A DNA stretch of 32,000 nt from Acholeplasma laidlawii PG-8A (GTDB taxonomy: Bacteria > Bacillota_I > Bacilli_A > Acholeplasmatales > Acholeplasmataceae). This document shows positions 1 through 32,000 of the stretch, piece by piece. The position numbers and the translations under genes were made by a program. The notes beneath the pieces are model-generated. The model was not told the DNA's origin. It searched no databases and saw nothing but the letters and a program-made list of their open reading frames with translations. Every line of letters begins with the position of its first letter. Positions within the stretch are counted from its first letter, which is position 1. The stretch is taken from positions 690,001-722,000 of the forward strand of contig NC_010163.1 in the NCBI RefSeq assembly GCF_000018785.1. Direction: 5' to 3'.

Positions 1-1230
1 GTTTGAATTTGAAGACTCACCAGGTAATCCAATCATTGCATGTTCTAATGCTAAATGACCATTTAATCTAACTTGTTCAGTTTGACCAAGTGTTAGGACT
101 TCCCAATAACCTTTAACAAACATACCTGCACGATCATAGAAGAAATTATTGAAATCTTTCATGTACTGTGCTTTGAAATCAGGATGTAGATCCATATAAA
201 CACGAACCATTAATTTAACAAAATCTTGAGATTGTGTAGGGTTAATAGTGTGTACTTGGACAACTGCACGTCTAAATAATGTTGAAAAAGGCGTTTGTTT
301 GTATTGTGCACGCACTGTATTATGAATCAATCCTGGTTCATAATATTCATAAAGTGTACCGTTTAACTCATAAACTGGTCCTAAGATATTAGTAACAGCA
401 GTTGGTGAGAAACCAGCACCAGATTCTTTTAAGCTAAATGTGTCATTAGACAGTAATAAGAATCTTTGTTGGTCTGTATTTATGAAAACTTCAACATAAT
501 ACTCATTTGTATCAGTATCTTTAAATAGTTTACCGGTTTTTCTAAAAGGTGTTAAACCCTGTACACTTGTGATAATCGATGGATTATCCATACGGTTAAA
601 CACATGAGTTTCAAAGTACTCAGTTATTTGTTGACCTGCAACAGCTTGACTTGAAATAGGTAAGTAGAACTTATGATTCACTTCATCCCAATACATGTTG
701 CTATTTTCTAATGTAATTAAACGTTTAGCATTTGCTGAATCAAAGTCTTCAGCTCTTGTTTCATTCGTTGTACCGAACTCGGTATATCGTAAATAGGATG
801 CCTCTTTTAAATCTCTTGCGAGGAATTCTATGAAACGTTCTTCAGTAAATAGTTTGGCGGTTGGATTTTGTGATCCAGTAGCACCACCATAATATCCCCC
901 GTTTGGTTTTTCTTCAACACCAATTTCATCTAAAAAAGCTTCAAAGGAAGCGATTCTGTTAGAAGAACTTTGTAAGATTTGGCCATCATAGAATTGGAAT
1001 AAGGATTTCTCAAACCATTCACCAAATGACTCCCCGGCAATCTTATTAAGTGCTATTTCATTTTCTGTGGTTTCTTCATAAAAATAATTAGAAGTTGCGA
1101 GCTCTAATGTTACGAAAATAGCAAAGAAAATGAAGAAAAATAGTGCTTTTAAATATTGTCTATTAAAGACTTGACCTATACCCCATATTAGCCCCGATAG
1201 TATAGATTTTATTATACTCCATGCCTTCAT
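1..1230 (-). CDS. Membrane protein, probable MalF-type permease of the maltodextrin ABC transporter (N-terminal 410 aa; 3' end lies beyond the window start)
   Basis: Minus-strand frame is open from ATG at 1230-1228 to position 1. It is absent from the ORF track because no stop falls in the window. AAGAGGTG Shine-Dalgarno sits about 7 nt upstream. Translation starts MKAWSIIKSILSGLIWGIGQVFNRQYLKALFFFIFFAIFVTLELA (one TM helix), followed by more than 350 aa of hydrophilic sequence. It lies directly downstream of the MalE-like gene in the same operon. Confidence 0.5.
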   Translation of the reverse strand, partial: MKAWSIIKSILSGLIWGIGQVFNRQYLKALFFFIFFAIFVTLELATSNYFYEETTENEIALNKIAGESFGEWFEKSLFQFYDGQILQSSSNRIASFEAFLDEIGVEEKPNGGYYGGATGSQNPTAKLFTEERFIEFLARDLKEASYLRYTEFGTTNETRAEDFDSANAKRLITLENSNMYWDEVNHKFYLPISSQAVAGQQITEYFETHVFNRMDNPSIITSVQGLTPFRKTGKLFKDTDTNEYYVEVFINTDQQRFLLLSNDTFSLKESGAGFSPTAVTNILGPVYELNGTLYEYYEPGLIHNTVRAQYKQTPFSTLFRRAVVQVHTINPTQSQDFVKLMVRVYMDLHPDFKAQYMKDFNNFFYDRAGMFVKGYWEVLTLGQTEQVRLNGHLALEHAMIGLPGESSNSN

Positions 1231-1267
1231 TATGTAACACCTCTTTATTGTGACTATAATTGAATGG

Positions 1268-1291
1268 AGGCGATAGGAAAACCTATCGCCT
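1268..1291 (-). promoter_or_regulatory. Intercistronic stem-loop between the binding-protein and permease genes
   Basis: Perfect 10-bp stem AGGCGATAGG / CCTATCGCCT with a 4-nt loop. On the minus strand it is not followed by a U-tract. It therefore looks more like an mRNA-stabilising or differential-expression hairpin than a full terminator. Confidence 0.45.
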
Positions 1292-1329
1292 ACTCATTCT
1301 TTCTTAAATATACTTGTTGCGAAAACTAA

Positions 1330-2682
1330 TTATTGACCGCCTAGACCAGCTTGTGCACGGTATGCATTTTCAGCTGCAACCACAGCTTCAGAAATCACTG
1401 TAGCAGGGTTGTTCCAAACAGATATAATCATTGATTCACCTGGACCCCAGTAGTATTGAACTGCAGGGATTGTAGGCATTGGAATTGCACTTTCTAACTG
1501 TAATGAAATTGCAGGTAGATAAGGATCTGTACTGAAACCATCGATATTTGGTAATAGTTCAGGCTTTAAAGCAGGTAATTTATTTTTCATCTTTAATTGT
1601 AATTCCATAGCTTTATCGCTCATTAGGAATTCTAAGAATGCTGTTGCAGCTTCTTTATTATTAGAATACTTGTAAATTGCAGCCATTTGAGCACCTGCAA
1701 ATGGAGCACCTTGTACGCCACCTACTGATGGTAATGGAGCGATACCGAAGTTTAGACCTTCTGTACCAGCATATTCTTCAATATTCCATGGACCAGCAAT
1801 AATGTAAGGGATGTTACCAGCTACGAAGTTAGCACCAGCACCCACTGAGTTGTGGTTGTTGTTACCAGTTGTAGCAGGTTTTAATTTATCACGGAACCAA
1901 GTTAATGCAGCAACTGCATCTGCAAATCCTACAGCACTTGGATCATCTAGGTTTTCACCAAACGGTTGGAAGCCTAATGCAGAGTAGAATGTTTGCATGA
2001 AGTATGAGTCAGCCCAGTGAGAAGAAGTACCTAAATAGTACCAACCTTTTTGAGCATTTGTTTGACCAGAACCATCACTTGCTAATGCAGCATTCCAAGT
2101 AGCAGCAGCAGCTAATAATTCTTCCATAGTAGCAGCAGGTGTAGATACTAAATCTTTATTGTAGTATAGTCCAATAGCCTCTAGTGACATTGGTACTGCA
2201 TAAACGTTTTCTTGAGCGTTAGCACCTGGACCAAATACACCAGTGGATTCATCATATAGTAATGTAGCAATATCCATACCTAGTGGATGCGCACGTTCAG
2301 CAACACGAGTTGCTACTGAAGATGGTAATGCATAAACTAAATCTTCTAAGATCGCTGATGCTAAGTGGTCATGAGGGAATTGGAAAATGTCCGCTCCATT
2401 ACCAGTTAAACCGAAAGTTTTTAGTCTTTCACGCGCATCAACTGTACCCATATGTTGGTGTTGAACAATAATGTCTTTACCAGCATCAGTTTTGTTGAAT
2501 TCAGCGATAACTGCTTGCATATATTCACCATTTTGGTCGTCTATCCAAACAGTAATTGTTTGTTTTTCTTTATAGATTTCAGAGAAATCGTATTCTGCAC
2601 CGTCATTTTTTGCTTTTGGTGTACATGCCACCACAAATAAGACGAACATAATCATTAAGATTGAAGTAAATGTTTTTTTCAT
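1330..2682 (-). CDS. Maltose/maltodextrin ABC transporter substrate-binding lipoprotein (MalE/MdxE-like)
   Basis: 450 aa. Signal peptide plus lipobox (FVVAC). MalE-family-like blocks are present: ITVWIDDQ, ADIFQFPHDHL, YAVPMSLEAIGLYYNKDL, GPWN, GIAPLP. It sits in an operon with the permease-like gene. Confidence 0.85.
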   Translation of the reverse strand: MKKTFTSILMIMFVLFVVACTPKAKNDGAEYDFSEIYKEKQTITVWIDDQNGEYMQAVIAEFNKTDAGKDIIVQHQHMGTVDARERLKTFGLTGNGADIFQFPHDHLASAILEDLVYALPSSVATRVAERAHPLGMDIATLLYDESTGVFGPGANAQENVYAVPMSLEAIGLYYNKDLVSTPAATMEELLAAAATWNAALASDGSGQTNAQKGWYYLGTSSHWADSYFMQTFYSALGFQPFGENLDDPSAVGFADAVAALTWFRDKLKPATTGNNNHNSVGAGANFVAGNIPYIIAGPWNIEEYAGTEGLNFGIAPLPSVGGVQGAPFAGAQMAAIYKYSNNKEAATAFLEFLMSDKAMELQLKMKNKLPALKPELLPNIDGFSTDPYLPAISLQLESAIPMPTIPAVQYYWGPGESMIISVWNNPATVISEAVVAAENAYRAQAGLGGQ

Positions 2683-2693
2683 GTCTATCCTCC

Positions 2694-4202
2694 TTAAGCC
2701 TCAGGTTTAACGACTCTGAAAGTAAATGTTTCTTGAGTTACGTTACCCCATGCGTCGGAAACTTGTAGCATAATTACATAATCACCAACTGTACGTGTAT
2801 CTAATTTAGAGTTTTCGCCTTTTGGAACGAATACTGCTCTAGTTAAATCGCCATCTCTGTCATCCACTGCATCGTATAGTGGGAAGTCAGCTAGGTTAAA
2901 TGGTTTACCCCATTCAACTTCGATCACTTTATCTTCACCTAAAAGTGGGAAAGTAATAACAGGTGCATTTCTATCTAAATCTAATTCGATAGATGCTTCT
3001 TCAGTACCATTATCAAAGAATAATACATAATCTTTAGTAATATCTAGTTCTGAACCGTCTGCTAAAACGACAACGAAGTCAGCAATTGTATCATTACCAG
3101 TAGCAAAGTCAACACGGTCAACAGTTAATGCAGGACCATAAGTATCTTCACCAGTCAATTCTTTAACTGAGAACCAACCTTTAACTAATGCTAAAGCTTG
3201 AGCTTCAGTTAATTCAGAGTCTTCATCTTTTAGCGGATTAGCTAATTGAGCAGAAGTTTTAACGATAACTTGGTTAGATCTAACAGCATATGTACCGCTA
3301 GCAGCGCCAGAAGTAGCGTCTACAGTGTAAGGTAATAATCTGAATGAGAATGCATTGAATGCAAAATCAGCAAAATTTTCATTACCGTAGAATAAGTTAG
3401 TATTAGTTGTTACACCATTACCATTAGAGTAAACGAATGCAAAACCGACTGCACCTGGTTCATGAGTACCTTCACCTAAAGATAATTGTAAAGTAACATC
3501 CCCAGTTTTCTTAGAACCATCGCCTTCACCGAAGTAAATCAGTAATCCAGCACCTGGAACTTCATCATCTTCTGTTGGAGCAGCAGTTAACATTGAAGCT
3601 TTAACAGCCATACCAGTAGCTGTATTACCAGCTGTTGAGAAGATTTTTAGTGGTTCGTTCCAACCTGTAGCTTCTTGTGACCAACCACCCCAGTTGTGAA
3701 CACCTAGATTATCTTCGTAAGATCCTGATGGATCAAAGTATAGTAAGAACATATTATATTTTGTATTGTCAGCAACGAAATATCTCGGATCTTCAGTAGT
3801 AGTATTACCTGATCCTTGTACAATATAAACGTGTACAGTTTCATTTGCTTTTACAACTGATTTTTTAATTGATATGTCCCCAGTAAATTTATTTCCCCAG
3901 TTTGGATCCCCAGCTAAACCATTTGGTCTTTCAACTGCAATCCATCCATAAGTTTCTGTGCTTGAAGATGCAACCACAGGTAAACCTTCATAAATAAATG
4001 TCGCGCCAAAATCATCGACGCCGTCATGGATGCCATGTGGATCTATGCCACCCCAAGTATGCGTACCTAACAAGTCGTAATTTTCACTCCAATTTTTAAA
4101 GTGAACGACTAGAGTTCCAGTTTCCTCTTCCGCAGCATAAAGATGCGGTAAAGCAACTAGTATGGTAGCAAAAACTAATAAAGATAAGATAATCTTTTTC
4201 AT
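2694..4202 (-). CDS. Secreted non-catalytic alpha-glucan-binding protein: two pullulanase-N-terminal-like (PUD/CBM41-like) modules plus a C-terminal Ig-like DUF5011-type domain
   Basis: 502 aa with an N-terminal signal peptide. Two segments, TLVVHFKNWSENYDLLGTHTWGG and FLLYFDPSGSYEDNLGVHNWGGW, echo the N-terminus of the adjacent pullulanase (TLVVHYFRYDGNYTGYNMWLWQ). The C-terminus (DAVDDRDGDLT...GDYVIMLQVSDAWGN) looks like a DUF5011 Ig-like domain. No GH13 catalytic blocks were seen. Confidence 0.5.
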   Translation of the reverse strand: MKKIILSLLVFATILVALPHLYAAEEETGTLVVHFKNWSENYDLLGTHTWGGIDPHGIHDGVDDFGATFIYEGLPVVASSSTETYGWIAVERPNGLAGDPNWGNKFTGDISIKKSVVKANETVHVYIVQGSGNTTTEDPRYFVADNTKYNMFLLYFDPSGSYEDNLGVHNWGGWSQEATGWNEPLKIFSTAGNTATGMAVKASMLTAAPTEDDEVPGAGLLIYFGEGDGSKKTGDVTLQLSLGEGTHEPGAVGFAFVYSNGNGVTTNTNLFYGNENFADFAFNAFSFRLLPYTVDATSGAASGTYAVRSNQVIVKTSAQLANPLKDEDSELTEAQALALVKGWFSVKELTGEDTYGPALTVDRVDFATGNDTIADFVVVLADGSELDITKDYVLFFDNGTEEASIELDLDRNAPVITFPLLGEDKVIEVEWGKPFNLADFPLYDAVDDRDGDLTRAVFVPKGENSKLDTRTVGDYVIMLQVSDAWGNVTQETFTFRVVKPEA

Positions 4203-4270
4203 TTTACCCTCCTAAAAAGTATTGTTTGTATCATCTTACAACACAAGTATATCATATTTATTTATAATTT

Positions 4271-4285
4271 TGTAAAGCGTTTACA
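4271..4285. promoter_or_regulatory. LacI/MalR-type (cre-like) operator candidate
   Basis: TGTAAAGCGTTTACA has palindromic arms TGTAAA/TTTACA around a central CG. It lies in the promoter region of the minus-strand glucan-binding/MalE/MalF operon. Confidence 0.5.
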
Positions 4286-4296
4286 TATGCGGTACG

Positions 4297-4332
4297 TGTG
4301 CAAACGGTTTCTTATTTGCAAACGCTATCATT
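4297..4332. promoter_or_regulatory. Composite double operator module (copy A)
   Basis: TGTGCAAACGGTTTCTTATTTGCAAACGCTATCATT contains two TGCAAACG-type half-palindromic boxes. It is identical to 5968-6001 except for a 2-nt TT indel. Confidence 0.55.
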
Positions 4333-4385
4333 ATAAAAGTAAAAATTAGGTATAATTCCAATTTTCATGTATTTTTTAATTTGCA

Positions 4386-4419
4386 TAAAAAAAACCACCC
4401 ATTTGAATAATGGATGGTT
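4386..4419 (-). terminator. Rho-independent terminator of the RDD/YvdJ-like operon
   Basis: On the minus strand the stem is AACCATCCA / TGGGTGGTT (8 of 9 pairs), followed by a T8-9 run just after the stop at 4438. Confidence 0.6.
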
Positions 4420-4437
4420 AAATGCTTGACTAAGTGA

Positions 4438-5253
4438 TTAAGAAAAGTTTTTTCTTGAAAATACTAAGAAGACTAACATGACGATTAATCCAAGAACTAG
4501 GTTGAATACAACAGGTGCAAATCCTGGAAGAATAAGTCCAAATATCAAGGCTAACACACTTGGCAGTGTAGAAGCTAAGACGATGAAGTTTAGACCTTCT
4601 AAGTAACTTAAGAAGTTTTGGAATCCGAATCTAAAGAGTTGAATAATACCTGATAATACAATGATATAAATAAGTGTTGCTAAAAACTGAACGGACTGGT
4701 TTCTAATGACTGTAAACAAAATGATTTGATCACTAAATGATTTTTCAATGGATTCACCAAAAAGCTGATAATCTCTAATGCGTTCATCTCCTGTAGAAAT
4801 ATTTAACTGACTTAACATGATAGGTGTTTCAAATCCTTTGTAATTCGGTGAACTAGTTGTATTTTTGTTAATGTCTATATATTGTATATAATCAGCGTAG
4901 AAGATGACTATGTTTTTATTGGTTACAGATTCAATGGATTCATCATAACCAAAATAGTAGATGAAATTTTCATGCGCATAACTTGAACCATTTAATGCAT
5001 TGCTGTCTATACCGCCAGATGTAATGGTAATTGAAGGAAGTGAAGACCAATTAGGTGTAGTCTCTGTAAGGTTATGTTCAATAAAATTAATTTTAGAACC
5101 CTGTTCTTCAAAGGTTAACCAGGTTAGTGGAAAGTTGGCAATAAATGTTAATAGAATAAAGTATATAAAGACTTTGAGTGCATGAACTTTTCTACTGTTT
5201 TCAATTAATTTTGGAAATTGAAAACCCATTTTAAAATATTTAACCAAAAACAT
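4438..5253 (-). CDS. Polytopic membrane protein, DUF1189/YvdJ-like (maltodextrin-cluster associated)
   Basis: 271 aa. The N-terminal pattern (FQFPKLIENSRKVHALKVFIYFILLTFIANFP) and the C-terminal TM helices resemble B. subtilis YvdJ-type proteins encoded in mdx operons. Its start overlaps the RDD gene stop by 1 nt (TAATG). Confidence 0.5.
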   Translation of the reverse strand: MFLVKYFKMGFQFPKLIENSRKVHALKVFIYFILLTFIANFPLTWLTFEEQGSKINFIEHNLTETTPNWSSLPSITITSGGIDSNALNGSSYAHENFIYYFGYDESIESVTNKNIVIFYADYIQYIDINKNTTSSPNYKGFETPIMLSQLNISTGDERIRDYQLFGESIEKSFSDQIILFTVIRNQSVQFLATLIYIIVLSGIIQLFRFGFQNFLSYLEGLNFIVLASTLPSVLALIFGLILPGFAPVVFNLVLGLIVMLVFLVFSRKNFS

Positions 5254-5732
5254 TATTTTAATCTCGTTTCTTTCATCGTTTTTGTTTGTAATGTTTCGTT
5301 CATGCGAACATTTTGCGGTGAAGTGTCTAAATCAATGACTTTGGTCTTGAACACATAATCATGAATTGTTCTAGACACATGTTTTTCTGAAAGTGCGAAA
5401 AAGGCGATTACTGAGTAGAGACCAAATGTTGCAATTGAAAAGAAGTATTTGAAAACTTCTCTACTAATCAGTTTTAATTTGGAAGGATTGCTTCCATCCA
5501 TATTAACCACTTTGATCTTTTGAAGTCTTTTACCAAAAGTCTGTCCAGCTTTTGTCAATTGTGGAAATATAATAAGGAAAAAGAATGTCAAGATAAGTAT
5601 GGATGCTTGAATGTATGGTCTGATACTATCGTCTATATTAGCTAATCCAAAGGCTGTTAGTATAAATATAATAATTAAACCTGAAATGTCTGCTGCAAAT
5701 GCACGTACTCTTTTTTCGAATCTAGGTACCAT
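5253..5732 (-). CDS. RDD-family membrane protein
   Basis: 159 aa. R-x-x-A-x-x-x-D start (RVRAFAADISG), TM helices and a GQTFGKRLQKIKVVNMDG block are typical of RDD domains. Confidence 0.65.
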   Translation of the reverse strand: MVPRFEKRVRAFAADISGLIIIFILTAFGLANIDDSIRPYIQASILILTFFFLIIFPQLTKAGQTFGKRLQKIKVVNMDGSNPSKLKLISREVFKYFFSIATFGLYSVIAFFALSEKHVSRTIHDYVFKTKVIDLDTSPQNVRMNETLQTKTMKETRLK

Positions 5733-5840
5733 GTTGATATCCCTCTGCTTTCATTTTATGTGTTTTATTATAACACGGTATTTTATTTAGATCCCAATCA
5801 TATTGGACCGTAATAAACTAAGAAACATTATATTACAATT

Positions 5841-5871
5841 TGTAAGCGATTACATTATGTAAACGATACCA
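5841..5871. promoter_or_regulatory. Two adjacent cre/LacI-type operator boxes
   Basis: TGTAAGCGATTACA (5841-5854) fits TGWAANCGNTNWCA exactly. TGTAAACGATACCA (5858-5871) has one mismatch. Both lie in the divergent promoter region between the RDD operon and the pullulanase gene. Confidence 0.55.
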
Positions 5872-5967
5872 TAACGTTAAGTTTTAAATTTTTATGTGTA
5901 AAAGTACAAAATCAAAGACTTACTAAAATTTGGCTACTACCAGAAAACCTATATTGAATAGTGATAT

Positions 5968-6001
5968 TGTGCAAACGGTTTCTTATGCAAACGCTATCAT
6001 T
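5968..6001. promoter_or_regulatory. Composite double operator module (copy B), in the pullulanase 5' leader
   Basis: TGTGCAAACGGTTTCTTATGCAAACGCTATCATT is the same module as 4297-4332. It lies inside the track ORF's N-terminal extension, which I interpret as untranslated leader. Confidence 0.55.
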
Positions 6002-6058
6002 GAATACAATGAAAGACATAAATCTATGATATATTTAAATCCTAGGAGGGTTGGGAAA

Positions 6059-8998
6059 TTGAAAAAAATAATATTATTTTTATTAACAGTTATGTTAACA
6101 AGTGTATTAGCTTTATCAATTACTTATGCTAGTGAAAGACCAAATACATTAGTCGTTCATTATTTTAGGTATGATGGCAATTACACAGGCTATAACATGT
6201 GGTTATGGCAAAATGAGCCTACTGGTTTAGGTGGTAAACAATTTAACTTTACTAATACAAATGTAGATGAACATGGTGCTTATTATGAAGTGGATTTAGA
6301 AGCAGAAGGCTATAATGAAACCACTAAATGGGGCATTATCATTAAACAAGGTGCTTGGGATGGTTACAGAGAACCAGGTGGAGATAGATTCTTTAAACTT
6401 AGTGATGCCGAGTTAATTAATGGTAAAATCCATGCTTACTTTGTCCAAGCAGATACACGTATTGGTTTAAGTAATGCAGATTTAGCAAATAATATACCAG
6501 ATTACAGACCAAATATCTTATTTGTAGCATTTAATGCACAAAGAAATATCGTTGTAGACTTAACGCATCCTGCAACAAGTTATAAAGTATATGAAAATGA
6601 TGTTCAAGTTAAATCAGGTAATTTTACTACAGGTCTTAGACAAACAATTACAGATCTAAATATTGACTTGACAAAAACATATGATTTAGAAGTGACTTTT
6701 GCTGATTCAACAGCAAGAAAAACAGTCTCACTTCAAAATCTATATGACACACCTGAATTTGAAAATGCCTTTACCTATGACGGAGAGTTAGGTGCTATAT
6801 ATACAAAAGCTGAAACAACCTTTAGATTATGGGCACCAGTATCGCAAGCTGTTTCAGTTAATATCTATAATCAAGGACATCCTCAATATAACCGCTTAGG
6901 GCAGGCATCAGAAGAGGCTAACCCGGTATCAACACATGAGATGACACCGATTGAAAATGGTGTATGGGAAGTTAAATTATCAGGTGATTTTGCATCTAAG
7001 TATTATACATTTGATGTCACTAATAATAATGTTACAAATGAGGTAACAGATCCATATAGTTACTCAACAGGTGCAAATGGACTAAGAAGTATGGTTGTTG
7101 ACTTTGATTCAACAGATCCTTTATATTGGGATTTTTCAACAAGACCCAATACAATTCAAACATTTACTGATTACATCATTTGGGAATTACATGTGAGAGA
7201 CTTAACAACACATAGTTCTTGGAATGGTACAGAATCAAGCCGTGGTAAGTTTTTAGGTTTAGCAGAATCTGGTACAACGTATTCAGCAAATGGTACAACC
7301 GTTACTACAGGGCTTGATCACATTGAAGAGTTAGGCGTGAATGCAGTACATTTACTACCTATCTTTGATTTTGGTTATATTGATGAAGTAGAAGTATTTA
7401 AAAACCCTAATACTGAAAATGTGTTTAACTGGGGTTATATGCCGTATCACTTTAATACATTAGAAGGATCTTACTCTACCAATCCATTTGATGGTAATGT
7501 TAGAATTTATGAATTCAAACAAGCTGTTCAAGCATTTCACCAAAAAGATATCCGAGTAATTATGGACGTTGTCTATAACCATACCGGTGAATCTGAAGGT
7601 TCAAACTTCCATAAAATTGTTCCAGGTTATTTCCATAGATTAAACGCTAATGGTGGGTTCCAAAATGGTTCTGGTACAGGTAATGAAACGGCTTCGGAAC
7701 GTAGTATGGTGCGTAAATTCATGGTAGACTCTACAGTATTTTTAGCTGAAGAATATAAACTATCTGGCTTTAGATTTGACCTGATGTCACTACACGATAT
7801 TGAAACAATGAATGCAATTAGAGAAGCTTTAAATAAAATTGATCCAACCATTATTTTATATGGTGAACCTTGGGCAGGTGGTGACACCTTAATTGATGGC
7901 GATATCGCTGCTGGTATGACAAATACCAATGGTTGGGACCGTACTCAAGTACGTAAAATGGATAGTGGTGTTGGTGCATTTAATGACTTGTATAGAAATG
8001 CATTAAAAGGTACACCAGACGGTGCTGAAGGTGGATTTGTTCAAGGTGCTATGGACTTTAATAAGATGCAAGACTTACGTAAAGGTATTATGGGTGCTAC
8101 AGAGCAATTTACAAACTCACCGCTTCAAAATATCGTTTATGGTGAAGCACATGATAACTTAACGTTACATGATAAATTAAGATCATCAGGTGTTCCAATT
8201 AATGAAGTAAAACACGCTCAAGTACAATCTAACGCGATAGTATTAACCTCAATGGGTATACCATTCCTTCATGCAGGTACAGAATTCTTAAGATCGAAAC
8301 CACTTCAAAATGGAGGGTATGATCATAACTCATACGAATCTCCTGATAGTGTGAACCAATTAAGATGGGACCGCAAACTAGAATATAATGATGTATTTGA
8401 ATATCATAAAGCACTGATTCATATTCGTAAAACTTATCAAGGTTTACGTATGGATAATATGACAGAAATTAATGCAAGATTTAATTTTGTTCAAACCTCA
8501 CAAGATCATACTGATAAATCACTAGCATACACAATTGATGGCGTTGGTAATCAACCAAAACTTTTAATTATTCATGCTGGACGTGTAACAGGTACCTCAG
8601 TGACATTAAATGATGGTAAAACCTATATGATGGTCACTTCAAGAGCTGGTAGTCAAGGTTTATATGATGTATCTAAAGGTTTGGTTACAAGAAGTGGTAA
8701 GTTTGATGTATTAACACAAAATACAACTTCAATATTTGTTGAGGTAAAATCAACAGATCTACCAACATTAAAATCTGAAGTGGTAACTGTAGCATTAAAT
8801 GAAGCATTTGATGGCTTAAGTAATGTGAATGTACCAGCAGGTGCAACTGCATATGCAACAGCAATTGATACATCCATTCCAGGATTTAAAGTAGTGACTG
8901 TATCGATTACAGACTTCTTAGGTAATCAATCTAACTTATACTACGTAGCCAATGTTTCAGGTGGAATGTTTACAAACGTATTAGGAGGATTATCATAA
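6059..8998 (+). CDS. pulA: Type I pullulanase (GH13) with N-terminal PUD/CBM41-like module, secreted
   Basis: GH13 blocks are present: DVVYNHT, GFRFDLMSLH, YGEPWAGG, YGEAHDN and FNWGYMPYHF. The track starts at TTG 5930, but a strong AGGAGGG RBS (6045-6051) precedes the in-frame TTG at 6059. That start gives the classic signal peptide MKKIILFLLTVMLTSVLALSITYA. Confidence 0.9.
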   Translation: MKKIILFLLTVMLTSVLALSITYASERPNTLVVHYFRYDGNYTGYNMWLWQNEPTGLGGKQFNFTNTNVDEHGAYYEVDLEAEGYNETTKWGIIIKQGAWDGYREPGGDRFFKLSDAELINGKIHAYFVQADTRIGLSNADLANNIPDYRPNILFVAFNAQRNIVVDLTHPATSYKVYENDVQVKSGNFTTGLRQTITDLNIDLTKTYDLEVTFADSTARKTVSLQNLYDTPEFENAFTYDGELGAIYTKAETTFRLWAPVSQAVSVNIYNQGHPQYNRLGQASEEANPVSTHEMTPIENGVWEVKLSGDFASKYYTFDVTNNNVTNEVTDPYSYSTGANGLRSMVVDFDSTDPLYWDFSTRPNTIQTFTDYIIWELHVRDLTTHSSWNGTESSRGKFLGLAESGTTYSANGTTVTTGLDHIEELGVNAVHLLPIFDFGYIDEVEVFKNPNTENVFNWGYMPYHFNTLEGSYSTNPFDGNVRIYEFKQAVQAFHQKDIRVIMDVVYNHTGESEGSNFHKIVPGYFHRLNANGGFQNGSGTGNETASERSMVRKFMVDSTVFLAEEYKLSGFRFDLMSLHDIETMNAIREALNKIDPTIILYGEPWAGGDTLIDGDIAAGMTNTNGWDRTQVRKMDSGVGAFNDLYRNALKGTPDGAEGGFVQGAMDFNKMQDLRKGIMGATEQFTNSPLQNIVYGEAHDNLTLHDKLRSSGVPINEVKHAQVQSNAIVLTSMGIPFLHAGTEFLRSKPLQNGGYDHNSYESPDSVNQLRWDRKLEYNDVFEYHKALIHIRKTYQGLRMDNMTEINARFNFVQTSQDHTDKSLAYTIDGVGNQPKLLIIHAGRVTGTSVTLNDGKTYMMVTSRAGSQGLYDVSKGLVTRSGKFDVLTQNTTSIFVEVKSTDLPTLKSEVVTVALNEAFDGLSNVNVPAGATAYATAIDTSIPGFKVVTVSITDFLGNQSNLYYVANVSGGMFTNVLGGLS

Positions 8999-9354
8999 TG
9001 AAAAAAGTACTTTTAGCTGTAAGTATCTTATTATCTTTACTCTTAGTTGCATGTGATAGTTCAAGTAGTGCAACCGTAGATATAGAAAATATAAACTTAA
9101 CATCAAATATCTTAGAAGCAGATTTAAAAATTAAAGTAGAATACCAAACTAGTGAAGAGTTAATGGAGCTTGTTACATCTGCAGTGAACTTAACTTATTC
9201 ACACTATAAAGAAGATTTTGGTACAAAAATATATACACTCTATTTTAAAGTGTATGCTAAAGATGCTACTGAAGCATTAGGTATTATCACGTATAAGGTA
9301 AATGATTCTAAAATTAACCCGGGTTTAACCTATATTGGAGATAATTTAAACTAA
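8998..9354 (+). CDS. Small lipoprotein of unknown function, translationally coupled to the pullulanase gene
   Basis: 118 aa. Signal peptide plus lipobox (LLVAC). Its ATG overlaps the pullulanase stop (TAATG). Confidence 0.6.
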   Translation: MKKVLLAVSILLSLLLVACDSSSSATVDIENINLTSNILEADLKIKVEYQTSEELMELVTSAVNLTYSHYKEDFGTKIYTLYFKVYAKDATEALGIITYKVNDSKINPGLTYIGDNLN

Positions 9355-9374
9355 ATTCATAGAGATAAATAAAT

Positions 9375-9407
9375 CAACCCTCTCCAATTAAGGAAAGGGT
9401 TGTTTTA
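9375..9407. terminator. Bidirectional terminator between convergent genes
   Basis: The stem is CAACCCTCTCC / GGAAAGGGTTG with one mismatch, followed by TTTT. It lies between the stops at 9354 and 9408. Confidence 0.6.
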
Positions 9408-10970
9408 TTATGAAATATAATCGTTTATTTTAGCTGAATCTATCTCTAATACTATTGTACCATATGCAGGTAACTCTAAGTTGCCATAAAGTAGTTTTAC
9501 GTAGTCAACATCAACTGTTTTAGTAGTAGAAGTCATATTATGTATCACTAGTACTGTTTGTCCTTCACCTTCAAATTCATAGTGTCTTACATAGCCTTGT
9601 AGAGAAGAGGTATTTTCATTCCAAGCTTTTAAGAAGTTACCATACATTAATCCCGGATTATCTTTTCTTAAGTTCGCTAGTGCTTTATAGTGGTTTAATA
9701 AGGAGTTTGGGTTTTCAAGTTGTGTAGCAACACTAGGCGCACTATTACTTCCATTATAAGGGTTTAACCAAGTAGTAGTTTTAGATGCATCACCCCAAAT
9801 AAATGGTGCTCTTCTATATTGATCATAAACTGTACCTTGTCCAACATCTATACCTTCGTATCTTGTACCTGTCATACCTAATTCTTCACCGTAATAAATG
9901 TGAGGTGAACCAGGTAGTGTTAATGTTACACTTGCTGCTAATTTTAATTTTTCTAATCCCATTGGACCGCTAAATTGACCGAATGATGCAATACGATCTA
10001 AATCGTGATTACTAATAAATATTCCAGGTGCATAATTTGCATTATATGGTCTATAGGTATTGAATGCACGTTCAATATTAGATACAAAGAGTCTAGAGTC
10101 TGTACCATGACCTACTTTACCCCAAATTTCATTTGCTACATAGAAATCAAATAATGAATCTAGACCGATATAGTAATTTTGTACTGCACTGTATTCATAA
10201 TCAAATACTTCACCTAAGAATAAAACACCCGGATCATTTTGTCTTGCATGTGTTTGTAAGCTTCTTAAGAACTCATGTGTTTTAGATGCCATAACAGCAG
10301 GATTTGTGCCCGGATCACCAATAAACAAGTGTTTAGCTGCATCAAATCTAAATCCAGTAATACCTTTATCTTGCCAAAATGTAATAATGTTTTTAACTTC
10401 TTCTACAACTTCTTCATTTTGAAGATTTAAATCTTTCATACCACCCGCAAATGATTCAAAAGCAGTAGAAGGAGTTTGCCAAATATACCAATCTCTATAA
10501 GGAGATGTGGATGCGTTATCTTGAGCATCTACAAACCAAGGGTGTGTATCAGAGGTATGATTTATGACCAAGTCCATCATAACGCGCATTTTGCGTGTTT
10601 TTGCCTCACTTATAAGGTTTTCTAAGTCATCCATCGTGCCATACTCAGTATTGACGTCATAATAGTCTGTAATTCGGTATCCATGATGTGAACCAAAATC
10701 TAGATCAGTTTCATTAAATGGCATCATCCAAATTGCAGTAACACCTAAATCTTCTAAATAATCAAGATTTTGTGTTACACCATTAAAGTCACCAATACCA
10801 TCGCCATCACTATCCGCAAAAGAACGTATAAATATCTCATAATAGATATCATTTCTTGGGTTTTCTGCTCTTAAATCAACTTTGTTATCACCTTCACCAT
10901 TACTTGGTGTACAAGCAATGAGTAGGCCTACCATCGCTAATAAAGTAAATAGACTCAATATTTTTTTCAT
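9408..10970 (-). CDS. GH13 alpha-amylase family lipoprotein (extracellular alpha-amylase/alpha-glucosidase-like)
   Basis: 520 aa. Lipobox LLIAC. GH13 regions are present: DLVINHTS, GFRFDAAKH, GEVFD and FISNHDLDR. The N-terminal block is YYEIFIRSFADSDGDGIGDFNG. Confidence 0.85.
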   Translation of the reverse strand: MKKILSLFTLLAMVGLLIACTPSNGEGDNKVDLRAENPRNDIYYEIFIRSFADSDGDGIGDFNGVTQNLDYLEDLGVTAIWMMPFNETDLDFGSHHGYRITDYYDVNTEYGTMDDLENLISEAKTRKMRVMMDLVINHTSDTHPWFVDAQDNASTSPYRDWYIWQTPSTAFESFAGGMKDLNLQNEEVVEEVKNIITFWQDKGITGFRFDAAKHLFIGDPGTNPAVMASKTHEFLRSLQTHARQNDPGVLFLGEVFDYEYSAVQNYYIGLDSLFDFYVANEIWGKVGHGTDSRLFVSNIERAFNTYRPYNANYAPGIFISNHDLDRIASFGQFSGPMGLEKLKLAASVTLTLPGSPHIYYGEELGMTGTRYEGIDVGQGTVYDQYRRAPFIWGDASKTTTWLNPYNGSNSAPSVATQLENPNSLLNHYKALANLRKDNPGLMYGNFLKAWNENTSSLQGYVRHYEFEGEGQTVLVIHNMTSTTKTVDVDYVKLLYGNLELPAYGTIVLEIDSAKINDYIS

Positions 10971-11071
10971 AATTACTTATCCTTTTCAATACATTTTTTC
11001 AAATATAGTTGTTACTTTAAATCTATCACAAAAGTGAATATATATATATAATAACGAATGAATCATTACTA

Positions 11072-11086
11072 TGTAAACGGTTTACT
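11072..11086. promoter_or_regulatory. LacI/MalR-type operator candidate
   Basis: TGTAAACGGTTTACT contains the palindrome GTAAAC-G-GTTTAC. It lies in the divergent amylase/ATPase intergenic region. Confidence 0.5.
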
Positions 11087-11197
11087 TTTGATAAATAACA
11101 ACAAAAAACTACATAAATAAGTAAAACATTTAGTATAATAAGTATCCCACAAAATACAATTTTCACATTTGTAAAAAAACTAACAGACTTTAAAACT

Positions 11198-11236
11198 TGA
11201 AAACGTTTGCAATTAAGTACTTAACTATGTTACAAT
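11198..11236 (+). promoter_or_regulatory. Promoter of the ABC ATPase gene with overlapping operator
   Basis: The -35 is TTGCAA (11207-11212), followed by an 18-nt spacer ending in TGT and a -10 of TACAAT (11231-11236). The near-palindromic box TGAAAACGTTTGCA (11198-11211) overlaps the -35. Confidence 0.5.
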
Positions 11237-11299
11237 AACCATGATAGAAATCTTGCATCTATCTACATTAAATCAAAATATAATTCCTAGGGGGAAAAC

Positions 11300-12538
11300 A
11301 TGGCAACATTACATTTAAAAGACATCAATAAAATCTATCCCAACGGTGTTCAAGCAGTTTTTGACTTTAACTTGAAAATCGAAGATAAAGAATTTATTGT
11401 ATTTGTCGGACCGAGTGGATGCGGTAAATCCACAACCCTCCGTATGATCGCGGGCCTTGAGGACATTAGTTCAGGCGAGTTATACATTGATGAAGAATAC
11501 AAGAACGATACTGCTCCAAAAGACAGAGATATCGCAATGGTTTTCCAAAGTTACGCGTTATATCCACACATGACTGTGTATGATAATATCGCATTTGGTT
11601 TAAAACTGCGTAAAGTTCCTAAAGCTATCATCAAAGAAAAAGTACATGCGGCAGCGGAAATTTTAGGTTTACTACCTTATTTAGATAGAAAACCGAAAGC
11701 TCTATCAGGTGGACAAAGACAACGTGTGGCATTAGGACGTTCAATCGTACGTGATGCTAAAGTATTCTTGATGGATGAGCCTCTATCAAACTTAGACGCG
11801 AAGTTACGTGTTCAAATGCGTGGGGAGTTAATTAAACTTCACAAGCAATTAGATACAACAACTATTTATGTTACCCACGACCAAATTGAAGCTATGACAA
11901 TGGCATCAAGAATCGTCGTTATGAACAAAGGTTATATCATGCAAGTAGGGTCACCTAAAGAAATTTATGACAGACCATCAAGCATTTTCGTAGCTGGCTT
12001 CATTGGAACACCTCCAATGAACTTCATTAACGGTAAAGTAAATGAAAAAGGTGTATTTGAAGCTGGTAAATTCAGAATTCAATTACCTAATGATAAACTA
12101 GAAATAGTTACTCAAAATAAATATATCGGAAAACCAATCGTTTTAGGTATCCGTGCTGAAGATATTCATGATGATGAATTAGTTATGAAAGCACATCCAA
12201 ACGGTGTATTAGATGTTGAAGTTGACGTTGCTGAGTTACTAGGTGCTGAAACAAACATCTACATGGATATTAATGGATCAAATGTCATCGCTAAAGTTGA
12301 CGCTAGAACCAACATTAGTATTGGTGATAAGATTCAAGTAGCATTTGACTTAAACAAAATTCATTTCTTTGATCCTGAAACTGAGTTAAGACTAGAACTT
12401 GATCCAAACGTGAAAACACATGCTAGATTAGCTGTTGAAGCTGCTAAAGCTGCGGGTCATGACTTACCAACAACTAAAAAAGATGAAGTTGTTGAAGAAA
12501 TCAAACCAGTATCAGAAGAAAAAGCATCTAAAAAATAA
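11300..12538 (+). CDS. Sugar ABC transporter ATP-binding protein (MalK/MsmK/MsmX/UgpC type) with a charged C-terminal extension
   Basis: 412 aa. Walker A GPSGCGKST, signature LSGGQRQR and Walker B VFLMDEPLS are present, along with a MalK-type C-terminal regulatory domain. It is encoded apart from the permeases under its own operator. The last ~45 aa form a Lys/Glu-rich tail. Confidence 0.9.
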   Translation: MATLHLKDINKIYPNGVQAVFDFNLKIEDKEFIVFVGPSGCGKSTTLRMIAGLEDISSGELYIDEEYKNDTAPKDRDIAMVFQSYALYPHMTVYDNIAFGLKLRKVPKAIIKEKVHAAAEILGLLPYLDRKPKALSGGQRQRVALGRSIVRDAKVFLMDEPLSNLDAKLRVQMRGELIKLHKQLDTTTIYVTHDQIEAMTMASRIVVMNKGYIMQVGSPKEIYDRPSSIFVAGFIGTPPMNFINGKVNEKGVFEAGKFRIQLPNDKLEIVTQNKYIGKPIVLGIRAEDIHDDELVMKAHPNGVLDVEVDVAELLGAETNIYMDINGSNVIAKVDARTNISIGDKIQVAFDLNKIHFFDPETELRLELDPNVKTHARLAVEAAKAAGHDLPTTKKDEVVEEIKPVSEEKASKK

Positions 12539-12544
12539 GTTCAG

Positions 12545-12709
12545 ATGAAAACTAAAGATCAAAAAATTGTTATTGATAGGCGAGATTTAAAAGTTAGAGA
12601 TAAATATTTTATTGAAAACAAACTCAAATATAAGATGACAATTGTTGAATCTAAGAAAAAATATAATCGTAAAAGATTAAAGAAAACTATAAATACAGAA
12701 GAAATCTAG
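12545..12709 (+). CDS. Small basic protein (54 aa), unknown function
   Basis: The ATG lies 6 nt after the ATPase stop, with no clear SD, so expression may depend on coupling. Translation is MKTKDQKIVIDRRDLKVRDKYFIENKLKYKMTIVESKKKYNRKRLKKTINTEEI. It falls below the 60-aa track threshold. The last codons lie in the 5' arm of the terminator. Confidence 0.4.
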   Translation: MKTKDQKIVIDRRDLKVRDKYFIENKLKYKMTIVESKKKYNRKRLKKTINTEEI

Positions 12710-12733
12710 CAAGAAGGTTTCTTCTGTTTTTTT
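12695..12733 (+). terminator. Rho-independent terminator
   Basis: Perfect 10-bp stem ACAGAAGAAA / TTTCTTCTGT followed by T7. The TAG stop of the small ORF sits in the loop. Confidence 0.75.
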
Positions 12734-12767
12734 ACCAACAATAAAATAAATAAAGAGGAGAAGTGCG

Positions 12768-13280
12768 ATGAGTTTATATGATATTGAAGTTACAAGAGCA
12801 GACGGTTCTAAAGAAATGATGTCAAAATATCAAGGTAAAGTCTTATTGATTGTAAATACTGCTACAAAATGTGGTTATACAAAACAATATGAAGGTTTGC
12901 AAGAAATCTATGACAACTATAAAGATAAGGGTTTTGAAATCCTTGATTTTCCATGTAACCAATTTTTAGCACAAGCACCGGGTTCCATCAAAAAAATCAA
13001 TGAATTCTGTCAAATTAATTTCGGAACAACATTTACACTATTTGATAAAGTGAAAGTGAATTCTAAAAATGCACATCCACTTTATAAATACTTAAAAGAT
13101 AACGGTCCTGAAGAAGTTGTCGTATCACATGATGCATTAGTACCCTCAGGTAAACCAAAAGATAAAATTAGTTGGAATTTTACTAAATTTTTAATTAGTA
13201 AAGAAGGTGAGATATTGTACCGTTTTTCACCGAAAGTTACGCCTGAAGAGTTACTACCTTATCTACAAAAAACACTGTAA
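12768..13280 (+). CDS. Glutathione peroxidase family protein
   Basis: 170 aa. Blocks VNTATKCGYT (catalytic Cys), FPCNQF and WNFTKFL are present. A GAGGAG RBS lies upstream. Confidence 0.9.
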   Translation: MSLYDIEVTRADGSKEMMSKYQGKVLLIVNTATKCGYTKQYEGLQEIYDNYKDKGFEILDFPCNQFLAQAPGSIKKINEFCQINFGTTFTLFDKVKVNSKNAHPLYKYLKDNGPEEVVVSHDALVPSGKPKDKISWNFTKFLISKEGEILYRFSPKVTPEELLPYLQKTL

Positions 13281-13306
13281 TAACTGTGTGTAGATTATGA
13301 TAATCA

Positions 13307-13335
13307 TTGACTTTCAGGGCTATTTTTGATATGAT
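13307..13335 (+). promoter_or_regulatory. Sigma-70-type promoter for the CNNM/CorC-family gene
   Basis: TTGACT (13307-12), a 17-nt spacer ending in TGA, then TATGAT (13330-35), giving an extended -10. The predicted leader is about 105 nt. Confidence 0.6.
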
Positions 13336-13447
13336 TATATCGTTATTAAAATGTAATAACACGGAGGAAGTACATAAATATGGAAGATTCAAGTAGCGGG
13401 CAGAGGACAACATTAAGTGATGACCCACACGAGGGGGTAACCTTCTA

Positions 13448-14797
13448 ATGGGATTACAAATATTCTTAATTGTATTTTTTATTGTCTTAAACGGTATATT
13501 TGCAGCTAGTGAAATTGCACTAGTATCTGCAAATAGAAGAGAGATTCAAGAAGATGCTGATGCAGGTGGTAAGAAAGCTAAAAAAGCTAAACGAGTGTTA
13601 AAACTCATTGAGAATCCAACAAGATTCTTGTCTACTATTCAAATCGGTATTACGATGTTTGGTTTTATTAATGGGGTGATTGCAGCGGATGCATTCTCTA
13701 ATCTCATCTCAGACCAAATTGCAAATTGGACAGGGTTTGATACATTAATTATCATTCCAGTTGTCACATTTATAATCACACTGATCTTAACTTATTTCCA
13801 AGTTATCTTTGGAGAGTTAGTACCTAAACGTATTGCTATGAAGTCACCTGAACGTGTTTCATATATATTTATTGGGTTTTTAAGTGCGATTGCAGTCATA
13901 ATGAAGCCATTTGTTGTATTATTAACGTCTTCAGCAAATCTGATCATTCGTTTATTTGGCATAAACCCGCAAGATGATGATGACACATTATCCGAAGAGG
14001 AACTCATCTTAGAACTAAATGCCTCAGAGTCTAAAGGGTTCATTGACAGTTCAGAAAATGAAATGATTCAAAATATATTTGAATTTGATTCAACAACTGT
14101 TGAAGAAGTCATGACCCACAGAACTGAAGTTTCAGCAATCAATGTAAATTCTACAAGAGACGAACTTGTAAAATTCGTAACAAACGAAAAATACACAAGA
14201 TTTCCAGTATATGAGGAAACCTTAGATAAAATCGTTGGTACACTTCATGTTAAAGATTTATTAAAATATCTATCAGAACATGAAGATAAAAACGAATTTG
14301 ATATTCATGAAATATTAAGAGATCCACTCTTTGTACCTCAATCTAAAAATACAAGAGCGTTATTTAGAGAAATGAAATTAACTAAAACGCATATTGCAAT
14401 TGTAATTGATGAGTACGGTGGAACTGCTGGTATTATCACCTTTGAAGACTTAATTGAAGAGATATTAGGTAATATTTCTGATGAGTATGATGAGGATGAA
14501 GAAGAAATTCAAGCAATCAGTGAAGACAGATATGAAATCGATGGTTTAATTGATTTAGATGATGTCGAAGATTTAATACATGCTGGTTTACCAATAGAGG
14601 ATTATGACACTTTATCAGGGTTTTTACTTGGCCAATTAGGTCGATTCCCGGAAGCTGATGAATCCATAGTTGTAGTATACGGACATTATAGATTCGAAGT
14701 TCTATCTTATGAAGATAAAATCATTGAACGTGTTTTGGTTACACGTATCGAAGAAGAACCAATTGAAGAAGTAATGAATGAAACGGATGCAATGTAA
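13448..14797 (+). CDS. CNNM/CorC/TlyC-family membrane protein (DUF21 + CBS pair + CorC_HlyC domain)
   Basis: 449 aa. An N-terminal DUF21 TM region (LNGIFAASEIALVS) is followed by a CBS pair (VEEVMTHRTEV...) and the C-terminal block DEYGGTAGIITFEDLIEEILG. Confidence 0.85.
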   Translation: MGLQIFLIVFFIVLNGIFAASEIALVSANRREIQEDADAGGKKAKKAKRVLKLIENPTRFLSTIQIGITMFGFINGVIAADAFSNLISDQIANWTGFDTLIIIPVVTFIITLILTYFQVIFGELVPKRIAMKSPERVSYIFIGFLSAIAVIMKPFVVLLTSSANLIIRLFGINPQDDDDTLSEEELILELNASESKGFIDSSENEMIQNIFEFDSTTVEEVMTHRTEVSAINVNSTRDELVKFVTNEKYTRFPVYEETLDKIVGTLHVKDLLKYLSEHEDKNEFDIHEILRDPLFVPQSKNTRALFREMKLTKTHIAIVIDEYGGTAGIITFEDLIEEILGNISDEYDEDEEEIQAISEDRYEIDGLIDLDDVEDLIHAGLPIEDYDTLSGFLLGQLGRFPEADESIVVVYGHYRFEVLSYEDKIIERVLVTRIEEEPIEEVMNETDAM

Positions 14798-14818
14798 TTT
14801 GCATCCGTTTTTCTTTTA
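14781..14818 (+). terminator. Rho-independent terminator
   Basis: 12-bp stem AAACGGATGCAA / TTGCATCCGTTT followed by a T-rich tract. The TAA stop is in the loop. Confidence 0.75.
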
Positions 14819-14856
14819 ATGTTTTTTAAAATATACCTAAACTCAATGACAAAGTC

Positions 14857-14887
14857 ATAAAAAAAGGTATCCATTAATGGATACCTT
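14857..14887 (-). terminator. Rho-independent terminator of the lipoprotein gene
   Basis: 10-bp stem AAGGTATCCA / TGGATACCTT with loop TTAA. On the minus strand it is followed by a T8 run. Confidence 0.7.
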
Positions 14888-14901
14888 ATTTAATATAAAA
14901 C

Positions 14902-15855
14902 TTATTTAGCTGGAACTAATTTCCATAAATCAAAGAAGTCAGTAGCTGTAATTGTTACACCAGCAACACCTTCGAAATCACCATCAGTATTTGTTTCTGG
15001 GAATGATTGGTTTTCTACTAAGTAAGCAGCAGCAGCATAAGCTTGAGCGTCATAATCTTTTTTAATTGGAGAAGCACCAGTCATACCATATGATGTACCT
15101 AATTGGTTTTTAGTCTTTAATAGTTTAGGTGTAGCAGAAGTATAATCAGCCATTAATGAAATGCTTGGTGTTTCTGGATTTTCATCATGGTCAATTTTTG
15201 TTACAAATCCTGCAGCATTTACAACAGCTTTGTAACCATAGAAAACGTTGTTGAAGTATGCTAATACGATACGACCATTAACTACTACAAATGAACCGAA
15301 TGTGTAAGCATCCCATGTACCTGTACTTACAACTTCTTCCTTAATAGGATCCCAGTATTGAACTGCAGCATGTTCTTCAGCATTAGCTTTTAGAGTTTGG
15401 AAATGGTAACCATCTTTGTAATCACCTTTTTCAACTGGTTCGCTTGCTAAAGCGATTTCTGCTAGAGCATAGAATTCTGAAGTAGTAATTGAGACACCTG
15501 CTGGAGCTGGTAATTGATCATTTACATCGCCTTTTGAGTCGATGAATTTTTCAATAACTAGGTCAGCTTGTTCATGCCACCATAAATCTGAATTCATATT
15601 ATAGATACCTGCTTTTGAAGCAGCAACTTTATCCATACCTTTGTATGTGTTGTTAGCATCCCCTTCGATGTTGAATGCATTCCATTCAGCACCTACAACT
15701 TTGTCACCTTTTTTCTCGATGACAACCCAATATACCCAAGATGAAGTGTCAGTTGGTGTTTGACTTGCAAAATAAAATTTGCTTTCAGATGGGCCACAAG
15801 CAGTTAAAGCAACTGCCATGATTAAAAATAATATAACGAAAAATCCTTTTTTCAT
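14902..15855 (-). CDS. Lipoprotein with two tandem FMN_bind-like repeats (function unknown)
   Basis: The start is moved to MKKGFF because GGAGG lies 5 nt upstream of that ATG. Lipobox LTAC. There is an internal duplication: VVIEKKGDKVVGAEWNAF / FVVVNGRIVLAYFNNVF, and AGVSITTSEFYAL / AGVTITATDFFDL. The latter pair resembles the SGAT(I/V)TS region of FMN-binding domains. Confidence 0.45.
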   Translation of the reverse strand: MKKGFFVILFLIMAVALTACGPSESKFYFASQTPTDTSSWVYWVVIEKKGDKVVGAEWNAFNIEGDANNTYKGMDKVAASKAGIYNMNSDLWWHEQADLVIEKFIDSKGDVNDQLPAPAGVSITTSEFYALAEIALASEPVEKGDYKDGYHFQTLKANAEEHAAVQYWDPIKEEVVSTGTWDAYTFGSFVVVNGRIVLAYFNNVFYGYKAVVNAAGFVTKIDHDENPETPSISLMADYTSATPKLLKTKNQLGTSYGMTGASPIKKDYDAQAYAAAAYLVENQSFPETNTDGDFEGVAGVTITATDFFDLWKLVPAK

Positions 15856-16141
15856 GTTTTCCTCCATTTAATTTTATAAGATATCGTTTGTTCGTCTATT
15901 ATTATAATTTATTAAAATATATAAGTCAAAGAAAGTTATAAAAGAAAATGACATTTGTGTGAAAGTTATTACATTATCTTTCAGGATACCTTTCATTGCA
16001 TTTTTATTACAATATCATTTGACAAAACCTTATGAATGATTATTCACTATTTTACAGTAAAAATTAGTAGGGTGATATTATAGTAACGCGGTTTAAAATT
16101 TGTTATAATTGACTTGTAATAGAAAAATAAAAGGAGTTTTT

Positions 16142-18145
16142 ATGGATATAAGTGCGTTAATAGATATGATCGTATCTATATCAAATAACATTTTGATTTT
16201 ACTATCCATAGTCTTTTTATACACGCTTTCTAACTATGAACTTTATAAGCATAAACGCATTAAACAAGTAGTAACCGGTATTGTTGTCGGATTTTTGACT
16301 TTATTTTTAATGACCAATCCAATGGTATTTGAAGAAGGTATTGTTTTTGATACAAGAACCATACTTATACCAATATCCGGTGTATTCTTTGGGCCGATTA
16401 CTACAATCATAGCGAGTATCATTGCCATTGCTTACAGAGTTAATTTAGGTGGAGTTGGTATGATGGTGGGTATATCAACAATCGTCATTAGTGCAGTGAT
16501 TGGTATTTTGTGGCGTTATATATTCAGACGTCATAAATTTAAAAACAAATATTTAGAGTATTATATTTTAGGCTTTACATCGAATGCTCTTGTATTTCTG
16601 CTCATGTTCTTTTTACCAGACAGTTTAAATGTCATTAGACAAGTATTTCCGATTTATCTTATCCTCTTTCCGGTTGTTACGATGTTAACTGGTGTAGTCA
16701 TTAAACAGCAACAGTTTAGAATACAAGCAAGCAACCTTGAAAAAGCTCAAATGCTATTACTTCAAAGTTCTATAGATGCTTCACACAACGTGGAAATATA
16801 TGTAGTGGATAGTGCCTACAATTATCTGACCTTTAATATTTTTCATAAGAATCAAATAAAAGCATATTTTAATGTAGAAATTGATGTAGGGTTTAATGTA
16901 CTATCCTTATTAAAGGATGATAATAGAAGAACACGTATTAAAACATCAATTGATAGTGCTTTAAAGGGTGAAATAATTCATGATGTCATATATACTACAT
17001 TACCTGGTAATAAAATTATAGAGGAACGTTTTACACCACTTCGACGTGGACATGATATTTTAGGGGTAACAGTTTTCATCAGAGATATTACTGAACAACG
17101 TCTACATGAAGACTCTATTATGAGATTAAGTTATTATGATGGCCTTACAGGGTTACCAAATAGAAGATATTTTCAAGAAAAATTAGTAGAAGTTAATGAT
17201 AATCAATACTGTCCTGTATCAATCATTACATGTGATATCAATGGCTTGAAACTCTTTAATGACGCATTGGGACATAAAATGGGAGATTTGGTACTTGTTA
17301 AAGTAGCAGAAATTCTTACCAGACACTTATTACCAAATGGTACAGTTAGCCGTATAGGTGGCGATGAATTTATATTTATTCTACCAAACACGGATTATGA
17401 TACAGCCCTTAAGATGATGGAAAAAGTCGATAATGAATTTGATAAACATCTATTTAATGGTTTAAAACTCTCAGTTTCTTATGGGATTGCGACTAAATTA
17501 GAAGGTGATCATATCGATGATGTTCTAAAACAAAGTGAAGTACAAATGCATAAGAGTAAACTCTTTGAAAAAGCATCTCACCGCAGTGAATTTATTAAAT
17601 CTATCTTAAATACCTTGAGAGAAAAAAATCCTCGAGAAAAGGATCATTCTACTAGGGTAGCTACCATCTGTACAGAAATTGGTAAATTCCTAGGTATGAA
17701 AAAACATGATCTAAATTTACTCGAGGCGATCGCATCACTTCATGATATTGGAAAGATTGCTATTGATGAAGCCATCTTGAATAAACCAGGCAAACTAACA
17801 CCTAAAGAATGGGAAGCAATTAAAAAGCACCCTGAAATTGGTTATAGAATTATTTCTACTGCCCCTGAATATGCAGAAATTGCAGAGGATATATTATCCC
17901 ACCATGAACATTTTAATGGTCAAGGCTATCCAAGAGGGTTAAGCGGTGAAGATATTCCTATTAGAGCTAGAATAGTTTCGATTGCTGATGCTTATGATGC
18001 TATGGTATCTAGGCGAACTTATAAAGAGCCTATGACACACGAACAAGCAATTTTAGAAATTAAACGCTGTTCAGGTACTCAGTTTGATCCTAATTTAGTG
18101 AATATATTTGTTGATTTAATTGAGAATGGCGTATTATACCTATAA
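16142..18145 (+). CDS. Membrane sensor protein: LytS-type 5TM receptor + PAS-like region + GGDEF diguanylate cyclase + HD-GYP phosphodiesterase
   Basis: The start is set at ATG 16142, preceded by an AAAGGAG RBS; the track's TTG at 16109 overlaps a TGtTATAAT extended -10. The 5TMR-LYT signature (FDTRTILIPISGVFFGP) is present. The GGDEF site is intact (RIGGDEF). HD-GYP motifs are LHDIGK and HHEHFNGQGYP. Confidence 0.85.
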   Translation: MDISALIDMIVSISNNILILLSIVFLYTLSNYELYKHKRIKQVVTGIVVGFLTLFLMTNPMVFEEGIVFDTRTILIPISGVFFGPITTIIASIIAIAYRVNLGGVGMMVGISTIVISAVIGILWRYIFRRHKFKNKYLEYYILGFTSNALVFLLMFFLPDSLNVIRQVFPIYLILFPVVTMLTGVVIKQQQFRIQASNLEKAQMLLLQSSIDASHNVEIYVVDSAYNYLTFNIFHKNQIKAYFNVEIDVGFNVLSLLKDDNRRTRIKTSIDSALKGEIIHDVIYTTLPGNKIIEERFTPLRRGHDILGVTVFIRDITEQRLHEDSIMRLSYYDGLTGLPNRRYFQEKLVEVNDNQYCPVSIITCDINGLKLFNDALGHKMGDLVLVKVAEILTRHLLPNGTVSRIGGDEFIFILPNTDYDTALKMMEKVDNEFDKHLFNGLKLSVSYGIATKLEGDHIDDVLKQSEVQMHKSKLFEKASHRSEFIKSILNTLREKNPREKDHSTRVATICTEIGKFLGMKKHDLNLLEAIASLHDIGKIAIDEAILNKPGKLTPKEWEAIKKHPEIGYRIISTAPEYAEIAEDILSHHEHFNGQGYPRGLSGEDIPIRARIVSIADAYDAMVSRRTYKEPMTHEQAILEIKRCSGTQFDPNLVNIFVDLIENGVLYL

Positions 18146-18149
18146 TTAA

Positions 18150-18196
18150 AAAGGGTACACATGGATAGTAAATATCTTAATCTGTACCCTTTTTAT
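18150..18196. terminator. Bidirectional terminator between convergent genes
   Basis: Stem AAAGGGTACA / TGTACCCTTT with a long loop. It is flanked by A- and T-runs. Confidence 0.55.
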
Positions 18197-18212
18197 GTTT
18201 GTAACCTCGTAG

Positions 18213-19022
18213 TTAACGTTTAAACCAATAGCCTATAGATCTTCCACCGCCACCAGAGATGCCTCTGCGACTAGAAAAGAAAAATATAGGTAAAAATCTA
18301 TAGATAGAAGCGCCTGATAAAATAATAATTGAAAAAATTATCCAAAACCAATAACTAGAAAACCAACCTTCATAGAACTCATATTTTGGAATAGCGGCTA
18401 TATAATCATATTGAACCTCGTAATATGCATCCATGTAAGAAGTATGGTTATAAGAAGTATAGTCATAGATATTTAAATATATATAGGATAAGACACCATG
18501 AAATAAACTTATAATTCTTGCATCATAATCATATGCAGGTATTAAAGGATCATTAAAATAATCAGTAATCAATTGATTAGCACTAAATGCGGATAGGTAT
18601 CCGCTCATAGTAGTTCCTATTTCAAATAGTATATTTTCATAATTAATAGTATCACCCTCTTTTGAAAACAATACAGTAATAAGAATACCCATATCATTTT
18701 CACCGATGCCCCAATTATTAAAGATTTCAGTTGTATTATAGGTTGATTCATCACCTATATATGCTACAACTACAACCTGAGCACCTTGAATATTAGAAGG
18801 TATATCATCTGCCTTAGAATCAAGGTATAGTTCATTGGCATAGTTAAAAATAGTCCAACTGGTGGCGTTTAAGAGTATGTGATCCTGATCATGAATGTAA
18901 AACAGTTTAGAAGGTTCTAAAGAAGTGTTTTTATTGCTTGTACAAGCACTTAGAGTCAAAATAAATAGTAGAATCATCCAAACTATATAAAGTCGTTTAT
19001 GATTCATAGTTTGATAAATCAA
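18213..19022 (-). CDS. TPM-domain (DUF477-type) lipoprotein with C-terminal TM helix and Gly-rich tail
   Basis: 269 aa. Lipobox LSAC. TPM-like blocks are AQVVVVAYIG and FNNWGIGENDMGILITVLF. The C-terminal tail is RRGISGGGGRS. It overlaps the upstream LemA gene by 4 nt. Confidence 0.7.
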   Translation of the reverse strand: MIYQTMNHKRLYIVWMILLFILTLSACTSNKNTSLEPSKLFYIHDQDHILLNATSWTIFNYANELYLDSKADDIPSNIQGAQVVVVAYIGDESTYNTTEIFNNWGIGENDMGILITVLFSKEGDTINYENILFEIGTTMSGYLSAFSANQLITDYFNDPLIPAYDYDARIISLFHGVLSYIYLNIYDYTSYNHTSYMDAYYEVQYDYIAAIPKYEFYEGWFSSYWFWIIFSIIILSGASIYRFLPIFFFSSRRGISGGGGRSIGYWFKR

Positions 19023-19603
19023 TCATTAAAAGTAGGTAAGGTTTTGTTGAAGTTTGCTACCTCATAGGTATCATATTGTGGATTATTACCTACAAACAAG
19101 TTATTTGGAAACATTCTTATATGTTTATTATAAGTAGCAACCGTATCATTATAAGCAAGTATAGCGGTTAAAACTACATTGGTTGATGCATTAAATTCAG
19201 CCAACGCATTTGCATAAAGTGCAGTTGTATTATAACTTGATGGGTTATCTTCTACATAGGATACTAGATTAATAAAGGTGGAATTAATCTCTTGTATAGA
19301 TTCATCAATTGATTCTAAATCATTACTAGCTAGCGCATTAGCAAATGCAGTTCGAGCAGCCATAATAGTATCTAAATACCCTTGAACTGTTGAATTTGCA
19401 CTTTGGATTGTATCAATCATTGCTGCCATTTTATCATATCTTATCGATAAAGTAGCATGTACATCCCCACGTTTTTGGCTCACTTCCACATCATTAGACT
19501 GATATGTATTGTAAGCTGTAATCCAAATACTTGAGATTACAACAATAACTATTGCAACGACTCCAAGTATAATATATAGCTTTTTCACATTATTTTCCCC
19601 CAT
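19019..19603 (-). CDS. LemA-family membrane protein
   Basis: 194 aa with a single N-terminal TM helix. It has LemA-like helical repeats (YNTYQSNDVEVSQKRGDVHATLSIRYDKM...). It forms the conserved LemA-TPM gene pair. Confidence 0.65.
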   Translation of the reverse strand: MGENNVKKLYIILGVVAIVIVVISSIWITAYNTYQSNDVEVSQKRGDVHATLSIRYDKMAAMIDTIQSANSTVQGYLDTIMAARTAFANALASNDLESIDESIQEINSTFINLVSYVEDNPSSYNTTALYANALAEFNASTNVVLTAILAYNDTVATYNKHIRMFPNNLFVGNNPQYDTYEVANFNKTLPTFND

Positions 19604-19697
19604 TCATGTGAATTTATATCATAATTATATTGCTAATTAACAACTTCATATTAAAAATTGCTTAAAAATCTCTAAAAATTTTATGAAAAATATTACA

Positions 19698-19727
19698 TTG
19701 CTCAGATTACCTAAAATATGATAAAAT
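19698..19727 (+). promoter_or_regulatory. Promoter of lepA
   Basis: TTGCTC, an 18-nt spacer ending in TGA, then TAAAAT, giving an extended -10. Confidence 0.45.
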
Positions 19728-19736
19728 ATTAAGAGC

Positions 19737-21575
19737 ATGAAAGGTATGAATAATTTGGACAAGAAAACATTAAACGAACGACAAAAGAATATTAGAAACT
19801 TCTCAATTATTGCCCATATTGACCACGGTAAATCAACGTTAGCAGACCGTATTTTAGAAATGACTTCGACTGTAGATAAGAGAAATATGAAAGCTCAACT
19901 TTTAGATAGTATGGATCTAGAGCGTGAACGTGGTATTACAATTAAATTGAACGCTGTTCAATTAACTTATAAAGCAAAAGATGGCAATGAATATATATTA
20001 CATTTAATCGATACTCCAGGGCACGTCGATTTTACCTATGAAGTTTCCAGATCGCTTGCAGCTTGTGAAGGCGCTATTTTAGTTGTAGATGCTGCACAAG
20101 GTATACAAGCACAAACATTAGCAAACGTATATTTAGCTTTAGATAATGATTTAGAAATCATCCCTGTATTAAATAAAATAGATTTACCAAGTGCTGAACC
20201 GGAAAAAGTAAGAAGAGAAATTGAAGAAATCATTGGTATTGATGCATCAGATGCAGTTATTGCCAGTGGCAAATCTGGTCTTGGTGTAATTGATATCTTA
20301 GAACGTATTGTTAGAGATGTTAAGGCACCTGAAGGTGATTCTAATGAACCTTTACAAGCATTAATCTTTGACTCATTTTTTGATATGTATAGAGGGGTCA
20401 TTCCTACAATTAGAGTTGTAAATGGTTCTATCAAAAAAGGTGATTTAATTGAGTTTATGGCTACAAAAGCTCAGTTTGAGGTTGTAGAGGTTGGTGTTTA
20501 CACACCAGAACAAAAACCAGTAGATATATTAGGACCTGGTGATGTAGGTTATATCACAGCGGCAATTAAAACACTAGATGATGTTCGTGTGGGTGACACC
20601 ATCACACATGTAAAGAACCATACAAAAAAAGCACTACCTGGTTATAGAACATTAAATCCTGTTGTATTTTGTGGATTATTCCCAATTGATCCTGATCAAT
20701 ATAGAGATTTAAGAGAAGCACTAGAGAAATTAAAATTAAATGATGCTTCACTCATCTATGAACCAGAAACATCTCAAGCTTTAGGTTTTGGATTTAGAAC
20801 CGGTTTTCTTGGATTACTTCACATGGATATTATCCAAGAACGTATTTCAAGAGAGTTTAACATTGAACTTATAGCAACTGCACCTAGCGTTATTTATGAT
20901 GTATATTTAACAGATGGTAGCAAGTTACTAGTGGATAACCCAAGTTTCTTACCGGATGTTCAAAAAATAGATCGTATTGAAGAACCGATTGTTAAAGCAA
21001 CTATCATGTGTCCTAAAGACTATGTTGGTGCTGTTATGGAAATATGTCAGAAAAAGCGTGGTATCTTTAAAGACATGACTTATGTAGATCAAACAAGAGT
21101 AATGATCACTTATAGAATACCTTTAGCAGAAATTGTATATGATTTCTTTGATAAATTAAAATCAAGTACAAAAGGTTATGCATCATTTGACTACGTTTTA
21201 GATGGTTATATGACATCCAGATTAAGAAAAATGGATATCTTATTAAATGGTGAAGTAGTGGATGCTTTATCTGTAATTGTTCACCATGACTTTGCATACT
21301 CGCGTGGTAAAGCAATTGTTGAAAAATTAAAAACATTAATTCCAAGACAAATGTTTGAAATACCTGTACAAGCTGCATTAGGTGGTAAGATTATTGCTAG
21401 AGAAACAATTAAAGCGATGAGAAAAGACGTTATTGCTAAATGTTACGGTGGTGACGTGTCTCGTAAGAAAAAATTACTAGAAAAACAAAAAGAAGGTAAG
21501 AAGCGTATGAAAACCTTCGGACGAGTGGATATTCCACAAAGTGCCTTCCTAGCAATTTTATCAAACGAAGATTGA
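19737..21575 (+). CDS. lepA: Translation elongation factor 4 (LepA)
   Basis: 612 aa. GTPase motifs [14 protein letters not shown] and NKID are present. The LepA C-terminal domain carries [23 protein letters not shown]. Confidence 0.95.
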
Positions 21576-21595
21576 TAACACATATACTATAAAGT

Positions 21596-21623
21596 AAACA
21601 GGTGAAATACACCTGTTTTTTTA
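21596..21623 (+). terminator. Rho-independent terminator of lepA
   Basis: Stem AAACAGGTG / CACCTGTTT with loop AAATA, followed by a T run. Confidence 0.75.
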
Positions 21624-21679
21624 TAGGCTATGAAAGGTGTTAAAATTAACATAAAATCACAAACTACAAACTATTTATC

Positions 21680-21708
21680 TTGACATGAATGCGCTTACAT
21701 GGTATCAT
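21680..21708 (+). promoter_or_regulatory. Near-consensus promoter with an embedded cre-like box
   Basis: TTGACA (21680-85), a 17-nt spacer, then TATCAT (21703-08). The spacer contains TGAATGCGCTTACA (21686-99), one mismatch from TGWAANCGNTNWCA. Confidence 0.6.
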
Positions 21709-21746
21709 ATGAATGTAGGATAAATCTATGTTCGTGAGGGAATTAA

Positions 21747-21839
21747 ATGAAAATGAAATATACATTTCAAGTACATATTAATTCAATTGGTACGCGTCAA
21801 TTAATTGACAGATTTTTTAATAAAATTAAACTAGGGTAG
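21747..21839 (+). CDS. Candidate 30-aa leader peptide/sORF
   Basis: GAGGG lies 6 nt upstream of the ATG. Translation is MKMKYTFQVHINSIGTRQLIDRFFNKIKLG. The stop lies inside the 5' arm of the following terminator. Confidence 0.3.
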   Translation: MKMKYTFQVHINSIGTRQLIDRFFNKIKLG

Positions 21840-21867
21840 GAATATTATATATTCATACCTTTTTTTA
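21835..21867 (+). terminator. Terminator/attenuator hairpin
   Basis: Stem GGTAGGAATA / TATTCATACC (9 of 10 pairs) followed by T7. It lies only 18 nt upstream of the next sORF, and no promoter intervenes. Confidence 0.55.
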
Positions 21868-21885
21868 TGACTTAGGAGGATAATT

Positions 21886-22050
21886 ATGAACACAATGCTT
21901 TATATGAATAACAAGAATCCATATGTAAAATATAGATCTGTTAATCCGGATACTGGTGATGTTAAGGTATCAACAGAAGTTTATGATAAAGTCAATGATG
22001 AGATACTAGAAAACATCCTACACCAAACAACTCATAAAAAAAAGAAATAA
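21886..22050 (+). CDS. Small protein (54 aa), unknown function
   Basis: A perfect TAGGAGGA RBS lies 6 nt upstream. Translation is MNTMLYMNNKNPYVKYRSVNPDTGDVKVSTEVYDKVNDEILENILHQTTHKKKK. A strong terminator follows. It falls below the track threshold. Confidence 0.5.
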   Translation: MNTMLYMNNKNPYVKYRSVNPDTGDVKVSTEVYDKVNDEILENILHQTTHKKKK

Positions 22051-22087
22051 TTCCTTTATAGGATAAAAAAATTCTTTTCTCTCTCTT

Positions 22088-22127
22088 ATAAAGAGGTATC
22101 TATTCAGGCTAGATACCTCTTTATTTT
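22088..22127 (+). terminator. Rho-independent terminator
   Basis: Stem of 13-15 bp, AAAGAGGTATCTA / TAGATACCTCTTT, followed by ATTTT. A TGaTATAAT extended -10 for hemW follows at 22127-22135. Confidence 0.7.
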
Positions 22128-22159
22128 GATATAATAGTAATAGAAGGTAGGTTTTTACT

Positions 22160-23251
22160 ATGAAGGGTTTATATATCCATATACCATTTTGCGAGTACAT
22201 CTGTCACTATTGTGATTTTGTTAAAAGAGTCCCTAAAAATCAAAATATGATAGATCAATATTTAATTAAATTAAGAGAAGAAATCATGACTTATGAGAGT
22301 CATTTTGATTCTATAGAGACAATCTTTGTTGGTGGAGGAACACCTTCCATGTTAACTGTAGATCAATTAACCTACCTGTTTGACTCGCTTGTAAGAATTA
22401 AACCAGTAGAATTTTCAATTGAACTTAATCCAGAAAGCTACACACATGAAAAAGGTTTAGTATTTAAAAAATATGGCATTAATCGTATATCCATGGGTGT
22501 CCAGAGTTTTGATGATAAAATACTAGCTTATTTAAATAGAGGTCATAAGACAGAACAAGTGTTTTCTATCATAAAAGACTTAAAAGACCTAGGCATCCCT
22601 TATATTTCTATTGACTTAATATTTGCAATACCGGGACAAACCCTAGATCATATTAAGTATGATTTAGAGCAGTTCTTAAAATTGGATATCACACATATTT
22701 CTTATTACTCTCTAATATTAGAAGATAAGACCTATTTTTATCATCAGTATTTAAAAGGTAACTTCAAACCGATGGATGAAGATAATGAAGCTATTATGTA
22801 TGAGTATGTCATGAATTTTTTAACAAATCATGGTTATGATCAATATGAAATAAGCAACTATGCAAAAAATAATCATTATTCACTACACAATAATATCTAT
22901 TGGACATTAGGTGAATATATTGGTGTAGGATTAGGGGCACATGGGTTTATTGATAATTATAGAACATACAATGAACGCGGAATGGGTCAATATATGGATC
23001 ATTTCTTAAAGGAAAAAACACTTCAAACTGAGGATTTAAAACTACAAGATGAACTTATATTTGGCTTAAGATTAACTAAGGGTGTATACATTCCTAGACT
23101 AGAACAAAAATATAAAATAAAATTAACTGAAAAATACCCCCAAATTCATGATAAAATAAAACTAGGATTACTTGAAATTAAAGATGACTATATACGTCTA
23201 ACTAAGGAAGGTACAATGCTTGGTAATCAAGTATTTATGATATTTGTATGA
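22160..23251 (+). CDS. hemW: Radical SAM heme chaperone HemW (HemN-like)
   Basis: 363 aa. CEYICHYCDF is a CxxxCxxC radical SAM motif, and GGGTPS is present. It follows lepA, as in many Firmicutes. Confidence 0.85.
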   Translation: MKGLYIHIPFCEYICHYCDFVKRVPKNQNMIDQYLIKLREEIMTYESHFDSIETIFVGGGTPSMLTVDQLTYLFDSLVRIKPVEFSIELNPESYTHEKGLVFKKYGINRISMGVQSFDDKILAYLNRGHKTEQVFSIIKDLKDLGIPYISIDLIFAIPGQTLDHIKYDLEQFLKLDITHISYYSLILEDKTYFYHQYLKGNFKPMDEDNEAIMYEYVMNFLTNHGYDQYEISNYAKNNHYSLHNNIYWTLGEYIGVGLGAHGFIDNYRTYNERGMGQYMDHFLKEKTLQTEDLKLQDELIFGLRLTKGVYIPRLEQKYKIKLTEKYPQIHDKIKLGLLEIKDDYIRLTKEGTMLGNQVFMIFV

Positions 23252-24153
23252 CCTATTTAATCAAAGATTTTTCTTATTATTTGAATAATGAATTGGGTTT
23301 ATCCAAGAATACCATTGATGCATATATGAGAGATTTAAAGGACTATGAATCTTTCTTAGATAAATATCATAAATTAAAAGATGTAGATAACATTCAATCA
23401 AAGCACATTGAAGGTTATCTTAAAAGTATTAAGAAAAAGGGATTATCTGCTAAAACGATATCTAGAAAACTCACCTCAATTAAATCATTTCATAAGTTTT
23501 TACTGATGGAAAAAGAAGTGGATGAAGATGTTACGCATAAAATTGCTAGACCTAAAATAGAAAAAACTTTACCTACAGTATTAAGTGTAGATGAGGTAAT
23601 TAGTATATTAGAAGTCATAGATAAGTCCACGACATTGGGTTTAAGAAATATGGCATTGCTAGAACTTATATACGGTTCTGGACTGCGTGTTTCTGAATTA
23701 CTTAATATAAAATTAAAGGATATCCATATGCAACAAAGCTATGTTATTGTCACTGGTAAAGGGTCAAAAGAACGTATGGTACCTATATCGGATATGGCAA
23801 TTATAGCAATTAGAAATTATTTAGTTAAGGCTAGAGATGATTTGATTAAGGAAAAAACAGATTATTTATTTATTAATAATCAAGGTAAAACACTTTCACG
23901 TGTAGGCTTTTTTAAAGTCTTAAAAAAGCTTGCAAGCGAAGCAAATTTAGACCCTGAAAAAGTGTCACCACATACCTTAAGGCATTCATTTGCAACACAC
24001 CTTTTAGAGAATGGAATGGATTTAAGAAGTCTTCAAAACCTACTTGGCCATGAAGATATATCGACTACACAAATCTATACACACATCTCACAATCAAGAT
24101 TAAAACAAGTTTATAACAAAACTCATCCAAGAGCAAAGGAGAATAACAAATGA
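23248..24153 (+). CDS. xerD: Tyrosine site-specific recombinase XerD
   Basis: 301 aa with an N-terminal SAM-like domain. Catalytic blocks are GLRVSEL and [38 protein letters not shown]. It shares ATGA overlaps with hemW and deoB. Confidence 0.85.
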
Positions 24154-25343
24154 GATTTAAAAGAGTATTTTTAATCGTCATGGACTCTTTAGGAGTCGGT
24201 GCATCAGAAGATGCAAATCAATATTTTAATGAAGGGGTAGACGATACAAAAGCAAATACGTTTGGTCATATTGCAGAAAGTATGGATCTTAGAATACCTA
24301 ATTTAGAGAAGCTTGGTGTAGGTAATATCATACCTATAAAAGGTACTAAATCAGTTGAATTATCCTCATCTTATGTAACAAAAATTCGTGAAAAATCACT
24401 AGGAAAAGATACGATGACAGGTCATTGGGAAATCATGGGCTTGTATGTTACAACACCATTTCAAACCTTTACAGACACTGGTTTTCCAAAAGAATTACTA
24501 GATGAATTAGAAGAAAGAACCGGACGTAAAATCATCGGTAATATCGCAGCAAGTGGTACTGAAATATTAAAGGATTTAGGTGAAGAACACATGAGGACTG
24601 GAGACTTAATTGTCTACACATCCGCAGACAGTGTACTTCAAATTGCGATGCATGAAGAGATCATTCCTATTGAAGAACAATACAGAATTTCTGCAATTGC
24701 ACGTGACATTACAATGAGACCAGACTGGAAAGTTGGACGTGTAATTACAAGACCATTCTTAGGTACAAATAAGGACAACTTTAAGCGCACAAGTAATAGA
24801 AAAGATTATGCATTAAAACCAAGTGAAGAGACAACTTTAAACTTCCTAAGTGATGCTAATTATGATGTCATCGCACTAGGTAAAATCAATGATATTTTTG
24901 ATGGTTACGGTATCAATAAATACAGTAAAACAGTATCGAATGATGATGGTATGAAACAGATTACAGAGTGGGCTAAAAAAGATTTTACAGGATTATGTTT
25001 CTTAAATCTAGTAGACTTTGATGCACTCTACGGACACCGCAGAGACCCTCATGGATATGGTAAAGCAATCATGGATATGGATAGTCAATTACCTGAATTA
25101 ATGGCTAATTTAAATGAAGATGATTTACTCATTTTAACAGCTGATCATGGTAATGATCCAACCTATGTTGGTACCGATCATACAAGAGAATTTGTACCAA
25201 TGATAGCTTATAGCAAGTCATTTAAATCAGGTGGTAGCCTACCAATACTTAATACATTTGCCGATTTAGGAAGTACAATTTCTGATAACTTTAAAGTCAA
25301 AAAAACAGAGCATGGTGACAGTTTCTTAAGTAAATTAAAATAA
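24150..25343 (+). CDS. deoB: Phosphopentomutase
   Basis: 397 aa. Blocks [37 protein letters not shown] and LTADHGNDP are present. Confidence 0.9.
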
Positions 25344-25370
25344 ATCAATGTTTACTAAATATAAACAAGG
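25342..25370 (+). repeat. Left boundary inverted repeat of the ORF-free island (contains motif ATGTTTACTAAATAT)
   Basis: AAATCAATGTTTACTAAATATAAACAAGG. The reverse complement of 27145-27173 matches at 26 of 29 positions. It starts at the deoB stop codon. Confidence 0.75.
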
Positions 25371-25397
25371 TGTAGAAATACTGCACCTTTTTATTTT
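25367..25397 (+). terminator. Rho-independent terminator of deoB
   Basis: Stem AAGGTGTAG / CTGCACCTT (one G-U pair) with loop AAATA, followed by TTTTATTTT. Confidence 0.7.
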
Positions 25398-25773
25398 GCA
25401 ATAATATGACGAATAAAGTCTGAATGATGTATATAAATATTTTGATAAAATACACTGTGAAACTAGATTTAATATGCTCAACTAAAACACCTAAACAGGA
25501 AAAAGTATACACAAAATTTAACCTTGTTTAAAGGTGGTAAAATCAGCCTAAAAACAAACATACATGAAGCATTGTTGATGATAAAAACGAACGAACAATG
25601 GACTCAATAAGGCCGATTAAAATAGAGAAAATGATGTAAAACGTGTCTAAACTAATAGCAGTTTGAGATGCATGATTATACGTAAAAGTAAAACTCGATT
25701 GCTTAAAATGCGCCTATAAAATTAAACGAAAACTAAATGTTATGAAAAAACAAATTTTAAAATTTCAAAAAAC

Positions 25774-25818
25774 CTATGTTTACTATTTAATGACTCAGTA
25801 TATATTTAGTAAACATAG
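25774..25818. repeat. Inverted pair of the ATGTTTACTA motif (12-bp perfect arms, 21-nt spacer)
   Basis: CTATGTTTACTA ... TAGTAAACATAG. The right arm's reverse complement, ATGTTTACTAAATAT (25802-25816), is identical over 15 nt to 25348-25362. Confidence 0.7.
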
Positions 25819-26136
25819 AATATTTCATGAGGAAACATAAAAAAGAGAAATTTCAGATATGTAGAAGTATTTCAGTAATTTAGTAATTTCCAAAGTAAAG
25901 TTTTAAGTGATCATTTTTATCGACGTAACATGATAGTTATAATTGTTAAAAAGCAAATGCGAAAAAATATAAGCCTTGATATTTCATACTAAGATGATCA
26001 GTTGAAGAGATTTTTAAAAGTATGATTCGATAAATTTATTAGCAGTTCACTATTTAAGTGAGATGAAATTAAACCAATCTTAAGAGTATAATTAATAGCC
26101 TTTATACAATCACACAATGATAATTATAAAACGTAA

Positions 26137-26155
26137 GTTTACCAAATATAAACAA
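26137..26155 (+). repeat. Internal copy of the boundary motif
   Basis: GTTTACCAAATATAAACAA matches 25350-25368 at 18 of 19 positions. It is flanked by the inverted hexamers ACGTAA / TTACGT. Confidence 0.6.
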
Positions 26156-26560
26156 TGTTTAGCGATGTAGTTACGTCGTAAGTGTAAATATTCTGTGTTA
26201 CACATTGATTGGTTGATTGGTAGTTGTAGCTGAAGACCCTTTAACAATGAGTGCATAAAGATGGTAAATGGGTATTGAATTGATAGCGATTGAGATGGAT
26301 ATACATCAGTTAATTAAGTACTCAAACGCTCAAAAATAACCAAACGTTTTTAGTTATTAGTATTGTTATTTACATCAAAATTGAAAGGTTTTGAGTCTCT
26401 GAAGCACCACTAGAGAGATTCGTTCAATATCATCATCTATAACGACGATTTTTAATAGATAAGACGTAACCCGGTTACGGAAGCACTAAATACAAGCAAT
26501 TAATAATTACAACATATCCACACTAACCTTGTTGTCCGCACAGTAAGGCTCACATTAAGT

Positions 26561-26588
26561 GGTTAACATAATATACATTATAGGCACT
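26561..26588 (-). other. dif: dif site (XerC/XerD chromosome dimer resolution site)
   Basis: The minus strand reads AGTGCCTATAA-TGTATA-TTATGTTAACC. 23 of 28 positions equal E. coli dif, including a 19-nt uninterrupted block ATAATGTATATTATGTTAA. It lies in an ORF-free interval between convergent genes, 2.4 kb from xerD. Confidence 0.8.
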
Positions 26589-26945
26589 AATTAATAAATA
26601 AAATAGTGTGGTTCTATCTTTTAAATGGGTATATTAATATATAAATGAGTATGATTAAATCTATAATATACCTATTAATTTACATATAAATATAATCATA
26701 ATATATATATGAGTATAAATAACGTTTTGAAAGTAAGTTTGATAGCATTTCATGTTACTTACGTTGACTAATTATATGTCTCACTCGCTATTAGGCTTAA
26801 AACACGTGATATCATGTTTTTACATGTATCAGATGCTGACGGACTACTACTACTCTTATGATGCTATGTGTGTCATTTATTATCAACTTTGAGAAGTGGT
26901 TAAATCTCATCCATCGATCAAGAGACGGTTGTCCACATCAGACGA

Positions 26946-26988
26946 AAGTAAAGGAGATGAGAAATATCTCTTCCCATCTCCTTTACTT
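26946..26988. other. Strong isolated hairpin (14-bp perfect stem)
   Basis: AAGTAAAGGAGATG / CATCTCCTTTACTT with a 15-nt loop, followed on + by TTAATTT. A second hairpin (CCAGGAT / ATCCTGG plus ACG/CGT) lies at 26998-27042. Confidence 0.6.
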
Positions 26989-27097
26989 AATTTGAATACG
27001 TAACCAGGATCACTTCTTATGCTAAACATATATCCTGGGCGTTTAACTTAAATAAACATTAGTCTATATTTTAAGTTTAATAAAAGTATACTGAATA

Positions 27098-27142
27098 ATT
27101 ATTTACTAAACATTAAGAATTTTGTTAAGTTTAGTAAATAAT
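27098..27142. repeat. Inverted pair of the TTTACTAAAC motif (14-bp perfect arms, 17-nt spacer)
   Basis: ATTATTTACTAAAC ... GTTTAGTAAATAAT. Confidence 0.7.
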
Positions 27143-27144
27143 GT

Positions 27145-27173
27145 CCTAGTTTATAATTGGTAAACATTGATTT
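27145..27173 (-). repeat. Right boundary inverted repeat of the ORF-free island
   Basis: The reverse complement AAATCAATGTTTACCAATTATAAACTAGG matches 25342-25370 at 26 of 29 positions. The 12-bp palindrome TTTACTAGTAAA follows immediately (27174-27185). Confidence 0.75.
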
Positions 27174-27182
27174 TTTACTAGT

Positions 27183-27210
27183 AAATAAAAAAAGTGCTTC
27201 TCAGCACTTT
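27183..27210 (-). terminator. Terminator of the YneF-like gene (potentially bidirectional)
   Basis: 8-bp stem AAAGTGCT / AGCACTTT with loop TCTC. T-runs flank it on both strands. Confidence 0.7.
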
Positions 27211-27214
27211 ATTT

Positions 27215-27433
27215 TTACTTAGTATTTTGTTTCATAGATGCTAGAACTTGTCTAACTTGTTTTTCAGAAGGAGTTCTTCCCATTTGTCTAAACATCTCTC
27301 TAATCGATCTTTCATCCATTGGTGGATTCTTTTCTAAATACTTTTTGAACCAAGCTCTGGCGATAAAAAATCCTGCAACAGCACCAATTAGTAATGCACC
27401 AACTGCGATTGCTATAACCCAATACCATTCCAT
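27215..27433 (-). CDS. UPF0154 (YneF-like) small membrane protein
   Basis: The start is set at MEWYWV because an AAAGGAG RBS lies 9 nt upstream; the track's earlier ATG has no RBS. It has one TM helix followed by KKYLEKNPPMDERSIREMFRQMGRTPSEKQV, typical of the family. Confidence 0.75.
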   Translation of the reverse strand: MEWYWVIAIAVGALLIGAVAGFFIARAWFKKYLEKNPPMDERSIREMFRQMGRTPSEKQVRQVLASMKQNTK

Positions 27434-27495
27434 TAGCGACAACTCCTTTCGTAAGTACATATTCATTTTACTTTATTTCATTATAAATTACAATG

Positions 27496-28044
27496 TTAAT
27501 GTTTACTTAATATTAATATCTTTTTACTGCCGTATACTTTTTCTTTTAAGATAGTGTATGCTTTGATTTGTTCTAAATCTAGAGTTCTACTTTTATCCAT
27601 TTCTAACACGAGTAATGCATCATCATTTAAGTAAGGTATTAGTTGGTTAGAAATGGATTCATAGATGTCTAATTTATAGGGTGGATCTAAGAAAACAATA
27701 TCTAATTTATCTTTTAATTCTGACAGTTTTTTTAAGGCTATATTATAATCATGTTTCCATAGTATGACTCTATCTATTACGCCTAGATTTGCTATATTTT
27801 CATTCAAGGTGTTAATAGCAATTTGTTTAACATCATTAAACACTACATACTTAGCACCTCTAGAAATTGATTCTAATCCATAACTACCTGATCCAGCAAA
27901 TAAGTCTAATATGACAGCGTCTTTAATTGATTCACCGAGACTATTAAAGACTGCGCCCCTTACTTTGTCAGATGTCTCTCTGGTATCATTTGAGGGGACC
28001 ATTTTTAATAATCTACTTTTAAATTCTCCAGAGATAATACGCAT
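27496..28044 (-). CDS. rsmD: 16S rRNA (guanine966-N2)-methyltransferase RsmD
   Basis: 182 aa. Blocks MRIISGEFK, DLFAGSGSYGLESISRGA and FLDPPY are present. Confidence 0.85.
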   Translation of the reverse strand: MRIISGEFKSRLLKMVPSNDTRETSDKVRGAVFNSLGESIKDAVILDLFAGSGSYGLESISRGAKYVVFNDVKQIAINTLNENIANLGVIDRVILWKHDYNIALKKLSELKDKLDIVFLDPPYKLDIYESISNQLIPYLNDDALLVLEMDKSRTLDLEQIKAYTILKEKVYGSKKILILSKH

Positions 28045-29342
28045 TATAAGATTGTCTCTTTGATTAAATCTAGTTTGATTTTATGCGGACCAACTACGTA
28101 AGAATTATTGACAATTTCAACTGCTTCTTTAAGTCCTTTTTCTTCGTGATAGATTGTACAGATAGTGTCGCCAACTTTAACTTCGTCACCAATCTTCTTA
28201 TGCAGGTCGATACCTACAAATAGATTGATTACATCATCTTTAGTTGCACGTCCTGCACCTAGTTTCATTGCAGCAATACCGAAGTTTAATGCATCTACTT
28301 TTTCTAAGAAACCAGCAACATTTGCTTTCACTTCATATGTCTTAGTTTTAGTTAAAATTTGATCTTTATTCTTTAAGAAATTTACATCTCCGCCTTGTGC
28401 TTTCACAAAGGTGTAGAATGTTTCTAGAGCACCACCATTACGTAGTGTATCATAAGATAATTTATAACCGCTTTCGTAATCTTTTACGACGCCAGCATGT
28501 TTTAATAAGTGTCCTGAAATTACAGCAACTACTTGAGTTAAATCTTCAGGCCCATGACCTTCAAGTGTTTCTACTGATTCATAAATTTCTAACGCATTAC
28601 CAATTTTATGTCCTAGAGGTTCTTCCATACCTGTAAGAATCGCAGTGACCTTTTTACCAGCCTTTTTACCGATATCTACCATGATGCGAGATAAAGCTTC
28701 ACCGTCTTCTAAAGTCTTCATAAATGCCCCAGAACCAACCTTAACATCAAGGACGATTGCATCAGCACCTGATGCTAATTTTTTACTCATAATAGAGGAT
28801 GCAATTAAAGGCATTGAGTCTACAGTTGCAGTAACATCTCTTAGTGCATACATCACTTTATCTGCAGGTGCAATATCGCCACTTTGGCCAACAATTGCAC
28901 AACCAATTTCTTTAACTTGGTTTTTAAATTGATCTAAAGGTAATACAACCTTAAATCCTGGAATGGATTCTAACTTATCAATTGTTCCACCGGTATGACC
29001 TAAACCTCTACCGCTCATTTTTGCTAGCTTAGCACCTAGGTGTGCAACTAATGGTGCAAGTACAATACTTACCTTATCACCCACGCCACCTGTAGAGTGC
29101 TTATCAACCTTTGTTCCTTTTATATCTGTTAAATCTAATACTTCTCCACTATCACGCATTGCTAGTGCAAGTGCTGTTGATTCTTCAATATCCATATCAT
29201 TAAAATATACAGCCATTAAAAAGGCTGACATTTGATAATCCGGTATTTGACCTTTTGTAAAACCGTTAACTATAAAAGATATTTCTTCAGCAGTTAATTT
29301 TTGATTATATTTTTTCTTGTTTATTAAATCGACCATTTGCAT
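28044..29342 (-). CDS. pdp: Pyrimidine-nucleoside phosphorylase
   Basis: Blocks HSTGGVGDK, GRGLGHTGGTIDKLE and IASSIMSKK are present. The start is chosen at MQMVDLI by analogy with the usual MRMVD N-terminus. The longest ORF begins at 29363, so the start is uncertain. Confidence 0.9.
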   Translation of the reverse strand: MQMVDLINKKKYNQKLTAEEISFIVNGFTKGQIPDYQMSAFLMAVYFNDMDIEESTALALAMRDSGEVLDLTDIKGTKVDKHSTGGVGDKVSIVLAPLVAHLGAKLAKMSGRGLGHTGGTIDKLESIPGFKVVLPLDQFKNQVKEIGCAIVGQSGDIAPADKVMYALRDVTATVDSMPLIASSIMSKKLASGADAIVLDVKVGSGAFMKTLEDGEALSRIMVDIGKKAGKKVTAILTGMEEPLGHKIGNALEIYESVETLEGHGPEDLTQVVAVISGHLLKHAGVVKDYESGYKLSYDTLRNGGALETFYTFVKAQGGDVNFLKNKDQILTKTKTYEVKANVAGFLEKVDALNFGIAAMKLGAGRATKDDVINLFVGIDLHKKIGDEVKVGDTICTIYHEEKGLKEAVEIVNNSYVVGPHKIKLDLIKETIL

Positions 29343-29387
29343 GTGACTTAAACCCCATTTCATTTTATTATTTTTTTAAATTCATTT

Positions 29388-29693
29388 TTAACCGTTTAAT
29401 ACCATAAATATTAATACAATGATTCCTATCACTACTACAATCTTTAAAGACTTCTTGATTAAGGATAATAAGCCCATGATGAGTAATAGACCTAAGAATC
29501 CTACAAAGACAATTTGTAGTAAAACAGGAAATGAATTAAAGTAATCGAAAGCCCCTTGCCACCAACCATCGGTTGTTGGTTTTAAAAGTGGATCTAACCA
29601 TCCAGTCGCACTTTCGAACCATGAAACGATAGTTTCCCATATATTTAGTAAAACTTCTTGCCAATTGTTTAAAATTATCATTTTGTTCACCAT
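29388..29693 (-). CDS. Small membrane protein, unknown function (Trp-rich N-terminus, two TM helices)
   Basis: 101 aa. It is the first gene of the pdp-rsmD operon. The start (M1 versus M5) is ambiguous. Confidence 0.5.
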   Translation of the reverse strand: MVNKMIILNNWQEVLLNIWETIVSWFESATGWLDPLLKPTTDGWWQGAFDYFNSFPVLLQIVFVGFLGLLLIMGLLSLIKKSLKIVVVIGIIVLIFMVLNG

Positions 29694-29773
29694 TTCCTTT
29701 ACTATATTATTCTATCAAATTATAGCCTTGATTAAAAGGGTGAGCTTTGATATAATTACACACGGTGATAAAA

Positions 29774-30343
29774 ATGATATTAGCAATGGTTAGACACGGT
29801 GAAACCGATTATAACAAGCAACGTTTAATCCAAGGTAGAATCGATAATGTCTTAAATGAAAACGGAAAAAACCAGGCACATACTTTAGGAACATACCTAA
29901 AAGAAAACAATGAAACATTTGATGTTCTAATGACATCTCCAATGCTTAGAGCAAAAGAGACAGCACAAATTCTTGGAAGCCATTTAAATATGACTATCAC
30001 AAGCGAGCATGTTGCATTTATCGAAAGGGACTTTGGACCTTTTGAAGGTAAGTCAGTGGCAGAAACATTACCATTCATAACTAAACATGATTTTAAGACA
30101 AAAGGTTATGAAGATAATGAGGCACTCTTAAAAAGATTAAGTGATGCAGTAAATGATTTATACAAGACACATCAAGGTAAGAAGGTATTACTTGTTGTTC
30201 ATGCACATGTAATCAAGTCATTACTTATATTAGCAGACTTTGAAAAGTACGATTACATTACGCATTATGTAGGTAATTCAAGCATCGTATATTTCGATGT
30301 TAAACCTGATCAAATATCTGTATTAAATCAAATTGATTTATAG
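29774..30343 (+). CDS. Histidine phosphatase (phosphoglycerate mutase family) protein
   Basis: RHGETDYN catalytic motif and a C-terminal VVHAHVIK His motif are present. The start is moved to ATG 29774 (MILAMVRHGET), preceded by GGTGA. Confidence 0.8.
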   Translation: MILAMVRHGETDYNKQRLIQGRIDNVLNENGKNQAHTLGTYLKENNETFDVLMTSPMLRAKETAQILGSHLNMTITSEHVAFIERDFGPFEGKSVAETLPFITKHDFKTKGYEDNEALLKRLSDAVNDLYKTHQGKKVLLVVHAHVIKSLLILADFEKYDYITHYVGNSSIVYFDVKPDQISVLNQIDL

Positions 30344-30352
30344 CTAATAATC

Positions 30353-30388
30353 AAAAGGAAACTTGTAAAAAGGGTTTCTTTTTTTTAG
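30353..30388 (+). terminator. Weak-stem terminator with a T8 tract
   Basis: Stem GAAAC / GTTTC (extendable with A-U pairs) followed by TTTTTTTT. Confidence 0.4.
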
Positions 30389-30486
30389 AAAAAATATTAA
30401 CATACAAAATCAACGATTTCTCATTGACTTTATAAGTTTTTGCAGTAAAATTGAGTTTGTATGTACATTATAAGGAGGTTTTGCAA

Positions 30487-31812
30487 ATGGAAATAGGGTT
30501 ATTGTTAACAAAGGTTGCAGTAATTTTATTTGTTGGTTTTATTGGTAGTTTAATTGCTAGAAAATTCAAATTACCAAACGTCTCAGGCTATTTGGTACTT
30601 GGTCTACTTATAGGACCATCTCTAGGGCTTATTTTCCCTGGTTATGAAGGTTTTATTACAAGTAGTGACCAAGATGTCTTTGGCTTTATTAGTGAGCTTG
30701 CGCTCGCGTTTATTGCTTTTTCAATCGGTAGTGAATTTGCAATTAAAAGAGTGAAGAAAATGGGCAAGGAAATTTCAGTAATTACATTACTAGAAGTTCT
30801 AGGTGCAGTATCTTTAGTATTTATAGCTATGCTATTTATTCCAAAACCAGACAGTATGTCCTCAGGGTATAATCCGTTTTCTAATTCCAGCATTGCATTT
30901 GCATTAATCTTAGCTTCTATGTCTGCTGCAACAGCTCCAGCTGCTACCTTAATGGTCATGCGTCAATATAGAGCTAATGGTCCAGTATCTAAGGCAATTG
31001 TTCCAATTACAGCTTTAGATGATATCTTTGGCATCATAATCTTTGGATTCTTCTTATCCATTGCACAACTATTACTACCTCAAGGTGATCCACTTCCGGT
31101 ATGGCTAATGATCTCAAAACCATTCATTGAAGTATTTGGGTCATTGATTATTGGGTTAATTATTGGTATTGCTTTATCCTATGGTGCTAAAAAGTTTGAC
31201 AAGATTTCTGATGATATTCAAGTCTTATCATTGATTGCAATATTTGCTACAGTTGGTGGATTAACATTAATGAATCATTACATGAGTGACTTCGGTATTT
31301 CATTCTCACCATTACTAGCAAATATTATGGTAGGTTCTGTTATTGCAAATATTGCACTTAAACCAAATCGTACCTTCCAATCGATTAATGATTTAGCTAC
31401 TCCGTTTTATATTATATTCTTCACATTAGCGGGTGCTTCATTAGACTTAGGTATCTTACGTCAAGATTATTTAATACTAATTATCGCTGCAACCTATATT
31501 ATTGCTCGCGGAAGTGGTAAAATATTAGGTACAATGGCTGGTGCTCAAATGGTCAACTCACATCCAAACGTTAAGAAGTATTTAGGTTTTGCACTTCTAC
31601 CTCAAGGTGGTGTATCTATTGGGTTACTCACTATTGTTGCTGTGCAGATGACTCAACTATATCCTATAATAGCTGCAGTTATTATGTTATCTGTATTAGT
31701 ATATGAAACAATGGGACCTGTTTTTGCTAAATACTCACTCACTAAATCTGATGAGTTATATGGTCTTGATAAACTTAATGAATCTATGTTCGAAGAAGAT
31801 ACAGAAAATTAA
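30487..31812 (+). CDS. Cation:proton antiporter (CPA2 / Kef-type Na+/H+ exchanger family)
   Basis: The start is at ATG 30487 after an AAGGAGG RBS (MEIGLLLTKVAV). It has about 12 TM helices and the typical N-terminal LPNVSGYLVLGLLIGPS block. Confidence 0.8.
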   Translation: MEIGLLLTKVAVILFVGFIGSLIARKFKLPNVSGYLVLGLLIGPSLGLIFPGYEGFITSSDQDVFGFISELALAFIAFSIGSEFAIKRVKKMGKEISVITLLEVLGAVSLVFIAMLFIPKPDSMSSGYNPFSNSSIAFALILASMSAATAPAATLMVMRQYRANGPVSKAIVPITALDDIFGIIIFGFFLSIAQLLLPQGDPLPVWLMISKPFIEVFGSLIIGLIIGIALSYGAKKFDKISDDIQVLSLIAIFATVGGLTLMNHYMSDFGISFSPLLANIMVGSVIANIALKPNRTFQSINDLATPFYIIFFTLAGASLDLGILRQDYLILIIAATYIIARGSGKILGTMAGAQMVNSHPNVKKYLGFALLPQGGVSIGLLTIVAVQMTQLYPIIAAVIMLSVLVYETMGPVFAKYSLTKSDELYGLDKLNESMFEEDTEN

Positions 31813-31826
31813 TAAGGAGAAAACTT

Positions 31827-32000
31827 ATGGAAGCTTTATTTATAGTATTAAACGACTTAACCTTTATGGATGATATTCTTGATAAATTTATTGAGTTACA
31901 CATTAAAGGTGCAACTATCATTGATTCACAAGGTATGGCGCAAGCAATCATTGAAAAAGATGGTGGTGGACAAGGTTTATTTTCTGGTCCATTCTACAAA
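31827..32000 (+). CDS. Small PII-like/ACT-like protein (partial, 58 aa in window)
   Basis: AAGGAG RBS upstream. Translation is MEALFIVLNDLTFMDDILDKFIELHIKGATIIDSQGM, showing a beta-alpha-beta pattern like PII-fold proteins. It is immediately downstream of the antiporter and runs off the window. Confidence 0.35.
   Translation, partial: MEALFIVLNDLTFMDDILDKFIELHIKGATIIDSQGMAQAIIEKDGGGQGLFSGPFYK

Follow-up and report, generated by a model that had tools for sequence, protein, structure and literature searches.

Polar palindromic sites bracketing dif in Acholeplasma laidlawii and other Acholeplasmataceae: a candidate terminus barrier system

The 32-kb window of the Acholeplasma laidlawii chromosome analyzed here contains an island without ORFs that is enclosed by two convergent genes and harbors a dif site (Table 1). 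The island lies at 47-48% of the 1.50-Mb chromosome, and the G-C skew switches at dif (cumulative G-C maximum 275 bp away; within 1.3 kb). The xerD gene is found 1.2 kb upstream, and every relative keeps the order xerD-deoB-dif. In A. laidlawii, genes of nucleoside catabolism flank the island on both sides (deoB, pdp).

The initial annotation had described 25344-27214 as lacking any ORF of at least 60 aa. This was borne out, with the longest overlapping ORF having 55 aa and no gene being called there across 8 strain assemblies. We have considered a hidden gene or an altered genetic code and rejected both, as all three stop types were frequent in the six frames and also in the gaps of the relatives; neither single-stop reassignment nor alternative genetic codes opened a gene in 25344-27214. 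The left 1.2 kb of the island stands in the place of ansA (asparaginase) of the relatives. A decayed ansA was discarded for lack of a tblastn match, and so was a remnant of the 331-aa gene of L001. When the gaps were compared by tblastx, matches appeared in all frames, which indicated conservation at the DNA level. In the Rfam 15 search of the island nothing reached the gathering score and nothing was credible at E-value thresholds. For the conserved 200 nt to the right of dif, RNAalifold predicted zero pairs and no consensus fold. No TSS between the xerD and yneF promoters is listed in the 5'-ERS table published for A. laidlawii. Comparison within the species was uninformative, since the A. 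laidlawii strains are nearly identical. The comparison set was formed by 15 Acholeplasmataceae genomes/loci.

The dif site has 6 mismatches to the B. subtilis dif sequence, and seven relatives (L001, L211-L214, L216) carry exactly the same 23-nt core. Its orientation is uniform in 15/15 loci and there is therefore no sign of inversion. On the XerD-arm side of dif, the DnaA-box-like ATATCCACA and the CCGCAC motif form near-invariant columns in 10 loci and also in the four-species alignment. On the XerC-arm side, the promoter-like ATGAGTATRA element is conserved in 10 loci; its copies yielded no consensus RNA structure, and the published TSS map lists none there. Further conserved blocks occur at +15 to +300 on this same side in all loci. 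The block at 25693-25721 matches the XerC arm at 9/11 positions, but matches of this quality occur at chance frequency.

Table 1. Features in and around the dif island (window coordinates)
Feature	Coordinates	Strand	Description
dif island without ORFs	25344..27214	.	Between convergent deoB (+) and yneF/UPF0154 (-)
Single site S1	25341..25371	+	Core 25349-25367, TGTTTACTAAATATAAACA; PWM 33.9 bits
deoB intrinsic terminator	25367..25389	+	Terminator scan; abuts S1; kept in four species
Conserved block	25693..25721	.	CTCGATTGCT...CGCCTAT; four-species island alignment
Doublet D1	25769..25823	.	Two adjacent head-to-head 19-bp sites, symmetric; core 25777-25815; repeat search
Single site S3	26128..26158	+	Core 26136-26154; 428 bp left of dif; PWM 36.6 bits
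DnaA-box-like word and CCGCAC	26514..26541	+	ATATCCACA at 26514-26522, CCGCAC at 26536-26541; XerD-arm side of dif; conserved
dif	26561..26588	-	AGTGCCTATAATGTATATTATGTTAACC; XerC arm AGTGCCTATAA, centre TGTATA, XerD arm TTATGTTAACC
Promoter-like ATGAGTATRA, two copies	26635-26658, 26699-26722	+	Repeat search; XerC-arm side of dif
Right array, three 54-bp-phased units	27020..27180	-	Repeat search; TAAAC at 27053, 27107, 27161
Palindrome	27174..27185	.	TTTACTAGTAAA; two abutting half-sites; inspected and confirmed
yneF intrinsic terminator	27191..27210	-	Terminator scan

The island is populated by a family of repeats with a unit of about 31 bp, in which an A-rich flank is followed by an imperfect palindrome, (T/A)GTTTA-N7-TAAAC(A/T). 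The 15-mer noticed in the initial annotation corresponds to one (outer) arm of the 19-bp palindrome TGTTTA-N7-TAAACA plus flanks. The outer arm, nGTATGTTTAS, is well conserved, whereas the inner arm, TAAACw, is weaker and lies beyond a 5-7-nt AT spacer. When up to 2 mismatches were allowed, ATGTTTACYAAATAT matched 7 times in 32 kb, for 0.95 expected, and 0/100 shuffles reached 7; six of the seven matches fell inside 25348-27513. The pentamers GTTTA/TAAAC reached 10.7 per kb in the island, compared with 3.9 elsewhere and 4.7 +/- 1.5 in shuffles. The two island ends, proposed to be imperfect inverted repeats, indeed agreed at 26/29 positions (25342-25370 vs the reverse complement of 27145-27173), with shuffled islands giving at most 21/29. 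The PWM found no other full site beyond the island in the 48 kb around dif, the one half-site-like match (21 bits) lying 30 kb off in an amylase gene. Nor were site copies seen outside the dif zone in the 15-21-kb flanks of the relatives, and unrelated Firmicute loci amounting to about 2.3 Mb contained 0 matches at >=16 bits and one weak match of 14.5 bits.

The sites come as singles or as head-to-head doublets whose centres are 20 bp apart. The doublets are symmetric and, taken alone, would not be polar. S1 follows the deoB stop codon and precedes the terminator of this gene; its outer arm points away from dif. S1 and the terminator are kept together in L216, L211, L212, L088 and L001. The inverted pair reported at 25774-25818 was confirmed as D1 (PWM 14.0 on + and 23.0 on -), and so was the pair at 27098-27142; orthologous doublets to D1 are found at the matching position in L216, L211 and L212. 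The same three genomes have orthologous copies of S3 at -390 to -415. As for the right side, the previously listed core-motif positions were correct, but there is a further copy at 27040-27058, and the whole forms a three-unit 54-bp array, with this 19-bp site, doublet-type units at 27074-27112 and 27128-27166, and a strong single site at 27144-27174 (-; PWM 32.8 bits). Right-hand orthologues are present in 15/15 loci. The array was defined by repeat search and pentamer spacing; Tandem Repeats Finder did not report it because its copies are only about 65-75% alike. The palindrome that had been pointed out at the right end of the array was equally found. Copies that seemed to break polarity do exist, but they were reinterpreted as halves of symmetric doublets, and the 14/15 copy at 27499-27513, although present and overlapping the rsmD stop codon, scores <9 bits on the site matrix.

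The location of S1 raises the question of whether the palindromes act as RNA, being 3'-UTR hairpins or weak terminators. S1 indeed lies in the deoB 3' UTR right before the terminator in three lineages, and in L088 one of the sites is the stem of a perfect 51-bp bidirectional-terminator-like structure. However, the order is reversed on the right side, where the terminator precedes the site, so that the right-hand site should not be transcribed. The stems comprise just 5-6 A-U pairs, no TSS is mapped in the DNA that contains the internal copies D1 and S3, and no consensus structure emerged from the alignment. We regard an RNA role as extremely unlikely.

Comparison of the 15 genomes showed that the sites persist as footprints where the DNA is otherwise unalignable, and that they are always at most ~1.6 kb from dif; in 15/15 loci the PWM matches of >=16 bits clustered within this distance. 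Opposed copies of the motif had been proposed to flank dif, and this proved to be both conserved and beyond chance. Single sites left of dif were 14:1 in favor of the + strand and those to the right 18:2 in favor of the - strand, so that 32/35 obeyed the orientation rule; this count includes extra lineage-specific copies in L088, L214 and L215, and the number of independent events is far below 35 because many of the counted sites are orthologous. Island identity among A. laidlawii, L216, L211 and A. granularum is only ~53%. Aligning the region across relatives, as had been suggested, showed that these four nevertheless have conserved blocks at matching positions: S1 together with its terminator, D1 and S3, the dif block, and the units on the right. 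The element spacing of roughly 400 bp (-1215, -780, -428, 0, +520 to +584) is likewise kept in four species. The right-hand site is near-invariant where deoB is only 70-74% identical and the 860-940 bp to dif are unalignable. The conserved blocks thus stand out in divergent islands, which suggests that the sites are under purifying selection: a layout kept while the intervening DNA diverged to ~53% identity points to selection on the sites, not to decay. A. hippikon has no left-hand sites and A. equirhinis weak ones, ansA occupying the left side; hence, a two-sided barrier would not be universal.

These data bear on the possibility, raised in part by the initial annotation, that the island is a mobile or integrated relic, whether of an IMEX at dif, of a non-autonomous TIR element or of an integrated plasmid origin carrying iterons together with a DnaA box. 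The dif regions are integration hot spots, and the terminal inverted repeats, the iteron-like repeats, the AT-rich surroundings, the DnaA-box-like word and the replacement of ansA by the left 1.2 kb would all fit such an origin. However, an IMEX is flanked by two directly repeated dif-like sites and each locus has one such site, with no second dif at <=4 mismatches to the 23-nt core. The blastn search of plasmids and phages with the island gave no match, two pattern scans of viral contigs returned only single-copy, chance-like matches, and no coding remnants were detected by tblastn or tblastx. A TIR element or a MITE/REP-like repeat is made less likely by the restriction of the repeats to the island in 48 kb and by a layout that is constant across species and genera despite the ~53% identity between sites; the uniform dif orientation in 15 loci also speaks against a relic. 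We consider this explanation very unlikely. An iteron- or centromere-like site array, another of the earlier suggestions, is compatible with the data.

The palindromic nature of the sites would also suit operators of a metabolic transcription factor (AGTTTAGTATAACTAAACA-type), either regulating deoB/pdp or acting as decoys, and the nucleoside catabolism genes on both sides of the A. laidlawii island could be their targets. The Spiroplasma melliferum SPM_004435 operator, a 19-bp palindrome, AGTTTAGTATAACTAAACA, predicted from conservation alone (PMC5138195 and its supplement), is 16/19 identical to the clade sites and has in common with them the A-rich 5' flank and an AAG 3' flank. It differs in being a single copy in the 5' leader of an operon (transcription factor + putrescine transporter) and not at dif. 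The sites in the island are at the 3' ends of convergent genes and not at promoters, the published map is without TSS in the island, and 0/34 predicted A. laidlawii transcription-factor motifs match. Moreover, the site remains with dif even though its right-hand neighbors vary between relatives, being hydrolases in L004 and an ABC transporter in L088, and the dif-linked polarity is left unexplained by an operator role. Such a role is thus quite improbable.

A link to dif is inherent to two other explanations. In the first, XerD itself would bind the sites as XDS-like "half-dif" sequences, thereby unloading or stalling SMC or pre-concentrating the recombinase. The location of xerD 1.2 kb upstream and the constant gene order favor it, and the outer arm plus flank is 10/11 like the XerD arm in A. 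granularum (TTATGTTTACC vs TTATGTTAACC). There is also a precedent, as XerD binds dif-like XDS without XerC in the B. subtilis terminus (PMC11840125, PMC11894783), a system with which the A. laidlawii sites have in common the terminus region, the linkage to XerD and dif, an outer arm partly like the XerD arm and, as proposed here, a recombination-independent function. On the other hand, XDS are described as dif-like, whereas the sites here are palindromic, not significantly dif-like and all within ~1.6 kb of dif. Likeness over the full 28-nt dif was not significant, the XerD half matched at 11-12/17 (p 0.01-0.15 with an unmatched null), and the mean arm match was 6.8/11 (p = 0.07 vs shuffled arms). 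The dif arm differs between loci (GTTAAC or GTAAAC), but the site sequences do not co-vary with it. Words that match a Xer arm at 9/11 positions are frequent window-wide, without enrichment in the island. The palindrome points to a symmetric dimer and not to a Xer monomer. Pseudo-dif, XerD-arm and XerC-arm identities of the sites were not supported, none of the four tests being significant, and we hold XerD binding to be unlikely.

In the second, the sites would be architectural or accessory sequences for Xer recombination, with looping or wrapping setting directionality or timing at dif. The sites together with the blocks at +15 to +300 on the XerC-arm side in all loci, the spacing kept in four species and the 54-bp phasing, which suggests wrapping, could be read in this way. 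The accessory sequences of cer and psi work with ArgR, PepA and ArcA. The distance of these sites from dif, 430-1600 bp, weakens the explanation, as accessory sequences are known from no farther than about 200 bp from the core site. A polarity mirrored about dif is not required for it either. Furthermore, A. laidlawii expresses FtsK (PMC3139596), and thus the canonical FtsK-controlled pathway is available. An accessory role has, in our view, a low probability.

We have compared the sites with the known terminus systems. Like Tus-Ter, they are polar, ~23-31 bp long and fall into two groups that oppose each other across dif and the skew switch, and the outer arm (A/T)GTATGTT...ACTAAA resembles E. 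coli TerB, AATAAGTATGTTGTAACTAAAGT, which was verified in NC_000913.3. However, GTATGTT and ACTAAA are common to both only with a 2-nt gap, the Ter core AGNATGTTGTAACTAA with its G-C(6) pair is not matched, and GTTGTAAC is absent here. The sites are palindromic while Ter is not, and their array spans 2 kb and not hundreds of kb. No tus-like gene was found in the 32-kb window, and Tus is known from only a part of the Gammaproteobacteria, with homologues limited to Enterobacterales, Pseudoalteromonas and Aeromonadales (PMC10331603).

Regarding RTP-Ter, there is a relationship of the host lineage to Firmicutes, and the sites resemble those bound by RTP dimers in being imperfect inverted repeats (a dimer being only proposed here). 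The weak and strong neighbors in the doublets recall the A and B halves of Ter, and only a short distance separates the innermost opposed sites. The B. subtilis RTP Ter core is CTATGTACYAAAT, and the core found here resembles it, as the initial annotation had remarked. This likeness was not supported, since a 2-nt insertion is needed (CTATGTTTACTAAAT in the window has two T residues more than the RTP core) and the site architecture is unlike Ter: a 19-bp unit, single or in a 39-bp symmetric doublet, vs a 30-bp overlapping A+B site. The RTP family (Pfam PF02334) was not represented among the proteins of the 32-kb window or of the L004 and L001 flanks, and RTP is found only in a few Bacillus species (PMC10331603). 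Polarity by analogy was contradictory, as the Tus and RTP alignments give opposite answers: aligned on TerB, the non-permissive end would point away from dif, the opposite of a trap, whereas aligned on the RTP B site it is correctly oriented for a trap.

The MatP-matS system resembles the one described here in its palindromic, terminus-specific sites, at which the MatP dimer excludes or unloads the SMC complex (binding being only proposed in our case). The matS sequence, GTGACRNYGTCAC, is unlike these sites, and matS is spread over ~800 kb and is not polar. To our knowledge, MatP is absent from Firmicutes and Mollicutes. A parallel in layout was found with the archaeon Thermococcus kodakarensis (TrmBL2, Smc-ScpAB), where dif also lies in a ~1.9-kb intergenic region between convergent genes; this region is an SMC boundary independent of Xer/dif, its function being carried by the surrounding sequence (PMC11840125). 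There is no homology between the two, and the archaeal roadblock is a filament-forming nucleoid protein acting via DNA structural properties, with discrete polar palindromes unreported.

The reading that we prefer, with a probability of about 0.45, is that a putative dimeric protein on the sites forms a polar roadblock around dif, against replication forks or SMC. The island would be the terminus/dif zone of an A. laidlawii-type chromosome and its repeats operator-like sites of ~31 bp, occupied by a sequence-specific dimeric DNA-binding protein presumably encoded outside the window. An operator-like architecture is supported by the 19-bp palindromes, the 20-bp spacing of doublet centres, the 54-bp phasing and the 16/19 identity with the predicted Spiroplasma operator. 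In agreement with the initial annotation, no candidate gene for it was found in the 32-kb window, nor beside the sites in relatives. One dimer would bind each single site, and a doublet would accommodate two dimers 20 bp apart on one helix face. Bound in this way to the left and right of dif, the protein and its sites would form a nucleoprotein array and constitute a direction-dependent roadblock for machines converging on the terminus. One possible target is the replisome, in which case the array would be a compact fork trap with replication ending at dif. The other is loop-extruding SMC, which would be stalled or unloaded before dif, as in B. subtilis XerD/XDS and at the dif-surrounding boundary of Thermococcus. 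We consider the two targets about equally likely.

The arrangement typical of a fork trap, two opposed polar groups flanking the terminus, was found in the single-site counts over the 15 loci. Fork traps are rare in bacteria, and polar Ter sites are narrowly distributed (PMC10331603). A more specific and rather doubtful proposal is that the Acholeplasmataceae have a third, independently evolved fork trap, with a putative terminator protein on polar GTATGTTTAS-N5-TAAAC sites. Since such sites would bracket dif within 2 kb, forks would always fuse at the dimer-resolution site. The core, TATGT-TT-ACTAAA, would be intermediate between the two known Ter cores, which are TATGT-ACTAAA for Bacillus and TATGT-TGTA-ACTAAA for E. 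coli.

As far as we know, bacteria have only two fork-trap systems (Tus and RTP) and two terminus SMC-exclusion systems (MatP/matS and XerD/XDS), and we know of no system of either type described for Mollicutes-like organisms. The sites reported here are thus a candidate new terminus barrier system. If the polar roadblock is correct, either target, replisome or SMC, would make it a new terminus-organising system, and the replisome would make it a third convergent invention of the fork trap. A short, well-defined family of polar sites that brackets dif family-wide, in a cultivable host with a small genome, offers a testable handle on replication termination, SMC traffic and dimer resolution in small-genome bacteria.

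The interval 25344-27214 surrounds dif and separates two convergent gene groups (lepA, hemW, xerD and deoB, all on the + strand, and yneF/UPF0154, rsmD and pdp, all on the - strand) in a window with 32-33% G+C. We have confirmed that this island is free of ORFs, as the initial annotation had it. The longest ORF overlapping it had at most 55 aa, reassignment of single stop codons opened no frame, and the gene callers of eight assemblies called no gene there. An identical DeoB protein was found in LS483439.1 (1,497,557 bp), where the locus lies at ~47-48% of the chromosome, and in at least seven other assemblies. The G-C skew switched sign at dif, with the cumulative maximum 275 bp away in a 48-kb reconstruction; in 10 relatives this maximum fell within 1.3 kb of dif. 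Transcription start sites have been published for A. laidlawii PG-8A genes ACL_0676 to ACL_0685, and one constant offset fitted them to the gene starts of the window (PMC5138195). The published 5'-ERS map, whose table possibly holds gene-assigned starts only, contained no start site between the xerD and yneF promoters (PMC5138195).

The island ends had been described as inverted repeats carrying a recurrent 15-mer, and both observations held. The ends were identical at 26 of 29 positions (at most 21 of 29 in shuffled islands), and the 15-mer gave seven matches with up to two mismatches against 0.95 expected, six of them in or adjoining the island. The 15-mer turned out to be one part, the outer arm, of a longer site, with a core formed by a 19-bp imperfect palindrome, (T/A)GTTTA-N7-TAAAC(A/T), bordered on the outside by an A-rich flank and on the inside by a short one. 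Since conservation was higher in the outer arm and its flank (nGTATGTTTAS) than in the inner arm, the near-palindromic site has an orientation. Two forms were present, single sites and symmetric doublets, the latter made of two 19-bp sites in head-to-head arrangement, their centres spaced by 20 bp, and corresponding to the inverted pairs noticed previously. The left single site followed the deoB stop codon and preceded the terminator of that gene, and the right array lay directly beyond the yneF terminator, with three units at a 54-bp phase (TAAAC at 27053, 27107 and 27161).

Coordinates of dif, of the repeated sites and of related sequences (window positions unless another sequence is named; scores from a 31-nt matrix built from 12 site copies)
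Feature	Position	Strand	Remarks
dif	26561-26588	-	
Single site	25341-25371	+	34 bits
Single site	26128-26158	+	37 bits
Single site	27144-27174	-	33 bits
Doublets	25769-25823, 27074-27112, 27128-27166		
Layout element 1	~-1200 from dif		single site, abuts deoB terminator; four species
Layout element 2	~-700 to -800 from dif		doublet; four species
Layout element 3	~-400 from dif		single site; four species
Layout element 4	~+480 to +590 from dif		doublet or single site; four species
Half-site-like amylase match	LS483439.1 ~684,482; L209 ~16,779-16,809	+	4.1 kb before window start
Site-like sequence in asparaginase CDS	L004 13750-13780, L083 12221-12251, L084 6077-6107, L089 12264-12294, L001 2741-2771	+	

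The matrix was specific, with one match of at least 14 bits and none of at least 16 bits in ~2.3 Mb of unrelated Firmicute loci, and the 48 kb of A. laidlawii chromosome surrounding dif (L209, window and L210 merged) contained no other full site. A half-site-like match of 21 bits, located 30 kb to the left within an alpha-amylase gene, comprised the outer arm and flank only (AAAATGAAAGTTTACTATTTCTAATTAATGA). The opposed arrangement around dif proposed earlier was evident across 15 loci, with outer arms pointing away from dif: single sites were on + in 14 cases and on - in one to the left, and on - in 18 cases and on + in two to the right, a tally that includes many orthologous sites and overstates independent events. 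Lineage-specific extra copies obeyed the same rule (three right-hand copies in L088 and further ones in L214 and L215). Strand composition alone lacks the power to explain this orientation, because the A-rich run is confined to the outer flank. Locus L088 also contained a perfect 51-bp palindrome with the site core at its centre (4445-4495, CTATACAAAAAAACTCTAAGTTTAATTATTGTAAACTTAGAGTTTTTTTGTATAG), which looks like a bidirectional terminator from its A and T runs.

We have then compared xerD-deoB neighbourhoods from species-representative genomes and metagenomes (70-74% DeoB identity), adding closer relatives through protein look-ups (L211, L212 from A. granularum, L213 from A. hippikon, L214 from A. 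equirhinis, L215 from A. palmae, and L216; 72-85% identity); the nearest named relatives were A. granularum, A. hippikon, A. equirhinis and Alteracholeplasma palmae. In each of the 15 loci of sufficient length, dif followed xerD-deoB on the downstream side, within a gene-poor gap and in constant orientation, and one or more strong sites lay 440-940 bp right of dif, on the XerC-arm side. The genes to the right differed among relatives, and the right-hand site still accompanied dif. The window, L216, L211 and A. granularum shared a four-element layout. Their islands were only ~53% identical overall, and their alignment returned as conserved blocks the sites, the dif neighbourhood and positions 25693-25721. 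This pattern is a phylogenetic footprint: selection maintains the sites and the intervening DNA drifts. The sites themselves are real and conserved, and no prior description of such a dif-flanking family was found in the literature searched. The block at 25693-25721 (CTCGATTGCT...CGCCTAT) is comparatively GC-rich and stands in the middle of an otherwise unalignable left half; a 9/11 XerC-arm match inside it was no better than chance.

An asparaginase gene (ansA) was present between deoB and dif in L001, L004, L213, L214 and L215, with an extra 331-aa membrane protein in L001. Among ansA carriers, left sites were fewer in L001 and A. palmae and absent in A. hippikon. At this position, A. laidlawii, L216, L211 and A. 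granularum had instead a non-coding stretch of 1.1-1.2 kb that carries three site units. The A. laidlawii island thus consists of two parts, an ancestral non-coding zone right of dif and ~1.2 kb to the left where relatives have ansA; no ansA remnant was detectable in this left part. The asparaginase coding sequence itself contained a rule-conforming site-like sequence (14-19 bits; 12.5 in L001) encoding ..I(Y/K)TKL.., ~850-870 bp left of dif in L004, L083, L084 and L089, nearly equal to the ~880-915 bp of the right-hand site. This could be a functional site within a gene or a coincidence. The Logan assembly SRR068587 (L206) was identical to the window over deoB and 1.2 kb left of dif and carried 22 SNPs in the 600 bp to the right (26635-27156), the first 47 bp past dif, a pattern pointing to recombination of two lineages with its junction at dif, or else to a chimeric assembly. 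One of these, 27040 C>T, improves the palindrome 27040-27058.

Other elements were conserved near dif. A DnaA-box-like word (ATATCCACA; TTATCCACA in L083 and L084) and CCGCAC, at 26514-26541, ~45 and 25 bp from the XerD arm, were near-invariant across 10 related loci. On the XerC-arm side, ~80-140 bp from dif, ATGAGTATRAT resembled an extended -10 promoter box and was duplicated in the window genome (26635-26658 and 26699-26722), with a conserved GAGAGT..TTTT.AGCG stretch after it in relatives; it had neither a consensus RNA fold nor a start site in the published map. Around +285 from dif (~+261 to +288), CTTCTTC(TTC), which is GAAGAAG when read toward dif, was conserved in L003, L082, L083, L084, L086 and L089 and degenerate in the window (~26868-26885). 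The 7-mers most skewed toward dif in 177 kb of Acholeplasmataceae loci were AGAAGAA (121:10) and GAAGAAG (76:15), counts confounded by gene orientation, and both are candidate KOPS of the Lactococcus type.

We have weighed an origin of the sites as RNA hairpins or as a mobile-element relic. No Rfam family matched, weak Rfam matches being due to an 18-bp near-perfect hairpin (26946-26988, 94% complementary, with AAAGGAGATG and a 12-codon mini-ORF) that was not conserved in L001, and the conserved 200 nt right of dif yielded no consensus RNA structure. A conserved peptide was ruled out, matches being spread over all frames. The comparison spoke against the decayed IMEX suggested earlier: only one dif-like site was present per locus, so that an IMEX with two att sites is absent, and no similarity to plasmids or phages was found. 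Pattern matches in viral contigs were single-copy and chance-like; one IMG/VR family (L168, L171, L174, L179, L180, L182, L184, L193, L194, L196) carried a near-identical word, GTCAGTTTACTAAATATAAACTTAAT, once each, probably unrelated to the terminus sites.

As stated before, XerD apart, the window holds no candidate binding protein, and no other DNA-binding protein stood beside the sites in relatives. Binding by XerD itself is possible but unsupported, because none of four tests of Xer likeness was significant: similarity to the full 28-nt dif, similarity to its XerD half (11-12/17 positions, p ~0.01-0.15 with an unmatched null), best-register match to the XerD arm (mean 6.8/11, p = 0.07 against shuffled arms) and frequency of arm-like words, 9/11 matches being common throughout the window. 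Individual copies matched the XerD arm at 9-10/11, but no co-variation with the local dif arm was seen. A role as Xer accessory architecture is weakened in that A. laidlawii expresses FtsK, along with an Smc-like protein (PMC3139596); the canonical FtsK-XerCD pathway is thus available and cer-like accessory sites are less needed. As to ordinary operators, 34 motifs have been predicted for A. laidlawii factors (PMC5138195), and the sites matched none of them. For Spiroplasma melliferum SPM_004435, an operator has been predicted (AGTTTAGTATAACTAAACA, within AAAAACAAAAAGTTTAGTATAACTAAACAAG) that is kept in four Spiroplasma species (PMC5138195); it was identical to the Acholeplasmataceae sites at 16/19 positions, flanks included. 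This likeness supports recognition by a classical dimeric helix-turn-helix type protein.

We have also compared the sites with Ter sequences. E. coli TerB, confirmed upstream of tus in NC_000913.3 (AATAAGTATGTTGTAACTAAAGT), shared AAGTATGTT and ACTAAA with the consensus (A/T)GTATGTTTAS-TAAAT, only with a 2-nt gap. The resemblance to RTP Ter put forward earlier was not substantiated, the window's CTATGTTTACTAAAT differing by two T residues from the B. subtilis RTP B-site core, which we take to be CTATGTACYAAAT. All three cores can be written as TATGT-(0, 2 or 4 nt)-ACTAAA, a curiosity and a lead rather than evidence of homology, since Tus and RTP are unrelated proteins (PMC10331603). Polarity by analogy was contradictory, the TerB alignment placing the blocking face away from dif and the presumed RTP B site toward it. 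Because the cores need a gap or insertion and these analogies conflict, the sequences do not place the sites in the Tus or the RTP family.

Taken together, the data require a function that needs a specific ~31-bp sequence, is tied to dif and not to neighbouring genes, is directional relative to dif, tolerates or requires several hundred bp of silent, freely evolving spacer, and uses phased multi-site arrays. Only terminus-bound replication, SMC loop extrusion from the origin, FtsK translocation and convergent transcription of the flanking operons are directional on such a scale, and for this reason we favour a polar protein-DNA roadblock array bracketing dif, to which we give slightly less than an even chance (roughly 0.45), split about equally between two targets. 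The array would act on replication forks as a compact fork trap, the idea of the initial annotation, or on SMC as a stalling or unloading zone. For SMC, precedents near dif exist in B. subtilis XerD/XDS and in Thermococcus, where a 1.9-kb intergenic region surrounding dif, between convergent genes, forms an SMC boundary independent of Xer and dif (PMC11840125). Among known kinds of element, the sites are best filed with polar, terminus-associated protein-binding sites, binding being predicted.

Follow-up and report, generated by a model that had tools for sequence, protein, structure and literature searches.

The 28-bp sequence at positions 26561-26588 of the window, the 32,000-nucleotide stretch of the Acholeplasma laidlawii PG-8A chromosome analysed here (genome positions 690001-722000 of a single contig of 1,496,992 bp), is very probably the single chromosomal dif of this bacterium, that is, the site at which chromosome dimers would be resolved through the action of XerC, XerD and FtsK. 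In support of this assignment we directly established the sequence of the site, its uniqueness in the genome, its position at the skew switch, its conservation in relatives, and the presence of intact genes for the three proteins. The site itself is not new but a correct re-discovery of a prediction published in 2011. For A. laidlawii PG-8A (NC_010163), Kono et al. 2011 (BMC Genomics 12:19, PMC3025954, Additional file 2), who had arrived at it independently, list the sequence AGTGCCTATAATGTATATTATGTTAACC with a dif position of 716560 and a GC content of 31.928%, and the 28-mer, the coordinate (716560 in their numbering, 716561 in the one-based numbering used here) and the GC content that we obtained all equal this entry. 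Theirs is the same site, with no difference from ours, and their work was purely computational; our literature search brought up no experiments on Xer or dif in A. laidlawii. Their table, in which A. laidlawii is the sole Tenericutes genome of the set, also gives a palindrome map of the site and a distance between dif and the skew shift-point of 0.038 on their scale (PMC3025954). The conserved non-coding architecture around dif, in contrast to the site, is apparently undescribed, and it is here that more could be learned. The dif assignment fixes the terminus of the A. laidlawii chromosome, and should be useful for the annotation and engineering of this species as a model mollicute.

At 26561-26588 the plus strand reads GGTTAACATAATATACATTATAGGCACT, and its reverse complement, on the minus strand, is AGTGCCTATAATGTATATTATGTTAACC, which divides as AGTGCCTATAA-TGTATA-TTATGTTAACC. 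This is exactly the 11-6-11 reading with a TGTATA centre that an earlier note on this DNA had proposed for the minus strand. Read along that strand, the XerC-type arm runs from 26588 to 26578, the centre from 26577 to 26572, and the XerD-type arm from 26571 to 26561, with the arms presumptively assigned to XerC and XerD by analogy to E. coli dif and to B. subtilis. The arms show partial inverted symmetry about the 6-bp centre, and their inner ATAA and TTAT are symmetric. The identities that the same note had counted stood up to recounting: 23 of 28 positions equal E. coli dif (GGTGCGCATAATGTATATTATGTTAAAT), with 19 consecutive identities (positions 8-26) and mismatches at positions 1, 6, 7, 27, and 28, and the XerD arm TTATGTTAACC agrees with the B. 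subtilis arm TTATGTAAACT at 9 of 11 positions. The A. laidlawii and E. coli sites share the TGTATA centre and the 11-6-11 layout, and each species encodes two recombinases together with an FtsK that has a gamma domain. The two sites differ in the outer bases of their arms, and the A. laidlawii site has its XerD arm first on the plus strand. B. subtilis dif (ACTTCCTAGAATATATATTATGTAAACT), which is served by CodV (XerC) and RipX (XerD), matches at 22 of 28 positions. The dif shared by Bacillus anthracis and B. cereus (ACTGCCTATAATATATATTATGTTAACT; Kono 2011, PMC3025954) matches at 25 of 28 positions, including the whole XerD arm except its last base, and differs from the A. laidlawii site in its TATATA centre (TGTATA in A. 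laidlawii), at position 2, and at that last base.

Because the genome has 32% GC and other 22/28 sites exist in it, the 23/28 match to E. coli dif, taken alone, carries little weight. An unrelated site at genome position 423,958 matches E. coli dif at 22 of 28 positions, and with B. subtilis dif as the query the candidate (22/28) is tied with a random site at 954,130 (22/28). What places the site beyond chance is its profile score margin, together with its position at the skew switch and its conservation in relatives. For the profile, we took 15 distinct dif sequences of Firmicutes, none of them from Acholeplasma, out of the supplement to Kono et al. 2011, turned them into a position weight matrix, and ran it over the entire genome on both strands. 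The site stands alone at the top, with 29.3 bits against 14.9 for the runner-up (a margin of 14.4 bits; genome-wide mean -36.8, SD 10.3). The next nearest 28-mer in the genome differs from it by 7 mismatches, so that there is a single copy per chromosome, and the profile scan found no second dif-like site in the surrounding spacer, where the best other score, besides the same site on the opposite strand, was 3.2 bits.

To assess conservation we searched 30 related genomes for dif with up to 3 mismatches, using the reversed pattern as a control. Each of the 13 same-genus genomes yielded exactly one copy, as did each of 4 genomes of other genera, while the reversed pattern gave 0 matches in the same 30 genomes. 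Within the genus a 23-base core, CCTATAATGTATATTATGTTAAC, is invariant, and the only positions that vary are the outer 4 of the XerC arm and the last one of the site. The flanking genes are conserved as well, as is the orientation of dif relative to deoB and the YneF-family gene. The core also occurs in 115 stretches of public genomes, which include A. laidlawii 8195, A. granularum, A. oculi, Mollicutes-related lineages, and several other phyla. In 35 of these 115 loci, from diverse organisms, an xerD-like gene lies inside the fetched locus of up to 8 kb, and in one Muribaculaceae locus (L029) about 40 bp separate the end of such a gene from dif. In these lineages, xerD and dif seem to be commonly linked.

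The earlier note had taken the locus for the probable replication terminus, and whole-replicon skew analysis places the switch there. Cumulative GC skew climbs steadily as far as genome position 716,298 (window 26298), 263 bp left of dif, where it has its maximum, and then falls steadily to a minimum at 1,496,930, while cumulative AT skew has its maximum at 716,722 (window 26722), 134 bp right of dif. The site, at genome 716,561-716,588, lies between the two maxima, which flank it closely on either side. A cluster of six relaxed DnaA boxes, of which three are perfect (TTATCCACA), lies at genome 60-206, and since this cluster coincides with the skew minimum, the origin of replication can be placed at position 1. 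The replichores measure 716.6 and 780.4 kb, and dif sits where they meet. As the curve stays flat for about 2 kb, these data place the long-term terminus in the spacer around dif and not on the 28-mer itself; more generally, Kono et al. argue that one cannot conclude from a dif near the skew switch that replication forks end there (PMC3025954). The orientation of genes follows the same division. Long ORFs are biased 515 to 67 toward the plus strand left of dif and 551 to 100 toward the minus strand right of it, and within the window the convergence proposed earlier holds under NCBIfam annotation, with lepA, hemW, xerD, and deoB on the plus strand and the YneF-family gene, rsmD, and pdp (pyrimidine-nucleoside phosphorylase) on the minus strand. 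The accompanying hand tally of bases on the two sides of the site came close to the true counts without being exact (186 G and 156 C on the left, claimed as 183 and 155; 84 G and 82 C on the right, claimed as 86 and 84).

The polarity of a candidate FtsK guide motif also agrees with this terminus. The heptamer GAAGAAG, which we take to be the guide motif reported for Lactococcus lactis, occurs in 532 copies, 92% of which point toward dif, but related purine-rich words behave alike, so that the signal may not be specific. Its cumulative orientation curve peaks at 721,792, 5 kb from dif. In lagging-strand ORFs the density of GAAGAAG is reduced 2.6-fold in the sense direction and raised 10-fold in the antisense direction, which indicates that its polarity tracks replication and not only coding sense. 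Codon usage and strand composition account for part of the polarity, which we count as consistent with dif but not specific to it. The B. subtilis SRS (GAGAAGGG) and the E. coli KOPS (GGGNAGGG), considered as alternative guide motifs, have 8 copies each, too few to be informative.

The genome encodes the proteins that a classical dif would use. Three tyrosine recombinases are present: XerD, a XerC-type protein, and a phage-type integrase. XerD (301 aa; window 23248-24153, plus strand) scores 359.9 bits against TIGR02225, above the cut-off of 329.6, and its gene ends 2,408 bp from the site, in agreement with the 2.4 kb given previously. The XerC-type recombinase (306 aa) is encoded at genome 1,215,010-1,215,894, directly downstream of trmFO, which is also the position of codV in B. 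subtilis; the best model for this protein is XerC, but its 307 bits fall short of the 335 that NCBIfam sets for the XerC equivalog. In an alignment with E. coli XerD (PDB 1A0P), both Xer proteins keep the catalytic R, K, H, R, H, and Y. There is one FtsK, a 693-aa protein with an alpha, a motor, and a gamma domain (PF17854, PF01580, and PF09397). In this respect the wall-less A. laidlawii, with its reduced genome, keeps the full XerC/XerD/FtsK machinery that is lost or altered in many Mollicutes. The earlier note had named three ways in which its reading could fail, through a distant skew extremum, competing 28-mers or a missing XerC partner, and the reading withstood all three. The third tyrosine recombinase, a 317-aa protein of the phage-integrase type, is encoded at genome 617.9-619.7 kb beside repressor-like and antirepressor-like genes, and this locus is probably a prophage or integrative element.

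By analogy to E. coli and B. subtilis, the following sequence of events may be proposed. Homologous recombination would join sister chromosomes into a dimer; XerC would bind the AGTGCCTATAA arm and XerD the TTATGTTAACC arm, and two copies of dif would be synapsed. FtsK at the division site would pump DNA toward dif and, through its gamma domain, activate XerD, after which two sequential pairs of strand exchanges across the 6-bp TGTATA would resolve the dimer to monomers. The pairing of arms with proteins, the dependence on FtsK, and the recombination step are carried over from those two species, and we infer Xer binding, cleavage, and dimer resolution at the A. laidlawii site on the same grounds. 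The single-recombinase systems XerS/difSL of streptococci and XerH/difH of Helicobacter resemble A. laidlawii in that the recombinase gene lies near its site, but they pair one recombinase with a different site, whereas A. laidlawii combines two Xer proteins with a classical dif of 28 bp; on A. laidlawii XerD the XerS model reaches only 130 bits, below its cut-off of 267.

The alternative that survives best, although we consider it improbable, is that the 28-mer is a Xer-binding site with another main role, such as XerD-dependent unloading of SMC complexes at the terminus, dimer resolution being secondary or absent. In B. subtilis, XerD-binding sites have been described as points at which SMC complexes are unloaded at the terminus. 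The location of xerD only 2.4 kb from dif, and of xerD-like genes in 35 of the 115 other dif-core loci, would fit such a role, as would the conserved block on the XerD-arm side, which reaches beyond the 28-mer. However, both arms and the central region are conserved, and not the XerD half alone, and the genome has retained the gamma domain of FtsK as well as a XerC partner whose catalytic residues are intact. The two roles are, moreover, not mutually exclusive, and resolution of dimers at dif remains the reading that we favour.

Both skew maxima and dif lie within a gene-free spacer of 1871 bp (window 25344-27214) between two convergent genes. On its left is deoB (phosphopentomutase; 24150-25343, plus strand; TIGR01696, 545.8 bits), the last gene of the left replichore, with its terminator at 25367-25389, and on its right is the YneF-family gene (27215-27466, minus strand; NF002503, 69.6 bits, below cut-off), the last gene of the right replichore, with its terminator at 27210-27191. 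The spacer had been described as the only large ORF-free interval around the site, and it is in fact the only gap above 600 bp in the window; genome-wide it is the fourth largest ORF-free stretch at a cut-off of 120 aa. It holds no ORF of 60 aa or more that might be a hidden protein gene, and no Rfam family was detected in the window at gathering thresholds. Its length and layout are conserved in 14 Acholeplasma genomes, and alignment identity to PG-8A is 30-45% outside sharp conserved islands.

A spacer of this kind could also be taken for a decayed mobile element that used Xer, with the 28-mer as its attachment or junction site. We regard this as less probable still. The spacer is unusually long for this compact genome, and similar sequences stand in inverted orientation at its two ends, but an integrated element of this kind has two flanking dif-like sites, whereas apart from dif, with its 29.3 bits, no site in the spacer scores above 3.2 bits. 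Every relative has exactly one copy of dif, and a coding remnant was not found in the spacer. The conservation of the layout across the genus and in a second genus implies that the spacer is old and stable, which argues against a mobile element. The remaining and least probable reading, a functionless AT-rich palindrome arising by chance, draws on the 22/28 matches to E. coli or B. subtilis dif that do arise by chance elsewhere in the genome, but it is refuted for practical purposes by the 14.4-bit profile margin, the coincidence with the skew switch, and the invariance of the 23-base core in 14 species against 30-45% conservation of the surrounding spacer.

Four of the conserved islands are 17-bp palindromes of the form GTTTA-N7-TAAAC, which lie on both sides of dif. 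The first, GTTTACTAAATATAAAC (25350-25366), is placed between the deoB stop codon and its terminator, and an exact copy is found at the same offset in 11 of 13 relatives, the other two having one mismatch (L009) and a displaced exact copy (L006). The second, GTTTACCAAATATAAAC (26137-26153), is 424 bp from dif; 10 of 13 relatives have an exact copy at about -410 to -425, and the remaining three have theirs between -354 and -588. On the other side, GTTTAACTTAAATAAAC (27041-27057) is 480 bp from dif, and GTTTATAATTGGTAAAC (27149-27165) lies just past the terminator of the YneF-family gene. The spacer also contains a composite inverted pair, ATGTTTACTA-N21-TAGTAAACAT, at 25776-25818, and a second composite inverted pair near 27075-27113. 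There are 11 exact copies of the palindrome in the genome, and 4 of them fall within the 1.87-kb spacer, where 0.014 would be expected. In the relatives, exact copies stand at about -1215, -415, +475, and +530 to +590 from dif, and each genome has 8-14 copies in total. Three to five of them lie at dif, the farthest out being inside rsmD, and the number of the others approximates the reversed-control count. The same palindrome and spacer layout is found in a second genus of the family. Among the 115 dif-core loci, all 52 exact palindromes are within 1.5 kb of dif, and they occur only in loci with Acholeplasma-type synteny.

Closer to dif, on the side of the XerD-type arm, a DnaA-box-like element, ATATCCACA (26514-26522, plus strand), is located 39 bp from that arm and is followed by a conserved CCGCAC (26535-26540), so that the two elements together span 20-47 bp from the arm. 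The DnaA-box-like element has an invariant TCCACA or CCCACA in 14 genomes and is a perfect TTATCCACA in three species, and both elements are also conserved in other families of the order. Across 111 named dif-core loci the DnaA-box-like element is present on the XerD side in 25, compared with 1 and 0 in the controls. On the side of the XerC arm, the islands at 26620-26725 and 26843-26856 contain a repeated word resembling AATGAGTAT(G/A)ATTAA, with copies 64 bp apart, and a conserved word resembling TTCTTCTACTAC, which is ACTACTACTAC in PG-8A. No pairs were predicted by RNAalifold for a shared RNA structure on the plus strand right of dif (26700-26870).

Judged from their sequences and placement, these spacer features suggest protein-binding sites tied to the terminus. 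We would go further only tentatively, in proposing that dif in Acholeplasma may belong to a conserved terminus module, about 1.9 kb long and free of genes, with at least 4 palindromes at fixed offsets and the DnaA-box-like and CCGCAC elements, in which the palindromes would be sites for a dimeric protein; this is a possible reading, though on balance a doubtful one. If it were true, the palindrome-binding protein might arrest forks, organise the terminus, or assist Xer recombination, and the module would be a terminus system without a described counterpart outside Tus, RTP, and MatP. To our knowledge, a MatP or Tus system is not expected in the Acholeplasma lineage. A fork trap of the RTP/Ter type was considered for the flanking palindromes and rejected, as no RTP was found in the genome (the best match to PF02334 has 14.2 bits, E = 0.06, and falls inside a 388-aa frame); in lacking an RTP homologue match, and in having xerD adjoining dif, A. 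laidlawii differs from B. subtilis. An ordinary transcription-factor regulon is likewise unlikely, since in each genome the number of palindromes outside the spacer approximates that of the reversed control.

Outside the spacer, the only other intergenic pair of palindromes in the genome is in the leader of potA, in a spermidine/putrescine transporter operon (genome 495,103-495,167; L140 3104-3168), where the two copies are situated downstream of a near-consensus promoter and ahead of the start codon. An identical palindrome, with the same spacing to dif, is present in the nearest relative (G002). A PadR-family gene lies about 1.7 kb upstream of the potA pair.
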